Part shown: positions 1-52,456 of the stretch, in pieces
How positions within the stretch are numbered: position 1 is the first letter of the stretch
How the letters are laid out: each line of letters starts with the position of its first letter
IMG/VR virus record: IMGVR_UViG_3300034082_002361
Span: 1-52,456 of that record
Source of the DNA: a virus
Taxonomy: Duplodnaviria; Caudoviricetes
Length of the DNA: 52,456 bases
Reading direction: 5' to 3' (one strand)
The notes under the pieces: generated by a model
Databases searched by the model: none
The model's input: only the letters and a program-made list of their open reading frames with translations
What the model was told of the DNA's origin: nothing
Translations under genes and position numbers: made by a program

Positions 1-3000
1 TGGACCTTTGGCACAGATGCTGTCCTAACTTTACCTTCGGGCGCAACTATTTTAGAAAGCGGGTATGGAAGTGCAGGCGCTATAAGATTAAAACCCAATG
101 GTGGTACCAGCACACAGTATCTAGAAATAGCACCTACTACGGTGGATGGTAATCATGTTCATCTGATGGCTGGCAGCGGTACCGAACTGTTCCTAGGCGA
201 CGATAATCACTATGTTAAATTGGCCAATACTGGTGGTGTGGTAATCAACAGCAATGACAGTGCCGGCAATACTGCACAATGGACATTTGGCAAGACCGGA
301 ACTACACAATTCCCTAATAGCTTGATACTAGCACCAGTTAGTCAAAGTATCACTATGCAGAGTGATCAATATTCACAGTTGATGTGGGAAAACGCCAATC
401 TAACCGTAGCCCCAAATATGGCTATTAACTCAAACTTCTATGTAGCACAAAACAATGCTACCTTGGACATTGGCTATCGCGACGGTAGTGGCACCCAACT
501 AATCAAATCGTGGTATTGGAATGTAGATGGCATCATGACATTACCAACCGCTGGTCGAATAAATTTTGATAATCTTTCTATCAGCAGTGATGCCAATGTT
601 TCAGCATTTTATGCTCCGGCCGGAAATGTTCAACTTGCTGCCGGCATTGGTGATGCACAAATAGTTGCAAATTCTCTAAATGATTCTAAAACCTGGACCT
701 TTGGCAACACTGGTAATCTGACCATACCAGGTAGCATTAACTTTGCCAATGGTGTAAACATTTTATCCACAGTAGCTGGCACATATGGCAACACACAAGT
801 GGCCGCATATCTGCCCACATATACGGGCAATATCACTGCCGGTAACCTAACAATCACAGGTAACCTCAATCAGCCCAATCGCGGATTTGGCAATGGTCCA
901 GGAACCAATTTATACATCACCGCAGGTCACACCCAGGGCTGTAGTATACCGGGTGGTAACACCATAATATCTGGTGGATTAGGATATAATGGCATAGCAC
1001 ACAACGGTGGTAATGTAACTCTACGCACAGGCGATTACTACTCTAAGCAATGGAACTTTGATTACGCTGGTAATCTAACACTACCCGCGGGCGGCGTCAT
1101 TGCAGAAGGTGGTGGACTCACTGGTGCTATTCGACTCACGCCCGCAGGTGGTGCCAATGCTAACCAAGCATTGTTAATTTATCCTACAGGGGTCGCCGAA
1201 GGCGATCACATACACTTGACCGCAGGCGGAGGATCCACTGAACTGTATCTAGGCAATGACTTTCACTATGTCAAGTTGGTTGACGGCGGCAACATAGAAC
1301 TACGAGCCGCTACTGCAAATTTGTCTGCTCAGGCGGCCTGGACATTTGACACTACTGGCAATATAGATACCATCCAGGCGTTGGGGATAAAGGTTCCCGA
1401 CGGTGTGCCAACCAATGTTGCTATTATCAACAGCACCACCGGCAGTTGGGAAGCTAATCCCATGTCCAACTTGGCCACGACAGGCGGCACAGGATCTGGG
1501 CTGACTGTGAATGTTGCAGAGACTGGTGGATATGCCAGCACTATTGAAATAGCCACTGCCGGTACTGGATACACCAACGGCGATCTTATTACAGTCACAA
1601 GTGGCACATCAAATGCCACATTCACCATTGTTATTGGAGGTCGAAACAGTTGGCGGTTTGGTATAGATGGTAATTTAACATTACCCCAAACCGGATACCT
1701 GAAGGTGGGCTCGGGCATTGTACCTGCATTTATATCAAGTCCTGCACCAATCATTACTGGATTCAGTAACATCAGTGCTCAGAATTTTACTTTCTTGGCC
1801 AATGGTGTAAACATCCTGTCCGCTGTTGGTGCATATCAAACTTTTGCCAATGCTAATGCAGCCACGCAAGCCACCAGTATCAACACAATCAATAATACTT
1901 TGACCAGTGCAAATGTAGGTATTGGACTCGGTGCAGGTGCAACAAGCCAAGGTACTTCAGCTGTGGCCATTGGTGAAGGCGCAGGCTCACTAGATCAAGG
2001 ATTATACAGCGTGGCCATTGGCAACGATGCTGGTGCACAATATCAAGGCAACATTGCAGTGGCCGTTGGCGCCGGTGCTGGTAAAACCAATCAAGGCGAC
2101 TATGCTGTGGCCATTGGTAGAAATGCTGGCTACACCAATCAAGGCAACAACTCAATCATCATCAATGCAACCACTGGCACGTTAAATCAAACCCGAGCCA
2201 ACACATTCACAGTGGCTCCGGTTAGAAATGATGTGGCCAATGTGGCTCAGGTCATGTTCTACAACACCACGTCAAAAGAAGTCACATATGGCAACACCAT
2301 CAGCATTGCCGGCAACATCAATGCCAGTCAATTCAACTTTGCCAATGGTGTAAACATCTTGAGCACGGTAGGGGCAGGTAGTTATGGCAATGCCGAAGTG
2401 GCTGCATATCTGCTAAACTTTGATGGCGATATTGAATTTACTTCAAGCACAGCAAAGATTGGCAATGTGGATGTGATCACAGTGGGGGACCACATACGAA
2501 GTCCCGCCTACCAATTCAGCAACGGTACAAGTATTTTTAGTGGTATAACTGGAACATACAGCAACACCAATGTGGCCTCATACTTGACTACTGCCACAAT
2601 CACAACCACAGGCAATATCACTGCTGGTAATTTAACAACCTCGGGCACATTCACAGTGGCCAATATTACCACAACAGGTGCGTATGGTAACATCACTGGC
2701 GCCAATGTAATCAGTGCCAATACTGTCAGCGCCACAAACTATCTGTTTGCCAACGGTGTAAACATATTGAGCACAGTAGCAGGTACATATGGTAATGCCA
2801 ATGTGACCAGCTATTTCCAAAGTCTAACATCACTGGCACTTGGCTCAGGTGCAGGTGCTACAGCACAAGGCGTCGGCTCTGTTGCACTGGGCGTCAACGC
2901 TGGCAATGATCAAGGCTATTACGCAGTAGCCATTGGTATTGGTTCCGGCAGAGTTGCACAAGCTGACAGCGCAGTGGCCATTGGTGGCGAAGCAGGTTGG

Positions 3001-3618
3001 GTCAGTCAAGGCATTAACTCTGTTGCTGTTGGATACCGTGCCGGTACAACCAATCAAGCCAACAGCTCAATTATATTGAACGCAACTGGTGCTAATCTAA
3101 ATGCAACCACAGCCAACACATTCACTGTGGCACCTGTCAGAAATGATGTGGCCAATGTGGCTCAGGTCCTGTTCTACAACACCACATCAAAAGAAATCAC
3201 ATACGGCAATACCATCAGCATTGCTGGTAATCTTGCAGTTGCTGGCAATGTGGTACAGCAAAGTGCCTACTACGAAACCTATAGCAACGTCACCAACTCA
3301 GGTGGTAACCTGACCTGTAACTTTGTGAATGGTGCAACGTTCTATGCCACACTCACTGCCAACGTCACAGTGAACTTTACCAATGTTGTGGCCACAGCAG
3401 GTAGAGTAACAGGTGCCACACTGATCGTAGATCAAGATGCCACTGCATATCGTGTGGCCAACATTCAGATCAACAGTGGTGGCATACAGACAATCAAGTA
3501 TGCAGGTGGCACACCAAACACAGGCACAGCCAGCAACACAGACGTCATGAGCTTTAGCTTGATCAGCTTGGATGGTACCAACTGGCGCATACTGGGACAG
3601 ATTGCAAACTATGGGTAA
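1..3618 (+). CDS. Large tail fibre / adhesin-like virion protein, 5'-truncated by the window edge
   Basis: Frame is open from base 1 (WTFGTDAVLTLPSG...), so 142 is not the true start. G/N/T/A-rich, with repeated W(T/N/R)FxxxGxLTLP modules, YadA-head-like AVAIG repeats and 4 ANGVNILS linkers. Confidence 0.8.
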   Translation, partial: WTFGTDAVLTLPSGATILESGYGSAGAIRLKPNGGTSTQYLEIAPTTVDGNHVHLMAGSGTELFLGDDNHYVKLANTGGVVINSNDSAGNTAQWTFGKTGTTQFPNSLILAPVSQSITMQSDQYSQLMWENANLTVAPNMAINSNFYVAQNNATLDIGYRDGSGTQLIKSWYWNVDGIMTLPTAGRINFDNLSISSDANVSAFYAPAGNVQLAAGIGDAQIVANSLNDSKTWTFGNTGNLTIPGSINFANGVNILSTVAGTYGNTQVAAYLPTYTGNITAGNLTITGNLNQPNRGFGNGPGTNLYITAGHTQGCSIPGGNTIISGGLGYNGIAHNGGNVTLRTGDYYSKQWNFDYAGNLTLPAGGVIAEGGGLTGAIRLTPAGGANANQALLIYPTGVAEGDHIHLTAGGGSTELYLGNDFHYVKLVDGGNIELRAATANLSAQAAWTFDTTGNIDTIQALGIKVPDGVPTNVAIINSTTGSWEANPMSNLATTGGTGSGLTVNVAETGGYASTIEIATAGTGYTNGDLITVTSGTSNATFTIVIGGRNSWRFGIDGNLTLPQTGYLKVGSGIVPAFISSPAPIITGFSNISAQNFTFLANGVNILSAVGAYQTFANANAATQATSINTINNTLTSANVGIGLGAGATSQGTSAVAIGEGAGSLDQGLYSVAIGNDAGAQYQGNIAVAVGAGAGKTNQGDYAVAIGRNAGYTNQGNNSIIINATTGTLNQTRANTFTVAPVRNDVANVAQVMFYNTTSKEVTYGNTISIAGNINASQFNFANGVNILSTVGAGSYGNAEVAAYLLNFDGDIEFTSSTAKIGNVDVITVGDHIRSPAYQFSNGTSIFSGITGTYSNTNVASYLTTATITTTGNITAGNLTTSGTFTVANITTTGAYGNITGANVISANTVSATNYLFANGVNILSTVAGTYGNANVTSYFQSLTSLALGSGAGATAQGVGSVALGVNAGNDQGYYAVAIGIGSGRVAQADSAVAIGGEAGWVSQGINSVAVGYRAGTTNQANSSIILNATGANLNATTANTFTVAPVRNDVANVAQVLFYNTTSKEITYGNTISIAGNLAVAGNVVQQSAYYETYSNVTNSGGNLTCNFVNGATFYATLTANVTVNFTNVVATAGRVTGATLIVDQDATAYRVANIQINSGGIQTIKYAGGTPNTGTASNTDVMSFSLISLDGTNWRILGQIANYG
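2196..3230 (+). repeat. Internal direct repeat of about 120 nt in the fibre gene (2196-2315 vs 3111-3230)
   Basis: Both copies encode ANTFTVAPVRNDVANVAQV(M/L)FYNTTSKE(V/I)TYGNTISIAGN with near-identical DNA; offset 915 nt. Confidence 0.9.
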
Positions 3619-4354
3619 ACTGGGTAGATTCAGTGCTATTCACCAACCTGCACAGAAGATAATTCGTCGTCGGATTGTAGTGCCATCGGCTCCGGCGTCT
3701 TTCGCCAACCCTGCACTGACAATAGGTTCAGCTGTTACCACTGTGGCACAGAGTCCGTTTGCAGGTGGTGGCAACAGTTATAGTTTTACTAGCAGTGTGA
3801 ATTCGTTTATTGATACACCTGCTAGTGCAGACTGGGCTGTGGGCACAGGAGATTTTACCATAGAGTGGTTCAGCTATCAAACTACACTGTCGGGATTTCA
3901 ACGAGCATTTACAGTAGACGACTTTGCTAGTATTGACATTGGCAGCAGTATAGAATCAGGTACATTTTACTATTGGGCCAACGACAGTTTTAGATACAGT
4001 TCATCCTCGGCAGCTACAGCCAATGTTTGGACCCACTGGGCTATAGTTCGTGCCAGCGGCATCACCAAGGTGTACAGGAACGGCACACAGTTGGGCAGTC
4101 AAATCACTGACGCCAACAACATTACAAACATTGTGGATGAATTAACTATCGGGAATGAGAATACCGCAACTACTTTAGCTGCCTTTGTGGGGTATATCAC
4201 CAACTTCCGTTGGGTAAAAGGACTGGCAGTTTATACTGGCAACTTTACTGTGCCTACATCGGCACTAACCGCGGAAGCTGCGGCCAATCCTTACGGTGGT
4301 TCTAACACAGTGGCTATTGGTGCAGGATTCACCAAACTGTTGCTAGTACCTTAA
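3611..4354 (+). CDS. Concanavalin A/LamG-like lectin-domain virion protein
   Basis: GTGDFTIEW, WTHWAIVR-SG-TKVYRNG and FVGYITNFRWVKG motifs. ATG at 3611 overlaps the end of the fibre gene. Confidence 0.75.
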   Translation: MGKLGRFSAIHQPAQKIIRRRIVVPSAPASFANPALTIGSAVTTVAQSPFAGGGNSYSFTSSVNSFIDTPASADWAVGTGDFTIEWFSYQTTLSGFQRAFTVDDFASIDIGSSIESGTFYYWANDSFRYSSSSAATANVWTHWAIVRASGITKVYRNGTQLGSQITDANNITNIVDELTIGNENTATTLAAFVGYITNFRWVKGLAVYTGNFTVPTSALTAEAAANPYGGSNTVAIGAGFTKLLLVP

Positions 4355-4372
4355 TAACGCCATAAGTACACA

Positions 4373-4456
4373 ATGCTATATATTATCTCAGCGTTGGTGA
4401 CTCTGGCACAGATACAAGCTCAGTATGCGGCTTACAAAACAAGATTTGGATATTAA
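4373..4456 (+). pseudogene. 27-aa remnant/chimeric ORF (MLYIISALVTLAQIQAQYAAYKTRFGY)
   Basis: Translated by hand. The C-terminus parallels the end of the next LamG gene (LSAGQVAQNFTADRARFGL). Confidence 0.55.
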
Positions 4457-4460
4457 CATT

Positions 4461-5261
4461 ATGGACATAGGCGGCGGAATTCAAATTGGTGCTGGTATTA
4501 ATATAACTACAGATAATTTTGTTCCTGTTGTTACCACAGGATTACAATTATATTTAGATGCAGGTAATGTGGCAAGTTATCCAGGTAGTGGCACGGTGTG
4601 GACAGATTTAATTAGTGGAAGAGTTTTTGATTTGTACAATGGTGGTCGTACAAGTCCAGTTAAAACTGATCCGCCAACGTATAATTCTGGTAACGGTGGC
4701 TACATACAATTCGATAATAGTAAACTGCAATGGGCTTACTCTACTAGTGCATTGCCCGACATTAATAGTTATAGTGTGGATGGCTGGTGGAATCCTGATA
4801 GCGTAAATACCAGTTCATCGGTATTTGATTTAATTTCTGATAGATTAAATTCTCGTTTTAACTATGCGTTAGGCATGGGTCGATTAACAGCCAATAAATT
4901 TCAACTTTACCATTTAAAGGCAGGTGCAGGTCCAAAAGTTGACTCCACGAATAATGCCAACACTTATTTTAATACTGGCTGGTGGCACATTTGCGGAACA
5001 TTTAATAATTCTACTTCTAAAATGAATTTGTATATAAACGGTGCTTTGGCTGCTACAGAAGTAACGATAGGTGCCGGTGGAACACCGTTAAGCGGTAATG
5101 CAGGCATACATATGGCCACACGAAATGATACTACCAATCCAACCACGGTATCTAATTTCTTAAATGGTGGTGTTGCAGTGGCACGTATTTACAATGTGGC
5201 TTTATCAGCAGGACAAGTTGCACAAAATTTTACAGCAGATAGAGCAAGATTTGGATTATGA
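4461..5261 (+). CDS. LamG-like lectin-domain virion protein
   Basis: GLQLYLDAGNxxSYPGSGTVWTDL N-terminal motif, WWHICGTF..LYING, RIYNVALS..RFGL. Start placed at MDIGGGIQIG (4461). Confidence 0.75.
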   Translation: MDIGGGIQIGAGINITTDNFVPVVTTGLQLYLDAGNVASYPGSGTVWTDLISGRVFDLYNGGRTSPVKTDPPTYNSGNGGYIQFDNSKLQWAYSTSALPDINSYSVDGWWNPDSVNTSSSVFDLISDRLNSRFNYALGMGRLTANKFQLYHLKAGAGPKVDSTNNANTYFNTGWWHICGTFNNSTSKMNLYINGALAATEVTIGAGGTPLSGNAGIHMATRNDTTNPTTVSNFLNGGVAVARIYNVALSAGQVAQNFTADRARFGL

Positions 5262-5274
5262 CAATTACAAAAGT

Positions 5275-5303
5275 TTGACTTTTGCCGTTTAGTAAGTTAT
5301 AAT
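5275..5303 (+). promoter_or_regulatory. sigma70-type promoter of primase (probably leaderless mRNA)
   Basis: TTGACT(5275-5280)-17 nt-TATAAT(5298-5303); ATG only 6 nt downstream, no SD. Confidence 0.8.
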
Positions 5304-5309
5304 ACATCA

Positions 5310-6332
5310 ATGATTGATTCTATTCAGCAAAGTGTTTTGCAACTGCTACCTGCCCGTAAAAAAACGGGTCAGAATGGCTGGATATCATTTAACGCACCTT
5401 GCTGTGTGCATAACGGTGAAAGTGCGGACACAAGAGCACGTGGTGGTCTCAAAACGGATAACGGCAAAGTAAGTTATCATTGTTTCAATTGTCAATTCAA
5501 AGCCAGCTATCAGCCAGGTCGGCACTTGACGTACAAGTTTCGTAAGTTCTTGTCTTGGTTGGGTGCAGATGACAATACTGTACGCAGATTGGTTATTGAT
5601 GCAGTACGTTTAAAAGACCTAGTAGCCCCAGAAGCAATTGCTGAACCCGAGCAAGAGATCCGGTTCGAGGCAAGGACCTTGCCAGCTGAAGCCAGAAACA
5701 TTGTGGACCTGGCTTCATTTTACGCCACTGGTGACTATAATCATGTGCCGCCAGAGTTGTTGGCCACAATTGAATATGTGCATCGCAGACAGATTGACAT
5801 AAACCGATACAAATTTTATTGGACTCCAGAACCTGCATACAATTTGTATCGTAGAATCGTTGTTCCGTTTTATTACAAACAACAAGTGATTGGTTATACG
5901 TCTAGAGCTGTGGTGGATTCAATTAAACCCAAATACTGGAGCAATCATCCTGCAGATTTTGTGTTTAACTTGGATGCACAAAAGTCATCATGGCAGTTTG
6001 TTGTGGTATGTGAAGGGCCATTTGATGCCATGAGCGTGGATGGTGTTGCAGTCTGTGGCGCAGAAATAAGCGACCAACAGGCAGAACTAATTGATCGTTT
6101 ACAACGTGAAGTTGTTGTTGTACCTGACAGAGATCTGACAGGACGTAGATTAGTTGATCGTGCAATAGAGCTAGGATGGTCTGTGAGCTTTCCGGTATGG
6201 TTAGAAACCTGCAAAGACATCAACGAAGCCGTGGTCAAGTATGGTAAGTTGTTCGTGCTCAAATCAATAATTGACACCAGAGAAACCAACCGATTAAAGA
6301 TTGAACTAAAGAAGAAAAGGAGATACGCATGA
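5310..6332 (+). CDS. DNA primase (T4 gp61-like)
   Basis: N-terminal Zn-binding region (PCCVH...HCFNC); TOPRIM motifs VCEGPFDAM, PDRD, CKDINE. Confidence 0.9.
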   Translation: MIDSIQQSVLQLLPARKKTGQNGWISFNAPCCVHNGESADTRARGGLKTDNGKVSYHCFNCQFKASYQPGRHLTYKFRKFLSWLGADDNTVRRLVIDAVRLKDLVAPEAIAEPEQEIRFEARTLPAEARNIVDLASFYATGDYNHVPPELLATIEYVHRRQIDINRYKFYWTPEPAYNLYRRIVVPFYYKQQVIGYTSRAVVDSIKPKYWSNHPADFVFNLDAQKSSWQFVVVCEGPFDAMSVDGVAVCGAEISDQQAELIDRLQREVVVVPDRDLTGRRLVDRAIELGWSVSFPVWLETCKDINEAVVKYGKLFVLKSIIDTRETNRLKIELKKKRRYA

Positions 6333-7096
6333 CAACATTTACCTTCGTGGGGTGTTCGTTTACCACCGGAGAAGGATTGGAGTTCGAAAAAGATGATCCG
6401 GGTAATTATACAAATTTAGTTGCTGCTCATTTCAACACACAATCTAATAATCTGGCATTACGGGGAAACACTAATTATAATATTTTTATAACTGCGCTTA
6501 ATCAACTATTGTATTCAACCGCAGATAAATTATTTGTACAATGGACTTCATTGAATAGATTATGGCTATATCCGGGCCCGGATACAACAATAAGCTTGTC
6601 ACATACAATTGTCGACGACTATAAATATAGAGATTTATTTTTTTCAAAGAAAGATCTACAAAAAGTAACAGATATATATCATCTATTAAACCACGACTAT
6701 CATAATCTTTTAGAATTAATAAATTATTCAAAAATATTAGAATCTGTTGCTAAAGAAAAAACACAATTAGTTTTTATAAATGGGTTAGTACCATGGACTA
6801 AAGAAATTAACGATATGTCCACGGTCACTGACTATTCAACAAAACTCAGCAAATACTCAAAAGAAATATTGGAATTTGACGGCAGAGATGACCAGGAATT
6901 GGACAAATTTTTCATTGAGTTAAATTATAAAATAAACCGTTTACAACACAACCAATGGGTAAACATTTTTGAATCACTAAGTGAATTACAAGTAGATGTT
7001 GGTAACGATAATCAACATCCGGGACCTAGCAGTCATAAATTATATGCAACTAACATTATTAATTATTTAAATAATCACAATGACAAAAGATTATAA
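6329..7096 (+). CDS. SGNH/GDSL-like hydrolase or acyltransferase
   Basis: FVGCSFTTG block I, NLALRG block II and C-terminal DNQHP (DxxHP). AT-rich, sits between primase and helicase. Confidence 0.6.
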   Translation: MTTFTFVGCSFTTGEGLEFEKDDPGNYTNLVAAHFNTQSNNLALRGNTNYNIFITALNQLLYSTADKLFVQWTSLNRLWLYPGPDTTISLSHTIVDDYKYRDLFFSKKDLQKVTDIYHLLNHDYHNLLELINYSKILESVAKEKTQLVFINGLVPWTKEINDMSTVTDYSTKLSKYSKEILEFDGRDDQELDKFFIELNYKINRLQHNQWVNIFESLSELQVDVGNDNQHPGPSSHKLYATNIINYLNNHNDKRL

Positions 7097-8507
7097 TCCT
7101 GAAGTACAGAAATTATTTCTAGAGATGATGATGCAAGACGCAGAAACTTATGTGCGTGTACAGAACATCTACAATCCAGAAAATTTTGATCGTAGCTTGC
7201 GTGCAGTGGCAGAGTTTATTAAACGGCACAGCGACGATCATAAAACATTACCTACCAGAGATCAGATTCGAGCCACCACTGGAGTAGAGCTACGTCCGGT
7301 ACCTGACATGATTGAAGGACACTACAACTGGTTTTTAGAAGAGTTCGAAGGCTTTAGCAGACGCAATGAATTAGAGCGTGCTATTTTAAAAGCCGCAGAC
7401 TTGCTGGAAAAAGGTGAATACGATCCTGTGGAGAAACTGATTAAAGATGCAGTACAGATCAGTCTAACCAAAGACATGGGCACAGATTATTTTGCTGATC
7501 CTAGAGCTAGACTGTTGGCCATCAAGAGCAACAACGGGCAGGTCAGTACAGGGTGGCCCACAATGGATGCACGACTGTTTGGCGGAATGAACAGGGGTGA
7601 GTTAAACATCTTTGCCGGCGGATCAGGATCTGGTAAAAGTTTATTCATGCAGAATATCGCTATCAATTGGTTGCAGGCCGGACTTAATGGGGTATTTTTA
7701 ACATTGGAACTCAGCGAAGGGCTCACTGCCATGCGTATGGATGCCATGGTGGCAAATTGCAGCACCAAAGAAATATTCAAGGATCTAGACACACTGGAAA
7801 TGAAGATACGCATGGCAGGAAAGAAGTCGGGCAAACTGCGTATCAAGTACATGCCAGCACAAAGCAATGTGAATCAAATACGTGCATACCTGAAAGAATT
7901 AGAAATACAAACTGGAATGAAGTCTGATTTTATCATGGTTGATTACTTGGACTTGGTCATGCCGGTTAGTGCCAAAGTTAGCCCCAGTGACTTGTTTGTC
8001 AAGGACAAGTATGTAAGTGAAGAATTACGTAACCTGGCCAAAGAATTCAATATCTTGATGATCACTGCAAGTCAATTGAACCGTAGTGCAGTAGAAGAAA
8101 TTGAATTTGATCACAGTCATATTTCAGGCGGCATAAGTAAAATTAACACAGCAGATAATGTGTTTGGTATTTTTACCAGCCGCGCCATGAAAGAGCGAGG
8201 CCGGTACCAGATCCAATTGATGAAGACACGTAGCAGCAGCGGTGTTGGAACCAAAGTGGATCTAGAATTTAATATGGAAAGCTTGCGAATCACCGACCCC
8301 GGTGAAGATGCACAAACTGAAAACGGTGGCTTTGGTCATCAGACCAGTCGAGGCATCATGGATCAAATCAAGGGCACAAGCACTGTTTCTCCCATGATTG
8401 CAGCCAAACCGCGAGAAGGTTTCAATATTGAAAGCAAAATAGTAGGCAACGTTGACAGTGCTAAACTAAAACAAATGCTTGCTGGAATTAAGAACAAATC
8501 AGAATGA
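7080..8507 (+). CDS. Replicative DnaB-family helicase (T4 gp41-like)
   Basis: Walker A GGSGSGKS, TLELSE, Walker B IMVDYLD, TASQLNR, KTR motifs. Confidence 0.93.
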   Translation: MTKDYNPEVQKLFLEMMMQDAETYVRVQNIYNPENFDRSLRAVAEFIKRHSDDHKTLPTRDQIRATTGVELRPVPDMIEGHYNWFLEEFEGFSRRNELERAILKAADLLEKGEYDPVEKLIKDAVQISLTKDMGTDYFADPRARLLAIKSNNGQVSTGWPTMDARLFGGMNRGELNIFAGGSGSGKSLFMQNIAINWLQAGLNGVFLTLELSEGLTAMRMDAMVANCSTKEIFKDLDTLEMKIRMAGKKSGKLRIKYMPAQSNVNQIRAYLKELEIQTGMKSDFIMVDYLDLVMPVSAKVSPSDLFVKDKYVSEELRNLAKEFNILMITASQLNRSAVEEIEFDHSHISGGISKINTADNVFGIFTSRAMKERGRYQIQLMKTRSSSGVGTKVDLEFNMESLRITDPGEDAQTENGGFGHQTSRGIMDQIKGTSTVSPMIAAKPREGFNIESKIVGNVDSAKLKQMLAGIKNKSE

Positions 8508-8998
8508 CACAACCTACCAGCGAAACAATAAATTTTGAGCTACACCTTTTGTCTGAATTCTGGAATACGCCGCCGTTGGCAACCATCACACTTGATGGTT
8601 GCGAATATTTTAATGGCCCAGTTCCTGCAGGATCAACAGTTGTAAAGTTTAATCATACCTGTGACTTTGATAAATCACACAGGTTAACTTTGGACAGACA
8701 AGGCAAGACCGTTGACGAAATTCGTACTGAGCCTGATGGGACACGATCAGAACAGTACTTAACCATTGAGAAAATCAAGATAGATGGAGTAGATATAAGA
8801 AATATTATTTGGACTTACAGTGTTAACGTTCCGGAGTATCCTGAACCTTGGGCATCAATGCACATTGCAGCAGGCAATCAGTTAAACAAAGAGGTAATAG
8901 GCGAAACTAGATTTGGTCATAATGGAACGTGGCACTTGGATTTTACAAGCCCGTTTTATATTTACATAATGAGATGGATGGGAGGAGGACTACATTGA
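8504..8998 (+). CDS. Hypothetical protein
   Basis: 164-aa ORF coupled to helicase by ATGA overlap; no recognisable motif. Confidence 0.7.
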   Translation: MTQPTSETINFELHLLSEFWNTPPLATITLDGCEYFNGPVPAGSTVVKFNHTCDFDKSHRLTLDRQGKTVDEIRTEPDGTRSEQYLTIEKIKIDGVDIRNIIWTYSVNVPEYPEPWASMHIAAGNQLNKEVIGETRFGHNGTWHLDFTSPFYIYIMRWMGGGLH

Positions 8999-9819
8999 TT
9001 ATATATAACGGTATAGAATTAAACGAACGACTTATTCCTGTGGCAGATGCTTACATGATGAGTCTTAAACAAAACTGGTATGCACAGTCACAGAAAATAG
9101 TTGACAAAGATGCCTTTAGTAACGTAGCCAACACATGGTTTAAATCAAGCAAGCTGGTAAATCTTCATGGGTGGAACCAGTTTCCGTGTGTTGACGTGAC
9201 CATGGGCAATACTCATTACATTGAATCGTTTGTGCTAAAATATGGATGGGACAATTTTCAGCTTCTGCCTGAAGATTACGGGTATTATGCCATGATGGGA
9301 AAATTTGGTACACATCCAGGCGAACTTACTCCAAACATGCCATTAATAGTATCTTTACCAAACTGGAAATATGCAGATATTCGTCCAGAATGGAACGACG
9401 TGTTAAAGGAATGCGAAGAAAAGAACATTGATATACACATTGACTTTGCTTGGTTAACCACAGCAAGGGATATTGATTTTGACGTAGGGCATCCTAACAT
9501 AAAGTCATTGGCAATGAGCATGAGCAAATATAACATGCAGTGGAACAGAGTGGGATTGCGTTGGTCAAAACAACGTACCATGGATTCTATTACTATGTTT
9601 AACCATTATTACGGTGATGTCAACAGTGGAATTATATCATGCGGTGCATACATGATGAATAACTTACCAAGAGACTATGTATGGGATGTGTATGGCGCAA
9701 AATATGACAGTTTGTGCCAAGAGCATAATTTGATTAAAACTAAGATGTTACACGTGGCCAAAATCCCCGGAGATGATTATCCCAAAGGAATTGGCCATCT
9801 ATTAAAGGAAGGAGAATAA
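8995..9819 (+). CDS. PLP-dependent (fold type I aminotransferase-like) enzyme
   Basis: IHIDFAW (DxA) and SMSK...RVG resemble the SxSK...RxG PLP-lysine motif. TTG start at 8995 follows GGAGGAGG and overlaps the upstream stop. Confidence 0.55.
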   Translation: MIIYNGIELNERLIPVADAYMMSLKQNWYAQSQKIVDKDAFSNVANTWFKSSKLVNLHGWNQFPCVDVTMGNTHYIESFVLKYGWDNFQLLPEDYGYYAMMGKFGTHPGELTPNMPLIVSLPNWKYADIRPEWNDVLKECEEKNIDIHIDFAWLTTARDIDFDVGHPNIKSLAMSMSKYNMQWNRVGLRWSKQRTMDSITMFNHYYGDVNSGIISCGAYMMNNLPRDYVWDVYGAKYDSLCQEHNLIKTKMLHVAKIPGDDYPKGIGHLLKEGE

Positions 9820-9820
9820 A

Positions 9821-10972
9821 ATGACATATTCAGTATATCAAACCTGGGATAAATTAAATGTCTGTGCAGTGGGCAGTGCTTACCCACCAGAATTCTATTC
9901 ATTTATAAAAAATACAAATGTCAGATCAGTAATGGAAAAAATTTCCATGGAAACCGAGGAAGATTATCAGGCTTTGATTGCGTTTTTACAATCACATGAT
10001 GTTGATATTGTGCGTACCAAAGTTCAGGACAATGCCTTGATAGGTGATAAACTATTATCACCACCATTATCGCCTAGAGACCATTTTGGTATGATAGGTG
10101 AAAAGTTTTATACACCGGAGCCTGCACGTAATAGAAAATGGAACTACATCCATGGTCCTTTTTATCCAAAAGATCCCCCACAAACTCAAGAGGAATTTGA
10201 GGATTTACCTAAATACATAAAAAAAGATCTTTCTGAAAGACATTTTACCAATTCGTTGTTTGATGTATACACATTTGATTACGGAGCATTAAAACCAATA
10301 GTGGATTTAGTGGCTCAACACGGAAATGAAATTTTATTAAACAAGAACATTGACTCTGCTATGTGTTGTCAAGTAGGAGTAGATTTATATTTTGGTACAT
10401 GGCCTGGACAAGACAAAAATAGATTACTAGAGTGTATGCAGCAGGAGTTTCCTGACTATCGATGTCATGCTGTAGAAACAGATGGTCATCTTGATGGGGT
10501 GTTTTGTCCTGTTAAAGAAGGATTAATATTATGCAATAACAATTATGTAGATAAAATTAATTTTGCTACGTTGTTCCCTGGATGGGAAGTAGTACCAATA
10601 GGTAGACAAGTGCAACATAAAGAGTACGAATATAATCATTTAAAACAAAAAAACGCAGGTCGATGGTGGGTTCCTGGAGAAGAGTACAACGATGATTTCA
10701 CAGATTTTGTAAACTCTTATATGGATTTCTGCACTGGTAACATTGAAGAAACAACAATTGGTGTGAATATATTAATGGTTGACGAAAATACATTGCTTTG
10801 TTCTGAAGAAGATGCAAAAATTTTTAAAATACTAGAACAACACAGAATAACTCCACATGTAGTTTCTAATAGACACCATAATTTTTGGGACAACGGTATA
10901 CATTGCATGACAACAGATCTAGATAGGACGGGACATCGCAAAGATTATTTTCCTGGTAGACGAGTACTGTGA
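9821..10972 (+). CDS. Amidinotransferase (glycine/inosamine amidinotransferase family)
   Basis: WDKL..CAVG N-terminus, PRD, HLDG and GIHCMT catalytic motifs of the pentein fold. Confidence 0.8.
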   Translation: MTYSVYQTWDKLNVCAVGSAYPPEFYSFIKNTNVRSVMEKISMETEEDYQALIAFLQSHDVDIVRTKVQDNALIGDKLLSPPLSPRDHFGMIGEKFYTPEPARNRKWNYIHGPFYPKDPPQTQEEFEDLPKYIKKDLSERHFTNSLFDVYTFDYGALKPIVDLVAQHGNEILLNKNIDSAMCCQVGVDLYFGTWPGQDKNRLLECMQQEFPDYRCHAVETDGHLDGVFCPVKEGLILCNNNYVDKINFATLFPGWEVVPIGRQVQHKEYEYNHLKQKNAGRWWVPGEEYNDDFTDFVNSYMDFCTGNIEETTIGVNILMVDENTLLCSEEDAKIFKILEQHRITPHVVSNRHHNFWDNGIHCMTTDLDRTGHRKDYFPGRRVL

Positions 10973-11042
10973 CAGATATCATTGGTATAGCCTGCATGCT
11001 GTTTGGGCAGATGCAAATAAATAAATGATATTGGAGTAAATC

Positions 11043-11294
11043 TTGCAGAAGCGAACACGTAGCATACTTGATGAATTAGCCCATATGCCTGTGGTCAAAG
11101 ACAGGGAAAATCTTGTGGAAAGTCGTGCTAGTCATGTGATATCAGGCGCTATAAACTTGATCAATTATATCAAGGAAAACTACGATGCCGAGCAAGCAGC
11201 AGAGCTAGAGCGTAGGCTACTCAACAGTATTAGAGCGCAGGATCCAGCAAAATTTGCACGTGGTGTTAGGAGATTCAAAAATGATAGTCAATGA
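11043..11294 (+). CDS. Hypothetical protein (late)
   Basis: TTG start after GGAG; TAAATA at 11018-11023 upstream. Confidence 0.7.
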   Translation: MQKRTRSILDELAHMPVVKDRENLVESRASHVISGAINLINYIKENYDAEQAAELERRLLNSIRAQDPAKFARGVRRFKNDSQ

Positions 11295-12027
11295 AGGTGG
11301 AAATGTTTTTAAAAGCAAAGACGGCGAGTCACTGACACAACGTATTAATCGTGAAGACGTACCAGCAACAATTAAATGGGTAGAATCTGTTACAGGATTG
11401 CCTTTTCCGGAGCAGGCTTGGTTAGGCACAACTGGACGTAAGTCCAGTTCTGGAGATTTAGATCTAGCAGTAGATGCCAGTAAAATAGACAAAGATGTAT
11501 TAATACAGACATTGTTGACTAACGGAATTGACAAAAGCTCTATTAAAAAATCTGGAGACAGTGTACATATTTTAACTCCCATAGCAGGTGATCCTGCCAA
11601 CGGATATGTGCAATCTGACTTGATGTTTGGAGAACCTGTCTGGCAGGCATTTAGCATGAGCGGAGCTGCTGAAGGCAGCAAGTTGACTGGTATGAGCAGA
11701 CACGTTATTCTAGCCAGCATTGTGAATGCATTGAATCCTGCTCTAAAATGGAGCTATAAGAATGGGTTGGTAGATCGTGCCACTAACGCAACTGTAGAAA
11801 ATGGCAAGAGCCCTGCTACCCTGAGCAAGGTAACCGGCATCCCTGTAGCAAAACTTAACAGTGCCGATGATATCGTTGACGTGGTCAGTAAACGACCGGA
11901 CTACAATCAATTGATTGCTGCTGCTAGAGAAACACTGGCCAAAAGCAATATAGAATTGCCTGAATCTGCGCCTGCCCCAGGGACCGCAGCATGGTTCAGA
12001 ACATATTCAGACAAATTTGCCCAATGA
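11281..12027 (+). CDS. Pol-beta-superfamily nucleotidyltransferase-like protein
   Basis: LGTTG...SGDLDLAVD (G[ST]..DxD) plus third acidic residue in VQSDLM. ATG 11281 follows AGGAG. Confidence 0.65.
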   Translation: MIVNEGGNVFKSKDGESLTQRINREDVPATIKWVESVTGLPFPEQAWLGTTGRKSSSGDLDLAVDASKIDKDVLIQTLLTNGIDKSSIKKSGDSVHILTPIAGDPANGYVQSDLMFGEPVWQAFSMSGAAEGSKLTGMSRHVILASIVNALNPALKWSYKNGLVDRATNATVENGKSPATLSKVTGIPVAKLNSADDIVDVVSKRPDYNQLIAAARETLAKSNIELPESAPAPGTAAWFRTYSDKFAQ

Positions 12028-13136
12028 TACTAGATTTTATCAACATGTTAACTGAGGCAGCAGATCCTCGAACTCCGCACCCCGAAGATGCAATATTCAA
12101 CGGAAGTGCTGCTGCTGCACAACAAGTTGCTGGACTAAAAGCAGTCATAGCAAATCCAAATAACTTGACCATTAAATGGGATGGTAAGCCTGCATTGATA
12201 TTTGGCCGAGACACAGACGGTCAGCTGGCTGTAATGGACAAGTACATGTGGGACGCTGGGTCAATGGCCAAGAGCGTTCAAGATTGGCAGACCTATGATG
12301 CCAACAAAGCATCAGGAAATCTACGTGGTAGCTTGTATGACTTATTGGCGGCGATATGGCCAGGATTAAATGCAGCAGTTCAAGGCCCGGGGTTTTACTG
12401 GGGCGATTTGTTGTACGCTGGGCAATTGCAGCCAGTACAAGGCAAGTTTGTTTTCAAGCCCAATCTGGTAGAATATCGTATCCCCGTTGGTAGTCCGTTA
12501 GGTAAGCAAATAGCCGGGACTGCAGGTGGCGTTGTAGTACATCAATATTACTCCGAACCTGGCGCAACACCTGTGCAATGGAATGGTCGAGGATTGGCCA
12601 CAGTCCCGGGTGGTGTTGCAATTATAAGTCCAACTGCAGGAAATAGATTTACGCTAAAAACCCCGGTACAACAAGAACGTGCTGCAGATGCCGCACTACA
12701 GAAATACGGTGCTGCGGTTGACCAGTTACTAAGTACTGTTCCGCAAAGTGCCAGAGACAGAATTAAAACATACTTTAATAAATTTATCACAGGGCAAACT
12801 AGAGAAGCACTGCCAGACTGGTTGGCTGCAAACGTGAGCCAGAAACAATATCAAGCCTTGGCTGGAGATGACCAGACTGGTACACTGTTTGCACAAGATG
12901 CCAACGGCAAGATTGTAGAAAGTCCTGGGTACACTGGATTAAAAGCAATATGGAACAGCATTTATGCATTTAAACAAAGTCTAGCCAAGCAACTGGCACC
13001 ACAAGTACAAGGAATTGAAGAATATGTAAACAATCAGCCAGCTGGCGAAGGATTTGTGTTTCCTACACCTAGTGGGCTAGTAAAAATAGTAGATCGTGAA
13101 GTGTTTTCTGCGGCTAATTTTGCAAAAAATGGCTAA
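12024..13136 (+). CDS. ATP-dependent ligase-like (KxDG covalent nucleotidyltransferase) protein
   Basis: Motif I TIKWDG, motif III-like WGDLLY, motif IV GEGFV, motif V VKIVDR. ATGA-coupled to the upstream gene. Confidence 0.6.
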   Translation: MILDFINMLTEAADPRTPHPEDAIFNGSAAAAQQVAGLKAVIANPNNLTIKWDGKPALIFGRDTDGQLAVMDKYMWDAGSMAKSVQDWQTYDANKASGNLRGSLYDLLAAIWPGLNAAVQGPGFYWGDLLYAGQLQPVQGKFVFKPNLVEYRIPVGSPLGKQIAGTAGGVVVHQYYSEPGATPVQWNGRGLATVPGGVAIISPTAGNRFTLKTPVQQERAADAALQKYGAAVDQLLSTVPQSARDRIKTYFNKFITGQTREALPDWLAANVSQKQYQALAGDDQTGTLFAQDANGKIVESPGYTGLKAIWNSIYAFKQSLAKQLAPQVQGIEEYVNNQPAGEGFVFPTPSGLVKIVDREVFSAANFAKNG

Positions 13137-13140
13137 CTGG

Positions 13141-13148
13141 TATAAATA
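13141..13148 (+). promoter_or_regulatory. T4-type late promoter TATAAATA
   Basis: Exact T4 gp55 consensus, intergenic, upstream of an SD-led small gene. TAAATA cores also lie before genes at 11018, 13688, 14150, 14582, 15606, 20337, 27736, 30163, 31213, 36671, 38850, 40714, 40997, 46503, 47225. Confidence 0.75.
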
Positions 13149-13187
13149 CTTGCATGCGTATAACGCAAATAATTTAGGAGAAATATA

Positions 13188-13631
13188 ATGGCAATTGGAG
13201 TGACGAGAGTAAGCGGTGATTCGCAATTAGTAGTTAATGTTGGTGATGGATATACCAGAAATGCAAATGCACAAGTTATTAACACAGGTATTGCAAGCCC
13301 AATCACAGCATTTAAAATTACAACACTAGGTATTACAGCTAACCTAGCAAACGAACTAAAAGGTCCAAGCGGTGCAGGTGTTACTGGCGCAGTTGATACA
13401 CTACTAAAAGTAGTTTCTTCAAACGCTTCTGTACTAGCATACCAAGTTGACGCAGTTGGTGCAACAGCTCAGTTGAGTGTTATTGTTGAGCGCAGTGGTT
13501 GGGACAGTGATACAAGTCTACAATCTGTTATTCGTGCTTTAGCAGTTTCTACTGGTAATATTGGTGCATACGGTAACGTATTCCCGACATTAGCAACAGT
13601 TACATCAACTGGCGGTATCAAAATAGCCTAA
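13188..13631 (+). CDS. Small probable virion structural protein (paralogue 1)
   Basis: Late promoter, strong SD, own terminator; A/G/T/V-rich. Confidence 0.7.
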   Translation: MAIGVTRVSGDSQLVVNVGDGYTRNANAQVINTGIASPITAFKITTLGITANLANELKGPSGAGVTGAVDTLLKVVSSNASVLAYQVDAVGATAQLSVIVERSGWDSDTSLQSVIRALAVSTGNIGAYGNVFPTLATVTSTGGIKIA

Positions 13632-13647
13632 TTGCTAACTAGCAATA

Positions 13648-13677
13648 TAAAGAAGCAGACTTTGGTCTGCTTTTTTT
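13648..13677 (+). terminator. Rho-independent terminator
   Basis: AAGCAGAC-TTTG-GTCTGCTT followed by a T run. Confidence 0.9.
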
Positions 13678-13732
13678 ATGACTTGGATAAATATTAACAT
13701 GCGGAAAACGCAAATAATTTAGGAGAAATATA

Positions 13733-14095
13733 ATGGCAATTGGAATAGATCGTAGCGCAGGATATGCGTATGCAGGTACAACTGGTGTGTTAAATGGTGT
13801 TCAATACAGCGAAGTCGGGCAGAGTCTTGCGCTTTATGTTGTGGCATCATTGAACTTATCATCTGAGGATGACGCAGCAAACGAAGCATTTGAGGCAATC
13901 ATTCAACTTTTTCCACCTGTGTTAGCATATTATTCTCATGCTACTACTGGTGCAATCAGCTTGATCTGTGACGGTGTTAATGCACCTGACGCAAGTGCAT
14001 TACAAACAGCACTACAAGCAATTGGTGCAAGGAAAGGTGCTGTAAATCTATCAAGTGCAACTGTCACCAACGGTACAAGCTTTGTAGTTTCGTAA
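13733..14095 (+). CDS. Small probable virion structural protein (paralogue 2)
   Basis: Same leader and MAIG start as 13188; shared VLAY and D.(T/S)(S/A)LQ..(I/L).A segments. Confidence 0.7.
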   Translation: MAIGIDRSAGYAYAGTTGVLNGVQYSEVGQSLALYVVASLNLSSEDDAANEAFEAIIQLFPPVLAYYSHATTGAISLICDGVNAPDASALQTALQAIGARKGAVNLSSATVTNGTSFVVS

Positions 14096-14115
14096 TTAAG
14101 TCAATGACTTAAACC

Positions 14116-14141
14116 AAAGGCAGATTTGTTCTGCCTTTTTT
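14116..14141 (+). terminator. Rho-independent terminator
   Basis: AAAGGCAGA-TTTGT-TCTGCCTTT plus T tail. Confidence 0.9.
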
Positions 14142-14160
14142 ATTGGCTATAAATATCTAT

Positions 14161-14595
14161 ATGAAATTCTTCACTGGAGTTACGTTAGTTGACATTACTG
14201 CTACCGGAGTTACTAGACACCGGGCGGAGCAAGAACTTGAGCGCAATCAGCAACGCAACTGGGAAACAGTACTACAGGTTATTGGTCTAAGGTCGCAGCC
14301 ACAGTTGATTGAAGGTCCAATAGTTAAAGAATTTGAAATAGATCACAACAGTGGATTTGGCGAAATGTACAGGGGTAACCACAGTGTATGGATATTTTGT
14401 TTTGGTGTAGAGTCTGAGGATGTATTTTTGCACAACAATGATCCAGTTGGTGGCCTAGATCTAGACTTTGCTCAGGTGCCTATCATATGTGGGCTTGAGG
14501 AAACTGCACGTTTTATGCTGCCAATATTTTACCCGTACGGAGCAATTAAAAACATATACTTTAAAACTGGCAGAATTCACTTAAATACTATTTGA
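14161..14595 (+). CDS. Hypothetical late protein (probably leaderless)
   Basis: TATAAATA at 14148-14155, 5 nt before ATG 14161 (MKFFTGVTLVDIT). Confidence 0.7.
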   Translation: MKFFTGVTLVDITATGVTRHRAEQELERNQQRNWETVLQVIGLRSQPQLIEGPIVKEFEIDHNSGFGEMYRGNHSVWIFCFGVESEDVFLHNNDPVGGLDLDFAQVPIICGLEETARFMLPIFYPYGAIKNIYFKTGRIHLNTI

Positions 14596-14676
14596 TTCAC
14601 GGCACACTCAGGCAACTCTTATGGCACATTTACGCAACACTACAGAACCCTCTTTAACTAAAAGAATGGAAATAAA

Positions 14677-14943
14677 ATGGCAGAGAGCGAAAGAACCAAC
14701 CTTGGTGCGCACGTGGACTTGTGTGCTGAAAGATACCGAAGCTTGGAAGATAAACTAGATAAATTAGAAAATCGTATGAGTACGTTGGAAGAACACATTA
14801 TTATCATACGAACAAAGTTGTCAGATACCAAAGCAGAAACTGTTGGTGCTACCAGCGGTCAAATTATCAGTATAGGAACAGCATTTGGTGTGGCATTAAC
14901 AACTGGTTTGATCACGGTACTAGTTCAGCTGATACTAAAATAA
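14677..14943 (+). CDS. Coiled-coil protein with C-terminal transmembrane helix
   Basis: LEDKLDKLENRMSTLEE heptads, hydrophobic C-terminus. Confidence 0.7.
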   Translation: MAESERTNLGAHVDLCAERYRSLEDKLDKLENRMSTLEEHIIIIRTKLSDTKAETVGATSGQIISIGTAFGVALTTGLITVLVQLILK

Positions 14944-14945
14944 AA

Positions 14946-15152
14946 ATGAAAATTGTAGAACTCTTAAATAAAGTACAGGTACCATTAACAAACGAAGAAG
15001 CAGACGTATTGGGACAGTTTTATGATCGTACAACTATTGCAAAAGAACACTTTGATCATAGACAAACATTGGTTGCCAATCACCTGGTTAATAAAGACGT
15101 ACTACTAAGAAAAAATGAAGACGGTAAAATCTACTACAGGAAAAAGATCTGA
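14946..15152 (+). CDS. Small hypothetical protein
   Basis: 68-aa ORF in operon; MKIVELL N-terminus. Confidence 0.65.
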   Translation: MKIVELLNKVQVPLTNEEADVLGQFYDRTTIAKEHFDHRQTLVANHLVNKDVLLRKNEDGKIYYRKKI

Positions 15153-15639
15153 TCTGGCACATGCTCAAGCTGTGTTTGCAGATGTAGGGACAAAACATTT
15201 AAAAAATTGGACAGAAAAAGAACTTAAAAGATTTAGAACACAACCCGTGGTAATTCCTGTTGGAACTCACGGGTTTTTTGTTGGAAATTTTCGTATAACC
15301 GGAACACATCAGCAATGTTGGCGGGTAGAGCAGTTGGACGGTCAGCATCGACACAACTTCACATCAAAAATAAATGCTATAGTTTATTGCATCAACGAAA
15401 TAAAACAGAAATTTGACGCAGCACAGCACTTGCTAGATTTAGACACCAAAATTGGTAGACTGGACACAGATATTGTACACTACGAGTATACTTTGTCAAA
15501 GAATCGTGATTTGGTAAAATCTGCCGCGGTGTTAAATAGATGTATTGATGCCAAGACGCAGCGCCGCCATCTTTTAGATATTTTGAAAAAAACTTTAAAT
15601 TCGGCTAAATACTTGAACTTTGGGAAACTACCACTATGA
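15115..15639 (+). CDS. Hypothetical protein
   Basis: 174-aa ORF overlapping both neighbours. Confidence 0.65.
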   Translation: MKTVKSTTGKRSDLAHAQAVFADVGTKHLKNWTEKELKRFRTQPVVIPVGTHGFFVGNFRITGTHQQCWRVEQLDGQHRHNFTSKINAIVYCINEIKQKFDAAQHLLDLDTKIGRLDTDIVHYEYTLSKNRDLVKSAAVLNRCIDAKTQRRHLLDILKKTLNSAKYLNFGKLPL

Positions 15640-16337
15640 GATTAACAGAAATGGGCACCAAGCCTACCGCTAAAAAAATTAATAAAGTAATGGAAAGCCG
15701 TTTTGGCATCAAGATTGACTATGCCAACTTGGACTTTACAAAAGCCTATAAATTGGCCCGTGGACTAACAGAAAGTCTAAATCAGATCAAGAGCAGCCAC
15801 GGTGCACACCAGGCAGAAAAGAATCCCAAGTACATGGAACTGCTAATGGTGCGCGAAGGACTGCATCGCTGGATGGTAGAAAATAAGCAACAGCTTATTA
15901 TGGAAAGCGAAATGGGCAAAAGCCAAGCTATCCTGGCTGCCAAAGACATGGTTGATTCAATTCAAGACATGCTAGAAGATGTAAGCAAAATGCAAAACGA
16001 GCAAATGCCTGCCTTGCTTGACACTATCCGTGATCAAATTGGCATGGAACAAGCAGATCAGTTCAAGGCCAGTGTTGGTGCTTTGTTGGCCAACATGGTT
16101 GAGCAACTGGGTTCTGCACGTGAAGCAGCAGACACAGCAGCAAGACAATTGGCCGGTGAACAAGTGGCACAACCAATGGGCATGGGCGGCGCAATGCCTC
16201 CAGTTGCAGCTCCAGGCGGTATGGGAGCAGACCTAGGTGGTATGTCTCCTGACATGGGCAGTGACATGGATACAGATGAGTTTGCGGCCACTGATGCTGC
16301 TGCAGGACCAAACGAAATTGGTAGAGAGCGTCGTTAA
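15636..16337 (+). CDS. Probable prohead core/internal protein
   Basis: Helical, acidic G/M/P/D-rich tail; LTE/IME sites resemble prohead-protease cleavage sites; TAAATA at 15606. Confidence 0.45.
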   Translation: MRLTEMGTKPTAKKINKVMESRFGIKIDYANLDFTKAYKLARGLTESLNQIKSSHGAHQAEKNPKYMELLMVREGLHRWMVENKQQLIMESEMGKSQAILAAKDMVDSIQDMLEDVSKMQNEQMPALLDTIRDQIGMEQADQFKASVGALLANMVEQLGSAREAADTAARQLAGEQVAQPMGMGGAMPPVAAPGGMGADLGGMSPDMGSDMDTDEFAATDAAAGPNEIGRERR

Positions 16338-16750
16338 TGCGAGTTCGTGACATTATAGTCGAAGATCACATTGACGACATGCTGGAAGATGAAGCCGAAG
16401 GGCGTGGTGATGCCAATCTTATCACCACGTTGGAGTTTCTTCGTAATCGAGCACACGACACACATGTACAGCCCAGAGTCCGAGCCGACAGTTTAATTAA
16501 TCTTGTACAGACCACTGGTGATCAACAATTTACCTTAGAAAATCTTCTTGATTCATACAGTGACAATGAAGTAATCAAAGGCTTGATCAAAGATATCAAA
16601 GACGACAACACCGGGGTCAAGTATGTGTATCTTGCTCCGTTTGCTGACGATTCAGAAGTGGCTGGCCTAGCAGATACTAATGCTCCGCGTACTGCCCCTG
16701 AAAAAACAGTTAACTCAATGGCTAAATCAGCTCTTGCAAAACGCAGTTAA
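16337..16750 (+). CDS. Hypothetical (probable internal head) protein
   Basis: TAATG-coupled; MRVRDIIVED N-terminus; acidic. Confidence 0.6.
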   Translation: MRVRDIIVEDHIDDMLEDEAEGRGDANLITTLEFLRNRAHDTHVQPRVRADSLINLVQTTGDQQFTLENLLDSYSDNEVIKGLIKDIKDDNTGVKYVYLAPFADDSEVAGLADTNAPRTAPEKTVNSMAKSALAKRS

Positions 16751-16762
16751 TTAGTTTACACT
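16734..16762 (+). promoter_or_regulatory. sigma70-type promoter upstream of iscU
   Basis: TTGCAA-17 nt-TACACT, then AAGGA SD. Confidence 0.65.
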
Positions 16763-16781
16763 AACACAAAGGAAATTTAAT

Positions 16782-17168
16782 ATGGCTTACTCAAGCGAAG
16801 TCTTAGATCACTACGAGAATCCTCGTAATGTTGGAAAAATGGACAAGACTGACTCCAGTGTAGGTACCGGATTGGTAGGAGCTCCTGCGTGTGGTGATGT
16901 ACTGCAACTCCAAATCAAGGTAGAAAACAATGTCATCACAGATGCTAAATTTAAAACCTATGGCTGTGGATCAGCAATTGCCAGTTCGTCCTTGGTTACC
17001 ACATGGCTCAAAGGTAAGACACTGGATGAAGCAAATCTGATTGAAAACAGTGCAATTGCGGAAGAACTGGCTTTACCTCCAGTCAAGATTCACTGTTCAA
17101 TACTGGCAGAGGATGCAATTAAATCAGCTATAGCAGACTACAAGGCCAAGCATGATACAATTAACTGA
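16782..17168 (+). CDS. iscU: Fe-S cluster scaffold IscU
   Basis: DHYENPRNVG, GAPACGD, FKTYGCGSAIASSS, LPPVKIHC. Confidence 0.97.
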   Translation: MAYSSEVLDHYENPRNVGKMDKTDSSVGTGLVGAPACGDVLQLQIKVENNVITDAKFKTYGCGSAIASSSLVTTWLKGKTLDEANLIENSAIAEELALPPVKIHCSILAEDAIKSAIADYKAKHDTIN

Positions 17169-17478
17169 AGTAGCAGCCAAGAAGGTATTAAAGCATATTG
17201 AAAAACGCGGACAAGGCCTTGGTATCAGTATAGGTGTCAGGACCACAGGCTGCTCGGGCCTTGCTTACAAACTGGAGTATATGGATACTGCTCCAGTGAC
17301 GCTGGACTGGCTTCAATATGAAAGCCGAGGTGTCACGGTATGGGTCAACAGCAGAGACGTTCCTTATTTGAACGGACTTGTAATGGACCACAAACGACAA
17401 GGACTCAATGAAGGATTTGAGTTCATCAACCCTCAAGAAAAAGCTCGCTGCGGCTGTGGTGAAAGCTTTACAATCTAA
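17152..17478 (+). CDS. iscA: A-type Fe-S carrier IscA
   Basis: TTGCSGLAY and CGCGESF. Confidence 0.95.
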   Translation: MIQLTEVAAKKVLKHIEKRGQGLGISIGVRTTGCSGLAYKLEYMDTAPVTLDWLQYESRGVTVWVNSRDVPYLNGLVMDHKRQGLNEGFEFINPQEKARCGCGESFTI

Positions 17479-18177
17479 ATGATCACTCCAAGATTTAACT
17501 ACGTTCCACTAGCAAGAGAAACACTAGAGGGCAAGCGTCATTACGCACTGCCTGATGGTAGCCGTGTGCCCAGTGTCACAACCATATTAGAAAAAACCAA
17601 ACCTGCAGAAGCGCGGCAGGCACTACAAGAGTGGCGCAATAGAGTGGGTACAGAACGTGCCCAGCAGATTACCACAGAAGCTGCCAATCGTGGAACACGC
17701 ATGCACACCTATCTTGAGCGTTATGTGAAAAATGATGACATAGGTGATTTTCCTAGTAACCCATTTGCACAACCTTCGTGGTTCATGGCAGCAAAAGTGA
17801 TACTAGAGGGGCTACACCATGCTGATGAATTTTGGGGTAGCGAAGTACCGTTGTATTACAGTGGGCTATATGCCGGCACTACCGACCTAGTGGGCACCTG
17901 GAAGGGACAACCTGCTATTATGGATTTTAAACAAAGTAACAAGGTCAAGAAGCGTGAATGGATTGACGATTACTTTATACAGTTGGCTGCATATGCAGCA
18001 GCACACAACGAAACACATGGTACACAAATTCGTACAGGGGTAGTGTTAATGTGTGTGAAGCCAGCAACAGAACACGATGATCCAGTGTACCAAGAATTTG
18101 TACTAGAACCTAAAGATTTTGATCACTGGCAAGATCAATGGATGCGTAGAGTAGAACTATACTATCAAACAGCATGA
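17479..18177 (+). CDS. PD-(D/E)XK exonuclease
   Basis: PSVTTIL, RGTRMH, AGTTDL, MDFKQS, QLAAYA. Confidence 0.85.
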   Translation: MITPRFNYVPLARETLEGKRHYALPDGSRVPSVTTILEKTKPAEARQALQEWRNRVGTERAQQITTEAANRGTRMHTYLERYVKNDDIGDFPSNPFAQPSWFMAAKVILEGLHHADEFWGSEVPLYYSGLYAGTTDLVGTWKGQPAIMDFKQSNKVKKREWIDDYFIQLAAYAAAHNETHGTQIRTGVVLMCVKPATEHDDPVYQEFVLEPKDFDHWQDQWMRRVELYYQTA

Positions 18178-19358
18178 AAACAAAGTTAACCGAACTGGGT
18201 GCAAATGGTAGCTTTTGTATATTGCCATTCATACATCAGGAAAAAAAATTTAACGGAACTTACCATGTGTGTTGTTATGGCGATCAATTGCAGTCTGATA
18301 ATCCTGCAGATGACTCGTTGGCCAGTTTTAATTCTGATAAAATCAACAGGATCAGATCTGACATGTTGTCTGGCACAAAGCCGGCTGACTGCAATTCCTG
18401 TTATCAACAGGAACACAACAACATTTATAGTCCCAGGCTAAGAGAAAATCACACCTGGACCAATTGGGAATCTACACATACCGCAGTAGAAAAATGCTTT
18501 GATGATTTCACCCATAAAAATACCATCAAACCTATCAGTTATGACCTGAGATACAGCAATACCTGCACTTTAAAGTGCCGTATGTGCAACAGTTCCAGTA
18601 GTAGTGCATTAAATGCAGAATACAAAAAGATACAACATCAATGGCCAGAAAAGTTTTGGACCATTGACAATCCACGAATCAATCATGAAGTTGAATTGCA
18701 TAGTGATGTACAAAAAATATATCTTGCTGGTGGGGAACCACTGGTAGAGCCATTGAATTTAGAATTGCTAGACAAAGTGGCACATCATAATCCAAATTTG
18801 GTTATTCTCATTAACACAAGTTTAAATCATCTAAGTGAAAAATTTGTAACGGTATTAAACAAATTCAAATACTTGACATTGGTAGTGTCAATTGATGGAA
18901 CCCATCAAATCAACGACTATGTACGCAACGGATCAAACTTTGATACAGTGATTAAAAATATTCGTAGCATGGCACACCATGACATGATATTCTCCACATG
19001 TGTGAGCATATACAACGTGTTCAATGTTAAACAATTAGTTACTTTTATTAACAAAGAGTTTCCTAATAGTGGTCATGGCATACACCTGGTCAATGATATT
19101 CCCGAAGTGTTTGTTGACAATGTGCCGCCAGAGCTCAGACCAGGCCTGATTCAGCAATTAGAAACTTGTCTATTGGAGATTTCAGATTTTTCGGCACAAG
19201 GAATTCACAATATAATTACTACATTAAAACAAAATAATTTTGATCACAATCGTTTTAATGATTTTATCAAATATACTAAAATTTTGGATGAATCGCGCGG
19301 CGAATCAATTATCAATATGGTTCCGGAGTTAGCTAAGTATTTCAATGAACAAAGTTAA
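18174..19358 (+). CDS. Radical SAM protein with N-terminal Cys-rich (SPASM/twitch-like) domain
   Basis: CTLKCRMC (CxxxCxxC), AGGEP, SIDG; extra Cys in FCILP, CC and CNSC. Confidence 0.9.
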   Translation: MKTKLTELGANGSFCILPFIHQEKKFNGTYHVCCYGDQLQSDNPADDSLASFNSDKINRIRSDMLSGTKPADCNSCYQQEHNNIYSPRLRENHTWTNWESTHTAVEKCFDDFTHKNTIKPISYDLRYSNTCTLKCRMCNSSSSSALNAEYKKIQHQWPEKFWTIDNPRINHEVELHSDVQKIYLAGGEPLVEPLNLELLDKVAHHNPNLVILINTSLNHLSEKFVTVLNKFKYLTLVVSIDGTHQINDYVRNGSNFDTVIKNIRSMAHHDMIFSTCVSIYNVFNVKQLVTFINKEFPNSGHGIHLVNDIPEVFVDNVPPELRPGLIQQLETCLLEISDFSAQGIHNIITTLKQNNFDHNRFNDFIKYTKILDESRGESIINMVPELAKYFNEQS

Positions 19359-20325
19359 ATTTAAATTCTTAGACATACCAATTATCAGATCCTGCAATTT
19401 AGAATGTGGTGGCTGTTTGACATTTTCCGACAGTAAAAAGATAAAAGGATTGGTAAATTTAGAACAGAGCCGCCCTTGGCTGGAACATTGGGCCGCTCGA
19501 TTGGACCCTTCTGCTGTGACTATATTTGGTGGTGAGCCACTACTGCATCCTAATTTCATTGGTTGGTGCAAACAAGTTCGACAACTTTGGCCTGATGCAG
19601 AATTACGCATTAATACAAATGGATACTATTTAAATACTTTATACGATAAAATTGAGGAGCTGTTTACTGAGGACATCAGACCGCAGTTTATAGTAAGCAT
19701 TCAAACTGGTCATGAACCGTACTACGGCATGGTCAAAGAAAATATCGAGCAACTTAAACAACTAGTATTAGCCCATCTTCAACGCAAGCACCCAGAAAAA
19801 ACCGTCACCTGGAATTTGTGGTTAGATGAACCAGAAATACATAAAAAATGGTGGAGAATTGAGATAGACGGAGTAGACGCCGGAATACGTATCACCAGTT
19901 GCGAGCAATGGCAAATCCCGTGGCAAGCACATTACCAAGGTGTTGAAACTAAATTAAAACCTTTTTACGATTATAATGATCCCTGGCACGTTGACAATCA
20001 CAGTTTCTGTCAGGCAAAAAATTTTATAAATTTGTACGAAGGAAAAATATATAAATGCCCAACAGTGGCAGTACTGAATCAGACTCTACAAACCTTTAAT
20101 TTGGCCGATGATTTGGACTGGGCATCTTATCTGACCAATTATTCCAGCCTAGATATAACAGCAGATAATGATCAAATTACCGCCTGGTTTCAGCAACAGC
20201 AAGGTCCGGAGAAGGTGTGCAACATGTGTGGTTTTAGTGGACCAAACTCAACCAACGGACATCTAAACAGGCACGAGCTTAAAAAAGGCTGGAATTTTGA
20301 AATAGTTCCTACGCAATCGTTGTAA
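19345..20325 (+). CDS. Radical SAM protein with C-terminal Cys cluster
   Basis: CNLECGGC, FGGEPLLHP, NTNG; C-terminal FC..KCP..CNMC. Confidence 0.9.
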   Translation: MNKVKFKFLDIPIIRSCNLECGGCLTFSDSKKIKGLVNLEQSRPWLEHWAARLDPSAVTIFGGEPLLHPNFIGWCKQVRQLWPDAELRINTNGYYLNTLYDKIEELFTEDIRPQFIVSIQTGHEPYYGMVKENIEQLKQLVLAHLQRKHPEKTVTWNLWLDEPEIHKKWWRIEIDGVDAGIRITSCEQWQIPWQAHYQGVETKLKPFYDYNDPWHVDNHSFCQAKNFINLYEGKIYKCPTVAVLNQTLQTFNLADDLDWASYLTNYSSLDITADNDQITAWFQQQQGPEKVCNMCGFSGPNSTNGHLNRHELKKGWNFEIVPTQSL

Positions 20326-20365
20326 CCACAATATCATAAATACTGAATAATATCAAGGATTTGCA

Positions 20366-21739
20366 ATGGCCGTAACACAGATCAGCAGAATACAGCATCG
20401 TAGAGGTTTGCAACAAGACCTGCCCCAGTTGACTACAGCCGAACTTGGCTGGAGCATTGACGAACAACGATTGTTTATTGGAAACGGGACTCTAGAAGAA
20501 CTAGCACCATCAATTGGCGTAACAGAAATACTTACGCAAAAAAACATTGACCGTGGCGACCTAACAAGACTGTTGGGATCATACCAATTTTTTGGTAATG
20601 CTGCTGGCTATGCTGCACAAACTGGCAGTAGTTCACTGAACCCAACATCTCGCAGCATTCAGGCCAAGTTGGATGATATTGTGAATGTTAGAGATTTTGG
20701 TGCTGTTGGCGATGGTACTACCAACGACACTGATGCAATTAATCGAGCACTTACACAAATTTACAAAACTCCCAATCAGGAAACTGGCCTGCTGCCACGC
20801 AGAACTATATATTTTCCTGGCGGCACATATATAACATCAAACACAATTCAAGTTCCCCCTAACGCCAGACTGGTTGGTGACGGAATTAACAGCACCAGGA
20901 TTCAATTGACACAAGGCAACAAGAAAGTTATTGAATTGTGTGATAGCAGGTTCCTGACAGGAGCCAGTATTGGGACAACTGGTGGCATACTGCCAAGTAT
21001 GGTAGAGATACAGCATCTGACCATACACAATTCAAATTTGACTACGTCAGTGCCACTGATCAGTATTGACAGTGCTGCTAACGTAAAAATCAAGGACACG
21101 CTAATATCCAGTAATACATCTGCTGGAACTTATGTTAATCTGGTTGCAGTGAGCTCCACTGTACAACAAACCAGGAACATAGTGATTGATGGATGTATTT
21201 TGGCTCATGGTGGCAATGCTATCACACTAGCAGGTGCCAGTGTTTTAAAATTCCAGGTTTTAAATTCCACATTTGACGACATATCAAATGTCACGGTGGA
21301 TGGCGGATCTGTAAATGGTTATACTGGAATAAACAATTTTCATGGCAATATTGGCGCCGCTGCACGTATGACATCAGCAACATATTGGCACACATACGGT
21401 GAAAACTTTGATAACACTCCTACATTAAATGGAATGTTTTTAGGTAACCTGCAGCGAGGAACAGCAGCAGCAGTTGGGATTGACACCACTGATTCATCAA
21501 TCATGTTGGTAACTGCAAATTCATCTGGCACATTTGATTATGAAATAAGTAGTAGCTCGGCTCGTCGTGTTGGGACCATGATGTTTTCTTCCAATGCTAC
21601 CACAGTTGCGTTTTCTGATGAATTTGCAGAAACTGCTACCAGCTTGTCGGCAAACTTATTTTTAAATGACTTAAATCTCAGATGTTCATTGGCATCAGGC
21701 ACAGCTACTTTTAAATACGCACTTAAAAAATTCAATTAA
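20366..21739 (+). CDS. Tail/baseplate protein with pectate-lyase-like beta-helix
   Basis: NVRDFGAVGDGTTNDTDAI, IYFPGGTY, LVGDG; TAAATA at 20337. Confidence 0.8.
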   Translation: MAVTQISRIQHRRGLQQDLPQLTTAELGWSIDEQRLFIGNGTLEELAPSIGVTEILTQKNIDRGDLTRLLGSYQFFGNAAGYAAQTGSSSLNPTSRSIQAKLDDIVNVRDFGAVGDGTTNDTDAINRALTQIYKTPNQETGLLPRRTIYFPGGTYITSNTIQVPPNARLVGDGINSTRIQLTQGNKKVIELCDSRFLTGASIGTTGGILPSMVEIQHLTIHNSNLTTSVPLISIDSAANVKIKDTLISSNTSAGTYVNLVAVSSTVQQTRNIVIDGCILAHGGNAITLAGASVLKFQVLNSTFDDISNVTVDGGSVNGYTGINNFHGNIGAAARMTSATYWHTYGENFDNTPTLNGMFLGNLQRGTAAAVGIDTTDSSIMLVTANSSGTFDYEISSSSARRVGTMMFSSNATTVAFSDEFAETATSLSANLFLNDLNLRCSLASGTATFKYALKKFN

Positions 21740-21742
21740 CCA

Positions 21743-22192
21743 ATGTTTCAACTACCAACCAGCGAGAGAATCTCTCGCTGGAAATCTTTCAGGCAACAAT
21801 TAAATCAATTGACCATGCCTGACGCAATATTAGAAACCCTGCATTTTTGGCAATCCTGCCCGTTTATCCCTTTTTATCTAGCCGCTGATGATCCTGCAAC
21901 CTGGCCCGATCCTTGGGAATTAATTACGGAAAATTACTATTGTGATCTTGCAAAAACATTGGGTATAGTGTATACTTTACATCTAAGCAGCCATGGGCCA
22001 GAATTAAATCCAGAAATAAGAGTATATTATGATCCCAAGAGCCATTATACCTACCATGTAGCTTACTTGGCTCATGGGAAATATGTTATTAATTTGGCCG
22101 AGGATGAGCTCGTAAATAACACACACATTAATCAAAGATTAATATTAAAATATTGCTACACAGCAGTAGATTTAAAATTAGAACAATACTAG
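21743..22192 (+). CDS. Hypothetical protein
   Basis: 149-aa ORF, WPDPWELI..NYYC. Confidence 0.7.
   Translation: MFQLPTSERISRWKSFRQQLNQLTMPDAILETLHFWQSCPFIPFYLAADDPATWPDPWELITENYYCDLAKTLGIVYTLHLSSHGPELNPEIRVYYDPKSHYTYHVAYLAHGKYVINLAEDELVNNTHINQRLILKYCYTAVDLKLEQY
21948..21976 (+). promoter_or_regulatory. Intragenic sigma70-type promoter, probably driving nrdA
   Basis: TTGCAA-17 nt-TATACT inside the upstream gene. Confidence 0.5.
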
Positions 22193-22200
22193 AGGCGTTG

Positions 22201-24504
22201 ATGACACAAATTCAAGTAACAAAAAGAGATGGCAGCAAAGAATTCTTAGACATAGAAAAAATGCATCGAGTGGTCATGTGGGCCACTGAGGGCATCACAG
22301 GAGTAAGCGCAAGCGAAGTAGAAATCAAAAGTCACATACAATTTTACAACGGTATCAGAACAGTAGACATACAAGAGACCTTGATCAAAAGCGCAGCGGA
22401 TTTAATTAGTGAAGAAACACCCAATTATCAATACGTGGCAGGCAGACTGATCAATTATCATTTGCGTAAACAAGTTTACAACGATTATACACCATGGCCT
22501 TTGTACGATTTGGTAACCAAGAATGTCAGTAGTGGTTTCTATGACAAGGCGTTACAGGATGCCTACACCAAAGATGAATGGACAATCTTGGACAGTTACA
22601 TCAAGCATGAGCGTGATGAGCACTTTACTTATGTGGCCATGGAACAATGGCGCGGCAAGTATCTGGTACAAAATCGTGTTACCAATGAGATTTTTGAAAC
22701 ACCACAGATAGCGTACCTGTTGATTGCAGCTACACTATTTCAAACTTACCCACAAGAGACCCGCTTACAGTGGGTAAAAGATTACTATGACGCTGTTAGC
22801 CTTCATGATATTAGTCTGCCTACTCCTGTTATGGCTGGTGTACGCACTCCGCAAAAGCAATTCTCCTCGTGTGTTCTTATTGAGACTGATGACAGCCTTG
22901 ATAGCATCAATGCTACTGCTAGCAGCATTGTCAAATACGTTAGTCAAAAGGCCGGAATTGGAATTGGTGCAGGGCGTATCCGTGCGCTGGGCAGCCCAAT
23001 CAGAAACGGTGATGCTTACCACACCGGAGTTGTACCGTTTTACAAGTTGTTCCAGAGTGCAACAAGAAGTTGCAGTCAAGGAGGAGTCAGAAATGGTGCT
23101 GCTACACTGTACTATCCCATCTGGCATTTGGAAATTGAGGATCTGATTGTATTAAAGAACAACAAAGGCACAGAGGATAATAGAGTACGTCACATGGACT
23201 ATGGGGTGCAATTCAACAAATTAATGTACGAAAGACTGATCTCAGGTGGCGATATTACCTGTTTTAGCCCCCACGATGTGCCTGAAATGTTTGAGGCTTT
23301 CTTCAACAACCAAGAGCGTTTTAAAGAGTTATATGAGCGAGCAGAACGTAACACCAAGTTAAGAAAGAAAACTTTTAAAGCAGCAGATTTGTTTAGTAGG
23401 TTCATGCAGGAACGCAAGGATACCGGAAGAATATATTTGCAGAACGTAGATCATGCCAACACCCACAGTCCGTTTGACGAGATGGTGGCACCGGTTAAAA
23501 TGAGTAATCTTTGCGCAGAAATAGATTTGCCAACTGTACCATTGAAAGATGTCAATGACGAGGATGGTAGGATCGCTCTGTGTACTCTATCAGCGATCAA
23601 TTGGGGCAATGTAAAAAGCCCACATGACTTTGAAAAAATGTGTCGTTTGGCAGTACGAGGACTGGATGCGTTACTAAGTTATCAGAACTATCCAATCCTG
23701 GCTGCTCGGCTGGCTACCGAGGAGTTTAGACCACTGGGAATTGGTATTATCAATTTCGCCTATTTCCTAGCTAAAAATGATGTTAGTTATAGTGATCCAC
23801 GTGCATTACCTTTAGTAGATGAGTATGCAGAGGCCTGGTCATATTACTTGATCAAAGCCTCTGCGGACCTCGCGGAAGAACAAGGCGCTTGCACCAGATG
23901 GAAAGACTTGAAATCCGCAAAGGGTATATTACCAATAGACACACGTAAACTAGATGTAGACGAGTTAGTGCTATATCAAGAACGTATGCCATGGAAGTCC
24001 TTGCGTGAACAAGTACAACGAACTGGTCAACGCAATGCGACATTGATGGCACTGATGCCCGCAGAAACAAGCGCACAAATCAGTAATGCCACTAATGGTA
24101 TTGAGCCACCGCGAAGCTATGTTAGCATTAAAGGTTCAAAACATGGTCAATTGAAGCAAGTTGTGCCCGAATATCGGCGTTTAAAGAACCGATATGAACT
24201 ACTTTGGGACCAGAAAAACCCCGAAGGTTATTTGAAGCTGTGTGCGGTGCTACAAAAGTATATTGATCAAGGCATTAGTGTAAATACTTCCTACAACCCA
24301 CAGCACTACACAGATGAAAAGATCCCCATGAGTGAGATGTTACAACATCTCATAATGTGTTACAAATATGGTTTGAAACAACTATATTATTTCAATACCT
24401 TTGATGGCCAAGGTGAAATCAATGTAGACAAAATGACTGCTGATATCAAATTAGAAGACCAAGCCGCGCAGGATCAAGCGGATTGTGACAGTTGCGTCTT
24501 ATGA
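22201..24504 (+). CDS. nrdA: Class Ia ribonucleotide reductase alpha subunit
   Basis: ATP cone VTKRDG, QFSSC, SNLCAEI, ALCTL, LYY, C-terminal CDSC. Start placed at MTQIQV. Confidence 0.97.
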   Translation: MTQIQVTKRDGSKEFLDIEKMHRVVMWATEGITGVSASEVEIKSHIQFYNGIRTVDIQETLIKSAADLISEETPNYQYVAGRLINYHLRKQVYNDYTPWPLYDLVTKNVSSGFYDKALQDAYTKDEWTILDSYIKHERDEHFTYVAMEQWRGKYLVQNRVTNEIFETPQIAYLLIAATLFQTYPQETRLQWVKDYYDAVSLHDISLPTPVMAGVRTPQKQFSSCVLIETDDSLDSINATASSIVKYVSQKAGIGIGAGRIRALGSPIRNGDAYHTGVVPFYKLFQSATRSCSQGGVRNGAATLYYPIWHLEIEDLIVLKNNKGTEDNRVRHMDYGVQFNKLMYERLISGGDITCFSPHDVPEMFEAFFNNQERFKELYERAERNTKLRKKTFKAADLFSRFMQERKDTGRIYLQNVDHANTHSPFDEMVAPVKMSNLCAEIDLPTVPLKDVNDEDGRIALCTLSAINWGNVKSPHDFEKMCRLAVRGLDALLSYQNYPILAARLATEEFRPLGIGIINFAYFLAKNDVSYSDPRALPLVDEYAEAWSYYLIKASADLAEEQGACTRWKDLKSAKGILPIDTRKLDVDELVLYQERMPWKSLREQVQRTGQRNATLMALMPAETSAQISNATNGIEPPRSYVSIKGSKHGQLKQVVPEYRRLKNRYELLWDQKNPEGYLKLCAVLQKYIDQGISVNTSYNPQHYTDEKIPMSEMLQHLIMCYKYGLKQLYYFNTFDGQGEINVDKMTADIKLEDQAAQDQADCDSCVL

Positions 24505-25202
24505 AGAATTTAAATGATTATAAATCTGAACAATTTTATGAGTCTTTTAAGGATTCTGATATTACACTAAAGGTGACTGAAGATTTTGATTGTTTATTAT
24601 GGGATAAACATTTTGCTCAGGAAGAGGATCACAATATAACCCCTAGGGAATACCAAGGAAATAGATCATCAATGAGAAAAACTAAATTTTCCATGGTTCC
24701 TTTTTATTATCTATTGCCGCTACTAGAAAATAATCCTGCCCAAATTTATGATCTTGGGTGCGGGTGGAATATTTTTAAAAAATACATTCCTACCATAATT
24801 GGAGTAGGAGCAGAAGATTCTAAATCTTGTTATTTTTATGGTGACGAATCTGATTTTGTAGATGACAATTATATTAAAAATCATTATAATTACTTCGAGA
24901 GTGTGTTTTCAATCAACGCCTTACATTTTTCTCCAATAGAAAACATAAGGCAAAGAGTTTTAGATTTTTCATCCATGGTTAAAACAAACGGAAAAGGGTT
25001 TATAGCATTAAACTCCGCTCGTATGATAGAACAATCAGCTGACGATAGGTTTAAAAACGGAACAATTGATATAGATAGATTTGTCCGACAAGAATTAGAT
25101 AACATGCCATTTCAATATTTGATCTTTGATGTTGATTTTACGGTCATGGACGAGTACATGAATGGCAACATCAGGCTCGTGTTTAAAAATAATAGGAAAT
25201 AA
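24501..25202 (+). CDS. Class I SAM methyltransferase-like protein
   Basis: IYDLGCG motif I and SVFSINALHF. AT-rich, between nrdA and nrdB. Confidence 0.6.
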   Translation: MKNLNDYKSEQFYESFKDSDITLKVTEDFDCLLWDKHFAQEEDHNITPREYQGNRSSMRKTKFSMVPFYYLLPLLENNPAQIYDLGCGWNIFKKYIPTIIGVGAEDSKSCYFYGDESDFVDDNYIKNHYNYFESVFSINALHFSPIENIRQRVLDFSSMVKTNGKGFIALNSARMIEQSADDRFKNGTIDIDRFVRQELDNMPFQYLIFDVDFTVMDEYMNGNIRLVFKNNRK

Positions 25203-25226
25203 CAACAACAAGGACCTTGTTGTTGT
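25202..25226. repeat. Perfect 12-bp inverted repeat with 1-nt centre
   Basis: ACAACAACAAGG-A-CCTTGTTGTTGT. Confidence 0.9.
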
Positions 25227-25254
25227 AACTTTACATAAAAGCGGAATTTAACAA

Positions 25255-26382
25255 ATGAGTGTATTCAATATTAATAATAAAACAGATCATACCAAAGCCT
25301 TGGCGTTCTTGGATGAATCTGGTGCGGCACCAGTACAGCGTTATGATGTATTAAAATATAGACAGTTTGACAAACTGACAGACAAGCAGTTGGGATTCTT
25401 TTGGAGACCCGAGGAAGTAGATGTACTTCGTGATGCCAAAGATTTCAAGGAGTTGACGGAACATGAACAGCATATCTTTACAAGCAATCTTAAACGTCAA
25501 ATACTTTTGGATAGCGTTCAAGGTCGTAGTCCCAATCTTGCTTTTCTTCCTCTTGCTACCATACCTGAACTCGAGACATGGATCCAGACTTGGAGTTTCA
25601 ATGAAACCATACATAGCCGTAGCTATACTCATATCATACGCAACGTCTATGCTAATCCTAGTATCGTGTTTGACGAGCTGACAGAGATCCCGGAGATTGT
25701 TGATTGTGCTACAGATATCAGCAAGTATTATGACGATCTAATTGACTATGCTGGTTACTACAAACTGTTGGGTTATGGTGTTCATGAAGTCAATGGTAAA
25801 ACAGTCACCATTGACAGATACGAGTTAAAAAAGAAATTGTGGATATGTTTAAACAGTGTCAACGCACTAGAAGGTATTAGATTCTATGTCAGCTTTGCTT
25901 GTAGTTGGGCATTTGCTGAGTTGAAAAAGATGGAAGGCAATGCTAAAATCATCAAGTTGATTGCTCGTGACGAAAATGTACACCTGGGATCCACGCAAAC
26001 CTTGCTAAAATTACTACCCCAGGATGATCCTGATTATATCTTGATTAGAGAAGAAACTCGTGCAGAATGTGAAGCAATGTTCTTGGCAGCAGCAGCACAG
26101 GAAAAAGCCTGGGCACACTACTTGTTCAAAGATGGCAGCATGATTGGCCTGAATGAAGTGTTATTGGGCCAATATGTAGATTGGTTGACCTGCAAACGTA
26201 TGGCAGCAGTGGGATTAAATTGTCATATCAAAACAGGATCAAATCCTTTACCATGGACACAAAAATGGATTGCTGGCGCCGAAGTTCAGGTGGCACCGCA
26301 AGAGACAGAAATTTCAAGTTACGTGATTGGTGGCACCAAACAAGACGTGGATGGCAATACATTCAAGGGATTTAGTTTGTAA
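25255..26382 (+). CDS. nrdB: Class Ia ribonucleotide reductase beta subunit
   Basis: FFWRPEEV, LLDSVQ, ETIHSRSY, LEGIRFY, RDENVH, PQETEISSY. Confidence 0.97.
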   Translation: MSVFNINNKTDHTKALAFLDESGAAPVQRYDVLKYRQFDKLTDKQLGFFWRPEEVDVLRDAKDFKELTEHEQHIFTSNLKRQILLDSVQGRSPNLAFLPLATIPELETWIQTWSFNETIHSRSYTHIIRNVYANPSIVFDELTEIPEIVDCATDISKYYDDLIDYAGYYKLLGYGVHEVNGKTVTIDRYELKKKLWICLNSVNALEGIRFYVSFACSWAFAELKKMEGNAKIIKLIARDENVHLGSTQTLLKLLPQDDPDYILIREETRAECEAMFLAAAAQEKAWAHYLFKDGSMIGLNEVLLGQYVDWLTCKRMAAVGLNCHIKTGSNPLPWTQKWIAGAEVQVAPQETEISSYVIGGTKQDVDGNTFKGFSL

Positions 26383-26386
26383 CGGT

Positions 26387-27715
26387 ATGAACATATTTAC
26401 TCCAAACAAATATCAATTGTCCACGAAGATATTCGATGCAATTTTTAGATCAACAAGTAAATCCAGAGTAAAATTTGATATTGTTTATGATTTAAATCTA
26501 GTTCTGGACGAACCTTACAGAATTTGTTTAGTGGAATACTGGACTTCGGATCCCATCAAGATCATAAGAGACTGGTCGGAACAATATCAAAATTTAGATT
26601 TTGGTATATTTGATCTGGTAATTGTTGTTGATTCTTTTTGCAGGAACAATACTGAATTAATACAATCTTTTGTAGAAACAAGAGGAATAAAAAATTATTT
26701 GTTACTGACCGAAGACAGTGTGTCAGACATTGATGAAGCAGTATTTTATCCTTATTATTTACTATATGTGATTGACTATAATGAATTCAGCGAATCAAAT
26801 CATTATTTAGAGAAATCTTTTTTATTTGATGCCTTGTTGGGATCACCTAAAACACATAGATCATATGTGATGAAAAGATTCCAAGACAACGAAAAATTGC
26901 TGGCTCAATCAGTTGTTACGTATAGAGACAGTTTTAGATCTGCTGAAGAAAATTCAACAGGCTATGTACAGTCTTGCCGGCACTTGTCGCTGACAGAGAT
27001 AAGGATCGACGAGATTTGGTTTCCCTATACATCCGCAGGTTATCAATTGGTTGGAAAATACGACACAGTCAATTATAACCCAGCAGCTGAATTAAGCAAA
27101 CAAACTGTCACGGCATCATTAAAGGCCTCAATTGGCGATATTTTTAAATGGGCTGATAGTTACAATTACGATATATCAAAACACGAGTTAACACAGCTGA
27201 CAGATTCTATCATAATTGCAGTAATGTCTAGCCAGCTTGCACTACACAGTGTAGTGCAAGCTTGTGTAGCACACCTGGTACCGTGGAAAATCTACGCCAA
27301 CACCTGGTACAGCATTATCACAGAAACTGAGTGTGAAAATTTTGTTTCAGTGACTGAAAAGATAGGAAGAGTATTTTTCGCCAAGCGGGTGTTTATATTG
27401 TTCGGCGCTGTAGGTTCACTGACATTGCTTAAACAACTGGGATTCAGAACATTTGATTGCGTGATTGATGAAACGTACGACACGGTGCAAGATCCTGTGA
27501 TTCGATGGAAAATGGCATTTGACCAAGTGGAAAAATTAGCCGAACTTGATCCTAGAAAAATTTATGACCTGACTGAAGAGATCAGAGAACATAACTTTAA
27601 TCGACTGCGTGAGTATTACACGGAAACGCAAAACAAAGTTCAAGATTTAATATGGTGTCATATGGCATATGGACGCAATGCTGTCAGAATGATGCAGGCT
27701 TTGCATAAAAAGTAA
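26387..27715 (+). CDS. Glycosyltransferase-like protein
   Basis: C-terminal SIITETE..VTEK..GFRTF..IDETYD block, shared with 49114-50337 and reminiscent of the GT10 TEK motif. Confidence 0.5.
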   Translation: MNIFTPNKYQLSTKIFDAIFRSTSKSRVKFDIVYDLNLVLDEPYRICLVEYWTSDPIKIIRDWSEQYQNLDFGIFDLVIVVDSFCRNNTELIQSFVETRGIKNYLLLTEDSVSDIDEAVFYPYYLLYVIDYNEFSESNHYLEKSFLFDALLGSPKTHRSYVMKRFQDNEKLLAQSVVTYRDSFRSAEENSTGYVQSCRHLSLTEIRIDEIWFPYTSAGYQLVGKYDTVNYNPAAELSKQTVTASLKASIGDIFKWADSYNYDISKHELTQLTDSIIIAVMSSQLALHSVVQACVAHLVPWKIYANTWYSIITETECENFVSVTEKIGRVFFAKRVFILFGAVGSLTLLKQLGFRTFDCVIDETYDTVQDPVIRWKMAFDQVEKLAELDPRKIYDLTEEIREHNFNRLREYYTETQNKVQDLIWCHMAYGRNAVRMMQALHKK

Positions 27716-27763
27716 ATCTTAATTCAACAATTACTTAAATACAAAAACAACTAATAAAATATC

Positions 27764-28009
27764 ATGCTTACAATATATTCAAAAAACAACTGCCCTTACT
27801 GTGTTCGGGCAAAAACTCTACTAGAAAACAAAGGCGTTTCGTATACTGAAGTTAACATAGAATACGACCAAGATGCTAGACAAATGCTAGTAGATCAAGG
27901 TCTAAGAAGCGTACCGCAAATTTTTCATGGATATGAACTAATTCCTGGTGGATTTGATGGTCTCAGTAAACAATCAACAGAATTTTTTAATAAAATCAAA
28001 GGACAATAA
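27764..28009 (+). CDS. Glutaredoxin
   Basis: CPYC, SVPQIF, GGFD. Confidence 0.93.
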   Translation: MLTIYSKNNCPYCVRAKTLLENKGVSYTEVNIEYDQDARQMLVDQGLRSVPQIFHGYELIPGGFDGLSKQSTEFFNKIKGQ

Positions 28010-28323
28010 TGTTAGTATCAAGAAAAAAGTACGATCAAGGCGATGTGGTCAGCTTTCGCTTGTCCACCGGCGATGAAATTATTGCTCGCGTGGCCGAAGA
28101 AGCCAATGACGAATATGTGTTAGAACGACCTTGCACAGTGCTACCAAGTGCCCAGGGCATGGGCCTGATTCAAACTGTGATGACAGCTGATCAAGACCAT
28201 AAATTCACTCTCAGCAAGCATCATGTGGTCATGCACGGAATGAGCATTGATGCCATGCAAAAACATTACATCAAGACCACAACTGGCATTGAGCCCATCA
28301 CCAGAGGCAGCATAATTACCTAA
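28009..28323 (+). CDS. Hypothetical protein (possible Sm-like fold)
   Basis: RLSTGDEIIARV pattern; TAATG-coupled. Confidence 0.6.
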   Translation: MLVSRKKYDQGDVVSFRLSTGDEIIARVAEEANDEYVLERPCTVLPSAQGMGLIQTVMTADQDHKFTLSKHHVVMHGMSIDAMQKHYIKTTTGIEPITRGSIIT

Positions 28324-28784
28324 TGGCATATACATTATCGCCTACCACACTGGCCCTGATTGCCGAGGATACAGATTTTGCAAGAACAGTAACTATTGCG
28401 ACTGATCCTGCAGATCCGCTTATCAGCGACATAGTAGTGACCTTGGGCGATAACACAGCCGGCAACATTCTAGTAACGACTGACACTGTGGCCAACACTG
28501 TGGTAATTTCTGGCAGGTATAACGATAACTTTGTTAAAATAGTCAATTACCTGGACGCTGAAAAACAACCGCAGACAATCACTTCAAAAACAGCATTTGC
28601 AGAATTACCCGTAGGCTACTTGTTGGTAAACGAGTACCTGGCCTCCACGTCAACCAGTGCAACCGCAACATATGCAGTAACAGTAAACGGAGCCAATCTT
28701 GGGGTGGTCACACAAGAAATAAATAACAACTACACCCCAGGCCAAACAGCCCTGGTTGCAGCAGTAGCCGGAGCCCAAGTATAA
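28323..28784 (+). CDS. Hypothetical probable baseplate-associated protein
   Basis: T/V/A-rich, coupled to the PAAR gene. Confidence 0.55.
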   Translation: MAYTLSPTTLALIAEDTDFARTVTIATDPADPLISDIVVTLGDNTAGNILVTTDTVANTVVISGRYNDNFVKIVNYLDAEKQPQTITSKTAFAELPVGYLLVNEYLASTSTSATATYAVTVNGANLGVVTQEINNNYTPGQTALVAAVAGAQV

Positions 28785-29080
28785 TGCCACCAGTCACAAG
28801 AACCAATCTAGATGCCAGCACCGGACACGCAGGATACGTGCCACGACCCAACACTCCAAATGGCAGTACAGATGTTTTTGTCAACGGACAAGGAGCAGTA
28901 CGAGTCACAGACGCTTGGCCTGATCATACCGATCCTGGACCACCAGACACTCACGGTGGCGTTCAAAGTTCAGGATCTGCAACCGTGTTTGTCAACGGTT
29001 TGGCCTTGGCCAGAATTGGCGATTCTATCAGTTGCGGCGACGCAGTAGCCGCCGGCAGTCCAAATGTGATTTCGGGCTAG
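28784..29080 (+). CDS. PAAR-repeat spike tip protein (T4 gp5.4-like)
   Basis: GSTDVFVNG, GSATVFVNGLALARIGD, His/Cys metal ligands, GSPNV. Confidence 0.9.
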   Translation: MPPVTRTNLDASTGHAGYVPRPNTPNGSTDVFVNGQGAVRVTDAWPDHTDPGPPDTHGGVQSSGSATVFVNGLALARIGDSISCGDAVAAGSPNVISG

Positions 29081-29115
29081 CACCAAAACTATTAGCCATA
29101 AACAGCTAATATAAC

Positions 29116-29144
29116 TTGCAAAAAACCAGAATTTATGTTATAAT
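29116..29144 (+). promoter_or_regulatory. sigma70 promoter with extended -10
   Basis: TTGCAA-17 nt-TATAAT preceded by TGn. Confidence 0.75.
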
Positions 29145-29230
29145 AACATCAGTTATTGGGTTATAGCAGTTGTTTTCTCAAAAAACTTGTAGTTATATAA
29201 AACTACACCCTGATTTAAGGAGGAATAAAA

Positions 29231-29785
29231 ATGAAACAATATTTCCCAGGAATGGTTAAATTTGTAACAATTGTATTTGGTATGTGGTTGGCCACAAGTG
29301 CCCTAGTAGCAGTTACCAAAAACAAGTTTGAAGGTTTGAAAGCAGAGAAGGCCGAAATGGCCAAAGTAAAAATGGTAACAGCCACGGACCGCGAGCGTCA
29401 GTTACGTTGCCTGACTCAAAACATCTATTGGGAAGCTGCCAGTGAACCGTTTGAAGGCAAAGTGGCTGTGGCACAGGTGACCATGAACCGTGCTGCCAGC
29501 GGGCAATTCCCAGGCGACGTTTGTGCAGTAGTTTATCAAAAGAATGTTATCTACTCACGTGTGGTCTGTCAGTTCTCGTGGTACTGTGATGGTACCCATA
29601 GAGTGAAACCTGTTTACCAACCCTTGTATCGCGAAAGCGAAGAAGTTGCCAAGAAAGTTCTATTGGAGAATTTTCGTTTACCCAGCCTCAAAAATGCCAT
29701 GTATTATCATGCTGACTATGTCAAGCCCGGATGGGGCAAGACGCCAATTGCCAAAATTGGCCACCATATATTTTATGGTAGTTAG
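29231..29785 (+). CDS. SleB/CwlJ-like cell wall hydrolase with N-terminal membrane anchor
   Basis: CLTQNIYWEA, AVAQVTMNR, CQFSW, YYHADYV, IGHHIFY; SD AAGGAGG. Confidence 0.9.
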   Translation: MKQYFPGMVKFVTIVFGMWLATSALVAVTKNKFEGLKAEKAEMAKVKMVTATDRERQLRCLTQNIYWEAASEPFEGKVAVAQVTMNRAASGQFPGDVCAVVYQKNVIYSRVVCQFSWYCDGTHRVKPVYQPLYRESEEVAKKVLLENFRLPSLKNAMYYHADYVKPGWGKTPIAKIGHHIFYGS

Positions 29786-30165
29786 TGGAAAAATTAATGC
29801 CAATTTTAACTTCAACACCTAAACTTAAAACGCTAAAAATGCAAACTTCAAACAAAATTGATTTCGATAAAATTAGAACCGGAGTGGTAGATTTTTTTAC
29901 CACGCACTTCGGCAAAATTTCAGCTGACACAATGGGTTGGCTTGCAGCAATTGCTTTACATGCTGCAACCATTCCCACCTTGTTGGCCTTGCTAACAGGC
30001 ATGACCGACAGCACCCCCAGTGTGGACGTTGTGTTGTTCATGTGGTTGGGTCTGGTATTTTTATTTGGTCGCGCCGTAATCCTCAAAGACCTGCTGAACG
30101 TTGTTACCATTGGTCTTGGCTTTGTTATTCAGGCTGTGCTGATGGCACTGATCCTGTTTAAGTAA
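29785..30165 (+). CDS. Small 3-TM membrane protein (start may be ATG 29797 or 29839)
   Basis: Three hydrophobic segments; directly follows the hydrolase. Confidence 0.65.
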   Translation: MEKLMPILTSTPKLKTLKMQTSNKIDFDKIRTGVVDFFTTHFGKISADTMGWLAAIALHAATIPTLLALLTGMTDSTPSVDVVLFMWLGLVFLFGRAVILKDLLNVVTIGLGFVIQAVLMALILFK

Positions 30166-30188
30166 ATACTGTATTAACGGGAGTAGCA

Positions 30189-30410
30189 ATGAGTAAACGT
30201 GTTGAAATTGAAATAGAAGATACCGAAGCAGATTACCAAGACATCGGTGACGATGATTATGGCTTTGTATTTGATCCCGACGGAAACTTAAAATATGCTT
30301 TTATCCCAACAATACTGCCAAACAAACCACCAAAGACTATTCAAAAAATAATGAAAGTACTAGGGGTAGTTGATTTACAACAGTTCGATGATGATATCAC
30401 ATTACATTAA
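30189..30410 (+). CDS. Small acidic hypothetical protein
   Basis: GGAG SD; TAAATA at 30163. Confidence 0.7.
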   Translation: MSKRVEIEIEDTEADYQDIGDDDYGFVFDPDGNLKYAFIPTILPNKPPKTIQKIMKVLGVVDLQQFDDDITLH

Positions 30411-31181
30411 CCTGTTAAAAACAGGAACAGTGGTTAAATCAAATTGTGTAAAATCTGGATCAACGATTTGATTTCTATAACTTTCGTAATTGTTTATAAT
30501 ATGGCCTATTAATTTGGCAAAAGATTCGTTGTTATGATCGTTTAGGTGACCCGACCGGTTACATAAAATAGGCATAGCACCCGGGCTTCCTGTTTCTAGA
30601 TTACTTAACATCTCAAAACTAAAATTAAGCAGTACACCATTGGTAAAATGTTTCAAGGATAGATTCCGAGCAAACTCAGTACATGGTAAAAAGATAAATT
30701 TAGTATCAGGGTACTGATCAGCTAAGGCCAGGATGTATTTGAGACTCAGTTCATAGTAGAATTGTTGCTCATCTTCTTGACAAAAGTACTTGTAATATAA
30801 ATCTATACCAAAGCTGATCTCATCAAAGTCAACGTCGGGATCCGCAGAATCAGGCATAGGCCGACGCTCGGCTTTGGCTAGAAAAACAGGTTGAAAATTC
30901 TGATGTGGTGTGTACAATCTTTCATACCACGAAAATGTAAAAATAACAACATCGTATGGATTTTGTTTAAATTTTTCTAGATCTTTCTTCCAGGTTGCAA
31001 TGGCATAAAACAAAGAAGATCCACCTAGCCCAGAACTTAATATCTCAGAATCAAAATCGTCAATTATTCTCGCAGCCCAAGTTTTTAATTCTCTAGGAAA
31101 GGCCAAAGGGGTAGCAAGATAATAATCATCATCAAACCATTGCAAATCACAATAGCTGTCGCCGTAGAAACCAATTCTCAT
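30402..31181 (-). CDS. SGNH-like protein
   Basis: IGFYGDSY, GLGGSS, C-terminal GHL; minus-strand TAAATA at 31210-31205. Confidence 0.6.
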   Translation of the reverse strand: MRIGFYGDSYCDLQWFDDDYYLATPLAFPRELKTWAARIIDDFDSEILSSGLGGSSLFYAIATWKKDLEKFKQNPYDVVIFTFSWYERLYTPHQNFQPVFLAKAERRPMPDSADPDVDFDEISFGIDLYYKYFCQEDEQQFYYELSLKYILALADQYPDTKFIFLPCTEFARNLSLKHFTNGVLLNFSFEMLSNLETGSPGAMPILCNRSGHLNDHNNESFAKLIGHIINNYESYRNQIVDPDFTQFDLTTVPVFNRLM

Positions 31182-31243
31182 AAATATCCTATATCAAGTA
31201 GTGTTATTTACTTAAATAAAAAATCAACTTAATATTTCATATT

Positions 31244-32542
31244 ATGATTATTCCATACTCTAATACGTTTGATAAAACTACGGACAGGCACAAATGGGCA
31301 AATGATAACCAACATATTTGTTTATTGCCGTATACCAGCCTGCAATATTTTCATTCATCAAAAACAGTGAGTCCGTGTTGCAACCTAGAAAAACCCAAGT
31401 TGGGGGATTTTTTAACACCCATACACAAACTTAAACAAGCAATAGAATCTGGCAACACTTACGACAATTGTAAAGCTTGTTATCAATGTGAAGATGCAGG
31501 CAAGATCAGCGAAAGAACTAGGTATTTGATTGAATTAAACGACCAGCAGCTGGATAACTTAATTCATAAACAGAAAATTGATCAGGAATTCCATATTCAT
31601 TGTACATTGTCAAATCTTTGTAATATGGCCTGCCGTAGTTGTAATTCTACCACCAGTAGTTTATTTTCCAAAATTGACATTGGTTACGAAATATTAGTAG
31701 ATACCATGTCTGATAATACAGCGTATTGGCAATCCCTTCTTGACAGCATTTCTCGAGAAACCCAAATTCACGACTCTGTAAATCTAGTTATATCAGGTGG
31801 CGAAGGAATGGTACAATCTGATTTTCATAAAATTGTATCTTGGTTGATTGGGACTGGCATTAGCAAGCAGATTACCTTGACAATTAATACCAATGGATCA
31901 ATTGACGATGATCGGTTGTTTACGGATCTCTGCAGCAATTTTAAAAGAGTGTCGTTGGCTATCAGCGTTGACAGCATATATGAAAATTATCATTATGTAA
32001 GGTGGCCTGCAAACTGGAACAAAATTCATAAAAATTTAAATTCTTTTGTGAGATATCAAAAGACTTTTGAAAATTTTAATTTTTTTCTAACACCAGTTTG
32101 GTCAATTAATAATATTTTTTATTTGCCAGCCTGGGTAAAGTTTTTTGAATCTTTTGCTGCCGAGCACAAAATAGACATCACCGCATACGATACGCCACTG
32201 TGGCAACCTGAGTGGCTAGATGTTCAAAATTTGCCAGTGTACATTAAACACATTCTACTAGAAAAAATTTCTCTAGTATTATCTAATCAATGGCTAATGC
32301 AGAACAAAACCTTTCACGCCAATATCACAAATCTAGTAAACTTATGTATGCAACCAACTACCAATCAATCACTGGTACATTGGAAGGAATATCTGACCTA
32401 TAGTGCCAAATGGGATGTGCGTACCAATACCAATCTAGCAGAGCACAATGTGTTATTATATAATATTATGAATCAACAAGATAAAGATTTATTTCTATCG
32501 CTCAAAAATCATGCCAAGTCAAGATACGCATTTGTTAGTTAA
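31244..32542 (+). CDS. Radical SAM protein with N-terminal Cys-rich domain
   Basis: CNMACRSC, SGGEG, NTNG, SVDS..YVRWP; same architecture as 18174-19358. Confidence 0.9.
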   Translation: MIIPYSNTFDKTTDRHKWANDNQHICLLPYTSLQYFHSSKTVSPCCNLEKPKLGDFLTPIHKLKQAIESGNTYDNCKACYQCEDAGKISERTRYLIELNDQQLDNLIHKQKIDQEFHIHCTLSNLCNMACRSCNSTTSSLFSKIDIGYEILVDTMSDNTAYWQSLLDSISRETQIHDSVNLVISGGEGMVQSDFHKIVSWLIGTGISKQITLTINTNGSIDDDRLFTDLCSNFKRVSLAISVDSIYENYHYVRWPANWNKIHKNLNSFVRYQKTFENFNFFLTPVWSINNIFYLPAWVKFFESFAAEHKIDITAYDTPLWQPEWLDVQNLPVYIKHILLEKISLVLSNQWLMQNKTFHANITNLVNLCMQPTTNQSLVHWKEYLTYSAKWDVRTNTNLAEHNVLLYNIMNQQDKDLFLSLKNHAKSRYAFVS

Positions 32543-34550
32543 ACCAGGATCCGTGTCCTTGCCAAACTAGATCAATGTTGTAGTCTGATCTGACATCGGA
32601 CTCTGGCCACCACGGTGCATGTGGGTTGTCTGGGCAGGTAAATTTTACTACACAATTGGCTGTCCATTGCCCGTCATTGTTAATTTTAAAATTATATGTG
32701 GCGGCAAATTGATCAGCCAACCTATTTCCGTATTCGTTTAGGTCCCATTCGGGATCAAAAGTCACAGTCATTTCCATGGCTTTTTTGGCTCTGGATCTCC
32801 ATAAAGTACGAATTAATGGCCAAACTTCGTTGACCACAGTCTTAAGAAATACACAATCTAGTGTAGCATCTTTAATGATCTCATAATCAAATTCTTCATA
32901 CGGGATATCTAGATATTGGCCAATGACTGATATATTAGTTTCAAATTTTACATCATAGGTCTTGCTTAACCGAGAATTTTTATCGCCATCAAAATGAAAG
33001 CCCGGCATCTGTTCAATAAAAATATTAAAACTTTTGAATCGTATCAACCTATGAATTTTGGTATTGCCCAGGTCCTTGGTGGCCCAGCCCATGCAGAAAT
33101 ATTTTGGATGTACATTGTAAAAGTCAGGGTCGTCCTGCACTCGTCCAGGACCAATATTCATTGTACCACGGGCCATTGACGTTAGGTTACAGTTTTGTAT
33201 GCGCCAGGCCAGTGTCATTGTTTTGGCAAAGTCCACGGATTCTTCGTTGAGATAGCACAGCATCCAGTTGGTCTGAGCACCAATGTGTACTGACGCACCG
33301 TCGCGCAAGTTCTTTTCCACTTCAGCTATGGTTACGTTTTTACGCATGGCATCAAGCACTCGCTGGCTTCCACTCTCTATTCCGTAGTTCAATGCCATGC
33401 AACCACTGGCAGCCAGATCTTTGTAGTACTCTAGGTCCATGCGCTCGTCGCAGCGAGCATACCCCTCCCACTTGATCTTTAGCCCACGTTCAACCACACC
33501 CAGTGCAAATGCACGAAGTTCGTTGATGTTTCCGTTTACCAAGCTGTCAATAAACCAAAACACGTTGGTGCCATAGGTACGGTATTGATGTTCGACTTCT
33601 TCTAGTATAAACGGCGCCTGTCTACTGCGATACTTCCAGTAGTGTGTTTCCTGACAGAATGTGCATTTGGCCACACAACCACGACTCAGTTCTGAACTGA
33701 TGGCATTGGGTATCATGTAAGCATTGACGTCAAGATCTGAATAGTCCGGAAACGGCAGCTGATCTAGGTTGATCCTTTTTGTTTTGTCTGCGTTGTATTG
33801 ATATTCAGTCAATGGGATTCCATTTTCAATATCGTCTAATAATTGCAGCAGCAATTCCTCACCTTCACCTTTGACCACATGATCAAACTCAGGAAACGGC
33901 TCAGGGTTCCACTGGATATGTGATCCGCCGGCAATAATTTTTGTATTGGGTAAACGTTCTCTAATTTTTCTTGCCAGCCAAAGAGTAGGAAACACGTTGG
34001 TGTAGTACAAACTGAAACCCACAACGTCTGGCTTGAGCTTGATTATTTTTTCAAGGTATTCTTCAAGCACAGGCTCCACATGCCGACTCAGTCTGCGTTC
34101 GTACATGTCGTCAAGCCAAAGATAGTCCCTGGACCCATGTCCTTCATAAGGATCTTCGTCTATTACCTTTTTGAGTTTGTGCCAGGTATCCACGTTCCAA
34201 TCAAACACACTAGTCCGATATCCTGCTGCTCTAGTGACAGCAGCCAATCTTGCAATATTGTACGGAGCAAAGAACACTGCCCATTTGGGCATGAGAATCA
34301 ATGCAATGTGTGTGTGCCGGGTGACATTTTCAATTTTGACCACGGACAAGTTCTTTTGTGCAGCAGGCATGGCATATTTGAGCATGCCTTTGGCAGTGGC
34401 CAGATATTTGTCTTCGGGCATGTCAGGACTGTTAAATTCTTGGTGTAACTCTGCCAACGATTTTGCCATACCGGAATCTACCGGATTGCGCAAGGTTTCT
34501 TGTATGTCTTTGTTTGTACGAATCTGAATAGGAATTATTTTGCCGCTCAT
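32535..34550 (-). CDS. Cobalamin(B12)-binding radical SAM enzyme
   Basis: PDVVGFSLY, IIAGGSH, GEGE, SRGCVAKCTFC, GIESGSQRVLDAMRK. Confidence 0.9.
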   Translation of the reverse strand: MSGKIIPIQIRTNKDIQETLRNPVDSGMAKSLAELHQEFNSPDMPEDKYLATAKGMLKYAMPAAQKNLSVVKIENVTRHTHIALILMPKWAVFFAPYNIARLAAVTRAAGYRTSVFDWNVDTWHKLKKVIDEDPYEGHGSRDYLWLDDMYERRLSRHVEPVLEEYLEKIIKLKPDVVGFSLYYTNVFPTLWLARKIRERLPNTKIIAGGSHIQWNPEPFPEFDHVVKGEGEELLLQLLDDIENGIPLTEYQYNADKTKRINLDQLPFPDYSDLDVNAYMIPNAISSELSRGCVAKCTFCQETHYWKYRSRQAPFILEEVEHQYRTYGTNVFWFIDSLVNGNINELRAFALGVVERGLKIKWEGYARCDERMDLEYYKDLAASGCMALNYGIESGSQRVLDAMRKNVTIAEVEKNLRDGASVHIGAQTNWMLCYLNEESVDFAKTMTLAWRIQNCNLTSMARGTMNIGPGRVQDDPDFYNVHPKYFCMGWATKDLGNTKIHRLIRFKSFNIFIEQMPGFHFDGDKNSRLSKTYDVKFETNISVIGQYLDIPYEEFDYEIIKDATLDCVFLKTVVNEVWPLIRTLWRSRAKKAMEMTVTFDPEWDLNEYGNRLADQFAATYNFKINNDGQWTANCVVKFTCPDNPHAPWWPESDVRSDYNIDLVWQGHGSWFN

Positions 34551-34576
34551 GCTGTTATTTAAGCAATATTCTCTGG

Positions 34577-34605
34577 TTGACTCAAAATGCTTATTTTGCT
34601 ACACT
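34577..34605 (+). promoter_or_regulatory. sigma70-type early promoter (probably leaderless)
   Basis: TTGACT-17 nt-TACACT; ATG 6 nt downstream. Confidence 0.75.
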
Positions 34606-34611
34606 TAGAGC

Positions 34612-34842
34612 ATGAAAAAACCCATGGTATTCTATCTCAAATGGCTTGCTACATTAGTAACCGCCGCTGGCGCTGTTTGCACCAGCATCAACATGTATCC
34701 TGAAGGGCCTGCCTTGCTGAATCTGGGGTCTTTTATCTGGCTGATTGTGTCCATTATTTGGCGTGAATGGAGTCTGATTGCAATTAATGCAATATTGCTG
34801 CTGATCTATTCTGTGGGATTGATTGTTAAATTAGCAACATAA
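34612..34842 (+). CDS. Small membrane protein
   Basis: 76 aa, three hydrophobic segments. Confidence 0.7.
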   Translation: MKKPMVFYLKWLATLVTAAGAVCTSINMYPEGPALLNLGSFIWLIVSIIWREWSLIAINAILLLIYSVGLIVKLAT

Positions 34843-34848
34843 AAACGG

Positions 34849-34877
34849 TAGACCAAAAATCGCCATTTTGCTATAAT
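34849..34877 (+). promoter_or_regulatory. sigma70-type early promoter
   Basis: TAGACC-17 nt-TATAAT; spacer AAAA...TTTTGC resembles the 34577 promoter. Confidence 0.75.
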
Positions 34878-34909
34878 GTATGTACAGTAAATAACAAGGA
34901 GCGTAACAA

Positions 34910-35161
34910 ATGACAGAATTCGAAAAAAACTGCTACGGTATGTCCGCAGACGCAATTCGTGAGCAGTACATGAACTGCTTCACAGCAAAGTTCACTGGTA
35001 TGGAGATGGTAGTGATGGGGATTCTGAGTGATTGTCAGGAAATGATATCCATGAATAACCCCAGCATCCCTTCACCCAACTCCAATGAGTATGTGCGTAA
35101 GCAGATGAACATTGCCAAGTTCATCCTGTCGGACATGATGGAAGCTCGGGAGGCAGCGTAA
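34910..35161 (+). CDS. Small early hypothetical protein
   Basis: AAGGAG SD; first gene of a coupled small-ORF operon. Confidence 0.75.
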   Translation: MTEFEKNCYGMSADAIREQYMNCFTAKFTGMEMVVMGILSDCQEMISMNNPSIPSPNSNEYVRKQMNIAKFILSDMMEAREAA

Positions 35162-35313
35162 TGGAAGATCAAACTTTAATTGATTGCCTGTACGAAGAAC
35201 TCGTCATGTTGGACGAGCAGGCTGGTTGCTTTGACGAAGTAACTAACCGTTTCATTGATGAGCAGCGTCGTAAACTTTTTAACCAGCTCGTAGAGCTAGA
35301 GGCAGCGCAATGA
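35161..35313 (+). CDS. 50-aa acidic protein (not in ORF track)
   Basis: MEDQTLIDCLYEELVMLDEQAGCFDEVTNRFIDEQRRKLFNQLVELEAAQ; TAATG and ATGA coupling at its two ends, GGAGG SD. Confidence 0.75.
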   Translation: MEDQTLIDCLYEELVMLDEQAGCFDEVTNRFIDEQRRKLFNQLVELEAAQ

Positions 35314-35492
35314 GTATTCAATATATCGCAGATGGTTACAACAAAGACAACCAGCGTGTGGTTCTTTGGAGAACTGGCAACTATCAATATCAGTTGGAAT
35401 CAGCAGGTACAAACTACGATTTTGAAGCAGAGTATTACGATGCCGTTGCTTTTTTTGAAAAACATGTTGTACAAATTACGGAGACAGCATAA
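35310..35492 (+). CDS. Small hypothetical protein
   Basis: 60 aa, coupled, GAGG SD. Confidence 0.7.
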   Translation: MSIQYIADGYNKDNQRVVLWRTGNYQYQLESAGTNYDFEAEYYDAVAFFEKHVVQITETA

Positions 35493-35653
35493 TGAGCCAG
35501 TTTAAAGAATTGTTCACTGAAATCAGTTGCATGGATTTCAACGGATACACAGTAGAGCAAATTGCAGACATGGTTGGACTCAGCCCATATCAGGTTGAAG
35601 CAGTACTTAACCAACTACCGTTTGCAGTTAACCAAGAAGCAGTAAATATCTAA
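35492..35653 (+). CDS. 53-aa helix-turn-helix-like protein (not in ORF track)
   Basis: MSQFKELFTEISCMDFNGYTVEQIADMVGLSPYQVEAVLNQLPFAVNQEAVNI; GGAG SD, TAATG-coupled. Confidence 0.7.
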   Translation: MSQFKELFTEISCMDFNGYTVEQIADMVGLSPYQVEAVLNQLPFAVNQEAVNI

Positions 35654-35675
35654 TTACGTTTAAGGAAATAGATCA

Positions 35676-35999
35676 GTGACTCCCAAACAAGAATTTATGT
35701 GGGACCATTTATGTAATAACTATCCCAAACTAACACACAAAATGGCTACTGAAATTGCTCAGTCTGATAAACGTTGGTTGCATAGGAAAGCTAATAAATT
35801 TCTAGCAGTAGTTAATACTTGGCCTATACAAGATGCTGTTGGTGCCGTGGCCACTTGGTTAACAATTTATAATATTCCACTTGTTCCAAGAAAATTATCA
35901 AATTTTGATGCATTTCACGAACGTTGTGGCGCTTATATTCATACGTGTAAAAACATAAAAAAATTTCCCATTATTACCGTTAACAAAGAAACGGCATAA
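35676..35999 (+). CDS. Hypothetical protein
   Basis: GTG start after AAGGA. Confidence 0.65.
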   Translation: MTPKQEFMWDHLCNNYPKLTHKMATEIAQSDKRWLHRKANKFLAVVNTWPIQDAVGAVATWLTIYNIPLVPRKLSNFDAFHERCGAYIHTCKNIKKFPIITVNKETA

Positions 36000-36007
36000 C
36001 TATTATT

Positions 36008-36157
36008 ATGAAAACGGTAAAACCTATTTTGGTACAGCGCACCCGAGCACATCGTGTGTTGTTTGAAACTGGAAGTCCGTTTCGGAGTCGTACAGTGCAA
36101 AACAAAACACGTTATCAGCGTAACCCCAAACACAAGGATCAACGGCATGACACCTGA
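36008..36157 (+). CDS. 49-aa basic ArfA-like protein (not in ORF track)
   Basis: MKTVKPILVQRTRAHRVLFETGSPFRSRTVQNKTRYQRNPKHKDQRHDT; FRxR...NK...YxRxxKH pattern of ArfA. Confidence 0.55.
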   Translation: MKTVKPILVQRTRAHRVLFETGSPFRSRTVQNKTRYQRNPKHKDQRHDT

Positions 36158-36326
36158 CTACAGACCACGTAATTCTGTACCCATGAGTTTTAACCGCAAA
36201 CGCCAAATCATTGGCAACATTGTAGAAGATTTACACGATCAATATTTTGACATGATCGAACGAGCATTGGCGCATAGCGACATGCAGCATGCCAAAGATG
36301 TGATCATGCATGTGAAGGCCTTGTGA
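36147..36326 (+). CDS. Small hypothetical protein
   Basis: ATG 36147 after AAGGA (MTPDYRPRNS); preferred to the track start 36054. Confidence 0.65.
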   Translation: MTPDYRPRNSVPMSFNRKRQIIGNIVEDLHDQYFDMIERALAHSDMQHAKDVIMHVKAL

Positions 36327-36619
36327 TGAACATTGAACAAACTGTAGAAGCAATTCTAGAAGAACGCATAAGTGTTGATCAGCTGGATGCAGAAACCATG
36401 GAAGAAGTGGTAGAATACTTGGCCGAAGCAGCAGATGCCATGCTTGATGGCCCGCATGACGATGCTGCTCGTGCCATGTTGGATATTTTGGATCTGATCG
36501 GCGATGAAGCCGAGCATCGTATCATTGCCATGGACACCGCAGATTTTGAATTTGAAATTGAAGCCAGCGTCGAGCGTGGTAACACCTATTTTGAATTGGC
36601 AGAATACGTGGTACAATAA
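36323..36619 (+). CDS. Very acidic small protein
   Basis: 98 aa, D/E-rich, coupled. Confidence 0.7.
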   Translation: MMNIEQTVEAILEERISVDQLDAETMEEVVEYLAEAADAMLDGPHDDAARAMLDILDLIGDEAEHRIIAMDTADFEFEIEASVERGNTYFELAEYVVQ

Positions 36620-36642
36620 ATTTGTGTGCAAGGTAGTACTCT

Positions 36643-36668
36643 AAACCCGCCTCAGCGGGTTTCTTTTT
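36643..36668 (+). terminator. Rho-independent terminator ending the early small-gene operon
   Basis: AAACCCGC-CTCA-GCGGGTTT followed by CTTTTT. Confidence 0.9.
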
Positions 36669-36681
36669 GCTAAATACTCGT

Positions 36682-36975
36682 ATGAAGATCACAGATATTA
36701 TCCGCAGCGTACTGGACATTGTTGACGGGGCACAAGCACCTGCAGAGCCCGTGGTTGCTATCAAAATCACTGCCGAGCCCGAAGCCGACCTAATGGACAT
36801 GCAACGTCTTGCTGGCATACTGGCAGACCCAGAATACGCAAATGAACCCAATACAGTTGTTGCTCCAGTTGCAGCAGCATTTCCTGCAGGTGATGATGTA
36901 CATCACAGTAAGAATCCCGCAGATATTAGAACCAATGCACCCAGCATGTACCCAAGCTGGCAAGCTACCAAATAA
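36682..36975 (+). CDS. Hypothetical late protein (probably leaderless)
   Basis: TAAATA 36671-36676, 5 nt, ATG (MKITDIIRS). Confidence 0.7.
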   Translation: MKITDIIRSVLDIVDGAQAPAEPVVAIKITAEPEADLMDMQRLAGILADPEYANEPNTVVAPVAAAFPAGDDVHHSKNPADIRTNAPSMYPSWQATK

Positions 36976-36984
36976 GGAAAACCA

Positions 36985-37278
36985 ATGAGCCAATATTACA
37001 CAATACAAACAATTGACGGCGCAGATACCGCAAAATATCAAACACTACAAACCACTACTAGTGCTACTGTCAGTTCGGTGTTTACTTCTAGACGCATTTT
37101 AATTACCACAGGCAATCTAGCCCAGAGTGTGCAATTTGGTACAGCACCCAGCGTAACTACCAGCAATGGATTTGTTATACCAAGTAATACCACAATGATC
37201 TTTAATTTCAAAGCTGGTAACAAGGTTGCTGCTGCCAGTACTGCTGCTAGTCAGATGAGCATACTTGATCTAGACTAA
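36985..37278 (+). CDS. Small S/T-rich probable virion protein
   Basis: AAGGA SD; beta-rich composition. Confidence 0.65.
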   Translation: MSQYYTIQTIDGADTAKYQTLQTTTSATVSSVFTSRRILITTGNLAQSVQFGTAPSVTTSNGFVIPSNTTMIFNFKAGNKVAAASTAASQMSILDLD

Positions 37279-37280
37279 GA

Positions 37281-38465
37281 ATGGGATATACCCCACCATC
37301 ACCGGGTAGAGGCGACCGTAGATTAAATACCACCAACTACGATCATCCTCAAGAAACCAATCTCCTTAATATCCATAAGGCCATGGCCTACAATGATGCT
37401 GGAGAGCCTCACGTCCGTGTTAGTCTCGGCAGTGACAACATTACTATTACAGGTGATGTAAATCTACTTGATACGGTCACAGTTACATCAACTCCTGAAG
37501 CTCCTGTCCACACGCATATAACAGAAGTTGGTACCAGCGGCATACTTGCTGTACCTTATGTGCCTATTCAAGGCACAGTCAGCATTGGCTCAGACGGCAC
37601 AGTTAGTTTATCGGCAAACACATTGTCAGCATTGGAAAACACCACTGTTACTATTAGTGGAACTCCTACCGTCAACATCGGCACTATGCCTGAAGTAGAG
37701 ATTAAAAACGACGCAGGCAATCCAATAACAGTTACAGGCAGTGTGACTACTATTGGTGGTAGTGCTCAAGGTAAACTATGGACCATGCAAGTAGCACAGG
37801 GATTGATTGCCGGACATACTGTAGAACAAGTCACAGGATACAATCCTGCTACATCAGCAGGTGATGCTGTATGGTCAGGTGGAACAGCATATCCGTGGAG
37901 TAGTTTTGTCACAGCACAAACTCTGTATCTAAAAAGTTCTACCAACAATGCAACTGACAGAAGTATGCCATTTCTTATTGACGGATTGGATTCTAGCTAT
38001 AATAATCAAACCGAAGTGGTGACACTAAATGCTTCGGACTCAAGAACAGCAGTCGCATCAACCAAACAATTCTTACGTATTCATAACATATCATGTAATA
38101 ACACAGAAACTAACGTGGGTGACATTCTTACAACTGTTACCTCAGGTAGCGGCACATTGGTTTCTAAAATATCAGCAGGTAGAGGCAGTGCTAGAGCAGG
38201 TGTGTATACCATACCCGCAGGTTATACTGGATACTTGTTCAAAGGTGATGCCAGCTCAACAGCGGCTACTGTGGTAAACTTTATGGCTCGTTATTTTGGT
38301 AAAGCATTTATGGTTGTTCACGTGGCCATTGTGGACAACAGCACTTACATCTACGATTTCCCATTCCCGATGCCATTGCCGGCAAAGACTGATGTGTATA
38401 CTACTATAGAAGCAGGGTCAGGTAAAACGGCTGTGAACTACGAGATACTGTTAGTAGCTAACTAA
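37281..38465 (+). CDS. Probable virion structural protein
   Basis: T/V/G/S-rich, YTIPAGYTGYL motif, in late operon. Confidence 0.6.
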   Translation: MGYTPPSPGRGDRRLNTTNYDHPQETNLLNIHKAMAYNDAGEPHVRVSLGSDNITITGDVNLLDTVTVTSTPEAPVHTHITEVGTSGILAVPYVPIQGTVSIGSDGTVSLSANTLSALENTTVTISGTPTVNIGTMPEVEIKNDAGNPITVTGSVTTIGGSAQGKLWTMQVAQGLIAGHTVEQVTGYNPATSAGDAVWSGGTAYPWSSFVTAQTLYLKSSTNNATDRSMPFLIDGLDSSYNNQTEVVTLNASDSRTAVASTKQFLRIHNISCNNTETNVGDILTTVTSGSGTLVSKISAGRGSARAGVYTIPAGYTGYLFKGDASSTAATVVNFMARYFGKAFMVVHVAIVDNSTYIYDFPFPMPLPAKTDVYTTIEAGSGKTAVNYEILLVAN

Positions 38466-38466
38466 T

Positions 38467-38772
38467 ATGAGTTTCCTAGTAGCCAACCTTCCACCCGTAC
38501 ATTGCTTTGTGCGTAGAGAATTCCTCTATGATTTTAAAAGCGGCCACGGTGAGTACGAGCCCTGCATATGGGTATCAATCAAAAGCCTACGCAGCCAAGC
38601 ATTTCGTATAGAAGCCTACTTGCCACGCTATGGTGCCTTATATGAAATAGACTTTAGCCAACAGTTGGGCAGAACTATAGCGGGTGTGTCAGACATATGG
38701 TGTTTGGCAGCGTTAGCCACTACCAACAACGATGATGCTGTGGGCATTGTAAACTGGCAGGAGCATAATTAA
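38467..38772 (+). pseudogene. Apparently chimeric ORF (N-terminus of one phage gene joined to C-terminus of another)
   Basis: Character changes abruptly after ...RYGALY (about 38645) into EIDFSQQLGRTIAGVSDIW...WQEHN. Confidence 0.5.
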
Positions 38773-38803
38773 TTGGTTTGGTTAGAAGATTAAATCAAAA
38801 CAG

Positions 38804-38855
38804 TTGACCCGCCAGCAATAAACTGCTATAGTAACCACACTATTCTAAATAAATA
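38804..38855 (+). promoter_or_regulatory. Tandem sigma70-type and late promoters
   Basis: TTGACC(38804)-17 nt-TATAGT(38827-38832); TAAATA 38850-38855 lies 6 nt before ATG 38862. Confidence 0.65.
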
Positions 38856-38861
38856 CTGACT

Positions 38862-40376
38862 ATGATATTCGGTTACTTAATGATGGTAATTGCCATCACC
38901 ATTAGTGCAATTGCTGCCTGGTATTCAGTTGAAGGCCTAACAGCCATCTTTGCCGCAGCCGTGGTGCCTGTTATTATCATGGGCGGTGCACTAGAAGCTG
39001 GTAAAATTACTGCCACAGTTTGGTTGCATAACAACTGGGCTAGAATTTCGTGGGCATACAAAACCTATCTTATTCCGGCCATTGTGTTCCTGATGCTGTT
39101 GACCAGTATGGGCATCTTTGGATTCCTAAGCAAAGCACACAGTGACCAAAATCTAGTCAGCGGTGATGCAATGAGTAAAGTTGCCATCTACGACGAACAA
39201 ATCAAAACCGAAAAAGACAACATAGACGCAAACAAACGAGCATTACAACAAATGGATGCACAAGTAGATAGCTTACTTGGTCGTACAGATACTGAACGTG
39301 GTGCTGAAAGAGCTGTGCTGGTACGTAAACAGCAGGCCCGGGAACGTTCCAGTCTACAAACAGAAATTGTCACAGCACAAAAGAAGATTGCCCGACTACA
39401 ACAAGAACGTGCGCCATTGGCAGCAGAGTTTAGAAAGATCGAAGCCGATGTTGGTCCAGTAAAATATATTGCAGCCTTCGTCTACGGTGACAATCCGGAT
39501 GCTAATGTATTGGAACGTGCTGTGAGTTGGATCATTATTCTTATTGTTATAGTTTTTGATCCATTGGCTCTATGTTTAATTCTAGCATCCAATAAACAAC
39601 TAGAATGGGCAAGAGAAGATAAAGTTCGGGCACACAATGAGGAAGAACAAACTGTTCCGACCGTGGCTGCGACTGAAGAACCACCGGCCGAGTCGCCACC
39701 TCATTACGAACCCGACGATGCTCCTTTAACTGAAGAACAGTTAGAGCAGATACGAATTATTGCTGCCAATGCTGCTGTAGACCAGTTAGAGCCGGCTGAG
39801 CCTGTGACCGAAGTCATTGAACCAGAGGCAATTCCAGAGCAGATCCAAACTGTTAACTTAGATGAAACGCTGCCGCAAGTTGAAGTCACACAACCGCCAG
39901 CTCAGGACACGGTATCGGCCACCGAGGCGCTACCACCTGAAGAGCCTCTTCCTGTTGATGTATTCAACACCCCAGTTCGACGCGGTGCAGATTATGCTGT
40001 CAGATATCGTGGCAAGGTGTATAACCTAGATGCATTTACCAAGTTGCATCCGGACTTGTCCATACAAGCAGATAACCAAAAAGCAAGTGTCACTGCTGGT
40101 CAATGTGGATTCGGGGATGCATTTCCTGCTGCACCTGCCAAAGGCGATATGTTTATTCGTACAGATTACTTGCCTGAGCAATTGTACAAATGGAATGGAT
40201 CCAAATGGATTGAGATAGACAAGAATTCAACTGATTCCTACACTTATAACCAGGCATACATACAGCACCTGATTGCCAAACTGGAAGCTGGTGAATACGA
40301 AATTGAAGATCTGAGTGCTGCTGAACAGTCACAGGTCGAACAACAAATTGAAGATATTTTGAAGAAAAATGCATAG
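38862..40376 (+). CDS. Membrane protein with coiled coil and acidic Pro/Glu-rich linker
   Basis: 3 N-terminal TM helices, coiled coil, 4th TM (IVFDPLA), low-complexity region, GDxFP...GD.F.RTD..P..LYKWNGSKW domain. Confidence 0.75.
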   Translation: MIFGYLMMVIAITISAIAAWYSVEGLTAIFAAAVVPVIIMGGALEAGKITATVWLHNNWARISWAYKTYLIPAIVFLMLLTSMGIFGFLSKAHSDQNLVSGDAMSKVAIYDEQIKTEKDNIDANKRALQQMDAQVDSLLGRTDTERGAERAVLVRKQQARERSSLQTEIVTAQKKIARLQQERAPLAAEFRKIEADVGPVKYIAAFVYGDNPDANVLERAVSWIIILIVIVFDPLALCLILASNKQLEWAREDKVRAHNEEEQTVPTVAATEEPPAESPPHYEPDDAPLTEEQLEQIRIIAANAAVDQLEPAEPVTEVIEPEAIPEQIQTVNLDETLPQVEVTQPPAQDTVSATEALPPEEPLPVDVFNTPVRRGADYAVRYRGKVYNLDAFTKLHPDLSIQADNQKASVTAGQCGFGDAFPAAPAKGDMFIRTDYLPEQLYKWNGSKWIEIDKNSTDSYTYNQAYIQHLIAKLEAGEYEIEDLSAAEQSQVEQQIEDILKKNA

Positions 40377-40716
40377 TAACTTTATAACTCCTCCGGACTT
40401 TGTAGATGATGATTTGCACACTGTCACTGTGGTTGATGCCACAGTTGATGAAGTGGAGCTGTTGGCCAACATGTGCAAAGTCAGTCCTAACGTGTACAAC
40501 ATATACCTGTATCGAACTGAAATGAACGAACTGACCTGGCTTGATCAATCCATTGCCCGGTCAGCAGCGGTCATTGTTGGTAACACTGTGGCTGAGTTGG
40601 ATTTTTTATACAAACTAGCGAATACCTACTACTACGGTGATGCCACATACCTGACCCCGGCCACCAAAGTAAACAGTGTACTAGATTATTTTGGTTTGCA
40701 GAACCAAACCAAATAA
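40369..40716 (+). CDS. Hypothetical protein
   Basis: 115-aa ORF, ITPPDF. Confidence 0.65.
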   Translation: MHSNFITPPDFVDDDLHTVTVVDATVDEVELLANMCKVSPNVYNIYLYRTEMNELTWLDQSIARSAAVIVGNTVAELDFLYKLANTYYYGDATYLTPATKVNSVLDYFGLQNQTK

Positions 40717-40726
40717 ATATTCAACT

Positions 40727-40969
40727 ATGGCATATTACGAAAAAAGAAACAAAATCACAGGGAACTTAGTTGTTGTGGGCAACGACAATGTGGAAAAAGC
40801 TCTGCGCAAATTCAAAAAGAAAGTGGCAGATTCTGGGTTGTTGCAAGATCTGCGTGAACGGGAAACCTACGAAAAACCAACCACACGCAGGAAAAAAGCC
40901 AAGGCCGCAGCCCGTCGTCGCTGGAAAAAGAAATTGTCCGACCAACAATTGCCAAAAAAATTGTTCTAA
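40727..40969 (+). CDS. rpsU: 30S ribosomal protein bS21
   Basis: NVEKALRKFKKKV..SG.L..LRERE.YEKPT.RRK.AKAAARRR. ATG 40727 lies 7 nt after TAAATA. Confidence 0.92.
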   Translation: MAYYEKRNKITGNLVVVGNDNVEKALRKFKKKVADSGLLQDLRERETYEKPTTRRKKAKAAARRRWKKKLSDQQLPKKLF

Positions 40970-41002
40970 CGCAAAAAGTTTGTTATAATACAGATATAAA
41001 TA
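40961..41002 (+). promoter_or_regulatory. Tandem sigma70 (extended -10) and T4 late promoters for dnaK
   Basis: TTGTTC-17 nt-TATAAT (40984-40989, TGn extended) and TATAAATA (40995-41002). Confidence 0.7.
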
Positions 41003-41005
41003 CAT

Positions 41006-41064
41006 GTGTGGGATGCTTCGGGCTCATACTAACAACTTGCTTAATTTAAGGAGAAATTAACATG
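41006..41064 (+). promoter_or_regulatory. ROSE-like RNA thermometer in dnaK 5'UTR
   Basis: 5' cUUCGg-capped hairpin 41006-41029; CUU-G-CUUA (41036-41043) pairs with UAAG-GAG (41047-41053) with a bulged G. Confidence 0.65.
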
Positions 41065-42948
41065 TCTAACCGTATTATTGGCATAGATCTCGGAACTACA
41101 AATAGCTGCGTAGCAGTAATCGAAAATGGCCAACCTAAAGTAATTGAAAATTCAGAAGGCGCACGTACTACGCCCAGCGTGGTTGCCTACACTGCAGAAG
41201 AAATTATTGTCGGCGCTGGTGCAAAGCGTCAAGCAGTTACAAATCCAAAAAGTACTATCTATGCTGCCAAGCGTCTAATTGGACGTAAATTCAAAGAAGA
41301 GGCAGTTCAAAAAGACATTGGCCTTATGCCTTATACCATTATTGAAAGTAGTAATGGTGATGCATGGGTCTCAACCGGGGACAAAGAACTGGCCCCGCCC
41401 CAGATCTCAGCAGAAGTCATTCGTAAAATGAAAAAGACTGCCGAGGACTATTTGGGACGTGAAGTAACACAGGCAGTTATCACTGTGCCTGCTTACTTCA
41501 ATGACAGTCAACGCCAAGCAACCAAAGATGCTGGCGCAATTGCAGGACTAGAAGTGCTGCGGATTATCAATGAGCCGACCGCAGCGGCCTTGGCATATGG
41601 AATCGATAAAAATGAAAAAGTTGATCGCAAGATCGCTGTGTACGATTTGGGTGGTGGTACCTTTGATGTTAGTATCATTGATATTGCTAACGTGGATGGT
41701 GATAAGCAATTTGAAGTACTTTCCACCAATGGTGATACATTCCTAGGTGGCGAAGACTTTGACCAACGCATTATGGATTACTTGATTGACCAGTTTAAAA
41801 AAGAAACTGGAGTTGATCTAGCCCTAGACGTTATGGCCCTGCAACGACTCAAAGATGCAGCAGAACGTACCAAGATTGAACTCAGCAGCAGCACACAAAC
41901 AGATGTAAACTTACCTTACATCACAGCAGATGCCACAGGTCCCAAGCACATGAACATCAAGTTGACCCGTTCCAAACTGGAAGGCCTGGTTGAAGAACTG
42001 ATTCAACGCAGTATTGAACCGTGCCGTGTGGCCATGCGTGATGCAGGTTGTGTGCCCGGCGACATTGATGAAGTTATCTTGGTAGGCGGTATGACACGCA
42101 TGCCCAAGGTACAGGAAGCAGTTGAACAATTATTTGGACGGGCACCACGACGTGATGTCAATCCTGATGAAGCAGTAGCGGTTGGCGCAGCAGTACAAGG
42201 TGCTGTGTTGGGTGGTAGCCGTAATGACGTACTACTCCTTGATGTAACCCCACTAAGCCTGGGAATCGAAACCATGGGCGGAGTGATGACCAAACTAATC
42301 CAAAAGAACACCACTATTCCTACCAAGCATAGTCAAGTGTTTTCCACAGCAGAAGATAACCAGCCTGCTGTGACAATCAAAGTTTGTCAAGGAGAACGTG
42401 AACTTGTGCAATATAACAAACTGTTAGGTGAATTCAACTTGGAAGGAATTGCACCTGCTCGACGCGGAACGCCGCAGATTGAAGTTTCGTTGGATGTTGA
42501 TGCCAATGGTATTCTCAAAGTAAGTGCTCGTGATAAAAGTACTGGCAAAGAAAACAAGATCACTATCAAATCAGATTCAGGTCTAAGCCAAGAGCAGATT
42601 GACGAAATGATTCGCGATGCTGAAGCCAATGCTGATGCAGACGCCAAACAGCGCGAATTGATTGAGGCACGTAATCAAGCAGATGCAATTATTCACAAAG
42701 TTAAAACTGATCTTGCCGAGGTTGACGGCCAACTTACCGAGGACCAGACGAAACAAATTAATGACAAAATAACGGAACTACAAGAGACGATTGCAGGCAC
42801 AGACAAGGAAGTGATCACTACCAAGATATCAGAATTGTTTGTGGCCGCCAATGCAATCAATGAAGCAAAAGCAGCAGCCACATCACAGTCTACTACGCCG
42901 GCAGCAGATGACACGGTGGTTGATGCTGAGTTTAAAGAAACAAAGTAA
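41062..42948 (+). CDS. dnaK: Hsp70 chaperone DnaK
   Basis: [35 protein letters not shown]-terminal DAEFKE. Confidence 0.98.
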
Positions 42949-42957
42949 AGCATATGC

Positions 42958-43029
42958 GGTGTAGATGCCCAGGTGGGGTCTACACCCATATAACGTCATA
43001 ACTTGCTTACATGAAAGGAGAAAACTATG
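42958..43029 (+). promoter_or_regulatory. ROSE-like RNA thermometer in hsp20 5'UTR
   Basis: Stable 5' hairpin GGTGTAGA/TCTACACC (42958-42986); CUU-G-CUU (43002-43008) pairs with SD AAGGAG (43015-43020) with a bulged G. Confidence 0.72.
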
Positions 43030-43464
43030 ACAACATATATTACAACCTTTGATTTACCTACTATCCATCGCCACGCTGTGGGATTTGATAGACTATTTAA
43101 CGAACTGGGACGCACTTTTGCCAACAGTAAGGTAGATGGTAATTACCCTCCGCACAACATTGTGCAAATTGATGAAACACATTATGCCATTCAATTGGCA
43201 GTGGCTGGGTTCGCTGAGGATGAACTTGATATTGAATTCAAGGACAATGTGCTCACTGTAAAAGGTGAACAGCATCAACAGGACGAATACACTTATCATT
43301 ATCGTGGTATCAGTTCTCGCGCATTTACTCGTGCATTTCCATTGGCTGAACACATGGAAGTCAAAGGTGCCACTGTGATAAACGGTATTTTGGCAGTCAG
43401 CATTGAGCACATTGTGCCCGACGAACAAAAACCCAAGAAAATTGCTATTACGTTTGCAAAGTAA
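43027..43464 (+). CDS. hsp20: Small heat-shock protein (IbpA-like)
   Basis: VGFDRLF, NYPPHNI, LAVAGF, RGISSRAFTRAF, NGIL, PKKIAI. Confidence 0.95.
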   Translation: MTTYITTFDLPTIHRHAVGFDRLFNELGRTFANSKVDGNYPPHNIVQIDETHYAIQLAVAGFAEDELDIEFKDNVLTVKGEQHQQDEYTYHYRGISSRAFTRAFPLAEHMEVKGATVINGILAVSIEHIVPDEQKPKKIAITFAK

Positions 43465-43510
43465 TTAGATAAGTAGTATAATAACACGTAAGGGGATTCC
43501 TCCCCTTACG
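43454..43510 (+). promoter_or_regulatory. sigma70 promoter followed by a 10-bp hairpin, upstream of clpS
   Basis: TTGCAA-17 nt-TATAAT (43477-43482); CGTAAGGGGA-TTCC-TCCCCTTACG (43487-43510) without U tail. Confidence 0.7.
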
Positions 43511-43525
43511 CAACTATATAAAATT

Positions 43526-43834
43526 ATGAGTAAAACGGACGTTATTGTAAAACCTCGAGTGCAAACTAAAACGGACATCCAACCTCCAAGTTTGTTTAAT
43601 GTGATCTATCTCAACGACAATGTTACCACGACAGAATTTGTGATAGAAAGTTTAAAAAATATTTTTCATCACGACGAAGAAACTGCTACAGAAATTACTC
43701 AACGCATACATGAACAAGGAAGCAGTGTGGTTAGCACCCTTCCTTATGAAATTGCAGAACAAAAAGGTGTCGAGGCCACAATGCTGGCTCGAACCAATGG
43801 CTTTCCCCTTAACGTCAAACTAGAACCAGCTTAA
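43526..43834 (+). CDS. clpS: ClpAP adaptor ClpS
   Basis: VIYLNDNVTTTEFV, IHEQG, YEIAEQK, GFPL. Confidence 0.93.
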   Translation: MSKTDVIVKPRVQTKTDIQPPSLFNVIYLNDNVTTTEFVIESLKNIFHHDEETATEITQRIHEQGSSVVSTLPYEIAEQKGVEATMLARTNGFPLNVKLEPA

Positions 43835-43837
43835 TAA

Positions 43838-44311
43838 ATGATATTTAATAAAATCAAAGAGCTTAAGGCCCAGGGTCTTAAGATTGGTATTACCTTCTCA
43901 ACCTTTGATATGTTGCACGCCGGGCATGTTGCCATGCTGAGTGAAGCAAAAAATCACTGCGATTACCTAATTGCAGGATTACAAACAGATCCCACTATAG
44001 ATCGTCCGGATAGCAAGAATCCTCCTGTGCAGAGTATTGTAGAACGACAGATACAACTTAGTGCCACACGTTTCGTAGACGAAATAGTTGTGTACCAGAC
44101 TGAACAAGACCTTATTGACCTCTTGCTCATATTGCCAGTTGATGTTAGAATACTGGGTATAGAATACGAAAACAAAGACTTTACTGGTCGCGGTGAATGC
44201 TGTGAGCGTAATATTGAACTGGTGTTTAACGGACGCGATCACTCATTTAGTTCTAGTAGTTTACGTAAACGTGTTGCAGCAGCCGAAGCCCATCGAGCAT
44301 TGAAAGGGTAG
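43838..44311 (+). CDS. Cytidylyltransferase (TagD-like)
   Basis: TFDMLHAGH (HxGH), VDEIVVY, SSSSLR. Confidence 0.88.
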   Translation: MIFNKIKELKAQGLKIGITFSTFDMLHAGHVAMLSEAKNHCDYLIAGLQTDPTIDRPDSKNPPVQSIVERQIQLSATRFVDEIVVYQTEQDLIDLLLILPVDVRILGIEYENKDFTGRGECCERNIELVFNGRDHSFSSSSLRKRVAAAEAHRALKG

Positions 44312-44313
44312 TA

Positions 44314-45156
44314 ATGGACTACAAAAGTGCCGGAGTAGATGTTGAATTAGCAGACCAATTGGTAAAGTATCTAGGTATGTCTGGGTACGGTGCTGTGATT
44401 GATCTTGGTGGTGTGAAAGTTGTGTTATCAACAGATGGAGTTGGCACCAAACTGCTGGTGGCAGAAGCACAGAACAAGTTTGATACCATTGGTATAGACT
44501 TGGTTGCCATGTGTACCAATGATGTATTGTGTCAAGGCGCCAGACCACATAGCTTTTTAGATTACTATGCAACTGGTAAGTTGGATTTAGCAAAAAGTAA
44601 AATTATCCTGGATGGTATCATACAAGGGTGTAAACTTGCTGGTTGCAAACTAGTGGGTGGTGAAACTGCAGAGATGCCCGGAGTATACAACGGTAGTCAA
44701 TTTGATCTAGCTGGCTTTTGCATGGGTGTGGTAGAAAAAGATTTACCCCAGTCAGTCAAGAGTGGTGATCTATTGGTGGGAATCCCCAGTAGTGGTCCAC
44801 ACAGTAATGGATTTAGTTTATTGCGTAAACTGTTACCAATTGACGAAATTCCGTTGACCCCTACCAGAATCTACACCAATGAGATCATGGACAATCTGGC
44901 CTATATCAAGGCCTGCAGTCATATCACTGGTGGCGGCATTCATGGCAATCTACCCAGAGTATTAAATGGACATGACTATAAATTGAATATTGACTTACCT
45001 GCTGACAGTTGGTGGCAAGACCTATTTGAACGTAGCCAGCTATCAAAACACGAATTTGAAAGCACATTCAATTGCGGATGGGGCATGATTTTGGTAGTTG
45101 ATGATATCAGTAACTTGAATATCAAAGATGCACAATTAATTGGTCAAGTACTTTAA
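44314..45156 (+). CDS. purM: Phosphoribosylformylglycinamidine cyclo-ligase (AIR synthetase)
   Basis: YKSAGVD, TDGVGTK, GGETAEMPG, SSGPHSNG, HITGGG, TFNCG.GM. Confidence 0.95.
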   Translation: MDYKSAGVDVELADQLVKYLGMSGYGAVIDLGGVKVVLSTDGVGTKLLVAEAQNKFDTIGIDLVAMCTNDVLCQGARPHSFLDYYATGKLDLAKSKIILDGIIQGCKLAGCKLVGGETAEMPGVYNGSQFDLAGFCMGVVEKDLPQSVKSGDLLVGIPSSGPHSNGFSLLRKLLPIDEIPLTPTRIYTNEIMDNLAYIKACSHITGGGIHGNLPRVLNGHDYKLNIDLPADSWWQDLFERSQLSKHEFESTFNCGWGMILVVDDISNLNIKDAQLIGQVL

Positions 45157-45168
45157 ACGGATACTGTC

Positions 45169-45705
45169 ATGGACATAATGCTAGATATAGAAACACTTAG
45201 TACCAGACCGGAGAGTGTGATTCTTACCTTGGGAGCAGTCAAGTTTGATCCGTTTGGTGACAAAGTAGACACTGACACTGGACTTTACATCAGATGCGAC
45301 GTGGATGAACAAATTGCGCTGGACCGGCACATTCAACAAGAAACTGTTGACTGGTGGGGTACACAGCCCGAGGATGTTAGAGAAGAAGCATTGGGAGAAC
45401 ATGATCGTACCAGCATGAATGAAATGCTAGATCAGCTGAATCGGTTCTTGGTTGGTTCTGGCAACATTTGGTGCCAAGGTCCGGCGTTTGACATTGTGAT
45501 ACTAGAAAACTTGTATAGACAAATGCAACGTCCAACCCCGTGGCAGTTTTGGCAAATTAGAGATAGTCGTACCCTGTTTGGTGTACACGGTGATCCTAGG
45601 GAGAAAGGTAGAACTGGTGCACACAATGCTCTGATTGATTGCTATTATCAGGCACAAGCGGTGCAGCAGGTGTATAAACAAGTGGGCATAAAGAAAAGGG
45701 CATAA
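45169..45705 (+). CDS. DEDD-family 3'-5' exonuclease
   Basis: MLDIETL, FD..IL, RDSRT, HNALIDC. Confidence 0.85.
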   Translation: MDIMLDIETLSTRPESVILTLGAVKFDPFGDKVDTDTGLYIRCDVDEQIALDRHIQQETVDWWGTQPEDVREEALGEHDRTSMNEMLDQLNRFLVGSGNIWCQGPAFDIVILENLYRQMQRPTPWQFWQIRDSRTLFGVHGDPREKGRTGAHNALIDCYYQAQAVQQVYKQVGIKKRA

Positions 45706-46007
45706 TGGATATTATATTTTCAAGACAGGTAGCAGAAGAATTAGCAGAAAAATACACAGTACTAGAACTTGAACCACACAGTGCAGGTGAAGATATTTTA
45801 GAAACTTTTTGTGTGGTACCCAGCGACAAGATTCCCATTGCCGAAGTGGTCATGCTAGACCATTGGAAAAAGCTGCACGGCGAGTTTGTTCAAGCAAACA
45901 AAGACAAAAATGGTAAATTGTGCAAGGATCTACTAGAGCATCTAACAGGCAAATGGGGCAGCGAACTTGACGAATACTACCAAATAGTTTGCGCTCGATA
46001 TAACTAA
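45705..46007 (+). CDS. Hypothetical protein
   Basis: TAATG-coupled, 100 aa. Confidence 0.7.
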   Translation: MDIIFSRQVAEELAEKYTVLELEPHSAGEDILETFCVVPSDKIPIAEVVMLDHWKKLHGEFVQANKDKNGKLCKDLLEHLTGKWGSELDEYYQIVCARYN

Positions 46008-46042
46008 TTATTTTGTCAACGATTCGTTCATATATACTATAT

Positions 46043-46378
46043 ATGAACAAATTACTGGCTGCTATCCTACTAGCAACATCTTTAGTAGCCCATGCAGAAT
46101 TGCACGAACGTACCGTAAAAGTAGTGTGTGGTTCGCAGGAAGAGTTTCTTATGACTGCCAAAAAATACGAAGAAATTCCGTATATTGCAGGCGTTAATCA
46201 AGACCAACGTACTATCACAAGCCTGTGGGGTAATATGCAAACAGGAACCACAAGCTGGATAATGCACCTAAGTGACACAGACGAATGGTGCATGATCGGA
46301 GTAGGCTCAAAAATTATAATACCAGAGTCCAGTCCATTTCAAAACGTACCTGTTGGAAAAAGAATTAAACTAAACTAA
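46043..46378 (+). CDS. Secreted/periplasmic hypothetical protein
   Basis: Signal peptide MNKLLAAILLATSLVAHA; two Cys. Confidence 0.7.
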   Translation: MNKLLAAILLATSLVAHAELHERTVKVVCGSQEEFLMTAKKYEEIPYIAGVNQDQRTITSLWGNMQTGTTSWIMHLSDTDEWCMIGVGSKIIIPESSPFQNVPVGKRIKLN

Positions 46379-46403
46379 ACCTGGACTGGATCCAGGTTTT
46401 TTT
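46377..46403 (+). terminator. Rho-independent terminator
   Basis: AAACCTGGA-CTGGA-TCCAGGTTT plus T run. Confidence 0.85.
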
Positions 46404-46423
46404 ATGAATTAAAGGAGCACACA

Positions 46424-46501
46424 ATGAGTTGGTTTGCACACAAACCCCCTAAATATCCGCCACCGGCGCCAGGGCCAACCCACCCTCCCGCCAGAATCTA
46501 A
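46424..46501 (+). CDS. 25-aa proline-rich peptide (not in ORF track)
   Basis: AAGGAG SD before ATG; MSWFAHKPPKYPPPAPGPTHPPARI. Confidence 0.55.
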   Translation: MSWFAHKPPKYPPPAPGPTHPPARI

Positions 46502-46564
46502 ATAAATACTATATTCAATAATCGCTGGTTCCATCAATTAAAATTATAAAGGAATCAAGGATAG

Positions 46565-47218
46565 ATGGATCCAATCACCGCTTTTGCAATGGCACAAGGG
46601 GCTTTAAAGGCCATTAGATCCGGTGTGGAATTTTACAAGGAATGCCAATCCGCTGCGGCTGATGTGTCCGACATCACCATGGAAGTGTCCGGGAACATCG
46701 GCAAGTTCCTGGATGCCAAGGGTGTAGTACAAGAAGCTGCTGCCAAAGCCAAGAAAGAAAGCGAAGAAAACTTTGATCCCAACAAGGTCAACAGCCAGGC
46801 CCTGAACAATGTCATGATGGAAATGCAGTTGGCCAACGCCGAAAAAGAACTGCGTGAAATGTTGGTGTACGAAACTCCTGGACTGGGCGATATTTGGTCA
46901 AGATTCAGCCAAGAAAGAGAAAGACTGTGGGAGTTACAGCAACAACACCAAGAAGAACTGGACCGCCAGTCCAAACAAGCACGAGCACAGGCACTGCAAA
47001 AAGCAGCAAGACGTAGACGACAACTGGAGCAAATCTGGCACGATGCGCATTGGATGGTAACGGTTGTGGCCATAGTGCTAGTATACGTGGGTGCCATGTA
47101 CATGATAGTACAAGATAGAAAAGTGCAAAATCCTGAACTGGGCACTTGTTTTATACCCAAAGGAGCACCAGGCTACGAATGGTACAGTACTCTAAGATGG
47201 GTTGACTGCACAACATAA
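46565..47218 (+). CDS. Coiled-coil protein with C-terminal TM helix
   Basis: MDPITAFAMA N-terminus, Q/E/R-rich helix, TM; TAAATA at 46503. Confidence 0.7.
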   Translation: MDPITAFAMAQGALKAIRSGVEFYKECQSAAADVSDITMEVSGNIGKFLDAKGVVQEAAAKAKKESEENFDPNKVNSQALNNVMMEMQLANAEKELREMLVYETPGLGDIWSRFSQERERLWELQQQHQEELDRQSKQARAQALQKAARRRRQLEQIWHDAHWMVTVVAIVLVYVGAMYMIVQDRKVQNPELGTCFIPKGAPGYEWYSTLRWVDCTT

Positions 47219-47249
47219 CTGTAATAAATATTATTTTAGGAACATTAAA

Positions 47250-47702
47250 ATGAAATCCTTTTTATTAACAGCGTTGCTGTGTTTTTCCGTCACAGCCACA
47301 GCCAAAGAATTTAGATTGCAGTTTTCCGATCCCACCCAAGTTGTAGTCAATGACAGCGACTGGGTCAAGGTATCACACAACGACATATACGATCTTTATA
47401 TATCTCAGGATGCCATTGGTACCAACGAACAGTCGCCCTATATACACTCCATGGTGCTGTTTCATGACACACCTGGCACCACATTCAACAACATAATTGG
47501 TCCAGTCAAGCGTATTTTTACATTTGGTAACCTTGATTGCCGGCAAGGGGTACTGACACTATTGAACGACTGGTTTGTTGACATAACCAATCAAGTAGTG
47601 TATACTCAGAGTCATGCACCGGGAGAGTATCTTACTGAGGTACTAACTAATCACACACCACGGAACGATGCGTACAATGCAATCTGCAAAAAAGGTACCT
47701 AA
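47250..47702 (+). CDS. Secreted hypothetical protein
   Basis: Signal peptide MKSFLLTALLCFSVTATA; AGGA SD; TAAATA at 47225. Confidence 0.7.
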   Translation: MKSFLLTALLCFSVTATAKEFRLQFSDPTQVVVNDSDWVKVSHNDIYDLYISQDAIGTNEQSPYIHSMVLFHDTPGTTFNNIIGPVKRIFTFGNLDCRQGVLTLLNDWFVDITNQVVYTQSHAPGEYLTEVLTNHTPRNDAYNAICKKGT

Positions 47703-48361
47703 TGAAAATTGATACACGCACTGTCAAGAATTTTTTATCTGATGAAGAATTAGATATTATTGAACAACATGTTTTGGCAACAGATAATGTGCATTTAAAC
47801 TATAATCCTGACAGAGAAAATGACAGTCAAGAAGTTTTTTCCGGAACATACTATTTGTTTGATTACTACGAAGAAAAGAACAAGATAGTTAAAGAAATAT
47901 TACAATCAAAGTTTGAAACACAGTTTGGAAAAGATTTACACATACAACAAATTCATATATTTGATTCCGTTGATCCATACAATATTCACAGTGATGTAGA
48001 CAGCGGCGGAGAATTTTTGCCAGGACATGTACATGCATGGACTTTTATAATTCCTTTATTTGATGTTGACAGTCACACTATCGTGTTCAATGAGGGCAGT
48101 GAAACAAAACAACCACAACACTACATTGAAGCAACACCACCCGGCGAGTCCATGTTAATTGATGACCCGACTTATAAAAAATACTTGTCACATACTCCAC
48201 ATGACTGGTACAGATGGCTATCTATAGAAGATATCTTTAAGTGGGAGAGAGGTGCTTTATTTGCCGCCAGCAGATTTAAGTTTCATACTAGCGACAATTT
48301 TTTAGCCAATGGTGTTAAAAGTAAACGTGCAATAATTGCTTGGACTAGTTTGCCATCTTAA
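47702..48361 (+). CDS. 2OG-Fe(II) oxygenase-like protein
   Basis: IHSD (HxD), FIIPL, distal FHTS, KRAII. Confidence 0.55.
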   Translation: MKIDTRTVKNFLSDEELDIIEQHVLATDNVHLNYNPDRENDSQEVFSGTYYLFDYYEEKNKIVKEILQSKFETQFGKDLHIQQIHIFDSVDPYNIHSDVDSGGEFLPGHVHAWTFIIPLFDVDSHTIVFNEGSETKQPQHYIEATPPGESMLIDDPTYKKYLSHTPHDWYRWLSIEDIFKWERGALFAASRFKFHTSDNFLANGVKSKRAIIAWTSLPS

Positions 48362-49110
48362 TGATACAAAAATTTTTAACATTGGCGATTTTAGTAATCG
48401 CGTGTGGTTCCTCTGCCCACGCAGAAATAAAAGCCAAGTCCTGGTTGATAGCCGATGGCGACGGCAACCTACTAGAACAAGAGAATATCAACGTGGTACA
48501 GCCAATTGCGTCAATTACCAAATTAATGACAGTGATGGTGGTGCTAGACAGCAACGACAATTTGAACGAAATTGTAAAATTAAAAAAGTTCAAAGGAGCC
48601 AATCTAACAAGGCATCAGCTGATCAATCTAGCAATCATTCATTCAGACAACGCTGCTGCTGACATGTTGTGCAAAGCGTACCGTAGAGGCTATGCTGCAT
48701 GCATTGAAGATATGAATCACAAGGCCAAAATACTAGGAATGATTCAAACAGAGTTTCGTGACAGTACAGGACTGGATAATAGAAATGTTAGCAGTGCTGC
48801 GGAATTGATCAAGCTCTTGCAAGCAGCAGAACGTTATCCAGAGATAGTAAATGCCAGCAACCAAACTGTAGTTGAACTGGTCAAGAAGAAAAAAGGCAGA
48901 TGGCGATTTAATAATACCAATCCGCTGGTGGCAAAATACAATGTCATTGTGAGTAAAACAGGATATGTGCGAGCCAGTGGCGGGTGTTTGGTCATGAGTG
49001 CCTATGTGCAAGGGAAGAAAAAATTATTTGTGGTACTTAACAGTAAAACTACTCGCACACGAATACATGACATGGAGACTTTGATTTTATCTGCAATTGG
49101 CCAGAATTGA
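48361..49110 (+). CDS. Peptidase S11 D-Ala-D-Ala carboxy/endopeptidase (PBP7/PbpG-like), secreted
   Basis: Signal peptide; SxxK (ASITKL), SDN and KTG motifs. Confidence 0.92.
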   Translation: MIQKFLTLAILVIACGSSAHAEIKAKSWLIADGDGNLLEQENINVVQPIASITKLMTVMVVLDSNDNLNEIVKLKKFKGANLTRHQLINLAIIHSDNAAADMLCKAYRRGYAACIEDMNHKAKILGMIQTEFRDSTGLDNRNVSSAAELIKLLQAAERYPEIVNASNQTVVELVKKKKGRWRFNNTNPLVAKYNVIVSKTGYVRASGGCLVMSAYVQGKKKLFVVLNSKTTRTRIHDMETLILSAIGQN

Positions 49111-49113
49111 CAT

Positions 49114-50337
49114 TCACTTCAGTAGAATTTTTTTAACTTGGCTAAGATTAATATTGTCTGATAGAATTTGAAATTTTTTGTCTGTGGTTAACTTAGACTG
49201 TTCTGTACACATTCTAAAATTATCAATCATTTCGTCAACTATGATATTTTTAAAATTGCCATAAAAATGTTCTTTATTAAATTTAAGTATTTCATGCATT
49301 TCTTGGTACATGATCAATAGTTCTGACATTGACTTGCGACACAGTTTCTCTATTTCGTCTACTACTTTTTGGAGTCTGACGTCAGGATCCATTTCGTTAT
49401 CGTAGCTTTCGTCGATCCAACGATCAAAAGTTTTAAACCCGTAACTTTTAAGATATGACAGATTTCCTTGAGTTGATAGTAATATAAAAGGTCTTTCAAG
49501 CACTATTGGTTTAAATATTTTTTCAGTCAGATGAAGCTTTTGTTCATAGTATACTGTTTCCGTTACTATATGCCACATACTTTTTAAACTTTGGTCTGTT
49601 TTTTTGTTGCCCGGTGCGCAATTAAGTATAGGATTACTGCTGTTATCCAACGGTGATACACTTGCATGAAATAAATTGTTATTTTTTGTGTGTTTATCTT
49701 CAATTGACAGGTACAGGTGTTTGTAAATGATGGTTCTGGCAGATTTGCTCAACAATGAATTGTTGTTAAAAATCTCTTGTTTAACAAGATTTCTAGATAA
49801 TAAGTCGGCTTTGACATGTCCATATTGGGTTAATTTTCTGCTGTTTAATTCAGCTAACAAATGCAATCTGTAGTTTCTTTTTTTTGTTAATATATGATTA
49901 AATGTAATAAATACTTTATCAAATTCTGTTGTAGTGCAATTAAAATATTCGAAGTCTCTAAACCAATCTAGAGAAACAAATCCGTGATAAAAAAAGTACC
50001 AATTGTTACATCCTAGTGTGTCTAACATACTGTTTTTCAGCTGACTTTTTTCGGAATTAGCAATAATGTGTACCTTATTCAAATTTTGAGCAGCGTTGGG
50101 AAATCTTTGGTAATACCAATTAATAAATTCGTTAGAATCATCATTGTTTATAGGTTCTTCGTGCCACCAAAAACAGTGCCCATTAATCTCATTATTCTTT
50201 GGCCATGGAGAATCAGAATTTCTACAAAGATCACGGATCTTTGTAGAGTAGTGAGGATCAAATTCTATAGATACAATTCTATTAGGATAGATAAGAAGTT
50301 CGTTAATTAATTTTAGAAAATAACCCGAGGATATCAT
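49114..50337 (-). CDS. Glycosyltransferase-like protein
   Basis: IVTETVY..LTEKIFKPI..PFI..GFKTF..IDESYD; paralogous to 26387-27715. Confidence 0.55.
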   Translation of the reverse strand: MISSGYFLKLINELLIYPNRIVSIEFDPHYSTKIRDLCRNSDSPWPKNNEINGHCFWWHEEPINNDDSNEFINWYYQRFPNAAQNLNKVHIIANSEKSQLKNSMLDTLGCNNWYFFYHGFVSLDWFRDFEYFNCTTTEFDKVFITFNHILTKKRNYRLHLLAELNSRKLTQYGHVKADLLSRNLVKQEIFNNNSLLSKSARTIIYKHLYLSIEDKHTKNNNLFHASVSPLDNSSNPILNCAPGNKKTDQSLKSMWHIVTETVYYEQKLHLTEKIFKPIVLERPFILLSTQGNLSYLKSYGFKTFDRWIDESYDNEMDPDVRLQKVVDEIEKLCRKSMSELLIMYQEMHEILKFNKEHFYGNFKNIIVDEMIDNFRMCTEQSKLTTDKKFQILSDNINLSQVKKILLK

Positions 50338-50340
50338 AGT

Positions 50341-51567
50341 ATGAAAGTTGGTTTTATAGGCTTAGGTAAATTAGGATTATCATGCGCAGAAGTAATGCAA
50401 AAAGCATATGATGTAACTGGTTATGATATTTACCCAAGATCAAGTACACAAATTAAAATATCTGATAGTCTGCGCGGTGCAGTTGTTAACAAAGATATTA
50501 TTTTTGTAGCAGTACAAACTCCACACGATCCTGCATATGACGGCAGTCAACCAATTACTCATTTACCCAACAAAGACTTTGATTATTCTATAGTTAAAGA
50601 CGTGCTAAAACAAATTGATATTTGGGCCGGTCCTGAGCAACTAGTAGTTCTTATTAGTACTGTGCTGCCAGGCACGGTTCGTAGGGAACTGCGTGAGTGC
50701 TTGACACATGCACGTTTCATTTATAATCCGTACCTTATTGCCATGGGCAGTGTTGAATGGGACATGGTCAACCCTGAAATGGTCATAATTGGTACCAAGG
50801 ACGGTGACCAAACTGGTGATGCAAAGTTGCTCATTGATTTTTACCAGCCATTGATGGAAAATGATCCACGTTATGTTGTTGGTACCTGGGACGAAGCAGA
50901 GTCAATCAAGATATTTTATAACACATTTATTAGCACAAAAATTGCACTAGTCAACATGATTCAAGATGTAGCAATGAAGAACGGCAACATCAATGTAGAT
51001 GTGGTCACTGACGCATTGTCACACAGCACCACTCGTATCATGAGCAGCAAGTACATGACAGCAGGCATGGGTGATGCCGGACCCTGTCATCCTAGAGACA
51101 ACATTGCACTGCGTTGGTTGGCTGAAAACTTGAGTTTAGGGTATGATATATTTGATACCATTATGAATGCCAGGGAAGTACAAGCAAAAAATCTAGCACG
51201 TTTTTTATTTCAAAAACAAAAACAGTACAACTTGCCCATCTATATACTGGGCAAGTCATACAAACCTGATGTGGATATACTGGACGGAAGCTACAGTTTA
51301 CTAATTGGGCACTATTTAGAAACCATGCAGGCCAAGTTTTATTACATAGATCCATTAACTGGTGATGCGCCACCGTTTGACAACGTGCCGGTAATTGCTT
51401 TTTTAGCACACAACAGAAACATAACTTACGGATACACCGGAGAGCAACAGGAACAAGAACTATATGTTGAGCTTGATTCCGGCAGTGTAATTGTTGATCC
51501 TTGGAGACAATACACCACACAAAAAGATTATAAGGTGATACATTATGGCAACACACGACTCGTTTAA
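50341..51567 (+). CDS. UDP-glucose/GDP-mannose dehydrogenase family protein
   Basis: GLGKLG Rossmann motif, AVQTP, STVLPGT, AESIKIFYN, GDAGPCHPRD, GKSYKP. Confidence 0.88.
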   Translation: MKVGFIGLGKLGLSCAEVMQKAYDVTGYDIYPRSSTQIKISDSLRGAVVNKDIIFVAVQTPHDPAYDGSQPITHLPNKDFDYSIVKDVLKQIDIWAGPEQLVVLISTVLPGTVRRELRECLTHARFIYNPYLIAMGSVEWDMVNPEMVIIGTKDGDQTGDAKLLIDFYQPLMENDPRYVVGTWDEAESIKIFYNTFISTKIALVNMIQDVAMKNGNINVDVVTDALSHSTTRIMSSKYMTAGMGDAGPCHPRDNIALRWLAENLSLGYDIFDTIMNAREVQAKNLARFLFQKQKQYNLPIYILGKSYKPDVDILDGSYSLLIGHYLETMQAKFYYIDPLTGDAPPFDNVPVIAFLAHNRNITYGYTGEQQEQELYVELDSGSVIVDPWRQYTTQKDYKVIHYGNTRLV

Positions 51568-52060
51568 TATTGCCCCATTCTGGGACGATGAATACAAGAA
51601 CTTGGCATACAAAAAAGAACAATTCAATGATCCTGGCACCATGATTGAGTGGGAGGATCAAGGGTTCCGTGGCCCATTTGGAGGCCACATGTGCGACATG
51701 CGCGATCCGCAACCGGCTTGGAATTCGCAGTTTGTGGACTTCTTTGCCACATATGAAAAGTGGAAAAACATAGGAACCAGTTACTATCGCATGGATGCTG
51801 GCAGTATGCTTCCAGAGCATGTGGACACATATCGTAGATATATTGATCTGTTTGATCTTGCAGGCAAAGAGAATACCATACGTAGAGCAGTGGTGTTCCT
51901 GGATCACTGGCATTCAGGACACTATGTTGAATGTAACAAACAAGGTTATACCAATTGGGTCAAAGGATTTTGTCTGACATGGGATTGGGATAGCCCACAT
52001 ATTGCTGCCAATCTAGGAACAGTTCCTAGGTATACCTTGCAAATCACCGGGCATGTATGA
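51545..52060 (+). CDS. 2OG-Fe(II) oxygenase-like protein
   Basis: PEHVD (HxD), distal PHIAAN, RYTLQITG. Confidence 0.75.
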   Translation: MATHDSFNIAPFWDDEYKNLAYKKEQFNDPGTMIEWEDQGFRGPFGGHMCDMRDPQPAWNSQFVDFFATYEKWKNIGTSYYRMDAGSMLPEHVDTYRRYIDLFDLAGKENTIRRAVVFLDHWHSGHYVECNKQGYTNWVKGFCLTWDWDSPHIAANLGTVPRYTLQITGHV

Positions 52061-52456
52061 TATCATCGTTCAATGAGTGGGATCAGTTAAAAGAAATTGT
52101 AGTAGGCACAGCAGACTTTGCCAATTGGCCCACAGATGATCCTGTGTTTGCTCAAGAAAGTGAAAAAACCACCTGGACAGAAACTCCAGTACCCAGTGGT
52201 CCAGTGCCGGACTGGATCATTGACGAAGCCAACCAAGACCTTGATATACTGGCAGATACATTGGAAAAACTTGGGGTGATTGTGCATAGACCAATGCCAA
52301 TTGATTTTCAAGCTCGTGATGGCATGTACAACTATTGCCCACGTGACAGGCTGTTGGTTTATGGCAACACCGTGGTGGATCCGGCCATGATGTATCCTTG
52401 CAGAGACATGGAGTCAGAAGCATTAGAACAGGTTATATATCGTGCTGATACAGTAT
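52057..52456 (+). CDS. Amidinotransferase (inosamine-phosphate/glycine amidinotransferase family), 3'-truncated (not in ORF track)
   Basis: Translated by hand: MISSFNEWDQLKEIVVG...LGVIVHRP...YNYCPRD...; open to the window end. Confidence 0.85.
   Translation, partial: MISSFNEWDQLKEIVVGTADFANWPTDDPVFAQESEKTTWTETPVPSGPVPDWIIDEANQDLDILADTLEKLGVIVHRPMPIDFQARDGMYNYCPRDRLLVYGNTVVDPAMMYPCRDMESEALEQVIYRADTV

Follow-up and report, generated by a model that had tools for sequence, protein, structure and literature searches.

The window analysed here is the whole of a 52,456-bp IMG/VR virus record, estimated by CheckV to be 14% complete. Its gene content comprises a primase, a DnaB-like helicase, both ribonucleotide reductase subunits, radical-SAM proteins, an endolysin, and structural proteins. 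Since homologues of the small open reading frame (ORF) described below occur on contigs as long as 356 kb, and a more distant relative is a complete genome of 354,959 bp with direct terminal repeats, the window is a fragment of a giant (jumbo) phage. The stretch is contained in 21 lake-water DNA runs, at 97–100% of the sampled words. ARAGORN found neither tRNA nor tmRNA in the window, and a tmRNA model run on five related records gave sub-threshold, tRNA-sized matches only. Several of the features listed below are defined by alignment with ArfA, a bacterial peptide that rescues ribosomes stalled on truncated mRNA.

34612..36619, plus strand: cluster of small genes that holds the ORF, mostly syntenic in relatives (tblastn of 12 window proteins against 42 loci).
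36008..36157, plus strand: gene of a loop-less ArfA-like peptide, 49 codons and a stop (from the ORF, its homologues, purifying selection, the sole always-open frame, and the profile link to ArfA).
36044..36076, plus strand: residues 13–23 (RAHRVLFETGS), aligned by hhalign to the ArfA helix region N14–P23, with Val17 opposite Ala18.
36077..36097, plus strand: residues 24–30 (PFRSRTV), aligned to ArfA L24–E30, with F25 and a putative RF2-pairing strand (alignments and column counts).
36098..36142, plus strand: residues 31–45, a basic tail aligned to the mRNA-tunnel segment 31–48 of ArfA (alignments and column counts).
36128..36133, plus strand: K41-H42, aligned to the ArfA "KH motif" K44-H45 (invariant in 20 of 20 close homologues; column counts).
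36147..36326, plus strand: downstream small gene of 59 aa (ATG 36147) or 47 aa (ATG 36183), from the ORF list and found directly after the ORF in 32 of 42 loci.
36643..36672, plus strand: terminator-like hairpin of 8 pairs (5 G-C) followed by a T run, which closes the small-gene cluster; it comes from a consensus scan only, and such sites number 4 in the 3-kb region against 3.1 expected.

The ORF runs on the plus strand from an ATG at 36008 to a TGA at 36155–36157 and encodes the 49-aa peptide MKTVKPILVQRTRAHRVLFETGSPFRSRTVQNKTRYQRNPKHKDQRHDT. It starts 8 nt past the TAA (35997–35999) of the preceding gene, and the possible ATG of the next gene at 36147 gives an 11-nt overlap with it. The original prediction had singled out a basic 49-aa ORF filling the gap between two genes, and the coordinates, a pI of 11.8, and 13 lysine and arginine residues all agree with that description. 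The string that it had picked out, PFRSRTVQNKTRYQRNPKH, is indeed present as residues 24–42, and the ArfA string quoted beside it is correctly residues 24–45 of E. coli K-12 ArfA, the sequence of which was taken from NC_000913.3.

Much of the small-gene cluster travels with the ORF. By tblastn, the genes starting at 34612, 34910, and 35161 were recovered at 37, 32, and 32 of the 42 related loci, and those starting at 36147 and 36323 at 32 and 29. The gene at 36147, which has no Pfam or PHROG family, adjoins or overlaps the ORF in relatives. The two genes directly upstream of the ORF (35492–35653 and 35676–35999) were found by tblastn at none of the 42 loci.

The ORF is a real gene under purifying selection. 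A search of 5.8 billion proteins returned 19 candidates, all 19 of which are homologues of 48–52 aa with 59–98% identity (E from 1.2e-23 to 4.1e-10). The close homologues (n = 20) share 20 invariant columns with the core R-A-H-R-V-L-F-E-x-G-S-P-x-x-x-R-T-V-x-N-K ... R-x-x-K-H. When a pattern derived from the close-clade alignment was scanned against IMG/VR, 80 stretches matched and 42 were confirmed as related loci. The ORF is complete in 40 of these 42, with 46–53 aa counted from the nearest ATG and a stop codon at its end in all 40 copies, the remaining two being cut by contig ends. According to the original prediction, the proposal would fail if the ORF were not conserved; it is kept in 42 viral loci, with a pooled pN/pS of 0.206 (pS 0.651, pN 0.134; 21 core codons, 28 distinct DNA versions, 378 pairs). 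Serine codons alternate between AGT/AGC and TCA/TCG in the copies. Of all frames, only +1 is uninterrupted in each of the 28 copies; antisense −1, the next best, is open in 16 of them.

That the frame is open by chance, between two true genes, is what one might suspect from the ATG itself, within ~15 nt of which no Shine–Dalgarno-like sequence was found, and from the RNA libraries. Three metatranscriptome runs contained just 7–11% of the sampled window words. Contigs of one RNA library, 99–100% alike, cover the neighbouring genes and leave the ORF uncovered; another RNA library holds a 1,687-nt contig, ~90% alike and thus from a relative, that spans 35658–36107 including most of the ORF, although a contig in an RNA library is no proof of transcription. 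Against chance stand the length and sequence conserved through 42 viral loci and 19 protein clusters, the low pN/pS, and the synonymous switches between serine codon families. As far as sequence analysis reaches, the intact copies, the pN/pS, and the frame openness refute the chance frame, which we consider extremely improbable. Longer or fused forms were found among none of 2,430 candidates at E ≤ 0.001 (close-clade alignment), a slight hint that the peptide may stand alone, unfused.

ArfA, also called YhdL and represented by Pfam family PF03889, occurs in E. coli and other γ- and β-proteobacteria, and its structures include PDB 5U4I, 5MDV, 5H5U, and 5MGP. Searches with the ORF and its close clade do not reach it by HMMER. 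NCBIfam has no family for the ORF, and PHROGs gave weak, unnamed families only (best E 0.0082). Pfam ArfA was not matched at E ≤ 10 by the ORF or by a six-frame translation of the whole record (gathering cut-off 25.5 bits). The best Pfam match of the ORF is DUF7230 (PF23876), with 16 bits and E 0.013 over model positions 16–37 of 42, which is below the 27-bit cut-off; in the six-frame search the ORF scored 15.2 bits against this model, and 9 of the 20 close homologues matched it at E ≤ 10 (best 0.0012). By HMMER, a profile of the 20 close homologues found no ArfA chain in PDB at E ≤ 10. A single pairwise BLASTP comparison aligned ORF residues 25–44 with residues 25–47 of E. coli K-12 ArfA (9 of 23 identities, one 3-residue gap, E 0.013). 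Among 50,697 phage records no match was obtained by blastn of 34500–38500 or by tblastn of the ORF, and tblastn of one wider-family member against the phage collection found none either. The AF2 monomer model (pLDDT 79.8, pTM 0.27) predicts a helix at residues 16–19; since the chain is modelled as extended apart from this one short helix, the Foldseek search of the model against PDB, with 0 matches, is uninformative.

The link to ArfA appears at the level of the wider family. A profile search of 1.84 billion cluster representatives returned 105 proteins at E ≤ 0.001 (4 at E ≤ 1e-10) with lengths of 35–91 aa, and these proteins together with the ORF make up a 106-row alignment. Its consensus is K-x-R-A-H-x-V-L-F-x-x-D-x-P-F-K-x-K-x-V-x-x-K-x-x-Y-x-R-x-x-K-H. 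When each member was compared with Pfam by itself at E ≤ 1, 51 of the 106 matched DUF7230 (best 1.8e-8) and 14 matched ArfA (best 3.7e-4). Searched against 177,635 distinct PDB sequences, the family profile gave six hits at E ≤ 10, and all six are ArfA constructs (best 5u4i_w, E 3.5e-4), aligned over ArfA residues 1–50 with a single 3-residue gap opposite G-K-G.

An independent ArfA alignment was built from 33 distinct sequences, taken from genomes with a Pfam ArfA score above the cut-off. With hhalign, the family matched it at 94.5% (E 7.7e-8), ORF residues 11–46 lying on ArfA 12–49; the 20 close homologues reached 79% (E 1.6e-5; ORF 21–45 on ArfA 21–48), and the family against E. coli ArfA alone 76%. 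A reversed ArfA alignment gave 0.9% and 20 column shuffles at most 0.6%; in score, the column shuffles lie at 5.7–10.8 and the controls overall reach 11.7, versus 36.4 for the family–ArfA match. GKG is present in one of the 106 rows, and the family is uncontaminated by canonical ArfA. Pruning of the most ArfA-like rows left the match at 92.4% (86 rows), 91.1% (74 rows), and 87.9% (58 rows). The DUF7230 model, for which 18 candidates were scored in an E. coli genome, has its sole match at E ≤ 1 inside arfA, in the same strand and frame, and this match is weak (12.6 bits, E 0.95). In a language-model atlas, the 30 nearest clusters comprise 21 unnamed ones, 8 that are partly DUF7230 (10% of members), and 1 that is partly ArfA (23%).

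By these profile comparisons, the family is homologous to ArfA over ArfA residues ~12–49, and the ORF is best read as a shortened, remote, phage-borne homologue of ArfA. The link relies on intermediate sequences, because the close-homologue profile alone finds no ArfA in PDB. The profile comparison that the original prediction had called for therefore came out in two ways: the family profile reaches ArfA with clean controls, whereas the ORF alone and the 20 homologues alone miss it by HMMER. The central proposal of a short ArfA-like peptide devoid of the KGKGS loop is upheld by the family profile.

The alignment allows the peptide to be compared with ArfA residue by residue, the ArfA conservation figures being those of our own 33-sequence alignment. 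ArfA residues 1–11 have no alignable counterpart in the ORF, and the N-terminal halves differ in charge, with a pI of 11.7 in the ORF against 6.70 given for E. coli ArfA 1–25 (PMC8874680). Three bona fide PF03889 members from other bacteria (31–43 bits) also have short basic N-termini that are devoid of the enterobacterial N-terminal motif, so divergence in this part seems usual enough among ArfA proteins.

The ArfA helix is described as residues 15–24 (PMC8012679). In the part of the family aligned to this region, R13 is kept in 100, H15 in 95, L18 in 103, and F19 in 98 of the 106 rows. Position 17 is Val in 62, Ala in 19, Ile in 13, and Met in 4 of 106, and Val17 is invariant in the 20 close homologues. 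The opposite ArfA residue is Ala18 in 31 of 33 sequences. The A18T variant of ArfA has been reported to bind and to recruit RF2 with activation blocked by steric hindrance (PMC8012679), and the Val of the ORF is β-branched like Thr.

The next seven residues align with the F-R-x-R strand of ArfA, and F25, R26, and R28 are kept in the ORF. Position 25 is Phe in 93 and Tyr in 12 of the 106 family rows, and Lys or Arg occupies position 26 in 92 and position 28 in 96. In the structural accounts of ArfA, F25 makes hydrophobic contacts with strands β4 and β5 of RF2, Q27–E30 add a strand to the sheet of RF2 domain II/IV, R26 holds A1492 in place, and Glu30 contacts G530 (PMC8012679, PMC8874680). The ORF reads S-R-T-V at 27–30, with T-V at 29–30 where ArfA has V-E; the G530-contacting Glu30 is thus Val30 here, while Glu is found at position 30 in 29 of the 106 family members.

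The KGKGS loop follows in ArfA, where K34, G35, K36, and G37 are invariant in 33 of 33 sequences and S38 is kept in 29. It is absent from the ORF, as the original prediction had stated: every alignment to ArfA has a 3-residue gap opposite G35-K36-G37, which falls between T34 (36107–36109) and R35 (36110–36112), and GKG is missing in 105 of the 106 family members. Beyond the gap, the Y-x-R and K-H motifs of ArfA (Y39, R41, K44-H45) return in the ORF as Y36, R38, K41, and H42; these are kept in 93, 106, 103, and 96 of the 106 family rows and in 31, 33, 28, and 24 of the 33 ArfA sequences. ArfA residues 31–48 are placed in the mRNA tunnel, and ArfA truncated at N47 is reported as active and after M40 as inactive (PMC5378476). 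The "KH motif" K44-H45 is described as binding a pocket of the mRNA entry channel and as present also in BrfA (PMC8012679). The ORF extends 5 residues beyond the equivalent of Asn47, and its length covers the minimal active ArfA 1–47. Overall, ArfA and the ORF family share the pattern of a hydrophobic A-x-x-[AV]-L-[LVF], F-[RK]-x-[RK]-V, K, and Y-x-R-[K]-x-K-H, and the conserved family columns, as aligned, coincide with the functional ArfA residues F25, R26, R28, Y39, R41, and K44-H45.

In regulation, the ORF departs from its bacterial counterpart. Bacterial arfA is described as cut or terminated inside its coding region, with the product therefore made from non-stop mRNA and accumulating only when tmRNA is limiting (PMC8874680). 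Whereas arfA contains an RNase III site or a terminator within its reading frame and encodes a hydrophobic C-terminal tail that is dispensable, the ORF has none of these and ends in a true stop codon. A consensus scan detected no terminator-like site inside the ORF, and the RNA fold of 35990–36200 is no better than shuffled (z = −0.58). Because of the real stop codon and the lack of an internal hairpin or terminator and of a hydrophobic tail, constitutive synthesis of the peptide would be expected at any time that the cluster is transcribed, outside the tmRNA-dependent control that holds bacterial ArfA at low levels; the idea of a constitutively stable peptide free of non-stop control, put forward in the original prediction, fits the sequence in these respects. 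The accompanying label "early operon" is a guess. Promoter-like sites are not above chance (7 found against 7.8 expected). A σ70-like TTAACA-18-TATTAT ending at 36009 was rejected as the promoter of the ORF, as its end lies inside the start codon and such sites are not enriched. Conserved bases upstream of the ATG in relatives were likewise rejected as a promoter, as they belong to the end of the preceding gene, its stop codon included.

The likeness to ArfA suggests how the peptide might work. On a ribosome halted where a broken mRNA ends, the mRNA entry channel of the 30S subunit is empty; the basic tail (residues ~31–45), anchored by K41-H42, would thread into it, with residues 24–30 (P-F-R-S-R-T-V) placed in the A site. 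A class I release factor of the host, probably RF2, would then be docked through its domain II/IV sheet by F25 and the short strand, and it would hydrolyse the peptidyl-tRNA with no need of a stop codon. A factor from the host would be needed because no RF-1 domain was found in the complete 354,959-bp relative and four fragments. A complex prediction for E. coli RF2 and the ORF (family alignment, run without controls) scored 0.08 and 0.02, where the mark is 0.32; since ArfA and RF2 are described as binding the ribosome independently (PMC8874680), these scores are evidence neither way. Being unregulated, the peptide could give the phage extra ribosome-recycling capacity during infection. Of the readings considered, the one we favour, at about even odds, is a constitutive factor that sits in the A site and mRNA channel and brings in a release factor from the host. 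Ribosome binding, release-factor recruitment, and peptide release are inferred from the sequence comparison; the uses named in the original prediction, namely, freeing ribosomes halted on cut host mRNA or acting against RNase toxins, are likewise putative.

The same alignment may be read differently. The part shared with ArfA (from residue 12 or 21 to 49) is the ribosome-binding and release-factor-docking part, so the peptide might be an ArfA-derived ribosome binder that does not release: it would occupy the empty A site and mRNA channel, perhaps hold RF2 closed as A18T does, and compete with tmRNA–SmpB and the ArfA of the host. Instead of rescue, fewer truncated products would be tagged, or the host would be kept from rescuing its ribosomes. 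The ORF has Val where A18T abolishes activation (PMC8012679), its family mostly does the same, ArfA 1–11 cannot be aligned, the loop is gone, and Glu30 has become Val. The family, however, is not uniformly "inactive-like", because Ala occupies position 17 in 19 of its 106 members and Glu is the residue at position 30 in 29; the short basic N-termini of bona fide ArfA proteins and the modest confidence of the local alignment near residue 17 also weaken the argument. As the ORF differs from ArfA at Ala18, at Glu30, and in the loop, binding without release is kept as a fallback, possible though on the unlikely side. A pronounced form of it, in which the peptide is an anti-rescue decoy that is made constitutively, lodges in the mRNA channel and A site of non-stop ribosomes, may trap closed RF2, and excludes tmRNA–SmpB and host ArfA, appears quite unlikely; if true, it would mean that the phage shuts down host ribosome quality control or shields its own truncated products from tagging.

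A small basic peptide that binds nucleic acid or associates with ribosomes in some other role (RNA or DNA binding, or regulation of a neighbouring gene), its likeness to ArfA being convergent or a remnant of descent, would suit the short length and very high pI, the lack of a curated family and of Foldseek matches, and conserved neighbours that are all without an assigned function. Composition, however, is insufficient to produce the observed match (reversed and shuffled controls score 5.7–11.7 against 36.4), and ArfA is the sole PDB family matched, BrfA and other basic ribosomal peptides being left unmatched. The conserved columns, moreover, are those through which ArfA contacts RF2, the decoding center, and the mRNA channel, and we regard such a role as improbable.

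Should the release-factor-recruiting reading hold and the peptide be active, this loop-less relative would widen the ArfA superfamily by about a hundred 50%-identity clusters, in giant lake phages and with an ordinary stop codon; it would tie DUF7230 to ribosome rescue and mean that phages supply rescue capacity of their own, free of regulation. The missing loop and the Val opposite Ala18 of ArfA are natural experiments on which ArfA elements matter.

Several known systems stand close to the ORF. DUF7230 shares with it the C-terminal Y-x-R-x-x-K-H half, whereas the N-terminal halves do not match (R-N-P-V-A-x-x-A-x-x-F in bacterial members, R-T-R-A-H-R-V-L-F in the window clade). On bacterial chromosomes, DUF7230 was found in 6 of 300 sampled genomes of the class to which E. 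coli belongs and in none of the 4 with ArfA; no mention of it was found in the literature searched. ArfT of Francisella is a small rescue peptide that depends on a release factor and has a basic C-terminal tail in the mRNA channel. BrfA of B. subtilis is described in the same terms and has a KH motif as the ORF does (PMC8012679); the family profile did not match the BrfA chain in PDB at E ≤ 10.

ArfA itself has been described as confined to some β- and γ-proteobacteria (PMC11633108, PMC8874680), and phage-borne copies have also been reported: g10 of Citromicrobium phage vB_CbaS-RXM is given as an ArfA gene (PMC8953757), and gp30 of pelagiphage HTVC027P as ArfA, PF03889 (PMC12753301). The literature searched on ArfA and phages yielded nothing on a loop-less phage ArfA family. 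By tblastn, E. coli ArfA detects 12 records in the phage collection, of which 3 are Salmonella sequences with 94% identity and others include Pseudomonas phage pf16, Pseudoalteromonas phage J2-1 (annotated as ArfA), and the 343.8-kb Ralstonia jumbo phage RsoM2USA; the ORF, unlike E. coli ArfA, matches nothing there. Canonical ArfA is thus already annotated in a few cultured phages, and what is new here is the loop-less variant. The ORF resembles those ArfA genes in being phage-encoded, some of them in large phages, and differs from them in the loop, which is kept in the two phage sequences compared (KGRGS in RXM g10 and KGKGS in RsoM2USA) and is absent from the ORF.

The end of the ArfA-like ORF and the start of the following gene are, as judged from sequence comparison, a variable spot among relatives of the window phage, and two lines of evidence agree on this. 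An RNA-library contig from the metatranscriptome run X24 carries 315 other letters in place of 86 bases after ORF codon 34 (against window 36107 to 36194); it is about 90% alike to the window and therefore comes from a relative. Gene spacing likewise differs from one relative to another. Directly upstream of the ORF lie two small genes:

35492–35653, plus strand, 53-aa protein with weak helix-turn-helix matches
35676–35999, plus strand, 107-aa protein without a family match

Both are missing from all 42 related viral loci encoding homologues of the ORF; the pair was apparently inserted recently into a cluster that is otherwise syntenic.

The window also encodes two radical-SAM family ORFs, a large ORF on the strand opposite to both, and auxiliary metabolic-type genes:

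18174–19355, plus strand, radical-SAM family (phrog_14086, E 2e-22)
31244–32539, plus strand, radical-SAM family (phrog_14086, E 2.2e-12)
32535–34547, minus strand, 671-aa ORF whose sole match is an unnamed PHROG
38467–38769, plus strand, ferredoxin-like N-terminus (phrog_3704)
44314–45153, plus strand, PurM-like phosphoribosylaminoimidazole synthetase (phrog_1207)
50341–51564, plus strand, UDP-glucose dehydrogenase (phrog_9148)

Two chaperone genes adjoin each other:

41062–42945, plus strand, full-length DnaK (Hsp70) homologue (phrog_22485, E 5e-269)
43027–43461, plus strand, Hsp20 small heat-shock protein

The DnaK shares 66–67% identity with DnaK matches in records named for Acinetobacter, Salmonella, Pseudomonas, and Escherichia; with Staphylococcus, Enterococcus, and Listeria matches the identity is about 55%. 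These genes hint weakly at a proteobacterial host.

DUF7230, the Pfam family that the ORF matches best, though below the cut-off, is also encoded by a bacterial gene flanked on one side by an HTH/Peptidase_M78 gene and on the other by a toxin–antitoxin pair (locus L160, genome G033):

361–1440, HTH/Peptidase_M78 gene
1447–1638, DUF7230 gene (48.2 bits)
1813–2151 and 2063–2401, YefM-YoeB pair

YoeB is described in PMC8874680 as a ribosome-dependent A-site mRNA nuclease. This arrangement was seen at a single locus, the neighbours at the three other loci examined being unrelated.

A canonical ArfA-like ORF, with the KGKGS loop present, occurs unannotated in the Ralstonia phage RsoM2USA (MG752970.1; locus L166):

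1468–1656, plus strand, 62 codons

Its product ends in ...VAKDLRDPSGKYRMRVAKKKKGKGSFRRGKKGKHDE, and the ORF runs antisense to RsoM2USA_176, a gene annotated as hypothetical.
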